A stretch of DNA of 64,000 nucleotides, from positions 150,846,001 to 150,910,000 of the forward strand of contig OZ024741.1 in assembly GCA_964016885.1 (NCBI GenBank). The letters run 5' to 3'. The translations under genes were made by a program, and so were the position numbers. The notes under the pieces are model-generated. The model ran no database searches. It saw only the letters and a program-made list of their open reading frames with translations, and was not told the origin of the DNA. This document shows, piece after piece, positions 1 through 64,000 of this stretch (position 1 is the stretch's first letter; each line of letters starts with the position of its first letter). This stretch comes from Eledone cirrhosa (taxonomy: Eukaryota).

Positions 1-153
1 TATATAATATATATATATATACTTATATATATATGCATATATATATATTATAATTATATATATATATTTTAATTATATATATATATAAATATATAAATAT
101 ATATATATAAATATATAATTATAATATATATATATATATATATATAATTATAA

Positions 154-187
<34 letters not shown>

Positions 188-340
188 CATATATGTATAT
201 ATAAATATATATTATATATATATAATATACATATATAAATATTATATATATATATATTATAATTATATATATATATAAATATATATTATAATTATATATA
301 TATATAAATATATAATTATAATATATATGTATATATATAA

Positions 341-407
<67 letters not shown>

Positions 408-454
408 CATATATATATATATATAAATATATATATATACATATACATATATAT

Positions 455-570
<116 letters not shown>

Positions 571-761
571 TGTTATACTTGGGGAGGGTCATATTTGTGT
601 AATAATATTGCCAGAATTAATAACAGAACACACTCACTCTTTGGTTGGTTTTCGCTTCTGTGTCTTTTATATCGGTTAATTTAATTTATTTGGCCCTCAA
701 TGTTGCCATTGACTGACAAACGGCCAAAAATACAGATACAATATAAACACAAACACATATA

Positions 762-810
762 TATAGTCTAACAAAGTTCTTTCGTTGCACATCTGCAACA
801 TCGTCAGTAG
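762..810 (-). ncRNA. degenerate type I hammerhead ribozyme
   Basis: Minus strand reads cua CUGACGA u GUUGCA gaug UGCAAC GAAA g...; core and 6-bp stem II are clear, stems I and III are poor. Confidence 0.45.
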
Positions 811-959
811 TGCTATTATGTTTCCTCCCGTTGTATTGTATGCCTACGCCATCTTTATTTAGTCTGTTTATTTATTTATTTATTTATTTATAAATATATA
901 TATATATATTATATATATATATTATATATATATTATAATTATATATATATATATAATTA

Positions 960-1068
960 GAATCCAGCCGAGGTTAACTTTGCCTTTCATGCTTACGGGG
1001 TCGATAAAATAAAGTACCAGTAATGTACTGGTGAATTGGTGGCCTTGTGCCTAAATTAGAAACAATTA
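960..1068 (+). mobile_element. 5'-truncated tRNA-derived Meta-domain SINE (family S1)
   Basis: ccgaggttaactttgcctttcat...ggggtcgataaaataaagtaccag...ggccttgtgcc...gaaacaatta, shared with about 16 other copies in the window. Confidence 0.85.
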
Positions 1069-1206
1069 TAGTTATATATATATATATATATATTATAATT
1101 ATATATATATATAAATATCTAATTATAATATATATATATATAAATATCTACATATATATACATATATATATATATATACATATATCTATATATATATATA
1201 TATACA

Positions 1207-1304
<98 letters not shown>

Positions 1305-1707
1305 TGTGTGTGTCCGTCGGCACGTGTTTAGACGTAGACATGTATACATACATATATTTATATATAGATATACATACACACACACACACTCACACACACA
1401 CACTCACACACACCCACACCCCCCCACACACACATACACACACACACACATATACATATATACATACATATATAATCAAGGTTATGATAGATGTACAATT
1501 TATATTTTACAAGAGTCTAATGAAGGAAAAAGTGTTTACATTTCCATTGAGCTGGTACCAGGAATAACGAAATACATGAATAACGCTTACATACTCACAC
1601 ACATATAGACACACATGCAAATACACATTCGCAAATTACAATCCAAATCAGAACAACAATACTAAGAACAACAAAAACAACACCAACTCAACTTGTATGT
1701 ATGCACG

Positions 1708-1857
<150 letters not shown>

Positions 1858-1869
1858 TATATATATATA

Positions 1870-1913
<44 letters not shown>

Positions 1914-1939
1914 CTTACATATATATATATATACATATG

Positions 1940-1969
<30 letters not shown>

Positions 1970-1971
<2 letters not shown>

Positions 1972-2023
1972 CTCTTTTACCTGTTTCAGCCATCCGGCTG
2001 AGGCCATGCTGGGGCACCGCCCT
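1970..2023 (-). mobile_element. 3' tail fragment of SINE family S2
   Basis: Reverse complement ggcggtgccccagcatggcc...ctgaaacaggtaaaagag matches the tail at about 55197-55245. Confidence 0.6.
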
Positions 2024-2105
2024 TGTATATATATATACATACTTACATATATATACATATATATATATACATATATATATATAATACTCTCACATACACG
2101 TATAT

Positions 2106-2151
<46 letters not shown>

Positions 2152-2195
2152 ACTTACATATATATATATATATACATATGTATGTATATATATAC

Positions 2196-2272
<77 letters not shown>

Positions 2273-2352
2273 CATATGTATGTATATATATATATACATA
2301 CTTACATATATATATATATATACATATGTATGTATATATATATAATACTTAC

Positions 2353-2383
<31 letters not shown>

Positions 2384-3258
2384 TATATATAATACTCTCA
2401 CATACACGTATATATGTAATTTAAAAACAAATAAACGGAATAAAGTATTTTTCAATAATGTTATTTGTAATAATTGCAAATTGTAATACATTCTGCTATG
2501 CATGCAAGCAAGCAGTATACGGGGTTAGTTTACAAAAGTGCGTACACACACACGCACACATACACTCACACACGCACACATACACTCACGCACACACACA
2601 CACGCACACACGCACACACACATACACACTACGCGAGAGAGAGAGAGAGTGAGAGAGAGAGAGAGAGAGACGGAAGGGGAGAGAGAGAGAGAAATAAAAA
2701 AGAGTGAGAGTGAACAGGAGTAATTGATGAAAACAAAATTACCATATAGTAAGAGATACGTCACACCTTTGTATCCATTTTGTTTGCTGACACAGTTATA
2801 TATCTTATACACTCACACACATTCACACACATTCACACACACACGTATACACACCCTCACGCACGTACATATATATATATATATTAAGAAGCTCGCTTTA
2901 TATTCATGTAATTAAGAGTCCAGTCACAGCATCCCCCTTTCGTGGCGTAAGCCCGACGTGTATATATAATTGTCTACTCTCATGTTCTGTTGTATACTTT
3001 TTACTTACATACGCCCAAAACTAACAAGATACAAAAGAAAGCAAGAAAACTTTGAGAAGAAGTATCCATGGAGATTTCCCGATCGTCAGCTTTCTACTGT
3101 TATTGTAGTGCACCAATAACTACTAAGGAAAGAAATCTATTCTAGATTATGAATATATATTTATATATATAGTAATAATAATAAATTTGAAGACTAAAAT
3201 CCCAAAAGGGCTCGATAAGGATATCAAATATATATCAAATATATAAGAACCGTAGAGC

Positions 3259-3297
<39 letters not shown>

Positions 3298-3300
<3 letters not shown>

Positions 3301-3732
3301 AAAAGAATTAGGACTGCGACGGCTGAGCTCCGGCCGTTTCGACAGCTAGATCCGAACTGTTCGGATCTAGGTACCTGACTCTTTTCCCATTACCCACTCA
3401 ATTATCGTAAGTATCGAGTACTATGGTGCGTTTTGGTCCACCTGGTATCGTACCACACCTAATTCCGTATTGGATCCTAATTCCGTAATGGATCACTCTT
3501 CGACCAATACCACAGTTCGGACCTAGCTGTCGAAACGGTCGAATCGCAGCCATCGGGGTCCTGATTCTTTTCCTATTACCCACTCTACTACCCTACGTAT
3601 TGAGTACTCTGGTGCGTTATGGTCCACCTGATATCTTACCACACCTTCTTTGTTTATATATATATATGTATATGAAAAGATTCAGGACCCCGACGACTGA
3701 GTTCTGGACGTTTCGACAGCTAGATCCGGACT
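3298..3732. mobile_element. cluster of ORF-less half-hammerhead fold-back elements (family H-half)
   Basis: Three partial copies of cuagcuguc GAAACGGC cggagcuca GCCGUC gggguc plus a conserved tail (actctggtgcgttatggtccacctg...ttaccaca); same family at 8674, 28078, 49945 and 50068. Confidence 0.75.
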
Positions 3733-3799
3733 TTGTTATTATTTGTAAATTGTATTATTGATTTTCTTTTTCTATTAATTTCACAATTACTATGATTTT

Positions 3800-4930
3800 C
3801 AATTAAAAGCAGCATATCATCACAATATAAACCAATAGCTACAATCTTAAGTTAGAAATAGAGAATAACTATAAAATTGTTAACTTTTTAGACGTAACAT
3901 TAACACAGGGCTGTACTATCCTATCCATTCCATAACATTAATGAGAATCTAAACTATGTAAGTTTTAACTCTAATCATCCTAGAGCTCTCAAGAACACTA
4001 TTGTAAATTCTATCCAACAACGTATTTCACGCATATCCGCTAATAAAAACATTTTTGACGATAAGGCAGAATATTATAATGAAGCTTTAAATAGAGCAGG
4101 CTATATAAATAAGATTAAATACACCAACAACAGTGATAAGGAAAATAACCCTACTATTAATTATAATTACAATAAAAAATGTAACTGAAACTCGAAAACT
4201 AACAGAAGAAATAGAACTAGAAATATAATTTGGTACTCACCCCCATTCTCATTAAGCGTTAAAACACCTTTAGCAAAGCTATTCTTTAAAGCACTAGATA
4301 AATGTTTTCCAAAAGCCCATAGAGACCACTCAATCTTTAACAGGCATACAATAAAATTATCTTACTCTACTACTATGAACATAGCACAAAATATAAATAG
4401 AATCAATAATAGAAATTTAAACCATAACCAAAATAGCAGTAATATCTCTAGCAATATCCAGCATATTAGTACCGTTCCGAATAACATCAACACCGCTAAA
4501 TGTAACTGTAGAGTTAAATCAAACTGTCCTTTAAAAAATAAGTGCTTAGATAAGGACGTGGTCTATAAATGCACAATCAAAACCAGTGATAATATATTTA
4601 ACTATGTAGGTTCAACTTCTACAGACTTTAAAAGTCGTTGGAATAATCATAAATGCTCTTTCCGAAAACTTGATAAAAAATCTTCAACTTCTCTATCAAA
4701 CCTGATATGGAAATTAAATTGCAAAAATATGGACTATTCTTCAACTTGGGAAATAATTTCGAAAGCACCTGCCTACCGAAACACAGCTTTATCTTGATTT
4801 TGCAAATTGTCTGTTGAGGAAATTTTCTTCATACTTAAATGTAAGAACTCTATTAATGTACGAATGAATTTATTTAGTTCTTGTAAACATCACCTAAATT
4901 CAACGTTTAGAACTATATATAAATTATAAT
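3800..4930 (+). mobile_element. Penelope-like element remnant (RT thumb/linker + GIY-YIG endonuclease), with stops
   Basis: Translates as NFLDVTL...SNHP...IIWYSPPFSLSVKT...CNCRVKSNCPLKNKCL...VVYKC...YVGSTSTDFKSRWNNH (ORF 4375-4797). Confidence 0.9.
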
Positions 4931-5551
4931 TACACTTATAATATTTCTACTTATTTCCATAACAATCTTATCCACTCTGTTTTAATATATTGTTATCTCT
5001 AAATCATATCTATAATATTTGCTATAATTTCACTTCTTAAAATTTCTTAAAATATATACATATATGATCCTAACTTTAAAATTTTTAAATTTTAATTTTT
5101 AATTTTAATTTTAATTTTAATAATTTTTTTTAATTTTTTTTTTTTTTTTCTTAAATTTTTCATATATTTTTAAAAATTACTTATTTTAAAAATTACTTAT
5201 TTTTTAAAAAATTTACTTATCTCTTATAAATTATGTTTTAAAAATTTTCCCGAATTTTTAATATTTTTTAATAAAATTTTTTAATATCTTTTATTAGATT
5301 TATAACCACTAAATTCAGGCTAAATATATCTTTCAACATTTATAACTTTAACATTTATACTTATTTTGACAAAATAGTCTCATACTAACGAATAAATAAA
5401 CAAAACTGGAGTTTTTTCCGTATCTTCTTAGTTAACTTAATTTAATTTAACTCAATATTTACTTACATTAAATATAAAATAATATCCCCCATTAAAATAA
5501 TTATCTATAACACGATATACCCATCTATCCATTTATCTATCTATTTATCTA

Positions 5552-5597
<46 letters not shown>

Positions 5598-5602
5598 CGG
5601 GC

Positions 5603-5667
<65 letters not shown>

Positions 5668-6343
5668 TATGGGAGTTTATATGCGTATGTTGTTATACAT
5701 ACCATAGATGATGGTAAGCAAACGGGACTGATAAGCCTTGAATGACGTGCTTTATTTTATTTGTTGTATATTTCTCTTGAGAGTTACCCGACCACACTAA
5801 AATAAAAACCACGTACACGCGAGACTTGTAACACAAAGTCCATTTTATGTTTGTCCTACATCGTCTGCCATCTTGTCTCTACTTGCTATATGCATATTGA
5901 TTGGTTGCCAAATAATCTTGTGAAATATAGTGTACAGTTTACCTAAAGACACACACATATGTATTTACTTGAAGAGATGATAGATAATGTTCACTTCAGT
6001 GAAAATTGAACACAAACACAGAGGCCAGCAGCAAATATTGCAAAACATTCTACCCGACATACAACAAATTCTGGTATTCATGACATACAGGAACACACAT
6101 ATATACCCGTAGGCACCACATACATATACATATATGTCTATTTATATCAATACACATATTCAAATATACACTAATATATATATAAATATATATAAGAATT
6201 AAAATACTAGAGTGTGTTGGAGTTAAACACCCTCTTCGTATTATAGAAATGACAGTAAAGGTATAGCTCAATGTAATTAAACAGAGCCGAAGAATTATGA
6301 AAATAAACCAAAGAAGCCTTCAATACATCAAAAGTCTTTATTA

Positions 6344-6381
6344 GCCAACAATGTTTCGTCCTATTAAGGACTCATCAGGGC
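6344..6381 (-). ncRNA. minimal type I hammerhead ribozyme, canonical core
   Basis: gcc CUGAUGA GUCCU uaau AGGAC GAAAC auu GUU|ggc; all three stems pair. Confidence 0.85.
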
Positions 6382-6436
6382 AATTAAAGTTATAAGAAGC
6401 ACTATCGGCCAATATAAATATATATATATATATATA

Positions 6437-9430
<2,994 letters not shown>

Positions 9431-9611
9431 AGACACACATACATGGAGTTCACTAGAATACAGCGCATATGTATGTCTGTTTGTCTGTGTCGCTGTGTGT
9501 CTAGTTCTGTATATTAATATGTATGTTTGTCACTATATATGTGTATATACATGTGTATGTGTATGTGTTTGTGACTATATGTATGCATATATATGTTTAT
9601 GTCGTTATTAT

Positions 9612-9803
9612 GCGGTGGATTGGTAGTATAGGTAGAGAGTCGGACGCCATGCTTTCCAGCATAGTTACGTCACTTTACGGTCTGAGTTCAAATCCCACCG
9701 AGGTTCACTTTGCCTTTCATCCTTACGGGGTCGATAAAATAAAGTACCAATAATGTACTGGTTCATTGCTGGTCTTGTGCCAATAGTAGAAACAGTTATT
9801 ATT
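9612..9803 (+). mobile_element. SINE S1, near full length
   Basis: A-box-like tggtagtataggtag, B-box gagttcaaatccc, Meta domain, (TTA) tail. Confidence 0.9.
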
Positions 9804-10312
9804 TATGTTTAACATCACCGGTTCTTACCAACCCATTGAACAGTTAACTTAACGTCTTTTCCTTCACTCTATCCATTACTTTATACATGCATACATACAT
9901 ACATACATACATACATACATACATACATACATACATACACACACACACAGACGCACATATATATATGTAACTATTGGGTACATACACAACGAACCGTACG
10001 TATACATATATATATATATAAACAGTACATATATTTGCATATTCATACATACATGCACACGTAAATACATACACATATGATAAATATTTATGCCACAAAT
10101 TTAATTTATATATATATATATATGCATGTATGTATGAATATGCAAATATATATATATATATATGTACATGCATATTTCCTTATAATTTACTGTTCCATAA
10201 GTTTGTTGTTAAAGCCAGCAGATATGAGGAAACACACACTTGCACACACGCAAACACATATACACACACATTTCTCTCTTACTCTTTCTCTTTCGCTCTC
10301 TCTGTCTCGCCA

Positions 10313-10367
<55 letters not shown>

Positions 10368-11043
10368 TCTCTCTCTCTCTCACACACACTTATATACACA
10401 AACAGAAAAGGCAACGAAATAAGAGCCTTAACAGTTGCAATGAAAATACAATGCACTACAATCTAAAAACAAACAAACAAATAGGGAAAAAACATTTAAA
10501 TAATCCTAAAATATTAGTTTAAAAAAACAAAATCAATTAATACAAATAAAATGACAAACATTTAAGAAAATCAATTTTATAAAATAGAAGCACATTTAAT
10601 ATGCAAAAATGAATAAACATAGAGTTTGTGTTTCATCATTGTGTAGAGAGAATATCTCATTGAAAATACCCCTGTAGACTGTATTTCTATCATTTAGAAT
10701 AATCGACGAATTAATATGCCATTATTTGCCTCGAGATGTGGTTATCGTTTTCCAATAATTCATGCAGTATAATCGTGACTTCTACAGGTTATAATAGTAT
10801 GACGGATGGCAGATAATGAAATAAGTCGGGGGAAGATATGCCGTAGAAACTACAAGATTTGTTTTAATAATTTAACTCGCCTTACTGCTATGAGTTCAAA
10901 ATACGTCTAGTTCAAGAGTTCAAACATTACATTTACAGCATTATATATATACAGTTATTTATTACACAAACAAATACGAGACACGTGTTTCATTGACATC
11001 AATTTATTACGAAACTAAAATCACTAAACACACACGCACACAC

Positions 11044-11084
<41 letters not shown>

Positions 11085-11088
<4 letters not shown>

Positions 11089-11460
11089 TGTATATATAGT
11101 GTATTTTGCAATACACTGTATGCTTAATCAAAAGCATTTCGAAGACCCTACGCTATTGTTTTAGAGTAGTGACAGTCTCACTTACATTAATTTTCAGCAA
11201 CCGCTCTGTATAATCAGTTCCTGATTATTACTAGAATTCTATAAGAATCAAATATTCATGATTTTCAGCAAACAGCAGGAGTAGTTAGCTTTGATACGCA
11301 TCAAAAAGTGCGAAACAGAGCTCTGTCAGCTTTATCTCCCCTGTTTGCTGAAAATTAAAGTAAGTGAGACTGCCACTACTCTAAAACAATAGCGTAAGAT
11401 CTTCGAAATGTTTTTAATTAAGCATAGTGTATTGCAAAATACACTATATATACATTCATA
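11085..11460. repeat. fold-back element with degenerate hammerhead-like 3' half in each arm
   Basis: Arms at about 11085-11200 and 11345-11460; GAAAUGCUU uugauu AAGCAUA|cag stem III is present but the 5' core is not canonical. Confidence 0.6.
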
Positions 11461-11488
11461 TATATATATCGCTATTTCAGAGCACCAA

Positions 11489-11578
<90 letters not shown>

Positions 11579-12199
11579 AGAGTATTGAAGTTTGCTTGAA
11601 GCATTGTGGAATAATAAGATTTATTTTCTTTTGGTCGTTTTGGAAGCCTCAACAATGCAGATGGATAATTCTCCGGGTAACAGGATCCGGTGGTGAAGAG
11701 AGAGATGTAAGGGAGTGTAGAATGAGATGTATAGTGTGTAGACGAACGTAGGAAAGAGCTTAAAAAATAAAAATAATAACACGAGATGGAGTTATCTTGG
11801 GAGAGATTTAATTGTCCCTATATTTCGGATCCATCAACCGGTGAGTTTTCTGGGGGGTGGAGGTCGGGGAAGGTTATCTGTCGGAGAGGAACGGTACATG
11901 TCCTCTGCTGTTCGCTGTTTGTGACTAACTGAGGTATTCTGCAGAGCGCACGGTATAGGTGCGGTCAAGCAAAGGTCGAAGCAGTTCTTTTAATTGTGGG
12001 AGTGGGATGGCGTTAGCTGTCAGTCCATTGTACTATTTATCTGTGCTGGTTTTTGGAACTAGCAGTGTAGTATAGTCGTATGGGAGTAGTCTGCCTGGTC
12101 GCTATTTTAGGTCGGTGGATGGTGGCGGTTCTACACACAAAAACAATCGTTCGAATGTCCGAATGACACTGTGTGTGTGTGTGTGTGCGTGTTTTGGTG

Positions 12200-14347
12200 T
12201 CTCGTTTGTTTACACCAACCAACTCATCTCGCTTCTCTCGGATCGGTTATTTATTTGCGGCTTTAAGCGTTTGATCCAAAGTGCTTCCTTGATTAGTAAC
12301 GTCCCGACGTTGCGTTCTGTCGCTAGCACTGTGACAATGGGCCTTCCGTCTTTGTTTCCGCATTTGGGTATGTGTTTCCGGGAAGACGAGGCCCTGGTGT
12401 TGATGTGCTCCTTGATCAGGATATGTAGCAGCCGGATTGTGCTACCGATATAGTAGTCGTTGCACTTGTCACATTCTACCCTGTATACAACGTATGTGTG
12501 TAAGCAACAGTTCGTATGGCGCATCGGACAGTTTATGAGGGAACACGCGTCAGTCGATTTCCCGGGTTTCCTGGAGAGGCATATCCGCAGGGAGGGGATC
12601 GAGTGGGCCAGGTGGATGTCAAGGCCCTCTCTCCATATAGCCCTGCGGATAGCGTTAGTGGTATTCTCGCCCAGGTGTGGTATTTTAAGGAAGCACTTGC
12701 CTTGGGTGTTTCTCTACCTCTTGCGTCTGGTGTCTCTGACTCTGTTTGTGAGCGAGGCAGGGTATCCCTTCGTCTCCAGCACCCTGAGGAATCGCTTGGT
12801 GTGGGTGACACCACTCGCGGGATCGCTACATCTGTTTTTAATTCGCGTGATCTCGTTCGTAATGTACCCTCTTTTAGCAGTTAGGGAGGGCAGACTTGTA
12901 GTGGACGAACAAGTCCCTGCAGGCTGCCTTGCGGTAGAAGTTGGTGTGGATGCCTCCCTGCTCCGTGATGTTGATTCGGAAGTCGATGAGGGCAAGTGAC
13001 CCGTCGTCGCTGGGGTGTTCAACACTGAAATCAATGTTCTCGCCGTGTTGAACGTCTCATAAATCCCGCTCGCCATCTCCTGGGAAGATGTGAGGATGAG
13101 GATGTCGTCCACGTACCTTGAGAAAAAGGCGACGGCGTTGGGGTGGAAGGTGTTGAGTACCTTGCGCTCGAGGCTGTCCATGTATGAGATCGCTAGCACA
13201 CCCGACAGGCTTGAGCCATGGGCAGCCCCGAGGTTTGCTGGTATGTTTGGTCGAGAAAACCGAAGTATGTGTTGTCAACGACGACGGATAGGAGTTGGTG
13301 GATGTCAGTAGGGGTGAGCCCGAAGCAGTGTAGGTCGGTAGGTTGGACGCGTTCCATCAGTACATCAACGACCGGGAGCGCCGGAACCGAGGTGTAAAGA
13401 GCGACCACACCAAGGCTGAAGGCATATCTGTTAGCCTTTCTGGTGTCGGGATCCATTTGATGCAGGCGCTCCAACCCCTCCTCGGAGCTGTTTACGTGTC
13501 CCGGCAAGGTGTCTAGTATGGGTTTGAGTATTCTGGCTAGGAGCCATGATATTTTGTAGAGCGGTCCTTCCACGCTCGATGCAATGGGTTTGATCTTCAG
13601 GTCGGGTCCCTGTTTGTGTGTTTTCACAAGGTGGTAGAAGGCGGGTAGTCTGCTGTTCCTCGTGAGGAGGTTGTACCTGAGCTTCTTCGGGAGCTTCCGC
13701 CGGTCACAGATGTTGGTCCAGGCGGCGTTGATGTGCTTCTCGGTCTGCGCGGGAGTGATTTCTGTGACTTTGGAGTGTTTTAACCTGATGAGTTTAGTGT
13801 CAAGTTTGTGGCTGGTGGGTGGGGTGGAGTGGGTTGTCGAGGTGGTAAGTTGGGATTTGGGGAGGGTTGTGTGGGCGCTGTTATTTTCCGTGGCGCTGTT
13901 GATGGCGGTCACCCATTTAAGTTGGTAGGCGGCTCGACTGAAGTTGGCTTCGATGTCGAGTTTGAGTCTATCGTCGAGTCGTTGTGAGACGATGAACTTG
14001 GGTCCGAGACGTAGGAGTTCCAGCTCATCGTTCGTGAGGGTACCGGTTAGGTCGGTGACCAGGTGCGTCGCATCGTTGAGGTGTGGCTTGGTGTTGGTGG
14101 ATGTGGCGGCGGCGGTTGTTACGTTGCTGTTTTTCACGTTGTTCTGGTCTGTCTGTTTGTTAGTGTCGGTGTTCTCGTTGTGGAGTTTAAGCAAGATCCA
14201 CTCATATTTCCGCTTGAGCCGTTTCTTTTCGTGTTGGACTCTGGAGTGGTAGCACTGGTCGATTGCTTTTGTGATTTTAAGGAGCAAGTCGCTGGGTGTT
14301 ATTGTTAGTCGATGTGTCCGCTCTGATAGTGTCTGCTTATGGATGTG
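12200..14347 (-). mobile_element. Penelope-like retroelement, RT + GIY-YIG, frameshifted and 5'-truncated
   Basis: ORFs 13193-14287 (LRLGPKF, FYHLVKTHK, ALYTSVP, QTSGLPM), 12714-13199 (RYVDD) and 12210-12524 (VVYRVECDKCNDYYIGST...KEH...KEALWI..LKPQIN). Confidence 0.95.
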
Positions 14348-14380
14348 TATATATATAATATATATATATATATATACACA

Positions 14381-14977
14381 GCGACAGCGGCCACACCCCG
14401 GTAAACCGCCTTGGCTGGCGGGCCGAACCAGGTTGAGGGTAGCCGGATGGGTCTGAAACCCCCCGGTGAGTTAGATAGGGGATGCCTGCCCCTGCATGCG
14501 AAGACTGGACCCGTCGGAGTGAGTGGAGGAGGACAACATCGTCCCAACGGTCACAAAGGCAGCGACAGCAAGTGGTGTAGAGCGCTAAGGCACGGCAAGG
14601 CACTACAGACGTCGTGGCCATCCACTGCAGCCAAGGAAGTCCCTGGTCTTGACGGTCCTCCGTACCACCGGATTCTGGCTTCTGCGGCCGAGTGAGTGGG
14701 ACCGTTTCTGTGCACTGGCCCTCCCACTATAAACCTTTCCCGCACAGGTTTCTTCTTTAGCGTGCACTCCCATAGCCATGCGGCGGGGGCGAGAGGTGGA
14801 GGTAACAGTTCGAGCTAACCTCTGGGAGTTGCCAGTCTGACACCGGTCTCTTCCCCTGCCCCCACTGTCCCCGGACCTGCAAGTCAAGAATCGGCCTCCA
14901 CAGCTACCTTCGTGCCCACGGCAGACGGGAACAACAATAAAGAAGATGTCATCATCGTTTACGATGGACAACCAAGA
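14381..14977 (+). mobile_element. bipartite non-autonomous RTE/BovB-type element (5' UTR joined to 3' end)
   Basis: GC-rich RTE-like 5' UTR to about 14750; 14851-14940 reads FPCPHCPRTCKSRIGLHSYLRAH* (RTE C-terminal C2H2-like); tail hairpin catcgt-tt-acgatg followed by gacaaccaaga; flanked by (TA)n. Confidence 0.8.
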
Positions 14978-15057
14978 TATATATACCCATATATATAGAT
15001 AAGGAAAAGGAAATCGAAAGTGCAACTGGAGTATTTTAAAGGATATTTATTTGTTTC

Positions 15058-15093
15058 CTTTACCGGTTTCACAGTTCTTATGCTTTTCAAAAG
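15058..15093 (-). ncRNA. type I hammerhead, U3-A8 variant (family H-B)
   Basis: cuu UUGAAAA GCA uaagaac UGU GAAAC cg GUA|aag. Confidence 0.75.
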
Positions 15094-15620
15094 TAGAATT
15101 GTGATGGAGGGTTTGTGCTTTTTCTCGCATCTGGTTGGTGTTGGAAAGTTATATTTGTTTTATGTAGAAAGAGTCGCTCGAATTGCTGGGTTTAAAAAAA
15201 AAATAATTTGGTTGGTTGTTGACTGTCACGTGAATAAGTATAATAAATTTCGCGCCAGTTCGCGTTACAAAGTTCTTATTTAAAATTGTGGCTGAAATTG
15301 TTGTTTTTTTATAAGTGTAATTTGGTTGGTTGATGACTGTCATGTGAATAAATATATCATATTTCGCGCCAGTTCGTGTTTCAGGGTTCATTATTGCCAT
15401 TTTCACAGTCATATGATTTGCCATAGAGAGTTTTGATAACGGTCAAGAAATGGGAGGGGGAGAAATCGTTCTGGTTCAGTAAGTATGGCTGATGTACTGA
15501 GGTATCAAAATTCATATATTCTATTGAAATAAATTAAATGTTTGTGTCGATAGTGGTGGTGGTGGTGGTGGTGGTGTTGGCGGCAGTGTAGAGAATAGAA
15601 ATATATCTTTTTGTGTGCGG

Positions 15621-15694
<74 letters not shown>

Positions 15695-15779
15695 ATGCGT
15701 GTGCACGCGCGCGCGCGTGTGTGTGTCTGTGCGGATGGTTAGCATGTTATGGTGTTGACATATTAATGTATATTAAACT

Positions 15780-16015
15780 ATATTTAATGCTGGTCTATAT
15801 TTTTAAATAAACATATTTTCCTTATTTATTCGTATTTGTTCTGTTGTATTGTCAGCGAAAAAATAAAGTGGGAAGACTTGGAATTTGGGTGTCTTATCAC
15901 TTGCGCATATGTCTAGATGTGCACCGAGTGTTATCTGTCTTGTGGTAGGGTCTCGTAATTGTTGGCGATGAATTGTCATCCTGTTTCTGAGTTTAGTTAA
16001 CCCTATATAATCTTC
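15780..16015 (-). mobile_element. Penelope-like GIY-YIG C-terminal fragment
   Basis: EDYIGLTKLRNRMTIHRQQLRDP...HLDIC...RINKENMFI...PALN. Confidence 0.8.
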
Positions 16016-16295
16016 ATTATATACACATACAGGCACACACACATACACATACATATACACATACACATACATACAGGCACACATACATATACACACACAT
16101 GCACATCTTAACTCAAACTACACAAAGATTATTTCCCTTACAATATGTCCTTCGTATCTAAGATACATTCTGACTCATACTTTCCCAAAATGGCTGACTA
16201 AACACATATACTTCCCACGAAAAAACTTTTTTCAGCTTCTTCCGCTCATTATTCTCTTCTATCTTTCTATTTCTTCTGTTATCACTTATTCTATA

Positions 16296-16328
16296 TTCTG
16301 ATGAAGGACTAACGTCCAAAACGTTAAG
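16296..16328 (+). ncRNA. minimal hammerhead (family H-C), G12 mutated
   Basis: uu CUGAUGA a GGAC uaac GUCC aAAAC GUU|aag; same family at 24216 (-) and 28795 (+). Confidence 0.6.
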
Positions 16329-16454
16329 AATCTTCTACTATATCAAGCGTTAAATTAATATACATCTTTGTATATACTGTATTCTTTTTTTGTTTACTTT
16401 TTGCATACATTTGTCGACGGTTACATGGACACCCTAAATTCATTGGATTTTGTA

Positions 16455-16971
16455 TGAATTTTAAAGGTGATGAGATGACTGATGTCATCTACCTTGTTCT
16501 AACAGAAACAAGGAGAAGCAACCGACAGCGCTGTTTCTGTCTGATTGGCCGTTGTCAAGGTTGCGCACACCTTCCTTGCCCCCAACTGGAACTCAAATAA
16601 ACCGAAAACACATAAGGTTTTGGCTTATGCATATGCGCTGATTAACCTCATTTGCATACGGAGCTTAGGCCGGCTCAGTTTGAATGAGAATTAGAATTAG
16701 AATATTCGCTCCAGTATAGCTGTAGACATACGTGTATATGAAGGTTGTATATTGAATAATATACGATATGTTTACGCCACGTGGCTAATCAGTCCATGTA
16801 CATAAGCAATAATCCTATGTTTTCGGCTTACTTAAGTTCCATTAGGAGGCAAGGAAGGGAATACATGACATTGACAACGGTTAAGCAGCCAGAAACAGCG
16901 CTGTCGGTTGCTTCCCCTGGCTACTACTAGAACTAGGTAGATGATGTCAGTTGTCATCCTTAGAATTTATA
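16455..16971. mobile_element. fold-back element (family H-D) with two divergent U3-A8 hammerheads
   Basis: Arms at about 16455-16558 and 16871-16971; HHR 16518-16564 (-): gcaacc UUGACAA cGGC..a GAAAC agcgcu GUC|gguugc; second copy 16871-16911 (+) lacks the 5' strand of stem I. Confidence 0.8.
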
Positions 16972-17029
16972 GCTAAAGGCTTTCAAATATTTATTTGGAA
17001 ACATATCGTATATAATTCGATATACAAGC

Positions 17030-17087
<58 letters not shown>

Positions 17088-17103
17088 CACGTATATATAT
17101 ATA

Positions 17104-17143
<40 letters not shown>

Positions 17144-18773
17144 TTTTAAATTTTACACTATTTTGTAATTGCACTAAGCAGTCAAGGTATACGATAAAAA
17201 CAAATGCTTTTCTACTTAATATAAAAAAATTGTATTCTTCAATTTGATAATCTACACATATTTGGTTAGCTTGGTGACGAAATGTCTGGCTTATACGTGA
17301 AGTGTGTAAAGATGTTGGTGATATCTAGATTTGAAGGAGATTACTGTTAATCCAATATATCATTTATATGCTGTATTTGTGTACACATTAGCTGAGTAAA
17401 TAATTTCTGTGAGTGGGCGCGTTGTTGTGCGAATGTGGTTTTGCAGTGTTGTTTTAAGGAAGAACAATTTAGTTTTATACAATATATTTTGGAAAATGTT
17501 GTGCATGCTAAGGAAGAGTTAAATAAAAGGTTTTAAAAAGCCTTGTATTATCAATCTTGTGATTTTTGAATTATCGAATCTTGATTCCCTTTGTTTATAC
17601 TAAATCATATGTATATTATTGAATAATGCGATAAGAGGCCGGAAAGTTGAAATACCTTTCAAATTGTTATTCTGCAGACACTATATATATTTCAATGACC
17701 AATAAGAATCCAGTGATTCTTCAGGCGCATTGTATAACAGTTATAAAGGAAATATGATGAACACAGGTTGTGTACACGGAGACAAAAAAATAAAGATAAA
17801 AATACTTGATCCGGGGGCAGCCTACGTCCAGCCCTTAAGGTAAGGCTTACTATATATATATATATATATAAATAAATGGACCCTTAGAGCAAATATTTAA
17901 TATAAGAACAGATTAAAGTTTAAGCAAAGAATCGCTGATGTCACTCTTAACTTATGCATGCAACATATTTCCCTCAGCAAATACATATATATATATACAT
18001 ATGTGTATGTGTGTGTTTGGGTGTATGTATTTGCTTGTGTGACTGTAGGCAAACCTAGAACTATTAAAATAATTGATACTTTCATCACAGTGGACTATGC
18101 TCGTGCACTTTTTTAAGAACATGGATATGTAAGCTGTGCTTCTATCGGATCGGACGACGGTTTTCCAGTGGATTCGATCGATGGAACAGCCTGCTTGTGA
18201 AATGAACGTGCAAATCGCTAAGCAGTTCATAGACACGTGTACCACTAATGTAATTCTCAAGGAGACTCAGCGTGACATAATATATGACAAGAATGGTTCT
18301 TTGAATAACAAGCACACGTTACTTTTGCCAGATGAATGGTCTGGAGCTACTTGAAATGAACTATCTTTCTCAAGGACTCCGTGCGCCTCCAACAAAATGA
18401 TTCCACAACCTTACGATCATTAGCCGAACTCCCTAAACACTAAGCCACGTTTTTCCACCAAAGAACAATCGAAATAAGTAATTACAATCATCACAGATTA
18501 CGAGCAAGCCAAACTTAATGTAGGTATGTCTATAGGAAATAAAATGAGCCAGGGGATAAAAGGAGAAGACATTGCCATGAGGCAATGATGAAATGACGAT
18601 GGACTTGAACGCAAAGAAATCTTGGAATTGGTATATATAACATGAAGGCTTTTCTCTGTCTCACGATTTTTTATTCCGTAAACATTGATGCGATAGTAAT
18701 AGTAACAATTATATTTTTGCTGTTTACGCCAGACAATTTGTTTTGTTGTGTTGTTATTATTATTGCTATTTTA

Positions 18774-19836
18774 AGGGCGGTGGATTGGCAGTATCGTTAG
18801 AGAGTCGGAAGCCATGCTTTGCAGCATAGAGTTACGGCCCTTTATGATCTGTGTTTAAATCATGCCGAGGTTAACGTTGCCTTTAATCATTACGCGGTCG
18901 ATAAAATAAAGTACCAGTCACGCACTGGGTCGGTTTAGTCGACTTTCTCCCCCCCCCCCCCAATTGCTGGCCTTGTGCAAATTATTATTGCTATTTTATA
19001 CCATCTCCACGCATGAGCTCACCATTCTTTATTCGTATCGGTTGAGCGTCAGACACTATGCTTTGCAACATAGAGTCATGGTCCTTTACTTTCTCAGTTC
19101 AAATCTCGCTGAGGTTAGCTTTGCATTTCATCCTTACGGAGTCGATAATACAGCACCAGTAATGCACTGGAGTAAATGCTGGCCTTGTGCCCCAAATAGT
19201 AAAATTATTATTATTATTTCTCCTGTGGTATGTATGTATGTATGTATGTATGTATGTATGTATGTATGTATGTATGTATGTATGTATGTATGTATGTATG
19301 TATGTATGTATGTATGTATGTATGTTGTATGTATGTTGTATGTATGTTGTATGTATGTATGTATGTATGTATGTATGTATGTATGTATGTATGTATGTAT
19401 GTATGTATGTATGTATGTATGTATGTATGTATGCATGCATGCATGCATGCATGCATGTATGTAGGTCGGTTGGTGTTGATTGGCAGTATCGGTAGGGCGT
19501 CTCACATCATGCCTTGCAGCAAGAGTTTATTGCCCTTTACGTTCTGAGTTGAAATCCCACCGAGGTTAACTTTGCCTTCCACCCTTAGGGGGGGGGTCGA
19601 TAAAATAAAGTACCAGTCACACACTGAGGTCGATTCAATCGACTTTCACCTCCCCCCAAATGACTGGCCTTGTGCCTACATCAGAAATCATTATTGGCCC
19701 TTGCCATTCTGAGTTCGAATCCCGCCGAGGTTAACTTCGCCTTTCATCCTTATGGGGTCGATAAAATAAAGTACCAGTAATACACTGGGTATTTGCTGGC
19801 CTTGTGCCAAAAGTAGAAACAATTATTATTATTATT
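18774..19836 (+). mobile_element. head-to-tail cluster of four SINE S1 copies with a (TATG)n insert
   Basis: Copies at about 18774-18990, 19034-19217, 19474-19694 and 19696-19836, each ending in (TTA)n. Confidence 0.9.
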
Positions 19837-21940
19837 GCTCGTTTGATTCAGATGTCTTTGAGTCTGCTCCTCTAAGTTGTTTTTCACCTGTATTTTTTTA
19901 AACGTGTTTTGTTTTTGTGATACAAACTATAAACAGGGCGCCATACATTCCCCCCAGAAAAGGCACCCCCATAATATTTTGCCTTGATCCCAAGTATTGA
20001 AATTATGTTGGCAAAATACACCCACAAAAAATTAATGGAGGCGACACCCCCTTCATAATCTCAAAAGAGTGTAAAAATATTTTACACCTGCAAAACATGA
20101 CTCACTATTTCAGCAAATATCCAAAGAGCACAACAACAGCGTCACCACTGTCACCACCACCACTACAGAAACAACCAGCAAGGCCACCACCGCCAACAAT
20201 AACAACAACAGCCACAACAACAAAAAACATCAACAACAATAGCAACAGCAGAAACAACGGCAACGACAACAAAAACAGTAGCAGCGATAGCAACAATGAC
20301 AACGACAACGACAACGACAACAGTAACAACAATAACAACAACAATAGTAACAACAATAACAACAATAATGGCACAGCACAGACCACTGGTAAAACTTTCC
20401 AAACCGCTATCACCATCACAGAAGCAAAAGAGAATGACAAGAACAAGCAACAATAATACAAGAAATAACACTCCCACCGCCAGTCTGGACTAGACCAACC
20501 GCATAAGGTCATCTTGATTGTATTTAGATAAGTTTTTGATTGGGTTAACAGATAGGGATAGCATAGAGTATCCACAATTTCAAATGGTTGCCTATGCAGA
20601 CCACAAATTTATGATCTGCATGGTCGACCTAGATAGAACACAGACAGGGACCCAGTTTCTGTAAGCTTAACGTGTCGTTCCTGACGCGAAAAGCCTACGG
20701 CAACTGGATTAGCACATTAGTTAAGTCCCAGTTCACAGAGGCAGTCGCCAACAACAGGTGATAGAGAGCTCTCAAGAGAGCAATTAGAGTTTGAATAGTC
20801 TGCGTTACATGCTAGACCTTTCGGCGAGATCTTAGCCAATGTCTACACCAACTGACAGCAGATCGGAAGAAATCAATCCCAGTTCTTTGAGCTGAGAAGT
20901 TATCGCACTGCTGAGAAAGGACTCAAACAAGGGGATTCATATTGATAACTTTAGGCGTATAACTTTGCTAAACGCACAGTTCTAAATTTTGGCCAAGAGG
21001 TTGTCGCTTGTAGTTACGTTTCTGGTTGAGGTGTCGTAACCTTCCGCCACCACAAACAGATCAGAGGAGTAGTTTTGGCCCTATTTTCTTGGAATGGCTG
21101 CAATCTACAGCAACATCTGTTCGGTGGTCTGAGTCATTCAGCAACATGTGCTCAGTCCACCAGAGATGTCTCCCTCTTGTCTCTCTTATACATACTCATT
21201 CTCGAACCATTACTATATAAGTTAGATGCGCTGAGGGGCGGCCCTCGCGAACTAGGTTGTGGGAGATCCGTGTCGTAACCGACGACGTCACTGTACTACT
21301 GTTGACCTCCGAACACATCGAGGTGATAGGCACTGCTCTAACGAAATATGAGATGGTGACGGGAGCAAATATTAAACAGTAAGAGTCGGGAATATGCACC
21401 TCGGCACCTGGAGAAAAAGATCCAGGCCGTACAGGCACGTCTCTGTGTGCTGCATAGGTCTGGTGAACAAAAACTGGGACGAGGTAACGAACAGAGTGGC
21501 CTGTCTCAGTCAGCTAGAAATGGGCCGAGAGGAAACTATCCAGGAAAGGTCGTGCGTAAGTTGTGAATGTGCATATTGCCCTCCGTTCTTTGTGAAAAGG
21601 ACGGCTTTCAATGGTTGGGCGTTCCATCTGCTGTCAATATCGCTGCGTGATGATGAATCGTTGTGATAGCTCACAGCTTTCCTTTAGCCGGGAAGGGCAA
21701 ACTGTTTCTATTTATTGGGAGGCCATGGCAAAATAAGTTGTTGGGTGGACGTACTTAAAATTGTTGAGGATAGGCGCTTTTCTCTTTAGTAAAGCCCTGA
21801 TCAACATTTTCAAGTTTCACTTGAAGAAGAAAATCAGAGTGGACAGGGAAGTGGATAAGAGAGGCGAACAATGCCCGAGTGAACAGGCCTGCTCTGAATA
21901 TGAGTCAGTAGATTGAAGGAGGACAACTGGGAACGAATAT
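19837..21940 (+). mobile_element. heavily decayed and deleted Tx1/L1-clade LINE
   Basis: Thr/Asn-rich ORF1-like start (20097); ORF2 remnants LEPLLYKLDALRGGPRELGCGRSVS, HLGTWR, NWDEVTNRVA and FKFHLKKKIRVDRE match ORF 32643-34367. Confidence 0.85.
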
Positions 21941-22250
21941 TTTTTCTAGCAGTCATCGTGGACGTGGGTTTTTGTGGGCTTCCACGTGTGACCATCAGAA
22001 GTTTCTCTACTATTGGAGAATTTACTTTGATTGAATTTTTTAAAGTTTGTTGAGTTTACGGGTAAAAAATGAACATTGTTGTGTCCATTGTTGTTTCGAA
22101 GACAGAAATTGTGCTTAAGACCGCCGCATGTACATTCATATATATGCTTCCGCGCATCTGCGCAGGTATGCATGTTTCACAAACGTTCTTGGTAAGAACA
22201 GTTATTCTTGATTATCGGAGTTTGTAAGTGCGTCCTGTTATGCCTAATCA

Positions 22251-22289
<39 letters not shown>

Positions 22290-22291
<2 letters not shown>

Positions 22292-23170
22292 TTGTTACTT
22301 TATCACGCTGTGAAGATGGAATATGTGCTGGAATATTTAGTCATCTATCAAATCACAACAAGGACCTACCTCAGGTAGATTATATTTTCCTTAAAATGTG
22401 CAGGACGTAGCAAGGCTACGTTGCATGGTATTCCAAACCCCTTTAAGATGTCATGAAATTTCAATAGGATTGATCCTAATGACCCAATCACAATTGATAT
22501 GACTTTCATATTACCTTCTCGCATTCCAAACAGTCAAGTCACATCTACTTTCAATTCGGCGTAGTTGGCTATTTTTTTACCTCTTTACTCACAATATTCA
22601 TACCATTTGGTTTTGGTATGGCAGTATTTGTCTTTCTTGTTCAACACAACAATGTCAGGTCGGCGATGCTAAATTACTCTATCAGTATGAAAATCATAAT
22701 CCCAGAAAATCGTTGCTTTCCCATCCTCCAGCATTACTTTACAATGCACATGCTCATATCAATTCTCTATTGCTTCGTATTGGTATTTACGACATAACAG
22801 CCAATGAAGGTACAAACAAACTTTCTCATGGTGGCACTATTCTTTTTGCGCAAGCTCTCACATTCACTTACCAAGTGTGATATATATTTTCACATTATTT
22901 TCAGAGTCTGCATATCTGGGTGTTGTAGATGTTAAATTTTACTGAATTGGTAGCAAGAATTTGAGCTGGTGCTGCGATTATAAGGCTTCGATAGTACGCT
23001 TCAAATCACCTTTCTTAAGCCATGTCCATGATTTTGTTATAGCCACGATATCTTACCTATTTATTTCAAACTGTCAATGCATTCACATTTCCAGAAACAG
23101 GAAATGGTTTATGAGTGGTCCTTCATTTCCATATTGGTAAGCCATTTTAACTTTCCTAAGTGTCAGTGTT
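22290..23170 (-). mobile_element. decayed R4/Dong-clade LINE 3' part
   Basis: Minus strand reads SWTWLKKGDLK... and WDYDFHTDRVI*HRRPDIVVL (restriction-like endonuclease), with many stops. Confidence 0.8.
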
Positions 23171-23746
23171 ATAAGGATAAGAACAATGACAGAGTGCATA
23201 CGTGCTAGAATCAATTATGTAGAAGTGAAAGGTTTATAATAGAAAAAGCTCAACATATATTATGAATGTGAAGGTGAACGACATCTGTGTATATGTAATG
23301 AGAATAATTTTTCAAAGAGATTTTAGTATGCTTTATATAGGCGTTTGTTTCCCTGATGTCTGAAAATATTAGGTTTGCTACAGATATTTACGTATACATA
23401 TTCACACACACATATACATGCACATGTACACAGACATACATACATAGATACATAGCGAAGATGTTGTATGTTATATGTGATGTATATTGTATGCTATACG
23501 TTATGTGTTGCATTTGATGTCTACGTGACGGTCCAGGTCAGTCAAACATTTTTCCTGAGTTCAGTTTTTTTCGTCGCTATGGCAATGCGGCCCGACTATC
23601 GGTCGCTGTATTTGATTTGCAAAGCTGTTTAAACGTATTGTTATAACTCTGGGGTAATATTAACCATTGAGTGCTTAGCTGCACACCGAATCTGCATTCG
23701 TTAGCTTGGCTGCTGCCAAAAGCTTCCATGATGCTGTACTAAAATT

Positions 23747-23820
<74 letters not shown>

Positions 23821-23924
23821 CTACAGCAAAATCTATACGTTTTGTTACGAAGAATGAACTGTGACGTGAACTTATTTCTAAAAACCCATTCCGGGTCATG
23901 TAAGGAACGCTTTTTAGTTTTTAT

Positions 23925-23964
23925 GCCCTTGAGAAGCCCTTTCGGGCGAAACGTACGTAAGTGC
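23925..23964 (+). ncRNA. type I hammerhead, U3-A8 variant (family H-E)
   Basis: UUGAGAA GCCC uuuc GGGC GAAAC guac GUA|agugc; stems II and III are perfect, stem I is imperfect. Confidence 0.7.
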
Positions 23965-24028
23965 TATTTTAAATAAACGGTTTAACGGTTTGTTCTCCTT
24001 TATATATATTTCTCCACGTATATATATA

Positions 24029-24112
<84 letters not shown>

Positions 24113-24215
24113 TGTGTGTGTGTCTGTGTGTGTGTATGTAAAAGGTAAACAGAAATAACAACACAATCGGTACAGTATACGGAAGGGATATATTAGGTTA
24201 ACGCTTGAAGAGGGT

Positions 24216-24249
24216 CATAACGTTTCGGACGCTAGTCCTTCGTCAGAAG
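24216..24249 (-). ncRNA. minimal hammerhead (family H-C)
   Basis: cuu CUGACGA a GGAC uagc GUCC GAAAC GUU|aug. Confidence 0.7.
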
Positions 24250-24868
24250 AAATAATGAGAAATAAGATAGATTGAGGGGACGGGCTGGTTGGAATAGGAA
24301 AAAAGTCTTTAAATAAGGTTTAATATAGAAATGGCTTCTGCACAACTAGAACTGTTTCATTGAGTACCTTACTTACTGTGGTTACCTCCGATTGAACCCG
24401 GGATACACAGGGACTCACACACACACATACGTTCTCTACGTCTCTTTCTACGCTTCTTCCCATTTCTCCTTCTCATCTCACTACCATCTGATTTTGTGAC
24501 CTGAAGATTTACCCATCTGCTGCCAAAACAACTATTTTATATATATGTATGTGTATATATATATATATATGTATGTATATATATATATATATATATAATA
24601 TTTACACACACACACTTAAAACTATACACGTGCGAATATAGCCAAGATATGTGTATATATGCTTCGAGTAATTAGTATACAAAATAACAATAAGTTACAA
24701 ACACAGAGAACTGTATGTACATGAAATCTATGTATTCATAGTTAATCTGATATTATCGATATGTAGTGTCCGATACTGACATTGTTAATCGATTCTTTGT
24801 CGGTTTTTATTGTTTTCAACTCTTGGATTTATGTGTTCATGTAAAATGACGTATAGAAAGATGTATAG

Positions 24869-25395
<527 letters not shown>

Positions 25396-25659
25396 TTGTA
25401 TATATCATTTTACATGACTATATATACAGATATAATTACCTATATATTTACAAATTATTCCATCAATCTGGTTCTATATTTCATCTATGTATCGATACGT
25501 CTATGATATTTTACTCTATATCGGTTATGTAAATAGACTTACATATAAAAATAATGCACTGTATCTAACATGTATATATCTTATATATATATATATGTAT
25601 ATAGGACGTGACAAAAATACTCAAAACCCAAGTAGAATTTAAATATTCATTTAATTGCT

Positions 25660-25770
25660 AACTGGTGAGCCTTGCTAATTTGAAGGTTCCCCTGCGCACT
25701 CGCAGGCATGATCATCTGATGAACCTGCGAGTATTCAGGTAGAACTCCAGAGTTACAAGGCTTACTATTT
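25660..25770. ncRNA. degenerate fold-back with hammerhead-like motif in the right arm
   Basis: 25716: CUGAUGA ACCUG cgaguauu CAGGU a GAA CUC ca GAG UU (one A missing from GAAA); the left arm is a decayed inverted copy. Confidence 0.5.
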
Positions 25771-25799
25771 TGCCATTATATATATATATATATATATAT

Positions 25800-26325
25800 G
25801 ATGGCTGCCTCCTCGTTATCGGGTATGGCCATTGCACGATATACCATTATTAATAATTATTAATTAATTCTGTCGTGCAATGCCTGTGCGTGAAGATATT
25901 TTTTAAAGTGAGGAAAGACTGTACACTGAGCCAATCCCACTGTCTGGGCGACAATAGCTATAACCCGAAAAGAAGAAAAGATCAATATCATCGGTAACTA
26001 CTGAGCCGCAGGTTTTATATCGGAGTTATCCGAGTTTCCTGAGTTGCCTTCTCCTAGAAGAATACCCTGACAAAAGCTAGGGGTCCTTCACTCCCAGTGG
26101 CTTAACCGCGCAGTACATGTGTATATACATATTTACACACTTTTGGATGGCCTTTGACTCTTATGAGTTCTTCCGCACTTGGTCAGGTTTTGTTTTTTGT
26201 CCTGCAGGGTGTCCAAAATCACCCTCCTAAGCAAGTAAACTTGGTGGGGTTGCCAGTTTAGTCGCCGACGACCCGACCATGTGACAGGTTGCACTGGGTT
26301 ACATGTTACCAGTAAAACTCAAGAG
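25800..26325 (-). mobile_element. second bipartite RTE-derived element
   Basis: RTE 5' UTR motif ctaggagaaggcaactc; segment agtggga...cactttaaa...cgcacagg is homologous to 14695-14750; RTE-type tail ggccatacccgataacgaggaggcagccat. Confidence 0.65.
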
Positions 26326-26341
26326 TGTATATATATATATA

Positions 26342-26671
26342 TGTCTTTGCGTGTAATTGTTTTTCACCGCTCCTATTAATGACGTATTATTCGTTTTTTC
26401 CCGTTCTTTGCCAGCGAACGTCACCATGAACCAAAGTATCGTCTTCCTGTCTTCCTCCGGTTGCAACGTTTTTTGAAATATCCACTTCTGCGTTAACAGA
26501 TTGACTTTGTTAGTTTCAGAAGATCCCGTTAAGGGTGAAAGCAGCGATTCTTTGCTTAAACTTTAATCTGGTATTTTAATAAATATTTGCTCTACGGTTT
26601 TTATATATTTGATATATATATTTATCCTTATCGATCCCTCTTTGGATTTTAGTCTTCAAATTTATTATTAT

Positions 26672-26680
<9 letters not shown>
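26342..26680 (+). mobile_element. Penelope 3' terminal repeat fragment (family H-G) with hammerhead at 26512-26562
   Basis: Near-identical to 58112-58355; aguuu CAGAAGA u CCC guuaa GGG u GAAAGCA gcgauucuu UGCUU|aaacu; tail also present inverted at 3170-3262, 17885-17951 and 56648-56792. Confidence 0.8.
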
Positions 26681-26734
<54 letters not shown>

Positions 26735-26739
26735 TAAAC

Positions 26740-26942
26740 GGAAAAGAAAATGCTGACAAATTGTTCACAGTGAAAAATAGTTTAATTAGGAATAAGTGAG
26801 AATTAGTAATAGTATTAGTTAGTATTCAGTTTTGGTTTTAAGTTTTACCGGTTGCGCATTTCTAATGCTTTTCAAAATAATTTTGAGATAGATCGTCCGT
26901 GATGTTTGCTCTAGAGCAAACATCACGGACGCTCTATCTCAA
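26740..26942 (-). mobile_element. diverged H-B copy: U3-A8 hammerhead (26844-26877) plus 30-bp-arm hairpin (26883-26942)
   Basis: UUGAAAA GCAU uagaa AUGC GcAAC cg GUA; hairpin centred at 26912/26913. Confidence 0.7.
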
Positions 26943-26991
26943 TATGGGTTCCTAGTGTCCGCGCATTGCCTGGGAACTTAGCTAAGAATAG

Positions 26992-27073
26992 ACTCCCTGA
27001 TGACGTAAGGACTTCTCTATAGTTACATTACGTAACTATATTTATTCCCTTACAGTAACTAATTAGTTGGAGT
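26992..27073 (+). ncRNA. type I hammerhead with extended stem II, A13U
   Basis: acucc CUGAUGA c GUAAGG...UAUAGUUAC auuac GUAACUAUA...CCUUAC a GuAAC UAAUUA GUU|ggagu; a second copy begins at 27532 and runs into the gap. Confidence 0.75.
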
Positions 27074-27542
27074 GAAAATTTTAGTAAGTAAGTTAATTTT
27101 TAATTTTTAAAATTTTCTTGTTTTACGTCTTTCATATAATTGTTCTGCATCCCCCTGCATAGAACTACAAAGGTACTAAGACATAACATATATATTTGCT
27201 AGCATGGGTATACATCTGTATACATATGTTGGTAGATATACTAATTCTCTATATTTATCTCCAAATTATTTGTTGAGCGAAACTTGCCAAAATTTACTGC
27301 TATGGTTTATGGTAGTAGTTAGGCTCTTGTCATAATACCACCCCACTCCTCACTAATTAACCTCAGTGTCACGTAATTGATTCTTTAGAATTTGCCACTG
27401 ACCAAGTAGGCAGTGAATTTTTTCAGTGCCCTGGAATTTAGTCCCCGCTAGCTTTATTCCATCCACTGAATTATTATTTTTATATGGGTTCCTAGTGTCC
27501 GCGCATTGCCTGGGAACTTAGCTGAGAATAGACTCCCTGATG

Positions 27543-27742
27543 NNNNNNNNNNNNNNNNNNNNNNNNNNNNNNNNNNNNNNNNNNNNNNNNNNNNNNNNNN
27601 NNNNNNNNNNNNNNNNNNNNNNNNNNNNNNNNNNNNNNNNNNNNNNNNNNNNNNNNNNNNNNNNNNNNNNNNNNNNNNNNNNNNNNNNNNNNNNNNNNNN
27701 NNNNNNNNNNNNNNNNNNNNNNNNNNNNNNNNNNNNNNNNNN
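27543..27742. other. assembly gap (200 N)
   Basis: Run of N. Confidence 1.
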
Positions 27743-27959
27743 CAGGTAAATAAACACGAATGGTGAGGCAACGTAAAGAGAGGAAAAAATGAGAAAATCA
27801 AGTGAATGATTTATTTGAACATAAGAACTTGACGAGAAGACGAAAGACACATCTTAACCGTGCGAAAGTAAGCGAGGAAAGAATTTTGCACGGTGTGGGA
27901 CGATGGAAGAAGTGAGAGAGAGGGTGAGTAGCAGAGAGTGAGTGAGTGAAAGTGTGAGG

Positions 27960-27990
<31 letters not shown>

Positions 27991-28077
27991 ATACTTATCG
28001 AGCCCTCTTCGGATTTTAGTATTTACATTTATTATTACTACACACACACACACACATATATATATACATATATATAT

Positions 28078-28222
28078 AGGAAAAGAGTCAGGACTCCGAC
28101 GGCTGAGCTCCGCCCGTTTCGACAGCAAGATCAGATTCCTATTACCCACACTACTACCCCAAATATCTAGTACTCTGGTGTGTTATGGTCCATCAGGTTT
28201 CTTACCACACTTTCTTTGTTGT
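28078..28222. mobile_element. H-half element, internally deleted
   Basis: Minus-strand GAAACGG...GCCGUC half followed by the plus-strand family tail. Confidence 0.7.
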
Positions 28223-28679
28223 ATATATATATATATATATAATCATCATCATAGTTTAGTGTCCGCCTTTCGTGCTAGCATGGTTTGGACGTACTATCAC
28301 AGACCCGTACTTACAACGTATAACGAGGGCATCCATAATCCACCTTCAAACGTTACGGGTCTATGTATAAAATAAGCTTATAGGGCCTTCTCATCACTTT
28401 TTATTAGGCTACACACATACACATACATATACAGAAGACAACTGTTTATCAATTATCGTTTATCGGAGAGTTATGAACCTGACAGGGTTTACGATAAAGC
28501 CACAAGGTTAGACCAGCAACAAGCTCTCCATGCAACATTCATTCATAATGGGATTTTAGTTTTATTTTTTTTTTCTGCTTTATCTTTGTTTATGCTGTTT
28601 TTCTGTCAAACACACTACTTGAGATACACCTACGCGAAATATATAAGATATATTTTTCCAAACTCCGATGTTCCAACCT

Positions 28680-28760
<81 letters not shown>

Positions 28761-28890
28761 ATCTATCTCTCTCTCTCTCTGAATTCTCCATTTCTTGAAG
28801 AAGGACTTCGTCCGAAGCGCCCAGCCCTCCTCTACTTCCTTCAATACCTCTTTAACTACATATAGTAATAATGATAATAATAATAATAAT

Positions 28891-29196
28891 CCCGAAACTG
28901 ACAACCATGTTCAATGACTGCTTGATGTCCGGTGAGGTACCAGAGTGGTTGACAAAAGGTACCACAGTTCTGATAATGAAAGACCGAATCAAGGGTAATG
29001 ATGTTACCAACTATAGACCTATCACATGTCTGTCCGTAATGTGGAAACTGTTGACAAGCATTATGTCTGAGGAAATTTACCATCACCTCCACACAAACAA
29101 CTTGTTACCGGATGAACAGAAAGGATGCCGAAAGAAGTCACGTGGTACAAAGGACCAGTTACTTATTGATAAGATGGTAATGAGGAATTGCAAGAG
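28891..29196 (+). mobile_element. R4/Dong LINE family A, RT fragment
   Basis: [11 protein letters not shown]...NYRPITCL...[20 protein letters not shown], nearly identical to 40143-40448; preceded by (TAA)n. Confidence 0.95.
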
Positions 29197-31503
29197 GTCG
29201 TTGAGCAGGCGACCCTGCTTCCAGGGTGACCCCAGGCCGCGAACATTTAAACTTCCTACTCTTAATATGGCCATATTGGTAAGCTAAGAGAGAGAGAGGG
29301 AAGGTTTAATTACCTCCCGGGTCTTGTGAAGGTCGGGTGGTTCGACCTCCATGGTTGGTGGGGTTTCTTTTGGGAACCCCTTTAAAAGTCTTGATGTGGG
29401 TTTCACATTCGGGGTTCCCACGTCTTGAGGAAAGCTCTCTCGAATTTCTTTGAAGGAATTGAGTGACATTCGGACCAGAAGCAAATCTTCTGGCACGCAA
29501 AATGTGTTCATTTTAAAAATCTCCCCCTCTGTTTGAATGTCCTCGCTTCGCGCTAAGAGGGCCATCAGTTTATCGTTGGCCCTTCTGACAAGCACGAAGT
29601 TTTTAACATTTTGTTGGTGTGGTTTTATTTGTTTTCATTTTGGTGAAGGTGGTGGCGATGGTTTTGGTGGTGTTGTTTCGGGTATGTCTATGTTTGTTGT
29701 AGGTGTGGTGTCTGCAATTTCAGGTATTTGTGTGTTTATTTGTACTTGTGTTTGTTTAGGTTGTTTGCGTTTCGGGGATTGTGGAGGTGGTGTCGATGCT
29801 GCTGTTGGTGATGATGTTATTGGGGAAGTGTTTGCGTTAGTCGTGTCTGTATTTTTTGTTGTGTGTGTTTTTGTGTTTTGTTGGGGCTTTTTTTTTGTGA
29901 GTTTTCTCTGTTTTTTTTTGCACTTTGGGGTTTTCCTTCATCTTCGCTGCTGGAAGACAAAGGGTCTGTGTCTGTGAGTGTCTCTGTGTCTGTGTGTGCG
30001 CTTATTGTTTTGTCTATGTGTATAATTGAGGGGGGGTAGGGGGGTAGGGGGAGTGGGAGAGCTTTCCTCGTTTTCTCCTTGGATTGGTTTTGGTGTTGGT
30101 GGTGATCCGACTGCTTTTGATGTTGGTGTCCGTGTTTTTGTTGATGTTGTTTTTGGTGGTGGTGGTGGTGCAGCTTTCTGTGCTGACACTGGCGTTGGCA
30201 ACAAAGGAGGTTTGCGACCCCCTGCATTTTTGCGCTGAGGGCAGAAGGCTTGAAGATGCGTTGCGTCCCCGCAGACGAAGCAGCGTGGCCTTCTTCCGTC
30301 AATCATTAGTTGGATTGTTGTCCCGTCCTGCAGGCGGGCAAAATCCGGGATGTTATTCATATCCTCCGGTTTCATTTGGAGAAGAATCTCCAAATCCATT
30401 CCGGACCAGTCCTCTCTCTCTGTCCTTTTGATGTCCAGGAGGGTAGTGTCTATCCCCTCCTCGATTACGCATCCCAGCAGCCACCATAGGTTCATTCCTT
30501 GTGGGATGCTGGGAATGCGTACCTTCACTGTCCTTTTACCCATATAGGACGGATGCATGATAATGCGTTCCGTTCTGCAGGGGGTCACCGAGTGCTTAAT
30601 AGCGAGGGCCTCGGTTTTGAATAGTACCGAGATGGTACCGAACTGTTTGCCTCTTGCTTTGTACTCTATGTTACTTCCGATGTACTCCAAAGCAGCCTCT
30701 ACCTCTGCTTGGCTCGCAAGTTCCACTTTTCGTGTCTGCACCGAAATACATCGAAAGAGCACCGTCCTCCTTTGCATGGCCGCTATTGCCTCGTCCGGGA
30801 TGGTCAGGTTTTCCCAGGACTTCTCTCGTTTAATTAGCCTCCACGCTTTGGCCAACTGTTCGTCTTTATCGCTAATATCAATATCAATATTCAATAAGCG
30901 CTTTGTTTTTGCTGCTGCAGCAAATGTGGTGTTTCTGATGCTCTTATTGTTGTTGTTGTCATTCTTGGTGTTGCCACCGCCATCCTTGTTTACATTGAAG
31001 CTGTCGGCCTTATTGTCGTTATTGCTCTGAGTTGTTGTTGTTGTGGTGGTGGTGGTGGTGGTGGTGGTGGTGGTGGCGGTGGTGGTGATGTCGTTTTCAG
31101 ATGATACTGCTGCTATGGCAGAAGATTGTGATGGTAGCTTTTGAGTTTTGCCTTCACATTCAGTAGAGTGGATGACAGGCATGACTGTAGCCGTCGTAGT
31201 CGTGGTGAAATCTGCAGTGGCTGCCTTTAACTTTTGACCTGAACGTTGTTTACCGTTTCAAGGTCGAACATTTCCATAATTTTCTTTTGGTGGTGAAGCG
31301 ATTTTTTTCGAAGTTTTTAAAAATAAATCTGAATATTCGGGCTTAAAGCCCGAATATTGAGAGGTATCCCTATCTTTAAATCAAGATGTGTACCTTAAGT
31401 TTCGTTAATGACAAGAAAATACAAAAAAAAAGACACTTTAAAACAGCTTAAAGTTACGAACCTTTTCCCCCGCAGATTTGTATTGTCTTCACACATGTGC
31501 GGC
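29193..31503 (-). mobile_element. Tx1/L1-clade LINE 5' half: 5' UTR, ORF1 (frameshifted) and first 27 codons of ORF2
   Basis: ORF 29938-31182 has the gag knuckle CFVCGDATHLQAFC; ORF2 ATG at 29274 reads [27 protein letters not shown] (APE domain start). Confidence 0.9.
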
Positions 31504-31504
31504 G

Positions 31505-31567
<63 letters not shown>

Positions 31568-31569
<2 letters not shown>

Positions 31570-32361
31570 CCACAGACATGGAACTGGTTGAAAAGAGGAG
31601 ACCTCAAAAAGGCTACAGAAGGAATGCTAATGGCTGCGCAGGAGCAGGCCCTCAAAACGAAGTGGTTGAAGCACCATATCTACAAGGAGGAGGCTAGCCC
31701 ACTGTGCAGGATCTGTGGAGAGAGAGAGGAGACTGTGGCTCACATTGTGTCCGAGTGTAAACACCTAGCCCAGACCCACTATAAAGGCTGGAGACACGAT
31801 GTGATGGGCAGGGTGATCCACTGGCACCTGTGCAAAGTAAACAATTTACCACATTCTGAGAAATGGTATGAGCATAGGCCAGAGGCGGTGATGGAGAACA
31901 ATCAGGTGAAGGTGCTGTGGGATTTTAGGATACAGACGGACAAAAAACTGGAACACAATAGACCTGACCTGGTGGTTGTGGACAAAGAAAAAAGATCGTG
32001 TCTGATTGTGGATGTGGCCTGCCCGTTCGACACGAGAGTGCAAGAGAAGGAGAGGGAGAAAATTAACCGATACCAGGACCTAAAGTGGGAGGTGAAAAGG
32101 ATTTGGAACTGCCATGAAGTCAAAGTGATCCCGATTGTCATAGGCGCACTGGGGACTATCTCCAAAAGTTTCCAGGGATGGTTAAAGAAAATCGGCCCCT
32201 TCACGCTTTTTGGAACGCTTCAAAAGGCATGCTTGCTTGGAACAGCAAGAACCCTCCGATACGTCCTGAATATCTGAGGCTGCAGGTAGTGGCTTGATAT
32301 TCAATCCAACGGACTTTCCAGTTAACCAACATCAATGACTGAGATTCAAGGAATAACAACA

Positions 32362-32399
<38 letters not shown>
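31568..32399 (+). mobile_element. R4/Dong LINE family A, 5'-truncated (CCHC + restriction-like endonuclease) with (TAA)n tail
   Basis: CRICGEREETVAHIVSEC, RHD, RPDLVVVD...IVDVACP...KINRYQDL; stop at 32277; (TAA)n on both sides. Confidence 0.95.
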
Positions 32400-32400
<1 letters not shown>

Positions 32401-34457
32401 TTTTCTTTATTAACCACAAGGGTTCACATAAAGTAGACATTAAGGACAGTACAGGACAATACAGGACGGTACAAATGGGCATTTCTGCGTGTAAAAAAAC
32501 AGAGGTTGAAATAAAATAACAAAGAAAAATTCCCCAATAGGGGGGAGACTTCCAAGGGACATTTGTGGAGAAAGCCCATTAAAAGACCACAGTGGCCCTG
32601 ACCACCAGGGCAAGTGCCCTCTCCCAGTTTTCCACCTTTAATTTACAGACACATACTCAGAGAAGGCCCATTCATTCGGGCCATACTTGCTTCTCTCACC
32701 CATCTTTCAACAAAATGCTGGGAAGAGAGCACTTCCCTCTCTACCCTGATTTTCCTTTTCAAATGAAATTTGAAAAAGTTAATCAGGGCATCACCGAAGA
32801 GGTAAGTGCTCGTCTTCAGCCCTTTCAAACGTGTCCACCATACTATCTCTTTCGCCATGGCCACCAGACAGATAAAAACTGCCTGCCCTTCCAGGCTAAA
32901 GGAAGGGGGTGGGGCAATCCTCACGATGGACTCAGCTGATAGCTGGATCCGTCCTACACGTGACAGCAGGTGTTCGACATAAACCCACAAGTCAGCAATG
33001 CTCGGACACTGGACGAGTGCGTGCAGGACGGTTTCGTCGCCCTGCGCGCATCTCGGACATGCCCGGCTGACGGCACCTCCATGCCTGTAGAGTTTATCCC
33101 GAACTGGCAAAGCTCCTCGGTAGCACTGCCAGGCCAGGGATTTCTGGAAGTTGTCCATAGGCCCCGGCCCGAAAGTCCTTCCGAAGAGATTGGCTAGTTG
33201 ATTTTCGTCGACGCCTAGAGTTTCTCCAAGTACGTCGTCGCTCTTCCCCTCCACTAATCCCCTATAGAACGCCAAGGTGGAGTTTCCACCGATCACATTG
33301 CCCGATTGGTCGAGGGCTGTAAGCGCCTGAAGACATTCCAGTCTCCAAGCGCTCCCTCTCGGTCTTCGCTTGACCCAGGACTGCAGCTCCGTCAAGGAGA
33401 CGAGCTGGGGAAAAACGTGTCTTGCAAACGGCGACCACACCTGATCACCGTCGAGGAAGAGGTGGAGATGTCGTAGCCTGAGCGCGTGTCTGCGCATCAT
33501 CAGCCACGGCATGCCCAGCCCTCCACGTAGCGGGTGTTGACAGCAGATAGACCGCCTGACCATCGGAGCGCGTCCCTTCCACAAGAAGCGAAAGAGCAAA
33601 CGCTCCAGCGCAGTCAGGCGGGGCTTAGGACAAGGTACGACGGTCAGGCGGTAGTAGATGACGGATGCGATGTACGCATTCGCCACCTCCGCTCGACCTT
33701 TTAGGGATAGCTTCCTCTCGGCCCATTTCTGGGTGAGAGAAGCCACCCTGCTCGTCACCTCGTCCCAGTTTTTGTCCGTCTGGAGGTCTGGACCGAACCA
33801 GACCCCTAGCAATTTAACCGGTCCGTCCGTCCAGCGCCCGACGACGCTGTTGGACGGCATGGACCTGCCTCTCCAGGTGCCGAGCTGCAGGCCCACTGAC
33901 TTTTCCTGGTTGATCATTGCTCCTGTCACCGCTTCGTATTCTCTTAGTGTAGTGCCGATCGCCTCGATGTGTTTGGCGTTCGACACCACTACGGTGACAT
34001 CGTCGGCATATGCTGACACGGATCTTCCGCATCCTAGTTCGCGCGGGACCCCCCTCAACGTCTCCAGTTTGTGCAGTAATGGCTCGAGAGTCAATACGTA
34101 CAATAGGGACGAGAGGGGACATCCTTGGCGGACTGAGCGCATGATGTTGAACGGTTCCGAAAGGTGACCGTTCACTCTCACTACAGAGCAGATGTCGCTG
34201 TGCATGGCAGCGATCCAGCCTCTGAAGACGGGCCCAAAGCCAGCCGCCCTCAGGACTGCCGCTAGGTAACGATGGTCGACCCTATCGAAGGCTTTCGACT
34301 GATCTAAATTGATCAAAGACCCACCCGTGCCAGGTTCCCTAGCTACCCTCTCTACGATGTATCGCATGAGGTGGAGGTTGTCGTGGATGGATCTGTCGGG
34401 AATGGCGCATGTCTATGCCTCTCCCACCAGACCACCAACGACAAGCCCCAACCTCAA
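32400..34457 (-). mobile_element. Tx1/L1-clade LINE ORF2 3' part (RT + CCHC), 5'-truncated
   Basis: ORF 32643-34367: LDQSKAFDRV, VRQGCPLS, YADD, CPRCAQGDETVLHALVQC; AATAAA at the 3' end followed by (TTA)n. Confidence 0.97.
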
Positions 34458-34485
34458 TAATAATAATAATAATGATAATAATAAC

Positions 34486-37400
34486 TTGAAGGATGAAATT
34501 ATGATCGAATGGATGAAAATGAAAGAATCTGACATGGGGCAACGAAACACCCTCCCTAAGATCCAGAACTCCAAACAGAACCAAAAGATAATACACAAGA
34601 CTAACATAATTCTCAAAAACATTATCATCACAAACAAACTAAACATTACTGATTTAAATCATCTCTATTATGCATCGGCTAAAGTCACCACTCACTTATG
34701 TGGAGTGAAGATGGAAAAACAAAGGAATTCCCACAAGAAATCTACTTGGCAAGAGAACATCAATCGCCAAATAAACCTTCTCCGATCTGACATAGAAATT
34801 TTAACAAACTATAAAGTAGGTGAACATGTTAAATAAACTAAACTTAGAAAATTGAAAAGAAAGTACAGTATAAAATCAACAAGTGACATAGACATGTTGA
34901 TAGAAATAATCAAACAAAAAGTGTCGGCCAAAGCTGCTCGTATAAGGCGCTTTGAAAAACGATCTAGATTCTATAAGGACAATAATATGTTCAAAAACAA
35001 CCAAAGAAACTTCTACAGAAAAATTAGTAAGTCAACAATAACTGCTAAATCAATACCACCCAAGGAGGAAGTGCAAGAATTCTGGGAAAAGATCTGGGCC
35101 GAAGAAAAAGTTCATAACATACATGCCCCATGGATAGACAGACAAATGAAAGATACAGCTCACCTTGAGGAACAAATATGGGAAAATATAACAGTTGAAC
35201 AGTTGCGCTTGGCTCTAAGAAAAACCAGTAAATGGAAATCCCCAGGAAAAGACAAAATACAAAACTTTTGGATAAATGCCTTCACAGAGTCTCATGAGCT
35301 GTTAGCCCAACTTTACAATGAAATAGTTAAGGAGCCAGAAAAGATACCATCATGGCTAGTTAACGGCATTACATTCCTGCTTCAGAAGAATGATGAGACA
35401 AACAATCCCAAAAATTACAGACCGATAACTTGCTTGACCACAAGGTATAACATTTTAACATCAGTCCTAACTGAATACACATATGACCACCTGATAACAA
35501 ATGACCTATTTCCCATTGAGCAGAAAGGGTGTAAACGAGGCTCATATGGCTGTAAGGATCAGCTTCTGGTTAACAAAATGATACTGGAAGATTGTCATAA
35601 TAGACACAAAAATCTATCGATTGCTTGGATAGATTATAAAAAAGCATTCGATAGTTTGCCACACAGTTGGATTGAAAAATGTTTAGAGATTTTCAAAATA
35701 TCCCCCGTTGTCAGGAGGTTTTTGTCATTCAGTATGAAGACATGGAAAACGACACTCCTTTTGAATAGTGAAACAAAATCACTGGAAGCTGGAGAAGTTA
35801 ATATTAATTGTGGAATTTTTCAGGGTGACTCTTTATCACCGCTTTTATTCTGCATCGCACTTATACCATTAAGTAAAATGCTCAATGAAACAAAACATGG
35901 ATATAAAGTCTATGACAAAACCATTAATCACTTGTTCTACATGGATGACCTGAAACTATTTGCAAAAAATGATGAACAATTGCAAGGGCTATTATCCACT
36001 GTGGAGCAGTTCAGTGATGACATTAAAATGGAGTTTGGACTAGACAAATGCGACAAAGCAACGTTCACCAGAAGAAAGCTGCTGAAGAGTTCAGACATTA
36101 ATCTTGATCGGGGGAACGTGATAAGAGAAATCTATCAAGAAAAAACTTACAAATATCTAGGTGTTTGTGAAGGAGACGGTATCAAGCACTCGACAATGAG
36201 GGAAAGGATAAGGAAGGAATGTTACCGCAGAGTAAGAGCAATCTTAAGAACGGAATTGAATGCAAGGAATAGGATCGATGCCATAAACACGCTTGCCATA
36301 CCAGTAGTAACCTACAGTTACAATGTCATCAACTGGTCAAGCACAGAGATCCGTAGGCTCGATACAAAAATTCGAAAATTCTTAACCATGCACAGAATGC
36401 ATCACCCTAAGGCAGATATAGATAGAATATATCTCCCTAGGAAAGAAGGAGGACGTGGGTTAATCCAGTTAGACATTGCGTTGAAAACTGCAACAATTGG
36501 ATTATCTACATATCTAAGGGAATCACATGATTGGATGATCAAACTCGTTTTGAAACACGAAAGCATCAAAAGATCATATTCCATTACAAAAGATGCACAA
36601 AGATACAGTAATGGACTACAAATTTCAGAAGTCCCATTTACTGCTGAAATGGAAAACACAGAAAAAGCAAAGCAGGTAAAAGTAACTGCAAAGAAAGAAC
36701 TGCTACAGAAACTGGCTAAGAAATGGCAAGAAAAGCCTCTGTATGGAAAATACCCAGAGCGAGCTAACAATCCTGATGTTGACAAAACTTTAACCCATCA
36801 GTGGTTGGCATCCTCTGGACTGAAATCAGAGACTGAAGGACTGATTATATCAGCACAAGATCAGTGTCTGCCAACAAAAAATTACCAAGCCAACATAATA
36901 AAAAATGGATGCAGCCCATTATGCCGTGTATGCAAAAAACAACCAGAGACCATTGACCATATAATTTCAATGTACAGTCCTATAGCTCCAACCGAATACC
37001 TAAACAGGCATGACAGAGCTGCACAATACATACATTGGATAATGTGTAAGCATTTTGACCTGCCCCATCAAAAGAATTGGTGGGAGCATCAACCACCTCC
37101 CATACTTGAAAAAGATCACATCTCAATCTTGTGGAACTTTAGCACCCAAACAGACCGAAAAATAGATGCAAATAGACCTGATATAATATTGAAGGACTTC
37201 AAAAAGAGGGTATGCCTGCTAATTGATATGTCTGTTCCAATAGACAAGAATGTATCTATAAAAACATTTGAAAAATTGAGCAAGTATAAGGACCTGGAGA
37301 TAGAAATTGGAAAAATGTGGAAATTGAGATCTAAAACAATACCAGTGGTTGTAGGCGCTCTGGGAATGATACCTAAGGGGTCTAATGATTACTTATCGCA

Positions 37401-37651
37401 AATCCCAGGAAACGCGCGTATAGGAGAAATACAAAAGATAGTACTAATGGGAACTGCCCATATACTAAGGAAGATTCTGTCAATATAAGTACATCACAAG
37501 TCTAAACACTAAAGATGCATGTGTGAGTATGTATGTTCTTTCTTGAACATGGCGGACCTTGTTGTCTCTTGAGGTCACTGGTTGTGACTTGGTGATAACT
37601 CGTATGAACATAAAGCAAGATAAATGCAGGTGTAATAATAATAATAATAAT
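34486..37651 (+). mobile_element. R4/Dong LINE family B, 5'-truncated, 878-aa RT+RLE ORF
   Basis: ORF 34852-37488: [54 protein letters not shown]; in-frame stop at 34834; (TAA)n on both sides. Confidence 0.97.
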
Positions 37652-38273
37652 AGGGAAGATACGCACATGGTGGATAGGGTATTATGGAATCGCTCCCGTA
37701 AGTTTTTGATTTTTTACATATTTAAAATAATTGTGATAGAATAATTCTTATTACAAATGAAATGTAAGATATCAGTCAATACTCTCAGGAAGTGGCAACG
37801 CATCACATTACGGCATAGGGCTCCAATATTTAATATTTAATTTAATATTTAATTTTGTACCAGAAATTTTATAGTCAGAAAAGAAAATGGCTAGAAAGCA
37901 ACAGCCAAATAACTTCACCACCAGCACCACCACCACCGCCGCCGCCACCATCACCATCACCACTACCACAAAAAATCTAGCCAAATACAAACCAGCACCA
38001 TCCCTACAGTACTGCTTCCCCATCACCACCGCCACCAATGCATCATCGCTACCGCCACTATTCCCTTACTACTTAAGAGAGGAGTGGTGGTGCCGCTACA
38101 CATGAAAAGAAGCGAGGAAGGTATCAAAAGATATAAATAGACTGGGTTAGTGACTAGGTCAAACAGCTAACAACAACAACAACAACACCAAAATAATTAT
38201 GTTGTTGTATCTCTAAACTCTCTCAAAATGTTTAGTTTAAACGATGTCAAATCTAAACTATAATATAATAATA

Positions 38274-38360
38274 ATAATTGCTTCTGCTTTTGGCACGGGG
38301 CCAGCAATTGTCCCGGTGTGTTGCAGGTGCTTTGTGGTGTCGGCCCCGTAGGGATGAAAG
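38274..38360 (-). mobile_element. SINE S1 3' fragment with A-to-G hypermutation on the + strand
   Basis: Aligns by eye without gaps to the copy at 42627, and closely to 44790. Confidence 0.8.
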
Positions 38361-38689
38361 TAAAAAAATTATAGAAAAAATTATAGTCGAAAAATTATAG
38401 AACAGAACACAGGCAGAAGCAAACACAACAAACACAAATTTCAAAAGTTTTGAACACAACAACCCCTACTTCACTTAGCAGCAGCAGCAACAACAACACT
38501 AGTAACCGATGTCACTGGCCTTGTAAAACGTAAAACGCAATGGAGAAATCAAACAAAAAAAGAAAAAAAAAAAGGAAAAAAAAACTAAGTCAGACATTCA
38601 AACATTACAATGAAACTTGTGTTTTTTTTTTGTTTTTTTTTAGGTTTTTATCTATTTGTTTGTTTGTTTATTTATGTTCGTCTACAGCG

Positions 38690-41600
38690 TGATGATGCCA
38701 CGCTAAAATCACCGGGGGTGATGAAATCACTGGGGGTGATGAAATCACCGGTAGTTATGTTACCATACATTCACCAATCCTCGATATGAGTGCTTAAATG
38801 TCGGACCTAAACAGTTCGAATAACGGTGAAGTGGAGACTGGAATGTCATGTGACAGACTCTCACCCAGCAGGTGCTCCCTGGTCCAGCACAGGGACCTGG
38901 CTGTCATCCAAATACTGCTGGTGTTGGAGGAAGAAGCAGAAGGAAAGTGACCAGAACCAACTGGACGAAAGAATTGAATAGAACTGTTATGCAATGTTAC
39001 CTGAAGAGTAACCCCAAGGAAAAAGGCTATAGGAAACGGATGCATAACATCTGGAACGAGATTGGTCTATTTAAATTAGATGAAATAATTATTGGCCGAG
39101 CAGGCTCGGGTAATAAGAACTAATGGGTGGATAAGCGAGCTGAAACTGGAGGAACTGAGCAGACAGATTAGGTTGGAAATGGAGAGTGGAGTATGCCAGG
39201 CAAACGAGCCAGTGGGAAATGAAGGTGAAGAGGTTGAGAGAACGGAGGAAGCATCCGAAGCAGACAATGATCTGAATGCTGAAATAAATAATACCGGGAA
39301 CATAGATACGGCCATTGAGGAAATGGATGCTGACGGGCTAGGACAAGATTTGGTTGATATCCTAAACTTAGTGGTAGATGAAATGAACAATGATAGTGGG
39401 AAACCTATGAATCTAAGATTTGTAGACAGGAAAAAGTTAAAAGAAACAACAGCTAAGGTAAACAAAGTCATCCCATACCTTGAGGCGAGGAGCCTTCACT
39501 AGTGCAACAATATCCTCAAAGCAACAGCAAATGCGGTGAGGAAATTACTTGGCATAAAAACGAGAGGAAACAACAAACAAGAAAGATCAGAACCTTGGTC
39601 GAAGAAACGACTGAATGGTCAAATCAGGGAAATGAGAAATGACATTGGAAAGCTTGAGTCCCTACTGGGACACTAAAAAACATAGACACTAAAAATAGAT
39701 TGGAAATAAAGTACAAAACTAGGAGGAAAAAGCTAAATATTATCATAGAGGAACTGAAACAACGCATTGTAGCAAAGAGTGCAAAAATCAGGCGATACGA
39801 GAACAGAGTCAGTCAGTATAGACAGAACCGCATGTTTGACAACAACCAGAAGATGCTGTTTGGACAGCTTGAAGAGAAAGAAAGAGGCAACGACTTGATC
39901 CCTGAGGCGGAACAAACTAAGACATTCTGGAGAGGAATATGGGAGCAGGATATTAAACATAATGACCAGGCAGTGTGGATTGAGGCAGTACAAAAGGTGA
40001 TTAGTGAACAGGCACACCAGCAAACTGATTTGAGTATCACGGCTGAAACTCTTAAAGGGCAGGCCAGAAAACTAACCAACTGGAAATCACCAGGCCCAGA
40101 TGGTGTGCAGGGGTATTGGATTAAAAATATAACATCCCTCCACCCGTAACTGACAACCATGTTCAATGACTGCTTGATGTCAGGTGAGGTACCAGAATGG
40201 TTGACACAAGGTACCACAGTTCTGGTAATGAAAGACCGAATAGAGAGTAATGATGTTACCAACTATAGACCTACCACATGTCTGTCCGTAATGTGGAAAC
40301 TGTTGACAAGCATTGTGTCTGAGGAAATCTACCATCACCTCCACACAAACAACTTGTTACCGGACGAACAGGAAGGATGCCGAAAGAAGTCCCGTGGTAC
40401 AAAGGACCAGTTACTTATTGATAAGATGGTAATGAGGAATTGCAAGAGGAGACACACTGGTCTTACCATGGGATGGATAGACTACAAAAAGGCATTTGAC
40501 ATGGTGCCTCATTCTTGGATCACCAAAAGCCTAGAGATCTTCAAGGTGGCAGATAACATCAGACAGTTGTTGAGCAAAAGTATGAAGTCCTGGAAAAGAG
40601 AATTAACATCGCCTAGAGAATCCTTGGGAGGCGTGAAGATCAAGAGAGATATCTTCCAGGGAGATGGTCTGTCCCCTATCTTGTTTGTCCTTGCCCTGAT
40701 GCCCCTGACCATTATACTGCAAAACGTGAGAGCATGATACAAGTTTGGAAAGGGAGAGCATACCATCAATCACCTCCTCTTCATGGATGATCTTAAGCTC
40801 TCCGGGAAGAGTGAGAAGGAGTTGAATGTGCTTGTTGACACTGTCCGTATTTTCAGCAATGATATATGTATGCAATTTGGTATTAGTAAGTGTGGAGTCC
40901 TTGTGATGAAGAGGGGTAAATTGAGCAGAAGCAACGGAATCCAGGTACCAACAGGTGAGATGATAAAGGAAATTGACACTGAAGAAGGCTACAAATATTT
41001 AGGTGTTCTGGAGGCAGATGACATCAAGAACAAAAAAATGAAGGAATTGATAAGATCTGAATACATTCGGAGAGTAAGGGGCGTATTAAAATCACATCTG
41101 AACAGTAGGAATGCCATAAGTGCAGTAAATTCCCGAGCTGTGTCTATTATTAGGTACAGTGCGGGAATTCTGAGATGGAATGTTGCTGAACAAAAAGAAA
41201 TGGATAGGAAGACTAGGAAGCTATTGACTATCTACAACATGTTCCACAAGAGGAGTGATGTCGATAGACTCTACTTAAGGAGATCTGAAGGTGGAAGAGG
41301 TCTTATCAGCATAGAGGACTGTGTTCAGATGGAGAAAAAACAACCTACACAAATACGTGACTGATAGTAGGGAGCCAATGCTCAGAATTGTACTGAAGGA
41401 GAGGACAATAGACCAGGGGATGTCCAAGGAGGAAATAACAACAAGGAGAAAGAGCAACCTTCATGAAAAATCCATTCATAGTACCTTCTTTGAGAAAACT
41501 GAATTCAGAGATCCGCAGACATGGAACTGGTTGAAAAGAGGAGACCTTAAATAGGCTACAGAAGCAATGCTAATGGCTGCGCAAGAGCAGGCCCTCAAAA

Positions 41601-42299
41601 CGAAGTGGCTGAAACACCATATTTACAAGGAGGAGGCTAGCCCACTGCGTAGGATCTGTTGAGAGAGAGAGGAGACTGTGGCTCACATTGTATCCGAGTG
41701 TAAACACCTAGCCCAGACTCACTATAAAAGCTGGAGATATGATGTGATGGGCAGGGTGATCCACTGGCATCTATGCAAAGTAAACAATTTACCACATTCT
41801 GAGAAGTGGTATGAGCATAAGCCATAGTCGGTGATAGAAAACGATCAGGTGAAGGTGCTGTGGGGTTTTTAGGTGCTGTGGAACACAATAGACCTGAACT
41901 GGTGGTTTTGGACAAGGAAAAAAGATCGTGCCTGATTGTAGATGTAGCCTGCCCATTTGACACAAGAGTGCAAGAGAAGGAGAGTGAGAAAATTAACCGA
42001 TACCAGGACTTAAAGTGGGAGTTAAAAAGGATTTGGAACTGCCATGAAGTCAAAGTGGTCCCGATTGTCATAGGCGCACTGGGTACTATCTCAAATAGTT
42101 TCCAAGGATGGTTAAAGAAAATTAGTTCCGCCCCGCTTTTTGGAACACTTCAAAAGGCATGCTTGCTGAGAACATCAAGAACCCTCCGATACGTCCTGAA
42201 TATCTGAGGCTGCAGGTAGTGGCTTGATATTAATTTCAACAAACTTTCCAGTTAAATAACATCAATGACTGAGACTCAAAGAACAATAATAATAATAAT
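38690..42299 (+). mobile_element. R4/Dong LINE family A, near full length, pseudogenised
   Basis: N-terminal WTKELNRTVMQCY...GYRKRMHNIW; RT motifs DYKKAFD, IFQGDGLSP, FMDD; RLE C-terminus; many stops and frameshifts; (TAA)n tail. Confidence 0.95.
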
Positions 42300-42405
42300 G
42301 ATTTCATTTATTGGCCACAACGGCCGACATGTAGGGGACATACAAAGACACGTACAGTGGAGGTTTACAACAAGCTCGAGTAAAAGTGCACAATAGCAAC
42401 ACCAA
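42300..42405 (-). mobile_element. short 3'-terminal fragment of a Tx1-like LINE
   Basis: Reverse complement ...gttgtggccaataaatgaaatcattatt is homologous to the Tx1 3' end at 32400-32455. Confidence 0.65.
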
Positions 42406-42439
42406 TTTAATAATAAAAATATAAAAATAAAATATATGA

Positions 42440-42822
42440 TAATAATTGTTTCTACTTTTGGCACAAGGCCAGCAATTACCCAGTGCATTACTGTTACTTT
42501 ATTTTATCCACTCCGTAAGGATGAAAGGTAAAGTTAACCTCGGCGTGATTTGAACTCAGAATGGCAAGGGCCTTAACTCTATGCGTCAAAGCATGGCGTC
42601 CGACCCTCTACCGATACTGCCAATCCTAATAATTGTTTCTACTTTTTAGCACAAGGCCAGCAATTGTCCCAATACATTACTGGCACTTTATTCTATCGAC
42701 CCCGTAAGGATGAAAGGCAAAGTTAACCTCGGCGGGATTTGAGCTCAGATCATAAAGAGCCGTAACTCTATGCTGCAAACCATGGCGTCCGACCCTCTAC
42801 CGATACTGCCAGCCCACCTCCC
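42440..42822 (-). mobile_element. two tandem SINE S1 copies
   Basis: Copies at 42440-42626 and 42627-42822. Confidence 0.92.
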
Positions 42823-43358
42823 TAATAATAATGAGTTGTTTTAGTCATTGGACTCTTGTCAGTCTGGAGCAACGCTTTCAATGTGTTAGTCGATCGTATC
42901 GATCGCAGGACTTTTTCCAGTCTAGTACTTATTTGATCTATATTTGTAGAAACGTAAAGTTACGCGTTCTGACATAATACTAGGTATGTATTTTGGAACG
43001 ATACCGGTTTTTACATGAGCACAGACACGGGAATACAGGCACACGGAAATATCTGTGTGTCTCAGTGTATGTGTGTATATATAACTGTGTATTCTGTAGA
43101 TGCAATCATGTATTATATATAACAGAAAGAAGGAAAAGAAAAGAACATTAATACATAGATATAATCAATGTCTCTTGTTGAACTTTTGTCTTTTAATCTA
43201 AGAAACCATCTTTCATTACACTTTCTAAAAAACCCATATTAACAGCTACACATACGTATGCACTTACATAAAAATTAAAACCCTCGCCGACCTACACATA
43301 GATTCATTAGCACAATCATATACAGCAGCACACATACATACACATAGACGCGCACACA

Positions 43359-43740
<382 letters not shown>

Positions 43741-44640
43741 TACGAATATGCCTTTGATGTTTTAAAGAACCAGAGATAAGATTAGAATGGTGATGGTTTA
43801 TTAAAGATTAAAGATAAAAAAATGTAATTTGCAGCCTACTAATCTATGTTATTTCACCGTTGATAGCGTTTTATGAAGAGCTGAAAGAGGAGATAATCAA
43901 TCACAAGAAAGATCAATATTGTTTCAAATTTTTTTAAAAGGGCTTATAGCCGATTATATCTATTCCAATGCATCACTGGGAAGTTTTACAATTGAAAATA
44001 GAAACCATGTTATATATTGAAATATCTGCATGACATATTCAATATCTTTCCGGATACGGTTGCATTTTCTGTAATCTGGCGTGAATAGAGGAACACAGAA
44101 TACCTTTATTAGAATAACTCCAAAGAGATTCTTTTGAGATTATTCCTGTTTATATACACTGAATATCTAATTCAAGTTAGAATATCTAATTCAAGCATAC
44201 AGATCGCCAGGTAAGATTAACTGAAAGAATAGGAGAAATATAGAATGGTAGAGATTGAAGACATGGGGAAACGAAATATATAGAAAGGAAGAGAACGAGA
44301 GAGCTGGAGAGTGGAAATAAAAGTTGTTGTAATAGTTTGAAACAGAAAGTGTTAATAAGAAAAGTTAAAATGATGCTGAAGGTAAGCGGAAGTGACAACA
44401 GGGGAGTGGTCATTGTAATTATGATACGACTTTGTTGTGGCATTATTGATGTCTATTATCCATTCGGGATCAATAAAATATTTACCAGTCAAGAAATGGT
44501 TAAAGAGAAACAAAACATAGAGATTGATGAGTAAGGAGAGATGGAAAGAATAAGAAATATATTGGAAGAGATAGCAAGCGAGAGAAAAAGAAAAGACTAA
44601 ACATAAAAGATAGAAGATGCAAGTAAGAGATGGGGAAAAT

Positions 44641-44716
<76 letters not shown>

Positions 44717-44789
44717 GAGAGAGAGAGAGACGGAGATAGATAGATAGATATAGATATATATAGAGAGATAGATATATATAGAGAGAGGG

Positions 44790-45365
44790 ATAATTGTTTC
44801 TACTTTTGGCACAAGGCCAGCAATTACCCAGTACATTACTGGTACTTTATTTTATCGACCCCGTAAGGATGAAAGTCAAAGTTAACCTCGGCGGGATTTG
44901 AACTCAGACTGTAAATGGACGTAACTATGCTAGAAAGCATAGCGTCCAACCCTCTACCGATACTGCCAATTCACCGATAAGAGCAAAACACAATGAGTCA
45001 GCAGTTTGGTGAAACCAAAGAAGCAGACAGCTATATACAAAAGAAAGAATGCGATGATTACTTACGAAAGAAAGAGGGACAAGAATTAAAAGTGAGATGG
45101 CTAGAAGGAAGACGCGCATAAACATTATAGGAGGATGAAATAGTATTTACTCACAGTCATATAACATTTCAAATGTCGTTGTTCCAATGAAGAAACGAGC
45201 AAAATAATAGTTTCTGATTTAGGCACAAGGCCAGCCATTTTTGGGGAAGAGAAAGTGAATTAAATCGATCCCCAGTGCATTACTGGTACTTTATATGTCG
45301 ACTCCGCAAGGCAAAGCTAACCTCGGCGGGATTTGAACTCAGAATATAAAGGGCCGTAACTCCAT
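44790..45365 (-). mobile_element. two SINE S1 copies (44790-44975, 45204-45365)
   Basis: Meta domain and tail on the minus strand. Confidence 0.9.
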
Positions 45366-45371
45366 GGCAAT

Positions 45372-45488
45372 AATAGTCGCTCACTATAAATTATCTCATT
45401 GAGATAATCGGGTAAAATACAAAGACGTCAGCCAGGAATCGAACTCTGCACCTTTCTGACACCAGACGAGTGTATTAACCACTACTTT
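45372..45488 (-). mobile_element. short tRNA-derived SINE (family S3); second copy at about 47385-47535 (+)
   Basis: A-box-like tagtggtta, B-box gagttcgattcctgg, followed by gacgtct; shared by both copies. Confidence 0.65.
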
Positions 45489-45492
45489 TATG

Positions 45493-45539
<47 letters not shown>

Positions 45540-45543
<4 letters not shown>

Positions 45544-46280
45544 TATGTACGCATGTATACGTACATACATATATGTATACATACGTACAGTAGTATGTAT
45601 ATATATACATACATGCACACATATATATATGCACGTATCAGTTTACCGAACATTTATTATAATGCTCGGTTTGTTTGTAAACAAACAAACAGCCCGAATT
45701 ACACCATACAGTGTTTAGGCAACCACGTCACCTTTTTGTTCAACACTGACACAGGAACGATGTACTAGTTTCAAGCTTATTAGCTATCATCAGCATCGTA
45801 TACCTTGCTGCCAGATGGTTCAACGTCTGAAAGTATATACTTTCCTTATGCATATTAACGGCTGAGCAGCCTAATTTGCATTCGTTTCATTCTATTCCAT
45901 GTATCGCTTTCGGTGCACCCGGCCGACTAAACTCACTCGATATGCAAATTAGGCTGCTCAGCCCTTAATATGCATAAGGAAAGTATATACTTTCAGACGT
46001 TCAACCATCTGGCAGGAAGGTATACGATGCTGACGATAGCTAATAAGCTTGAAACTAGTACATCGTTCATGTGTCAGTGTTGAACAAAAAGGTGACGTGG
46101 TTGCCTAAACACTGTACGGCGTAATTCGAGCTGTTTGTTTGTTTACAAACAAACCGAGCATTATAACAAATGTTCGGTAAACCGATACGTGCATATATAT
46201 ATGTGTGCATGTATGTATATATATATACCTACTACTGTACGTCTGCATACATATATGCATGTACGTATACATACATACTT
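45540..46280. mobile_element. fold-back element (about 340-bp arms, 60-bp spacer) with two divergent intact hammerheads
   Basis: Arms 45540-45881 and 45942-46280; HHR 45757-45799 (-) and 46024-46066 (+): acgaug CUGA(U/C)GA u AGCU aaua AGCU u GAAAC ua GUA|caucgu. Confidence 0.92.
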
Positions 46281-46336
46281 ACATCTAAGTAACTGCCATA
46301 CTAAGAGTGAGAGATGAAATTTCGTTTCATTCTATT

Positions 46337-46422
<86 letters not shown>

Positions 46423-46614
46423 GCCGATCATATATATATATCGACCGGCCGGTTACATATACATCTGCTGATATGCAAATCTGGCTGATCAATGGGTCTG
46501 CTAATATACAGATCTGCAAGGTCGGCCAGTTTGCTAATATGCAAATCAGTCACTGTATATTTCAGAAAATATCATATATTTTCACTAGCTCTGACAATTG
46601 GCAGGTAAGCAGTA

Positions 46615-46663
46615 AACCGTACTGATGAAGAGTAATCACACAGAAACATTAGTGTCTGCAGTT
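46615..46663 (+). ncRNA. type I hammerhead with decayed stem II
   Basis: aaccgua CUGAUGA ... GAAAC auuagu GUC|ugcaguu. Confidence 0.65.
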
Positions 46664-46942
46664 CTGTTTGCATGCCAACAGAAGAGCGAGAATGAGGTGC
46701 TCATTCTACTGTTATAGCTTATAAAAGAGGCGGTTTGCATAATTGAAAACGAATTGAATATTATTATTAATATTCGAAAACCTCAGATTACATTTATATA
46801 TATATATACTGGAATTTAAACGTCAAGTTACTGTTGGTTCGCCAAAATGAGTACATTATATATATATGAATATATATATGTATATATATTGGTGCCTTTG
46901 TCTGTGTGTATGTATACACACACACACACATGTATGTACACA

Positions 46943-46977
<35 letters not shown>

Positions 46978-47341
46978 ACATACATGATGTGTCTTTTAAA
47001 GAGAGCCAAACATTCGAAAGATGCCAGAATATTATATCTGTACTAGGCTATTAGATGACGTTAAATTTGTTTTTTTTACAGCTGTGAACCGATCAATCAA
47101 TCACCTGATCATGTTCAATAACTATGTTTATGTTGATATGTGTCCGATATCTTTTTTTAATCTATTCGTATTCTTAAATATAACCCGTAATTTGATAGGA
47201 TGATTTCACTCAGTATTGTATTCATACATCTTCAAAGTCTTAAGAATATAATTATAATTTTGGCAGATAAATACGGGGCGCTCACACATACATACATACA
47301 CACGCACACGTACACACACACACACACACACACGTGCGCGG

Positions 47342-47372
<31 letters not shown>

Positions 47373-48635
47373 AACAAGTGGTGCTCTTTAAATTGGTGGT
47401 AAACGCACTTTCTTGGCATCCAGGAGATGTGAGAGTTCGAATCCTGGCAACAGACGTCTCTGCCTACATTTCTTTTTAAATTCAAGAGGTACTTTACCCT
47501 ATTTTCTGAACTATTCTTTATAGTGATCGATTATTAAATGAATGGCTGTTTATATGCGCACGTACACACACACACATACAGATGTATTAGCAGCAGCGTA
47601 ATTCATATACGATATGCTTATGTATGATAAAGATGTATAAAGTTTCGCCATGACAGTTTAAGCTGTGGTCGTGACACGTTTATCTCAGTAACTGTGTGAA
47701 AGTACTAGATACTAATGTTTTAGGATTTTGTATCAATCATTAGTGACATTCGCAGATAAACCACATTTCGGGTCGTTTTCTGCTAGCATGTGTAGTGTGT
47801 ATATTGATATTATACGCAAGTATATATGCATGTAGATATGATAAATCAAATAAAATCGTAATTGACAATATACACAAAAATTGAACGAAGACTGCGTTAC
47901 ACTGTCTTCTGTAATCAGTAACGTAATCCATGATACATTAAAAAAAAGACGATATTATATATAAACTGCATTAGGAGAAAATTAGTGACGGAAATATATG
48001 AATGTTTATTTAAGCGATCGCTAACCGGAAGTGTTGACATTTGAAAATTTTAAAGAAGTCAATCTTTAAATAAATAATAAAATATTTTTAATCAACAGCT
48101 ACGAAATTTAGTAGATAAATTATGTAATATTCATTCATTATTTATTCAAAGTAATCCAACTTATTTTACAAACGGGATAAAAAAAAAAATTCTGGATGCA
48201 GTCCCGCACTCCTTACTTTATTATAGTTTAGATTTACTCACTTGGTACTGAGATGTGTATAAACTATTGTATACGCAGACCTGTTTACACTCCCCGTCCG
48301 ATGGGGAGATCTCCCACCCACTTAGGGGTGGGTCAGAGATGTCTTCTCTTGTGAAAATGTGTATTAGCTTTCATTATATAAAATCTCCCAATTTTGCCTC
48401 ATTTCTCCCCGTTTGGGTTTTTAGAGGTTGGTAGGTCTGTATATATATATATATATACATTTGTGGAATATAACATGAAATATTCATTTGTATATAGCGC
48501 GTTCTTGATTGCTAATCAATTCCAGGTAAACCCAACGCACGCTGTATAAAAATGATATATGCCTTCATATGCACCTCCGAGGGAAATTTAGTAACCTACA
48601 TTATCTCTAGGTGTGATGTTCATACAATCCTTACC

Positions 48636-48713
48636 CCTGTTGATAAGCCGTAGGATTCTGTGACACAGCCACTAATTTTTGGCGAAACAAACTCTTTCTG
48701 TAGTTTGTCCAGG
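48636..48713 (+). ncRNA. type I hammerhead, U3-A8 variant, long stems (family H-K)
   Basis: ccug UUGAUAA GCCG...UGGC GAAACAAACU cuuucugu AGUUUGUC|cagg; 4-bp stem I and 7-bp stem III. Confidence 0.85.
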
Positions 48714-48919
48714 AGCTTAATAGTTATTGAAATGGTTAGTACATTTTAATTAATTTCTTTCCGGTTATTATATATTTTCCATTTTTTAGTAGATTATATG
48801 CATTGCACCAAAGTGGTTTTTCAACCCACGTAATTCAAAACACTTCTTTGTGTGTTCATTTCTATATATTATATTATATTTATATATATATTAGTAAACG
48901 TAGATTTACCGCGAGCTCG

Positions 48920-49060
<141 letters not shown>

Positions 49061-49175
49061 CATATATATATATATATCATGTTTAATATAGAAATGGCTT
49101 CTGCCTGACTAGAACTGTTTAATTCAACGGAAAACAAAGCAAGGTTTCACATTGAGGTCTTTATTGATTATACAT

Positions 49176-49259
49176 AGTTACGACCGTTTCACAGATGGGC
49201 GGCTCGGGATCTATATTAATGCTCTAGACCCGACTCTAGCCCGAATTGCTCTTCAGACT
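49176..49259 (-). ncRNA. type I hammerhead with long stem II
   Basis: agu CUGAAGA GCA..GGGC..UCGGG...CCCGA..GCCC..UGU GAAAC gguc GUA|acu. Confidence 0.8.
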
Positions 49260-49292
49260 TGTTAATCAAACAAAACCAATATAAGGGCAGAG

Positions 49293-49487
49293 GTTTGGCA
49301 GTAACGGTAGAATGTCACACACCATGGTTCGCAACATAGAGTTACGGCCCTTTACATACTGATTTCAAATCCCACAGAGGTTAGATTTGCTTTCATCCTT
49401 AAAGGGTCGATAAAATAAGTACCAGTAATGCATTGGAGTAATTTGATCGATTCCCCTCCCCAATAGTTGTGCCTAAATCAGAAACAA
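49293..49487 (+). mobile_element. SINE S1
   Basis: Head, Meta domain and tail recognisable. Confidence 0.85.
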
Positions 49488-49509
49488 ATATATATATATA
49501 TATATATAT

Positions 49510-49830
<321 letters not shown>

Positions 49831-49840
49831 CATATATATA

Positions 49841-49928
<88 letters not shown>

Positions 49929-49944
49929 ATATATATAAATATAT

Positions 49945-50260
49945 AACGAAGGAAGTGTGGTAAGGAACCAGGTGGACCATAACAGACCAGAGTCCAGAAA
50001 TAGCTGTCGAAACGGCTTGCGCTTTGCCGTCGGGGTCCTGACTATTTTCCTATATATATATATATATGTGAAAATGTATGACCCCCGACGGCAGAGCTCA
50101 AGCCATTTCGACGGCTATTTTTGGACTGAAATAGCCGTCGAAACAGCTTGAGCTCTGCCGTCGGGGTCATACTTTTTCCTATTTCCCATCTACTACCGTA
50201 AGTATTGAATACTCTGGTGCGTTCTGGTCCATCTGGCTCCTTACCACAATTCCTTTGTTT
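49945..50260. mobile_element. two H-half elements
   Basis: 50009-50037 GAAACGGC uugcgcuuu GCCGUC|gggguc; palindrome at about 50070-50175 plus family tail. Confidence 0.8.
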
Positions 50261-50429
50261 TATATATATATATATATATATATAACCAAAATTAAATTAA
50301 GGATGTCATGTCTGAGAAACATACGCCAATATATATATGTCAATTGATTTCTAATTGAATGCTATATATAGTGGTAGAACACTGGAAGGTATTATCCGTA
50401 GTGGTAGAGCACTCAGTTCAAGAACTCAT

Positions 50430-51524
50430 GCCACCCTCCCACTGTTTTTAGAAACTTCGTAAATAATATCAGTACTAGAATCTCAAACCTCCCTTCTAAT
50501 AAGGCTATCTTTGACAGAGCGGCACCCTACTATAACACGGCGTTAGCTAACAGCGGCTTCTCGCAACCTATCACTTACTCTCCCACTAACAACAACAGAA
50601 ATAAGAAAACAAAGCGTAACAATAGACAAACTATATGGCCCTCTCCACCCTTCTCACTCAACGTTAAAACCAATGTAGGCAAAACATTTCTGGCCCTCTT
50701 AGATAGACACTTTCCCATAGGTCATAAATACCGCTCCATCTTTAACCGACACCAAGTAAAACTAGGATACTCCTGCGCTAAGAACATGAAGGCCCACATC
50801 ACCAACAGCCCTAAGGGGCAACACCCCAGGGTGCTTTTGCCGTAACTCCGAAGCTTGGCCCCTTCAACAGCAATGCAACACACCCGCTGTAGTTTATGAA
50901 CCTGTGGTCACTTCCAACCGACCAAATCAACCACAGGAGGTCAAATCCTATGTGGGTATGGCGGAGGGCCGATTTAAAGAACGCTTCCTGAAGCACCAGT
51001 CGATCTTTAGGTACCCGGACTGACGTTCATCCACGAAACTCGCGAGCCACGTATGGTCCCTCAAGGACTCAAGTATAGACTCCTCCATTCAATGGGAAGC
51101 CATCACTAAGTTCAAGCCATATGCAAGGGGAAATCCGTCGTGTGGACCATGTATTGATGAACGAATAAATATTCTAAAGAGATTACGCAATAGCGATTGC
51201 CTAAACTTAAGAAATGAATTCTTCACACGTTGTCCAGACGTCTGGAAACACCTCTTACACAACTACAAAGCTCCGGATTGAATTACAACAACATCCTAAT
51301 TTTCTTATCAACTAGAAACTTTCGGACTTTCGCATTTATCTCCCTTACACCTCTCGCACGCAATTTAGTATTGCCTGAGTGAAGTGACCGTTTCTGCGCA
51401 TGCGCGTTCGTACGGTTGTCCTTCCTGTTCCGTATAACCATCATGTCCATTACGAGCTGAGGATCCGCTAAGGTGAAACAGTTGTTCTCGGTTAGGTATG
51501 GTGAACTAACTGTTGTGTAACCAC

Positions 51525-51530
<6 letters not shown>
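50430..51530 (+). mobile_element. Penelope-like remnant (linker + GIY-YIG) with 3' hammerhead at 51453-51490
   Basis: IWPSPPFSLNVKTNVGKTFLALLDRHFP...VVYE...SYVGMAEGRFKERFLKH; HHR cgag CUGAGGA u CC gcuaa GG u GAAAC aguu GUU|cucg. Confidence 0.9.
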
Positions 51531-51582
<52 letters not shown>

Positions 51583-51614
51583 AGATCAAAAGATGGTTAA
51601 AGGAGTTCCATATA

Positions 51615-51681
51615 TTTTCTTATGCGCATTTCAAAAACAAACATCATCATGCAATAATATTTGTGTTTTCATCAGATAAAA
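51615..51681 (-). ncRNA. type I hammerhead
   Basis: uuuuau CUGAUGA AAAc ACAAAUAUUAUUGCAUGAUGAUGUUUGU uUUU GAAA ugcgca UA|agaaaa. Confidence 0.8.
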
Positions 51682-53308
51682 CAGGAGAACATGATATGAA
51701 GGCTAAAAAACACTTGTGGATAGTGCAGTTTTAAATCAACATATGAAAAAGTGGTTTTAGATTGATGTGTGATATTGGGAAAAATATTTTATTTAGAGAG
51801 GGGGGGGGGTGGAAAGGATGAAAAGGGAAGGAGATGAGAGGGAGAGATGGGTGATAGAGAGAAAGAGATAGTTTTTATAACTGAGAGGAGATATATTTTT
51901 TACATAGAGAGGTTGAAAACCGTTGGAAGATACTGTATAAATTAAAAATTTTGAAAATTAACGAAGGGAGGATATGTGCGAGGAAAAAATATTTTATTTA
52001 GGGAGGGGGGGTGGAAAGGATGAAAAAAAAGGGGGAGGAGATGAGAGTGATGGTGGAGAGGGAGAGATGGGTGATAGAGAGAAAGAGATAGTTTTTATAA
52101 CTGAGAAAAAGATATATTGTTTTAACATATATATATTGTTTTAACATTTTTTGACGTTAGAATATTCATCCACAATTATTATTTTTTTCTCTCTATCTTC
52201 ATACATAATTTCCCTTCGTTAATTTTCAAATTCCTTTAATTTATACATTATCTTCCAACGGTTCCCAACCTCTCTTTTTAAAAGAATTGTCGCTCTCATT
52301 TTTTCAATAATGTCACTTTGATGAATCAAAGAAAGAAGAAAAAAAAAAGAAAAACAGGTTCTTAAATATATTTTCCGGGCTATTTCCAATTTCACATTTT
52401 CTCTATAACCACTGTTTTTTTAAAATAGAATCTTACTTCCCTTTTCATATATACAGTATATATAATTTATTTCTAGGATACAGTAACATACAAATGTTCA
52501 GCATATATGTACAAATGAGATACATAAATGTATGAGTAACAAATGTAAGGTTAGACACCAGGACCTTGTGATTAGAAAGCGATCTTCTTATGGTAACAAT
52601 ATAACTGATATAGGAAATACATTGTGCGTATGTGTGTGTATTTTTGTGTGAAATTTTTTAAGCATGAGACGGATATATATATATAAATATACAAACACGT
52701 GGCGTATTATTATAGATGATACTAAATGGACAGTTATTTCTTTAAGAAATATCAACAACAATTATTTCAAATAGCTGTGATCAACAACATCGATGACGAG
52801 CCAGCCACCCATTGCTAACATTTAAAATTTGCACTAATGCGTCATCAATCATTTAACAACAATTTTAATTCATACTTGTAAAATCCTAAAGCATTCTTAA
52901 TCTTCGAGACGTCTTTGTAATTCTTTTAAATCGTATGCAAACGGAAGAATTGGCTTAAATAATTGATTAGATATTTACTTGCTTTTTTCAGTTTTTATTT
53001 TTCATAACTGTTTATTGTTGTTGTTGTTGTTGTTCTTTTACATTTCTTTCACAAAACAAAAATGAAATTACTTCTGACAAAAACACAGCAGTAGAAAAAT
53101 CTGTTAATTTAGAATTAGTTAAATAATAAACGACATAAAAAATAAAACAAAATGTGACAGCAATATAATGTATTGAAGTACTTCTGTTTCTTTTTGTGTT
53201 TTAGACATACGGGAATATTTACATTGTGCCTTGCCAATTGATATTTGCCAACTCTTATCCTTTTATAATAGGACAATTACTATTATCATCTTTATATAAA
53301 ATACTAAG

Positions 53309-53508
53309 AGCGGTAAATTTGTAATATAGGACAACATACTCTGCAGTTACGACTTTCTACGTTTTGAGTTCAAATCCGGCTGATGTTTACTTTGCCTTTC
53401 ATCCTTCCACTGCTAATAAAATAAAGTATCCGTTAAGTACTGGGGTCAATATAATCGACTTTCTCCATTCCTCATGTTGCTGGCCTTATGCCGATGTTAG
53501 AAATAATT
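53309..53508 (+). mobile_element. old SINE S1 copy
   Basis: gagttcaaatcc...tttgcctttcatcctt...ataaaataaagta...tgctggcctt. Confidence 0.8.
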
Positions 53509-54867
53509 AATATACAGATAACTGGAAGTGCGTCACGTATTTTTACCGCTCCATAAATCTCAAAATAATTGTTAAATTACCCACTTTTATTGATAAGTAA
53601 TATTATATTTTTGCTTTGCATTTTGTTTCTGAATAAATTGCAAGATGGAGTTTTTTTGTTTATCTGTACCATTAAGATGCTAAATACATTAATAAATTAT
53701 ATTTGTCTTGCAGATTACTTAGTGATAATATTGTCAAATATATATATATAAAGAAGGGCATGAAAGCTTCCTGCTTCTGGTTCACCCCATCTCCACCCTC
53801 CAAAAATATTGAAATATATATAACTAAACCACTTATCGCCACCGAAGTTCCGCCTAACCATGGCACTAATGACAAATAAAACAACACATCAATAACATTG
53901 TGTCCAGCATTAATAGAAGTAATAATGATCACATCTACACATCCACTTCCACCTTCAAATCAGTAATATGCATGAAATTATGATGGAAATGGCCAGTAGA
54001 CCAGCTACATCTATCAGAGGCAACGCTTTTACATTCTTCCCCTTTACTACTTAAAGCAGAAATTTTGTTGGCACTTCTATCGCCACCATCACGGTAATGA
54101 CATTCGTCGAAGCCGTACTGTCAAGAATGGAATATATTTTCTTGCAAATATAGAGAACTTCAGGCAAAGGTACAAAGTTTGCAGTTTACGACCTGATATG
54201 CTCGCTTTGCTAGAAGCAAAATGGGAAAAATCACAAAGTACGATTCACTAGAAATGTGTAAATAGAAAATAAAATGGTGAATTGACAACCCTACACACTC
54301 GCAGGTCCGACAAATATACGATAGATGCATGGAGTTCAATATGGCAGATGTGAGCAGTATGAGATATGGTGGTCTTAGGTCTCAATGAAGAGTAAGCTAG
54401 GAAAATAGCTAGAGAAATCATGCGCCTCTGAGGACTATTTATTACTGCCATCTTATAAAGAGGAAAAGAACCTGTAACGAAGGCGGCACTCACTAATATA
54501 TCACATAATATACGCATTAACTATTTCATAAAATCTTTCGATGGTTTTCAACTTGAGATCAACATTTATCCATACATGGTCGAAGCTTAGAATTGAAGTG
54601 CAGATGCAGTCAACATTGCAATTATAATCACATCAACAGCAACACGGGCAGTAACGATAACAGCAGCGCAAACACCCCCCGCTCTAAACGCACAAACTAA
54701 TATTCACATTCATTTATTTGGTCGCATATATGTCTTTTGTTTACTGTCACAATTTTACTGCAACACAGATCAAGTCATAAACCACGCTAATTCGACGTTT
54801 AAGGCTTTTATTTCGTCCTACGGAAAGGGTGTTGTTTTGTGAAGGGTAAGATTGTGTTTAAAGTAAA

Positions 54868-55032
54868 TAGGTGCAGGCATGGCTGTGTGGTTGAGAAATT
54901 CCCTCCACAACAACGTGGTTTCGAGCTCAGTGCCACTGCGTCGTACCTTCAGTAGGTGTTATCTGTTGTAGCCTTAGTGTAACCAATGTCTTGAGAATGA
55001 AATAGGGTAAACGGAGATTTTCTGGAAGCCCG

Positions 55033-55082
<50 letters not shown>

Positions 55083-55250
55083 ACGAACACACGTACACAC
55101 ACACATGTATTGCAGTTCAACGAAAAGAAATCAATGAAATATGTAGAATGTTGAAAAAATACTGGAGTCGATATGATCAATTAAAAACCAATTCACAGTG
55201 GTGCTCCTGCATGGTCACAGTCTAATGACTGAAACAAGAAAAATATTAAG
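54868..55250 (+). mobile_element. decayed tRNA-derived SINE S2 with internal (CA)n
   Basis: Head ggtgcaggcatggctgtgtggt...cagtgccactgcg, then gaagcccgtc, tail tgactgaaacaag. Confidence 0.75.
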
Positions 55251-55496
55251 AGTAAAGGCCACGAAGAAGAAGGAGAAAATATGAATGTAAATTTGATTGA
55301 TTATATATCTAATGTCTACGGTGTATATGGTTAATTGTTAATTACCATTATCAATTTTGAAAGTTGAAAAGAAATATTTGATAAAATGACATTTATTTAG
55401 TAAAATCAAAAAAATATTTTGGTAGGGTTAGCCGCCAATCTAAACATATGCAACAGTTGATGTACACTTCAGTTTTATTATTAATCAGGTAATTAT

Positions 55497-55921
55497 GGCT
55501 GTGGATTAATAGAACCGTTAGAGCATCGAAGAAAATACTTTGCGATATTTAGTTAAAACTTTCTACAATCTGAGATCAAGTCTCCCCGAGGTCAAATTTC
55601 CCTTCCATCCTTCCGAGGTCGATAAAATAAAGTATCAGTAAAGTACTGGGGTTGATATAATCGACTTTCTCCTCTTCAAAAATTGCTAGACTTGTACTTA
55701 AATTAGAGCCACGAAGAAGGCGGTGGATTGGTGGAATTACCAAATTATTTTGAGTTAATTCTTTCAGCTCTTTACGTTCTGAGTTTAAATCCCACCGAGG
55801 TTATCTTTGCCTTTCATCCTTACAGGATCGATAAAATGATGTATCAGTAACTCACAGGGGTCGATATAATCCACTTCACTCCAAAAATTGTTGGCCTTGT
55901 GTCTAAATCAGAAACCATTAT
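55497..55921 (+). mobile_element. two tandem old SINE S1 copies
   Basis: Copies at 55497-55708 and 55718-55921. Confidence 0.82.
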
Positions 55922-56414
55922 TTCATCAGGTGATAAATCCATCAATCAGTTAGTTAATCAAATTATTAATTAATTGTGAAAATCCTTTCATCACAGCCTG
56001 TGACCTTCTTGGTAACTAATGATCTATTTGTCTTGCCATCGTCTACATTTACTTCATCATGTCTCAGTGTTATATTAAGTGATAAAGTGATAACTTAGTA
56101 AAGTTACAGAATAAACGCTATGGGGAGATATTTAATGATGTAAGGTAGATAGAAATACGAAGGTAATTGATGTATATTGTCTGTATATACGTATATATAA
56201 ATATTTAATATCTTCTACAGCTAATGGCTATTTCAGAGTTTTGTATCATTATAGTAAACATTAAAGTAAGACGGAACTTGAATCAGCAAGCGACATTTTT
56301 AGTTGTATTGAATTATTATATGTATTATTATATTTAAATGTGTCTTTATAACCTAGTACTGAGGTATATATTTAATTTTGAAGACACTTAGCTACAATGA
56401 GCAAATTCACGTTC

Positions 56415-56509
<95 letters not shown>

Positions 56510-56542
56510 TATCTCTCTCTCTGTATATATATATATATATAT

Positions 56543-58355
<1,813 letters not shown>

Positions 58356-58372
58356 TATATATATATATATAT

Positions 58373-58527
58373 GCGGCAAATTGGCAGAGCTCTTAGTACG
58401 TCGGATAAAATGGTATGAAGTATTCATTCCTATTTCCGACTCTCTGCTCCCAAATTCCGCTGAGGTCAACTTTGACTTTCATCCCTTTAAGGTCGACAAA
58501 AAGTACCAGTTTTGAACTGGGATCGAT
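58373..58527 (+). mobile_element. old SINE S1-related copy
   Basis: ttggcagagctcttag...gaggtcaactttgactttcatccctttaaggtcgac...gtaccag. Confidence 0.75.
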
Positions 58528-58699
58528 TCTTCTCTATATCTCTTTCTCACTTCCATTCTTTCACTCTCTCTATCCTTCTCTGAAAGAAATCTACTGTATT
58601 CAGACATGGAGAGGAGACGGGCTCCACCGGGTTTAAAAATGTCCGAGAAACGCCGTATGTCAATACGGCCCCACTACAACTCCATCAGGTGTTACCGAA

Positions 58700-59150
<451 letters not shown>

Positions 59151-59457
59151 CATTAATCGAAAAGGTTTGAAGTGATGAGTGTATATAAATATTTGTAAAA
59201 TTGGAGTATTCTCAGCGCGAAAGGTAGCCGTAAACAGCTGAATACTATTTGCATAGTAAAAAAAAAATTTCTTTTAGGGAGTGGGGTGAAAATATAACCA
59301 CAAATGGAACTGAGAGTGGGAGAGAGAGAGGGAGAAAGAGGGACAAAGCGTGAGATGAGAAATGAGAGAGTTATAGAGAAAGGGAGAAGGGAAGAGGAGG
59401 AGAGGAGAAAATGGGGATGAAAACGATGGAGCAGAAATTGTGGAGAAAAACGAAGAA

Positions 59458-59575
59458 ATGGATAGAAAGATGGAGAGAATAGACCAACATGAAAAAAGAA
59501 CTTAGCGTTATTAGAATCGAAGCTGACGACTCTAATAAAGCGAAGTAGGTCTATTCTCTCCATCTTTCTATCCAT
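59458..59575. repeat. short fold-back (28-bp perfect outer arms)
   Basis: atggatagaaagatggagagaatagacc / ggtctattctctccatctttctatccat. Confidence 0.85.
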
Positions 59576-59671
59576 CTCTTCCCAAAAAAGAAAAAGAAAA
59601 AAAAATGTTTCTATACAAATAGTATCCAGCTGTTACGGCTATCTTTTTCGCTGAGAATACTACAATTTTAC

Positions 59672-59719
<48 letters not shown>

Positions 59720-60089
59720 CGCATCCACTGATACTGACCACATCATCTTCAATCTTTAAATATGACACTGTTAATGACAACACTAACATCTATGTATCTT
59801 TACGATTGTTCTGTGGAATAGGATGTTAATAATATGTCTAAAATTTGTTAGTTCTCCGATGATTCCAAACGAAAGTTTGGAAGTAACGATTGTCAGCAAT
59901 AAAATGTTTTGAACATAGTTTTGATTATTCTGTAATTTATATTCCGGCTCTGTAAAATATCTGATGTATTTACATTGAGCTATTTTTCTTACTGATAATA
60001 AGGTAGTAATGAATTACAGACCTTTCCTGTTTATAGTTGTATATAGTGTATATATAAGTATAAATATTATTATTATTATATATATATAT

Positions 60090-60260
<171 letters not shown>

Positions 60261-60357
60261 GATTTTGAGTATATGTTGGTTGTATACAAACACCTCAGTA
60301 TGCAGGCTAGAGCACTCGACGAAGTGCGCAGGTTTGTTTGGTTACTCCGGATTAATG

Positions 60358-60815
60358 TAAAATAAAGTTAAATAAAAAGTCAAATGTTTAAAATTTAGCT
60401 TCGTTTATTACTGCTATATATATTTCAGTGACAGCCATCTTTGGCTGTGATCTCTTCAGGCAGACCGAATTAGTGTGGTATAGACAAGTACATATGTTGT
60501 TGAGGTGTATAATTTTGTCAATACTCTGATATGTCCTGTTCCTGGTTAGGTTGTTATTTCTCTGAGGAACTGGAATCATATCTTGAGGAACTGGAATCAT
60601 ATGATTCCAGTTCCTCAGAGAAATAACAACCTAACCAGGAACTGGACATATCAGAGTATTGACAAAATTATACACCTCAACAACATATGTACTTGTCTAT
60701 ACCACACTAATTCGGACTGCCTGAAGAGGTCACAGCCAAAGATGGCTGTCACTGAAATATATATAGCAGTAATAAACGAAGCTAAATTTTAAACATTTGA
60801 CTTTTTATTTAACTT

Positions 60816-60822
<7 letters not shown>
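60358..60822. mobile_element. spacer-less palindromic element (about 220-bp arms) with two divergent hammerheads
   Basis: Centre at 60600/60601; HHR 60410-60464 (-) and 60716-60770 (+): acugc CUGAAGA g..ACAGCCA aaga UGGCUGU..u GAAA uauaua UA|gcagu. Confidence 0.92.
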
Positions 60823-60861
<39 letters not shown>

Positions 60862-60898
60862 CTCACTCACTATTTCTCTCTCTCACACACACTCTCAC

Positions 60899-60934
<36 letters not shown>

Positions 60935-60975
60935 TTCAAAATATTAACAAAAATAGACATTCGTGTGATCAAGTA

Positions 60976-61042
60976 TATTTTATTATACATATTTCAGGGG
61001 TACTGAGCTCTCTTCAACAGTACGTCTTCATCAGATAAAATA
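60976..61042 (-). ncRNA. type I hammerhead, 8-bp stem I
   Basis: uauuuuau CUGAUGA AG ac GUACUG...CAGUAC cc CU GAAA uaugua UA|auaaaaua. Confidence 0.85.
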
Positions 61043-61421
61043 AGATGATGCATGACATACCCTGACTTAGTAGATGGTTAAGATTCAGTCATGGTAGTGA
61101 ATAATATGACAAAACTCAATATTTATATACCTTAAGATTGAGACATGAAAAAACTACATATAATACAGCGGGTGCGTGTGAGAAAGCTTAAAAAACATAA
61201 TAGAAATTTACATAAATGTTAGAGATTCAAATATTTTAAATTATTGAAGAAAGAAGAAAGACATAGAGAAACAGATGAGGAAAAAGATAGTTACTAGAAG
61301 TATAGAAAGCAAAAGAGAATTGATCAAGGATAGAGAGACAAGTAGGAATAATTTTTATAGCATAAAGTATAGGGAGGGAGATTTGTATCGTCGTGGATAA
61401 AAAGCGTGTGATTAGATGATG

Positions 61422-61452
<31 letters not shown>

Positions 61453-61768
61453 ACATAAATATACATTTGGGCATAGCTTTGTGAAAGAGAATACTCGAAT
61501 CTTTGAATTATCTAGAAATAATCAATCAATCTAAATATTAAATATATCTGGGTGTAATTATACGGGTTTAATTTCTAGTCCTTAATTAATTAGAAATATA
61601 CTAGCAATTAACTATATACATTATATATATCCAAACGTATCCGGATGACCGTTAAATTTCGAATCATTTATGTTAGTTCAGAATAATGAATTAAACTAAA
61701 GGTATAGTATTTCAGTCTATAAAAATGTATAAGTATTTATATTAAAGTATACTATCATATTTATAAAA

Positions 61769-62860
61769 TCATATTTAAAGTATTTGCAAACATGAGAAAG
61801 AAGAGACTTAATATTTTCATCCTCTCGAAGGTAATCCATATTAAATTATATTAAAAGAATTTTATATTAAAATAATAATCATTATATAATTTAGAAAGTA
61901 ATTACAGTTATAACTTTAAAAATTTAAAATTAACAATTAGAATGCCCTAAAGATCTAAAGGCCTTATAATTATACTTAAAAAGGGTATTATTAAACTCGA
62001 TATACGCATTTGTCTAAATTTATACAAAGAGTATATTGTCTAAAGTTCAAGACGATATTAGTCAGTTATACATAACATAATATAATATAATAAATAAGTT
62101 ACTGTTAATATTGTTAAAATTAAGTTTTTAGATCAATAATTATATTAGGATCATGTAATACATATATACTATAAATATACAAATAAAACTTCATGAATCA
62201 TAAAGATAAGAACCAGATTAAAAATAAATAAGTAAATGGTTTGCGATCCTATAAGTGCCAAATATCTAAGCTGTATAATTTAAAAATACAAGAACATTTT
62301 TTTTAAAAGTATCTATATTGTAGTATAATATCATATTTAAAGTGTCTGCAAACATGAGAAAGAGAAAACTTAAGATTTTCATCGACTGGAAGGTAACCCG
62401 AATTTAATTATATTAAAAAATAATAATCGTTATATAATTTAGAAAATATTTAACAATTATAACACTAGAATGTCCTTAAGTATCTAAAGTACTTATAAAA
62501 GTAGCTAGAAGCATGTTATTAAACTAGATATACAGTTTTGTCTAAATATAAACAGAGTATTCTGTTCGGAACTCAAGACGATATTAGTGATCCATATACA
62601 TATAATAAATAATAAATACAATCATTGTTAGTAAAGTTATAATTGAAGTTTTACATCGAGTTAAGTGGAAAAAGTTTGTCGACTAGGATCGTGTGCGATG
62701 CATATACCATAAATATATATAAACATTAAATCAAACATCCTGAATCTTAAAACCAACATACTCCAAATGAATAAATACATAAATACATAAATACATGAAT
62801 GGTTTACGGTTCCTTACAACTGTTAACCATATAAGCTATATATTTAAAAAAATACAAGAA
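61769..62860. repeat. diverged tandem duplication (period about 560 bp) in a putative Penelope 3' UTR
   Basis: tcatatttaaagt..tgcaaacatgagaaag at 61769 and 62331; both units end tttaaaaa(aa)tacaagaa. Confidence 0.85.
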
Positions 62861-63039
62861 TCCCGATCAAATTAAATGTATCTACACAATCAAATGATAT
62901 GCATATTCATCAAGAGATCATGTTAACAATCTATATGTTTATAATTCTATATAGAACCCTTAATCTAAGATTAATCATATTATAAATGAATAAAAATTAT
63001 TATAAGGTTTTATAACATTACGCACTCAGTTGATAAGAA

Positions 63040-63850
63040 ACGTCAAAAATTAGAAGCTATTTATTTAGTGTTTTTTCCTGACTTTTGCGAGGCTTGGAAT
63101 GTAGAGGAGGCTTTATGAAGGCAATTTGAGAATAATTCACTTTTTTTGTTAATTAAATTTTCATAATTAGTAATTATTAATAGGGTCTCCATAGACAAAG
63201 ATTGCAGTTAGGTGATATTGAAGAATTCAAGTAGATTCGACTATTACACAGCTTCGACCAAGAAATCGAGTATTTTAAATTTTTGTCTTTTAACGACAAT
63301 ATAAGTTGTGATAAAGAAGTCGAAGATTTCCTATTAGGATTCGACAAAGAACATTTGTGATTCGAAAATCTTAATTTAAATGTCGATGAAGTTGCACCTA
63401 TATAGTTGTATGTGATGTTATTTGCTTTTACGGTGCATTTATAGACCAGATTGCTATCCAGACAATTATTTTGCAGAGGGCAATTTGATCTATTTCTACA
63501 ATTATATTTCGATTTATTGTTATTACTATAAGTTGGACAATTGACATTAGCATTGTTAGTACTTTGAAGTGTTCTATTGATTATGCTTAGATTAATGTTA
63601 TTGTTATTCCTAGTATTAATATTGCTAGTGTTATTATATTCATTATCGCTAATTGTTTGTTGATTATGATTTAAAATTCTACTATTTATTTTTGCGATGT
63701 TCTGGGTCATATTCATAGTTGTAGAATAAGAAAGCTTAATTGTGTGTCTGTTAAATATGGAACGGTATTTGTGTTGAATGGTGAAGCATTTATCTAAAGC
63801 TTTAAAGAATAGATTTGCGAGTGGTGTTTTTATTGCTACAGAAGCTGGGG
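63040..63850 (-). mobile_element. Penelope-like remnant (linker + GIY-YIG), related to 3800-4930
   Basis: ORF 63177-63716: NCRNRSNCPLQNNCL...LVYKC...YIGATSSTFKLRFSNH...CNLCL. Confidence 0.9.
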
Positions 63851-64000
63851 GGGGGGGGGCATATAACTGATTTAGTTCTGATTTTTTTCACCGATTTATT
63901 CACGGTATTGGTGTTTGTATTATAATTTTTTAAATCTCGTTTATATATTTTTGTCTTATTTTTATCAGGATTATAATTCAAATTATTATTATCTATATAT

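Follow-up and report, generated by a model that had tools for sequence, protein, structure and literature searches.

An RNA edit is commonly assumed to be lost together with the transcript that carries it. Retroviruses offer one departure from this view: A>G hypermutated genomes of avian leukosis virus and spleen necrosis virus are said to have been found fixed as proviruses, as Hajjar and Linial, for example, reportedly described in 1995. There, as at the locus described here, ADAR-type editing of a duplex would have been written to DNA by reverse transcription. Those proviruses are single clones of exogenous viruses, whereas the present case concerns a germline non-LTR element that multiplied after the apparent editing and seems to have been edited again.

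Deaminase scars in retroelements are known for the APOBEC enzymes (Knisbacher and Levanon 2016, PMC4866542; Zaranek et al. 2010, PMC2873906). APOBEC editing of LTR retrotransposons resembles our case in leaving a deaminase scar of retrotransposition, seen as strand-biased clusters in the genome. The APOBEC clusters consist of sense-strand G>A changes made by a cytidine deaminase on the cDNA of vertebrate LTR elements, whereas ours are A>G and lie in non-LTR elements. An APOBEC screen found none in 19 invertebrates, and ADAR is absent from the main text of that report (PMC4866542).

ADAR editing is described as general in metazoans (Zhang et al. 2023, PMC9989829). Hyper-editing of repeat dsRNA, as described by Porath et al. 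2014 (PMC4365171) and in PMC9989829, shares with our case the dense A>G changes on one strand, the young repeats and the inverted pairs. Those studies deal with differences between RNA and DNA, whereas here the changes have become fixed in the genome and have passed down to LINE subfamilies. ADAR1 and ADAR2 also meet LINE RNA as L1 restriction factors (PMC8677026, PMC4982230). A cell assay did not detect editing of L1 RNA (Frassinelli et al. 2021, PMC8677026), and a review calls the role of ADAR editing in Alu/SINE subfamily evolution not determined (Goodier 2016, PMC4982230). The edits here appear to define subfamilies, and amplification was not stopped. A literature search over titles and abstract openings, with few subscription papers covered, found no description of a LINE family that had inherited ADAR edits. 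What is new here is the founder effect, together with the repeated rounds and the controls from paired arms.

Judging from sequence comparison, we consider it highly probable that RNA edited by ADAR entered the germline by reverse transcription and gave rise to LINE subfamilies.

The host LINE and its antisense SINE fragment

The locus lies in the window, by which we mean the whole 64,000-nucleotide stretch of Eledone cirrhosa DNA that was analysed (Table 1). A genome search with the SINE fragment gave 874 candidates, and all 40 of the scored hits were 95-100% identical to it. LINE sequence surrounds the fragment in nearly all of the 30 hits that were fetched, and a motif found only in the LINE flank has 63 exact matches. 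The earlier note had described a SINE fragment with an A>G cluster. The cluster stands, and the reading as a lone SINE copy was rejected, the fragment being multi-copy and borne by a LINE. Within an R2-like LINE family, here called family A, it forms a constant component of the 5' region and runs antisense to the element. Copies that bear the fragment are dispersed over several chromosomes and form four successive groups in our tree, the window copy belonging to the third (G3).

Table 1. Positions in the window of the host LINE, the SINE fragment and its changes, and the SINE comparators
Feature	Position	Strand	Remarks
Host LINE copy, family A	37652..42302 (3' end approximate)	+	From copy alignment; one broken ORF; group G3
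LINE 5' non-coding region	37652..38800 (approximate, especially the 3' limit)	+	
(AAT)n tract, SINE insertion site	38260..38276	+	
SINE fragment	38274..38361	-	3' ~88 nt of tRNA-type SINE, antisense to host LINE
A>G of the apparent founder burst	38286, 38297, 38298, 38310, 38315, 38320, 38323, 38329, 38334, 38339, 38343	+	LINE-sense strand
Later A>G in fragment	38351	+	
Later non-A>G changes in fragment	38281, 38325, 38336, 38337		
Later A>G cluster outside SINE	38425, 38436-38438 (within 38425..38438)	+	Youngest group (G4); window copy still A
A>G shared by G3 and G4	38545, 38643, 38658, 38666 (within 38545..38666)	+	Window copy G
Reverse-transcriptase part of host ORF	40150..40737	+	RVT_1
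Unedited full SINE comparators	42442-42624, 42629-42811	-	0 and 2 A>G
Unedited full SINE comparator	44790..44972	-	0 A>G

The reverse-transcriptase piece of the host LINE has R2 proteins as its top five structure hits among solved structures. The R2-type reverse transcriptase, together with an endonuclease-like motif in the ORF at 41821-42207, places the element in the R2 group (RLE), which is marked by a C-terminal CCHC finger and a restriction-like endonuclease. Family A copies reside in (AAT)n, which would agree with the Dong LINEs of the earlier note (Dong / R4 clade, with TAA-repeat targets). Many of these LINE copies took extra private SINEs in the (AAT)n tract, nearly all of them unedited (29 such pieces have no more than one G at the 11 founder sites).

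Several R2-like LINE copies stand head to tail in (AAT)n in the window (28856-29287, 31399-32277, 34837-37488 and 37652-42302). An 883-aa stop-free stretch at 34837-37488 comes from a family related to family A. An L1-like element lies on the minus strand at about 29500-34400, between two family A-like ORF pieces. At the place that corresponds to window position ~39292, five copies (L005, L011, L012, L021, L116) have a same-site insertion in the ORF, a SINE where checked, which may represent an insertion hot spot or a common insertion.

The SINE family is abundant in the genome. The orientation of the SINE was read from A/B-box-like motifs on the minus strand of full copies; ARAGORN detected no tRNA gene in it. 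Over 88 nt, the window fragment differs from L151, the closest free SINE copy compared, by A>G at 12 of 24 As and by T>C at 1 of 30 Ts, with no G>A, two T>G, one T>A and one G>T at the junction. This A>G excess has a Fisher p of 7.5e-5, and at the background A>G rate the binomial probability of 12 or more such changes is 1e-13. The background sample, 81 SINE hits from 40 evenly spaced 10-kb stretches (400 kb), is symmetric (A>G 61/2453, T>C 53/2216), with at most 5 A>G in any copy. The one-strand, A>G-dominated cluster of the earlier note is thereby borne out. Of its neighbour counts, the single changed A with a 5' G is correct, and a recount against L151 raises those with a 5' T from five to 7 of the 12.

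The Gs are also present in raw genomic RAD-seq reads of two other samples (runs X5 and X6), as the earlier note would lead one to expect, with G in 24/24 and 19/22 reads at 38320 and in 20/25 and 21/23 at 38315. Since these reads may derive from any family A copy, they confirm the Gs for the family and not for the window locus alone. From run X4 (organism B, share 0.07) came nothing beyond pieces of the SINE end and a single piece of LINE flank, which does not suffice to date the event. Polishing of the assembly with edited RNA reads, or sequencing error, might produce such Gs artificially, for instance at the single-copy loci L365, L291, L293 and L366, since the read check covered family A and the inverted-pair locus L296; the runs X1-X3, whose contigs are identical to the arms of L296, may be the assembly's own sample. 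The same Gs occur, however, in 73 LINE copies on several chromosomes, where they have since decayed like old DNA, and in the reads of the two other samples, and the contigs do equal L296. The chance of an artefact is negligible.

Order of the changes in family A

The fragment states were ordered on a tree of 85 rows, with the SINE excluded from the alignment. Three basal LINE copies, which make up the whole outgroup, are without the fragment. The next group has the fragment with 11 A>G and nothing else changed (L174 against the free SINE L151). Later groups acquired stepwise one more A>G and six other changes, and the window copy holds five of these seven. The founder Gs lie on the LINE-sense strand, and in the descendants of that founder the 5' region went on to acquire further A>G.

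Our census of the 11 sites took in the 77 of 90 copies that have the full piece, the other 13 being left out. The number of Gs is 11 in 47 copies, 10 in 19, nine in six, eight in one and 0-1 in four; 73 of the 77 scorable copies thus have 8-11 Gs, and none has 2-7. The four copies with 0-1 G are two basal ones with private SINEs and two in which the founder piece is cut or missing, and only private, later SINEs were scorable in them. Three duplicate rows (L024, L089, L030) were dropped before the tallies of G counts, private changes and subfamily changes.

A search for the junction of an unedited founder in the LINE found none: 25 of the 30 junction hits fetched (39 in total) are free SINEs, and the remaining five are LINE-flanked and all carry the founder Gs. 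Since no unedited founder-LINE precursor occurs among the copies examined, the order of insertion and then editing in the founder is one that we infer.

The Gs are diagnostic of subfamilies, a circumstance that the earlier note had named, for gradual changes, as able to undo its reading. Ordinary subfamily evolution, whether by gradual diagnostic changes, by GC-biased conversion or by selection for a G-rich 5' structure, would produce such Gs, and it gains something from the six later changes other than A>G within 88 nt, four of which are T>G or T>C, and from a second, APE-type LINE family with up to 4 T>C (see below). Yet 11 of the 12 Gs arise together, and the lack of intermediate G counts argues against a gradual subfamily change. 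The founder step has neither T>C nor T>G, and the same signature is found at unrelated single-copy loci. As for a selected structure, no fold of the fragment plus flank was stable against shuffles in the 16 of 22 copies that were extractable (z -1.5 to +1.4). A hairpin of the fragment with its downstream flank, considered as substrate or as selected structure, was rejected; it appeared in one fold only, was unstable against shuffles and was inconsistent between copies. For the founder step, ordinary subfamily evolution is largely refuted, and we hold it to be scarcely probable as the explanation. The other changes that the earlier note had counted in the window copy are later, and from the sequences compared the first step looks like a single, pure A>G burst.

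LINE changes outside the SINE were polarised with the outgroup; a first polarisation, which mixed branches, was discarded. At the subfamily level, the 5' region outside the SINE has A>G at 14 sites and T>C at 1 (binomial p = 0.006, given base content), and the ORF has 9 A>G and 8 T>C (p = 0.87). Private changes after insertion are near-symmetric in UTR and ORF (A>G 7.1-8.3, T>C 6.3-7.0 per 1000); the comparison of A>G with T>C in the flanks that the earlier note had proposed thus comes out symmetric for changes of this kind.

The post-burst changes other than A>G are concentrated in the fragment: its 88 nt have six of them, while 985 nt elsewhere in the 5' region have 4 (p = 4e-5), an 18-fold difference in density. 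This suggests later selection or conversion. The six changes weaken the predicted duplex with sense SINE from -145.5 to -132.4 kcal/mol and, on that model, may represent an escape from pairing.

Some copies (L112, L163/L172, L289, L300) are chimeras of the edited fragment and an adjoining SINE, as expected of recombination or template switching within the LINE 5' region.

Replicate clusters and their neighbour signature

Besides the founder we count at least 13 further A>G events, at least 14 in all with each lineage counted once. A second antisense SINE in a family A sub-lineage has 12 A>G of 45 A (6 of 8 hits), and some members of this sub-lineage gained further A>G. In three copies (L183, L173, L230) A>G changes were added after insertion. 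An APE-type LINE family, recognized by an Exo_endo_phos match above cut-off and having 1648 candidates, has an edited antisense SINE of its own, in which most copies show 8-18 A>G and 0-4 T>C; two copies have private unedited or recombinant SINEs. To judge from its motifs, this family may belong to the RTE clade, in which a single ORF has an N-terminal APE endonuclease. Its tree is weak (649 columns), and only the extra Gs of L230 were used from it. Edit sets in this family that had seemed mutually exclusive (L305, L306, L311) were set aside as perhaps caused by partial recombination with unedited SINEs. In family A and the APE-type family alike, the changes are shared by dispersed copies and lie on the sense strand of the unit that moves as RNA.

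A search with an antisense three-G pattern gave 35 hits, every one of which was examined: 21 fall in family A and 3 in the APE-type family; a further 3 are in related LINE 5' regions and 8 are elsewhere, so that 27 lie within LINE 5' regions. Editing is not obligatory, since the upstream antisense SINE common to L078, L098, L100 and L124, which has common private changes and no A>G cluster, was copied unedited. Among 576 distinct SINE pieces, a set enriched for A>G by the search, none is dominated by G>A or C>T, and the APOBEC-type signature of sense-strand G>A clusters was not encountered.

At four loci (L290, L296, L303, L365), the first three of which are among the 8 hits elsewhere, the SINEs form inverted pairs with both arms changed A>G on one strand, and the clusters are confined to the SINE arms. 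The partner arms of L290, L296 and L303, which were not selected by any pattern, have 38 A>G of 103 As against 2 T>C of 119 Ts. L296 has a paralogue with an unedited SINE (L336), from which it differs by 13 A>G of 20 As in the arm and 1 of 181 outside it in the block; a candidate unedited parent was found for its sense arm, and no target-site duplication was seen at L296. Next to L290 and L303 lies sequence that is related to the APE-type family.

Two loci stand apart from these. L365 (487-2060; G000:C2:367.0 Mb) is a single-copy locus at which three SINEs in both orientations carry A>G on one strand (13, 10 and 6) over 1.6 kb, with an unedited SINE piece between the changed ones. The 3 kb there has no reverse-transcriptase match, and a full-query search of the assembly for a parent copy returned only L365 itself. 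L291 (4944-5965; G000:C2:101.56 Mb) has a full-length SINE with 21 A>G and an apparent target-site duplication, a second changed antisense SINE piece 0.8 kb away and no inverted SINE partner within its 10 kb.

Adenosine deamination in DNA, acting on the SINE cDNA in an RNA:DNA hybrid during insertion or on R-loops in place, could account for single-copy sites such as L365 and L291, and in the LINE-borne cases the changed strand is indeed the cDNA strand of the SINE. The first sense pattern seemed to favour it as well, since it returned no hits where the antisense pattern returned 35. That asymmetry was dropped, the sense pattern having been too strict for the counts to be comparable; a looser one, which found L365 and L366, gave 4 of 4 heavily changed sense SINEs. 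Sense and antisense arms changed on one common strand at four loci, together with A>G added after insertion (in the three copies named above) and in non-SINE UTR, argue against deamination of the SINE's own cDNA, and we regard deamination in DNA as very unlikely.

The neighbours of the changed As were pooled over 18 segments, after removal of polymorphic columns (5 A, 3 T, others) and 3 pattern-forced sites. The edited fraction is 0.76 after T (37/49), 0.73 after A (97/132), 0.30 after C (21/71) and 0.18 after G (10/57); by 3' neighbour it is 0.68 before G (58/85), 0.55 before A, 0.45 before C and 0.35 before T (19/54). Because the 18 segments were picked as A>G-rich and SINE positions are reused, the pooled p-values make the events look more independent than they are. 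Taken by themselves, the unselected sense arms have the same 5' trend (p = 0.02), while the 3' trend is not clear in them (p = 0.3). Metazoan ADARs favour 5' U/A over C over G and a 3' G (PMC9989829), and hyper-edited reads are depleted of 5' G and enriched for 3' G (PMC4365171). As far as sequence context can tell, the bias here, with 5' U/A high, 5' G low and 3' G high, matches ADAR. The A>G signature thus recurs independently with ADAR-like neighbours and is confined to SINE arms.

An error-prone polymerase without any deaminase is a further candidate, either through polymerase eta-like repair at WA motifs or through an A>G-biased LINE reverse transcriptase. Polymerase eta has a WA motif, so the high rates after T and A would fit it too, as would the position of the changes on the LINE-sense strand. 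Such an enzyme would, however, have changed half or more of the As with hardly any other class of change (11 of 11 in the founder step), and a 3' G is favoured in the pooled data. The sharp borders of the clusters at the SINE arms, as at L296, and the unbiased ORF, which is copied by the same enzyme, argue against polymerase error, and we give it very little credence.

Probable editing of the LINE transcript and its meaning

The reading that we prefer, ADAR editing of RNA followed by reverse transcription, can be set out as a series of steps. A SINE would have inserted, unedited and antisense, into a master LINE, whose transcript would then have paired with sense SINE. Two partners are conceivable for this duplex, a Pol III SINE RNA acting in trans and an inverted SINE nearby on a read-through transcript. 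ADAR would have deaminated about 11 As in one pass, and the LINE reverse transcriptase would have read inosine as G into a new germline insertion, which then presumably founded LINE subfamilies. The earlier note had the hyper-editing fall on an RNA antisense to the SINE and of the same sense as the flanking LINEs, with reverse transcription afterwards. Our results support this and sharpen it to the LINE's own transcript; they place the edit in an ancestral master copy and not at this locus.

The SINE in (AAT)n is antisense to the LINE in all cases seen, so the LINE transcript is able to pair with sense SINE. This pairing is predicted at -149 kcal/mol, whereas the best partner within the LINE itself is weak, at -51 kcal/mol. 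In the predicted fold, the 14 A>G sites outside the SINE show no more pairing than the remaining As (0.29 vs 0.39, p = 0.82).

For sites of the L365 type, three one-strand A>G SINEs with no parent copy can also be read as the trace of edited pre-mRNA from which the germline copy of that same gene was rewritten, which would mean that ADAR-edited RNA changes host loci in place. We think this unlikely; were it true, RNA editing would act directly and repeatedly as a mutational process on ordinary genomic DNA, beyond the LINE lineages.

Under the preferred reading of edited LINE RNA, the edits appear to have founded LINE subfamilies, with recurrence in two LINE clades. This bears on the role of ADAR in retrotransposon subfamily evolution, a question that the 2016 review cited above called undetermined (PMC4982230), and it provides named sites for testing. 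The reading implies a germline ADAR active on retrotransposon RNA, and a LINE that is not necessarily stopped by editing of its 5' region. The A>G scars would be a fossil record of past editing and, if the reading is true, RNA editing would be a source of inherited DNA change in the host animal. Repeat dating and RNA-editing calls can be distorted by A>G-rich subfamilies, because edited-looking reads may be genomic copies.

A few other arrangements were observed. At L295 (L273/L274, G000:C3:122.63 Mb) an edited SINE and its flanks occur twice, as inverted copies separated by 0.7 kb. The A>G of the two copies are therefore on opposite strands, which indicates that duplication came after editing. 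L297 (G000:C3:354.4 Mb) has a SINE with 9 A>G in a tandem array of LINE 3' ends in (AAT)n and more G-for-A differences in the adjoining 3' tail, a possible 3' transduction. The (CA)n/(TG)n/(TA)n microsatellites next to the edited arms of L290 (oriented 4500-5400) also seem rich in G, which gives the impression that these tracts had been edited. A 350-bp near-perfect palindrome (98.9% self-inverted) lies at L171 5062-5411, upstream of a copy of the APE-type LINE.

What the first reader, a model, noticed from the sequence alone, without database searches (positions are those of the whole stretch)
48636..48713. Compensatory U3-A8 catalytic core in four unrelated hammerhead families
Seen: nine motifs read UUGANAA instead of CUGANGA. 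Family H-K has UUGAUAA (48640, with perfect ccug/cagg stem I and 7-bp stem III). H-B has UUGAAAA/UUGAGAA (6574, 6693, 15058, 26844, 49642). H-D has UUGACAA (16518, 16871). H-E has UUGAGAA (23929). Positions 3 and 8 change together in all nine, while position 7 takes all four bases. Established: C3-G8 is a tertiary Watson-Crick pair of the active fold, N7 is unconstrained, and U3-A8 keeps activity but is uncommon in nature. Inference: this reflects selection for catalysis rather than decay. About a third of the HHRs here belong to a variant class that CUGANGA-based searches would miss, possibly rate-tuned.
Basis: partly seen in the sequence, partly recalled or inferred. Interest (0 to 1): 0.85.

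Follow-up and report, generated by a model that had tools for sequence, protein, structure and literature searches.

The report
U3-A8 hammerheads of Penelope-type retroelements
The nine motifs are real hammerhead-shaped RNA motifs carried by four families of jumping-gene repeats whose core pair is U-A instead of C-G; that swap is already published for such elements, cutting activity is untested here, and the only fresh point is that it marks about a quarter of this genome's hammerhead motifs and likely arose more than once.

Summary
Observation confirmed, novelty low. All nine U3-A8 cores exist, and U3-A8 is the family state: H-K 27 of 30 genomic copies, H-B 46 of 50, H-D 27 of 35, H-E 35 of 35, with no C3-G8 copy. 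They are hammerheads of Penelope-like elements (H-B, H-E, linked to RT/GIY-YIG genes) and of non-autonomous retrozyme-like units (H-D about 310-330 bp; H-K about 520 bp). U3-A8 is in print: Perreault 2011, and Cervera and De la Pena 2014 (about 1,300 copies in Schistosoma Penelope elements); this scan noted it before on other genomes. Corrections: nine copies are at most four events; at least six of nine are damaged; U7 of the focal copy is private. Added here: in 1 Mb of evenly spaced genome samples, 44 of 192 motifs are U3-A8 and 136 C3-G8; 16 families are C3-G8, 9 U3-A8, 1 unresolved; one retrozyme lineage holds sister subfamilies of both states and needs at least two switches. This supports pairing constraint in replicating lineages. 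Nothing supports rate tuning; no RNA data.

The parts
48636..48713 (+). H-K type I hammerhead motif, U3-A8 core (base 3 = 48640), 3-bp stem II with long insert, 7-bp stem III; predicted cut after 48709
48567..48880 (+). 5'-truncated copy of the H-K non-autonomous repeat (unit about 520 bp in longer copies); end approximate
6574..6609 (-). H-B hammerhead motif, U3-A8, GAAA box damaged; one arm of an inverted pLTR pair
6693..6728 (+). H-B hammerhead motif, U3-A8, stem III palindrome damaged, private G7
15058..15093 (-). H-B hammerhead motif, U3-A8, G10.1-U11.1
26844..26878 (-). H-B hammerhead motif, U3-A8, GAAA box damaged
49642..49677 (-). H-B hammerhead motif, U3-A8, intact core and palindromic stem III; pLTR fragment of a Penelope-like element
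16518..16564 (-). H-D hammerhead motif, U3-A8, C10.1/A11.1 mismatch, palindromic stem III; member of a 310-330 bp retrozyme-like superfamily
16865..16911 (+). second H-D motif, inverted to the first, stem I damaged
23925..23964 (+). H-E hammerhead motif, U3-A8, palindromic stem III, first stem I pair damaged in this copy; pLTR fragment of a Hydra-type Penelope-like element
11285..11332 (+). missed tenth U3-A8 motif (family F11, A9 decayed), same superfamily as H-D

Best explanation
The motifs are type I hammerhead motifs in the terminal repeats of Penelope-like retroelements (H-B, H-E) and in short non-autonomous retrozyme-like repeats (H-D, H-K), with U3-A8 as the family state, likely kept paired by selection for self-cleavage in the few copies that replicate. 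Shown: anatomy, family states, links to RT/GIY-YIG genes, covariation across families and between sister subfamilies. Inferred: the element RNA is cut at the NUH site, through dimers where stem III is a short palindrome (H-B, H-D, H-E) and as a monomer in H-K, to release or circularise the template. Inferred: C3-G8 turned into U3-A8 by two transitions, probably through a short-lived mismatched or wobble state, several times independently; retrotransposition then copied the state into thousands of inert genomic copies. U3-A8 is best read as a tolerated alternative, not a tuned one.
For: Family tallies; exact patterns: H-E-type stems U3-A8 1,648 matches, C3-G8 0, controls 0; H-K 7 of 7. H-B continuous with a GIY-YIG end in 37 of the 40 best hits, 95-100% identical, Pfam RVT_1 below cut-off and GIY-YIG above it; H-E 35 of 70 rows with the endonuclease upstream, mostly about 383 nt, RWK, DKT and CxCX5C motifs of the Hydra clade. 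Tandem periods 309-321 bp in the H-D superfamily. Sample of 100 x 10 kb: score >=15 C3-G8 58 (0.2 expected), U3-A8 23 (0.8), C3-A8 1, U3-G8 0. Sister subfamilies: first 100 of 1,245 pattern matches are U3-A8 76, C3-G8 19, other 5 (hand count); tree without core columns needs 3 changes, U3-A8 F11 nested in C3-G8 relatives at 100/99, one U3-A8 clade rejected at p-AU 0.028. U3-A8 families are not AT-richer (0.377 against 0.377 GC). H-K core differs 0.033 per cell against 0.066 in flanks.
Against: No cleavage or expression data. 5' ends of ORF-bearing H-E and H-B copies do not pile up at the predicted cut; many run through the hammerhead. The focal copy's hammerhead fold is 2.1 kcal/mol above its lowest fold, family median 4.3; fold z-scores are unremarkable. 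U3-A8 did not rescue in one type III hammerhead. In the anole element, hammerhead mutants did not affect insertion in vitro. The family count is not corrected for relatedness, and the tree bootstrap had not settled.
Confidence: 0.8

Rival explanations
1. U3-A8 is an adaptive, rate-tuned core: slower cleavage favours longer-than-unit transcripts or circles, and lineages are selected to switch.
For: Repeated switches; U3-A8 subfamily F11 outnumbers its C3-G8 sisters 76 to 19 in the listed matches; U3-A8 is poor in at least one context.
Against: No link to architecture: U3-A8 occurs with palindromic and long stem III, in autonomous and non-autonomous elements, as does C3-G8. Copy number reflects many things. 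No rates measured.
Confidence: 0.12
2. The cores are catalytically dead or nearly so; U3-A8 came from AT-ward mutation in master copies and spread by descent, with the motif kept for structure or protein binding.
For: Both changes are transitions toward A/T in a 36% GC window; no footprint of cleavage at 5' ends; cleavage dispensable in vitro for one element; low activity of minimal motifs.
Against: Independent drift at 3 and 8 would give mismatched families: none clear of 26; 19 C3-G8 against about 4 expected from the marginal counts; no GC difference. The 3-8 pair belongs to the active fold.
Confidence: 0.07
3. All U3-A8 families descend from one switch whose ribozyme module moved between elements by recombination.
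For: F13 monophyly is weak on the masked tree, and short modules can recombine; p-AU 0.028 is modest and the group was tested after a first tree was seen.
Against: Stems of F11 match its C3-G8 sisters, not other U3-A8 families; H-B and H-E proteins share only a 39-residue stretch at 36%; each element type also has C3-G8 families (F50, F16).
Confidence: 0.05

Closest known systems
U3-A8 minimal hammerheads of Cercyon Penelope-like elements in Schistosoma mansoni (Cervera and De la Pena 2014, PMC4209133; parts 1-2 of 4 of the text read)
   Same: U3-A8 core in pLTR hammerheads, found in large numbers (about 1,300 against about 2,000), missed by the standard descriptor, mostly single truncated copies, some inverted pairs, palindromic stem III
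   Different: Different host; here at least nine families, on Hydra-type and Neptune/Nematis-type elements and on retrozyme-like units; stem III is 4-10 nt palindromic or a full hairpin rather than absent; sister subfamilies with both states are traced
Natural U3-A8 covariants (Perreault et al. 2011, PMC3088659; section 8 and passages read)
   Same: C3-G8 covarying to U3-A8; U10.1-U11.1 mismatch and weak stems also noted
   Different: There 'several examples'; here about a quarter of a genome's motifs
Animal non-LTR retrozymes (Cervera and De la Pena 2020, PMC7229834, passages; Li et al. bioRxiv 10.64898/2026.07.22.740005, abstract and first part of results)
   Same: Tandem units of a few hundred bases with one type I hammerhead, low GC, present in molluscs, related to Penelope pLTRs
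   Different: Circular RNA not shown here; the passages read do not mention U3-A8; H-K unit (about 520 bp) is seen only as partial tandems
Hydra-clade and Neptune/Nematis Penelope-like elements (Craig et al. 2021, PMC8557442; section 11 and passages)
   Same: H-E carrier has RWK, DKT and CxCX5C; H-B carrier has GxKF, DKG and CX2-5CxxC; (TA)n targets; hammerheads in pLTRs
   Different: Placement is by motif, no reference tree; H-B carrier has a separate upstream ORF

Membership tests
Type I hammerhead ribozyme | Core boxes (N3)UGAN(N8)A, GAAA, UH around three helices, open at stem I | tested here: met
   stem I pairs 26-30 of 30, stem III 25-30 of 30 in H-K
Type I hammerhead ribozyme | Watson-Crick pair between 3 and 8 | tested here: met
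   U3-A8 in family majorities; covariation
Type I hammerhead ribozyme | G10.1-C11.1 pair | tested here: inconclusive
   met in H-K (22 of 30), H-B, H-E; H-D has Y10.1/A11.1; mismatches here are known in natural motifs
Type I hammerhead ribozyme | Rfam covariance model match | tested here: not met
   no hammerhead among the 150 rows shown of 203; 53 weaker rows unseen
Type I hammerhead ribozyme | Self-cleavage after H17 | not testable with these tools
   needs an assay
Penelope-like element pLTR hammerhead | Lies in the repeat 3' of an RT-GIY-YIG ORF and again 5' of it | tested here: met
   H-B and H-E:
Penelope-like element pLTR hammerhead | Same link for H-K and H-D | tested here: not met
   0 of 39 and 0 of 35 rows with an endonuclease hit within 1.6 kb upstream; the ORF near one H-K copy has its own C3-G8 motif
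Non-LTR retrozyme | Short tandem non-coding unit with one hammerhead | tested here: met
   H-D superfamily periods 309-321 bp, up to 11 copies; H-K only partial tandems, 523 bp
Non-LTR retrozyme | Expressed as monomeric circular RNA | not testable with these tools
   no RNA holder listed
Hydra clade of Penelope-like elements (H-E carrier) | RWK, DKT, CxCX5C linker, C-terminal endonuclease | tested here: met
Hydra clade of Penelope-like elements (H-E carrier) | Placement in a reference RT tree | not tested
   no reference sequences in hand

The most novel reading that the evidence does not exclude
This genome holds on the order of 100,000 or more hammerhead motifs, a quarter of them U3-A8, and the catalytic 3-8 pair has flipped repeatedly and independently, including between near-identical sister retrozyme subfamilies (F111 C3-G8 to F11 U3-A8). 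That makes a natural experiment on how an essential tertiary pair crosses a two-step fitness valley and on which surrounding bases license U3-A8.
Probability: 0.65. Interest if true: 0.4.

Novelty: new member of a known kind. Interest (0 to 1): 0.22.

Why it matters
Practically, CUGANGA-only searches would miss about a quarter of hammerhead motifs in this genome, a caveat already made for Schistosoma in 2014. The sister subfamilies that differ in the 3-8 pair give matched natural constructs for asking why U3-A8 works in some backgrounds and not in others, and whether Penelope-type hammerheads need to cleave at all. It is not a new ribozyme class or mechanism.

Tried and rejected
Rfam scan: only microsatellite-driven microRNA hits in the rows shown. 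Decay of C3-G8 copies: rejected, 0 C3-G8 in the four families. Link of H-K to the nearby ORF in L132: rejected, the ORF's copies end before H-K and carry their own C3-G8 motif. Cleavage footprint: a few copies begin 8-12 nt after the predicted cut, but 30 H-E and 30 H-B ORF-bearing copies show scattered 5' ends, so no claim is made. Free-energy folds gave no support. AT-bias by composition: no difference. The cross-family blast was noisy from (TA)n; only the H-D superfamily links were used. The pattern fits the H-E stem length only (first 100 rows all H-E-like), so it says nothing on H-B. The family 19 row was misregistered and was redone. Papers not held: Przybilski and Hammann 2007 and Lunse et al. 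2017; they are recalled only, and the supplements of PMC4209133, PMC8557442 and PMC9901934 were not read, so U3-A8 tallies for cephalopods or measured U3-A8 values could be there. Searches for prior cephalopod reports and for C3U/G8A or U3-A8 terms found no paper on hammerheads of this host group in the held library.

Full report
Setting. The window is 36% GC and rich in (TA)n and retroelement fragments. It lies in a 3.0 Gb genome, G000:C2:150846001-150910000. It looks like a cephalopod genome; that is my inference from recalled repeat features, not tested.

Observation. All nine cores exist. The focal motif is a well-formed type I hammerhead: stem I 48636-39 with 48710-13, core 48640-46, 3-bp stem II with a long insert, GAAA 48684-87, 7-bp stem III, predicted cut after 48709. 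A structure-aware scan of the window gave, at score 15 or more, 6 C3-G8 (0.025 expected), 4 U3-A8 (0.225) and no mismatched cores. The nine are copies of four families, and at least six are damaged against their family. The focal U7 is private, 1 of 30. A tenth U3-A8 motif at +11291 was missed.

Family states. Among the 30 best loci per family: H-K U3-A8 27 of 30, U3-G8 2, C3-A8 1; H-B 46 of 50 rows, H-D 27 of 35, H-E 35 of 35; C3-G8 in none (rows include one misaligned piece in H-B, one nearly empty row in H-D and two duplicated H-E copies). These sets are the best hits to a U3-A8 query, so I added exact patterns: H-E-type stems gave 1,648 U3-A8 and 0 C3-G8 matches, controls 0; an H-K pattern with 3 and 8 free gave 7 of 7 U3-A8.

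Carriers. H-B is the pLTR hammerhead of a young Penelope-like element: 37 of the 40 best hits span the endonuclease end to past the hammerhead at 95-100% identity, and the same repeat precedes the ORF. Its protein has GxKF, DKG and a CX2-5CxxC linker; Pfam GIY-YIG passes its cut-off, RVT_1 falls just under. H-E lies mostly about 383 nt after an endonuclease end (35 of 70 rows linked) of an element with RWK, DKT and CxCX5C, the Hydra-clade motifs; Pfam gave no hit for its two segments. The two proteins share only a 39-residue stretch, so these carriers are far apart. C3-G8 families exist on both element types (F50, 22 of 24 links confirmed; F16, 2 of 2). H-K and H-D have no endonuclease link (0 of 39, 0 of 35). 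H-K occurs as partial tandems of about 520 bp. H-D shares flanks with families F5, F11, F111, F18 and F23, which form tandems of 309-321 bp, the size of animal non-LTR retrozymes.

Genome-wide share. In 100 evenly spaced 10-kb stretches of contigs C1-C7 and C28, the scan found at score 15 or more 58 C3-G8 (0.2 expected, 5 shuffles), 23 U3-A8 (0.8), 1 C3-A8, 0 U3-G8 and 4 others. By homology to 31 family seeds: 136 C3-G8, 44 U3-A8, 12 others of 192; counting one per family and stretch, 81, 29 and 9 of 119. So 23-28% are U3-A8. The scanner misses bulged stems such as H-E's, and tandem arrays inflate C3-G8. Of 26 families with 3 or more members in 2 or more loci, 16 are C3-G8, 9 U3-A8 (F24 is a doubtful hammerhead) and 1 unresolved (F31: C3-A8 twice in one locus, C3-G8 in two). 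The Fisher value of 5e-7 leaves out F31 and ignores relatedness. GC content does not differ between the classes.

Repeated switching. A pattern covering F11 and F111 with 3, 7 and 8 free gave 1,245 matches; the first 100 listed are 76 U3-A8, 19 C3-G8, 1 C3-A8, 0 U3-G8 and 4 others (hand count). Five C3-G8 rows share stem II with the commonest U3-A8 form. A tree of the superfamily with core columns dropped needed 4 changes unmasked (86 rows) and 3 after masking unshared flanks (73 of 86 rows; 1 dropped for no overlap, 12 for other states). F11 is nested in C3-G8 relatives (100/99), which points to C3-G8 becoming U3-A8. One U3-A8 clade was rejected at p-AU 0.028, tested after I had seen the first tree, and the bootstrap had not settled. 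If F13 is one clade, two switches suffice; I claim at least two.

Mechanism. From published work: C3 and G8 pair in the active fold, and U3-A8 covariants are natural and were active in vitro (PMC3088659). Penelope hammerheads with short palindromic stem III likely cut as dimers and slowly (PMC4209133; PMC6765202 passages). I infer that selection for cleavage in replicating copies keeps the pair Watson-Crick, that U3-A8 is reached by two transitions, and that genomic copies then decay neutrally. H-K's core differs less than its flanks (0.033 against 0.066 per cell, 30 related copies), which fits but is weak. Against: 5' ends do not mark the cut; the hammerhead fold of the focal copy is 2.1 kcal/mol above its lowest fold, and 15 of 30 H-K copies keep an intact core with at most one broken pair; U3-A8 did not rescue in one type III hammerhead (PMC9901934 passages); cleavage was not needed for insertion by the anole element in vitro (PMC11167929 passages). 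Rate tuning has no evidence.

Prior art and verdict. Cervera and De la Pena 2014 describe this very covariation in Penelope hammerheads of Schistosoma, missed by their first descriptor, with about 1,300 hits against about 2,000. Seven earlier notes of this scan report the same variant or close ones in other genomes; I had read the papers before seeing them. I found no paper on hammerheads of this host group in the held library and no account of repeated switching, but two key papers were not held and supplements were not read. The finding is a true, known variant in a new host, with a modest new evolutionary angle. Interest 0.22.

Noticed in passing
L133:5397-8860 (G000:C2 near 375.82 Mb); copies L295-L324: The young H-B element has two overlapping ORFs (about 400 aa, then RT-GIY-YIG in the -1 frame) with a U_UUU_UUA slippery heptamer in the overlap, kept in 28 of 29 copies read; ORF1 is 400-401 codons in 23 of 29. 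Likely a programmed -1 frameshift. Craig 2021 mentions frameshifted ORF1 in a figure legend without the clade being clear from the text read. No strong downstream hairpin (z -0.97); pseudoknots not tested.
   Followed up: partly
G000, 1 Mb sample L165-L264: Hammerhead density is about 86 strict motifs and about 190 homologous remnants per Mb, which extrapolates to the order of 10^5 genome-wide; inflated by tandem arrays and drawn from eight large contigs only.
   Followed up: partly
L260:278-9566, L214, L220:6637-7693, L237:1089-2273: Tandem hammerhead arrays with periods near 420, 310, 528 and 592 bp; the 592-bp family (F8) is U3-A8.
   Followed up: no
window 16558 (-), 16871 (+), 46030 (+), 45793 (-): Several families have a mismatch at 10.1-11.1 (C/A in H-D, U/U in F1), in both core classes.
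   Followed up: no
L055:2795 and L055:-968; L211:4762; L278:-1209: C3-A8 cores duplicated within single insertions in families F12 and F31, and one G3-C8 core in an F12-like copy; possible intermediates or a third paired state.
   Followed up: no
window 5132 region of L132 (L132:5130-5180), family F50: A C3-G8 family with an atypical 3' part (no short palindromic stem III) lies about 270-290 nt after a Neptune-type endonuclease.
   Followed up: no
window 4189-4797 (+), 12210-14470 (-), 50408-50845 (+), 63177-63887 (-), 32643-34412 (-), 34837-37488 (+): Fragments of other Penelope-like elements and long LINE-like reverse transcriptase ORFs (589 and 883 aa).
   Followed up: no
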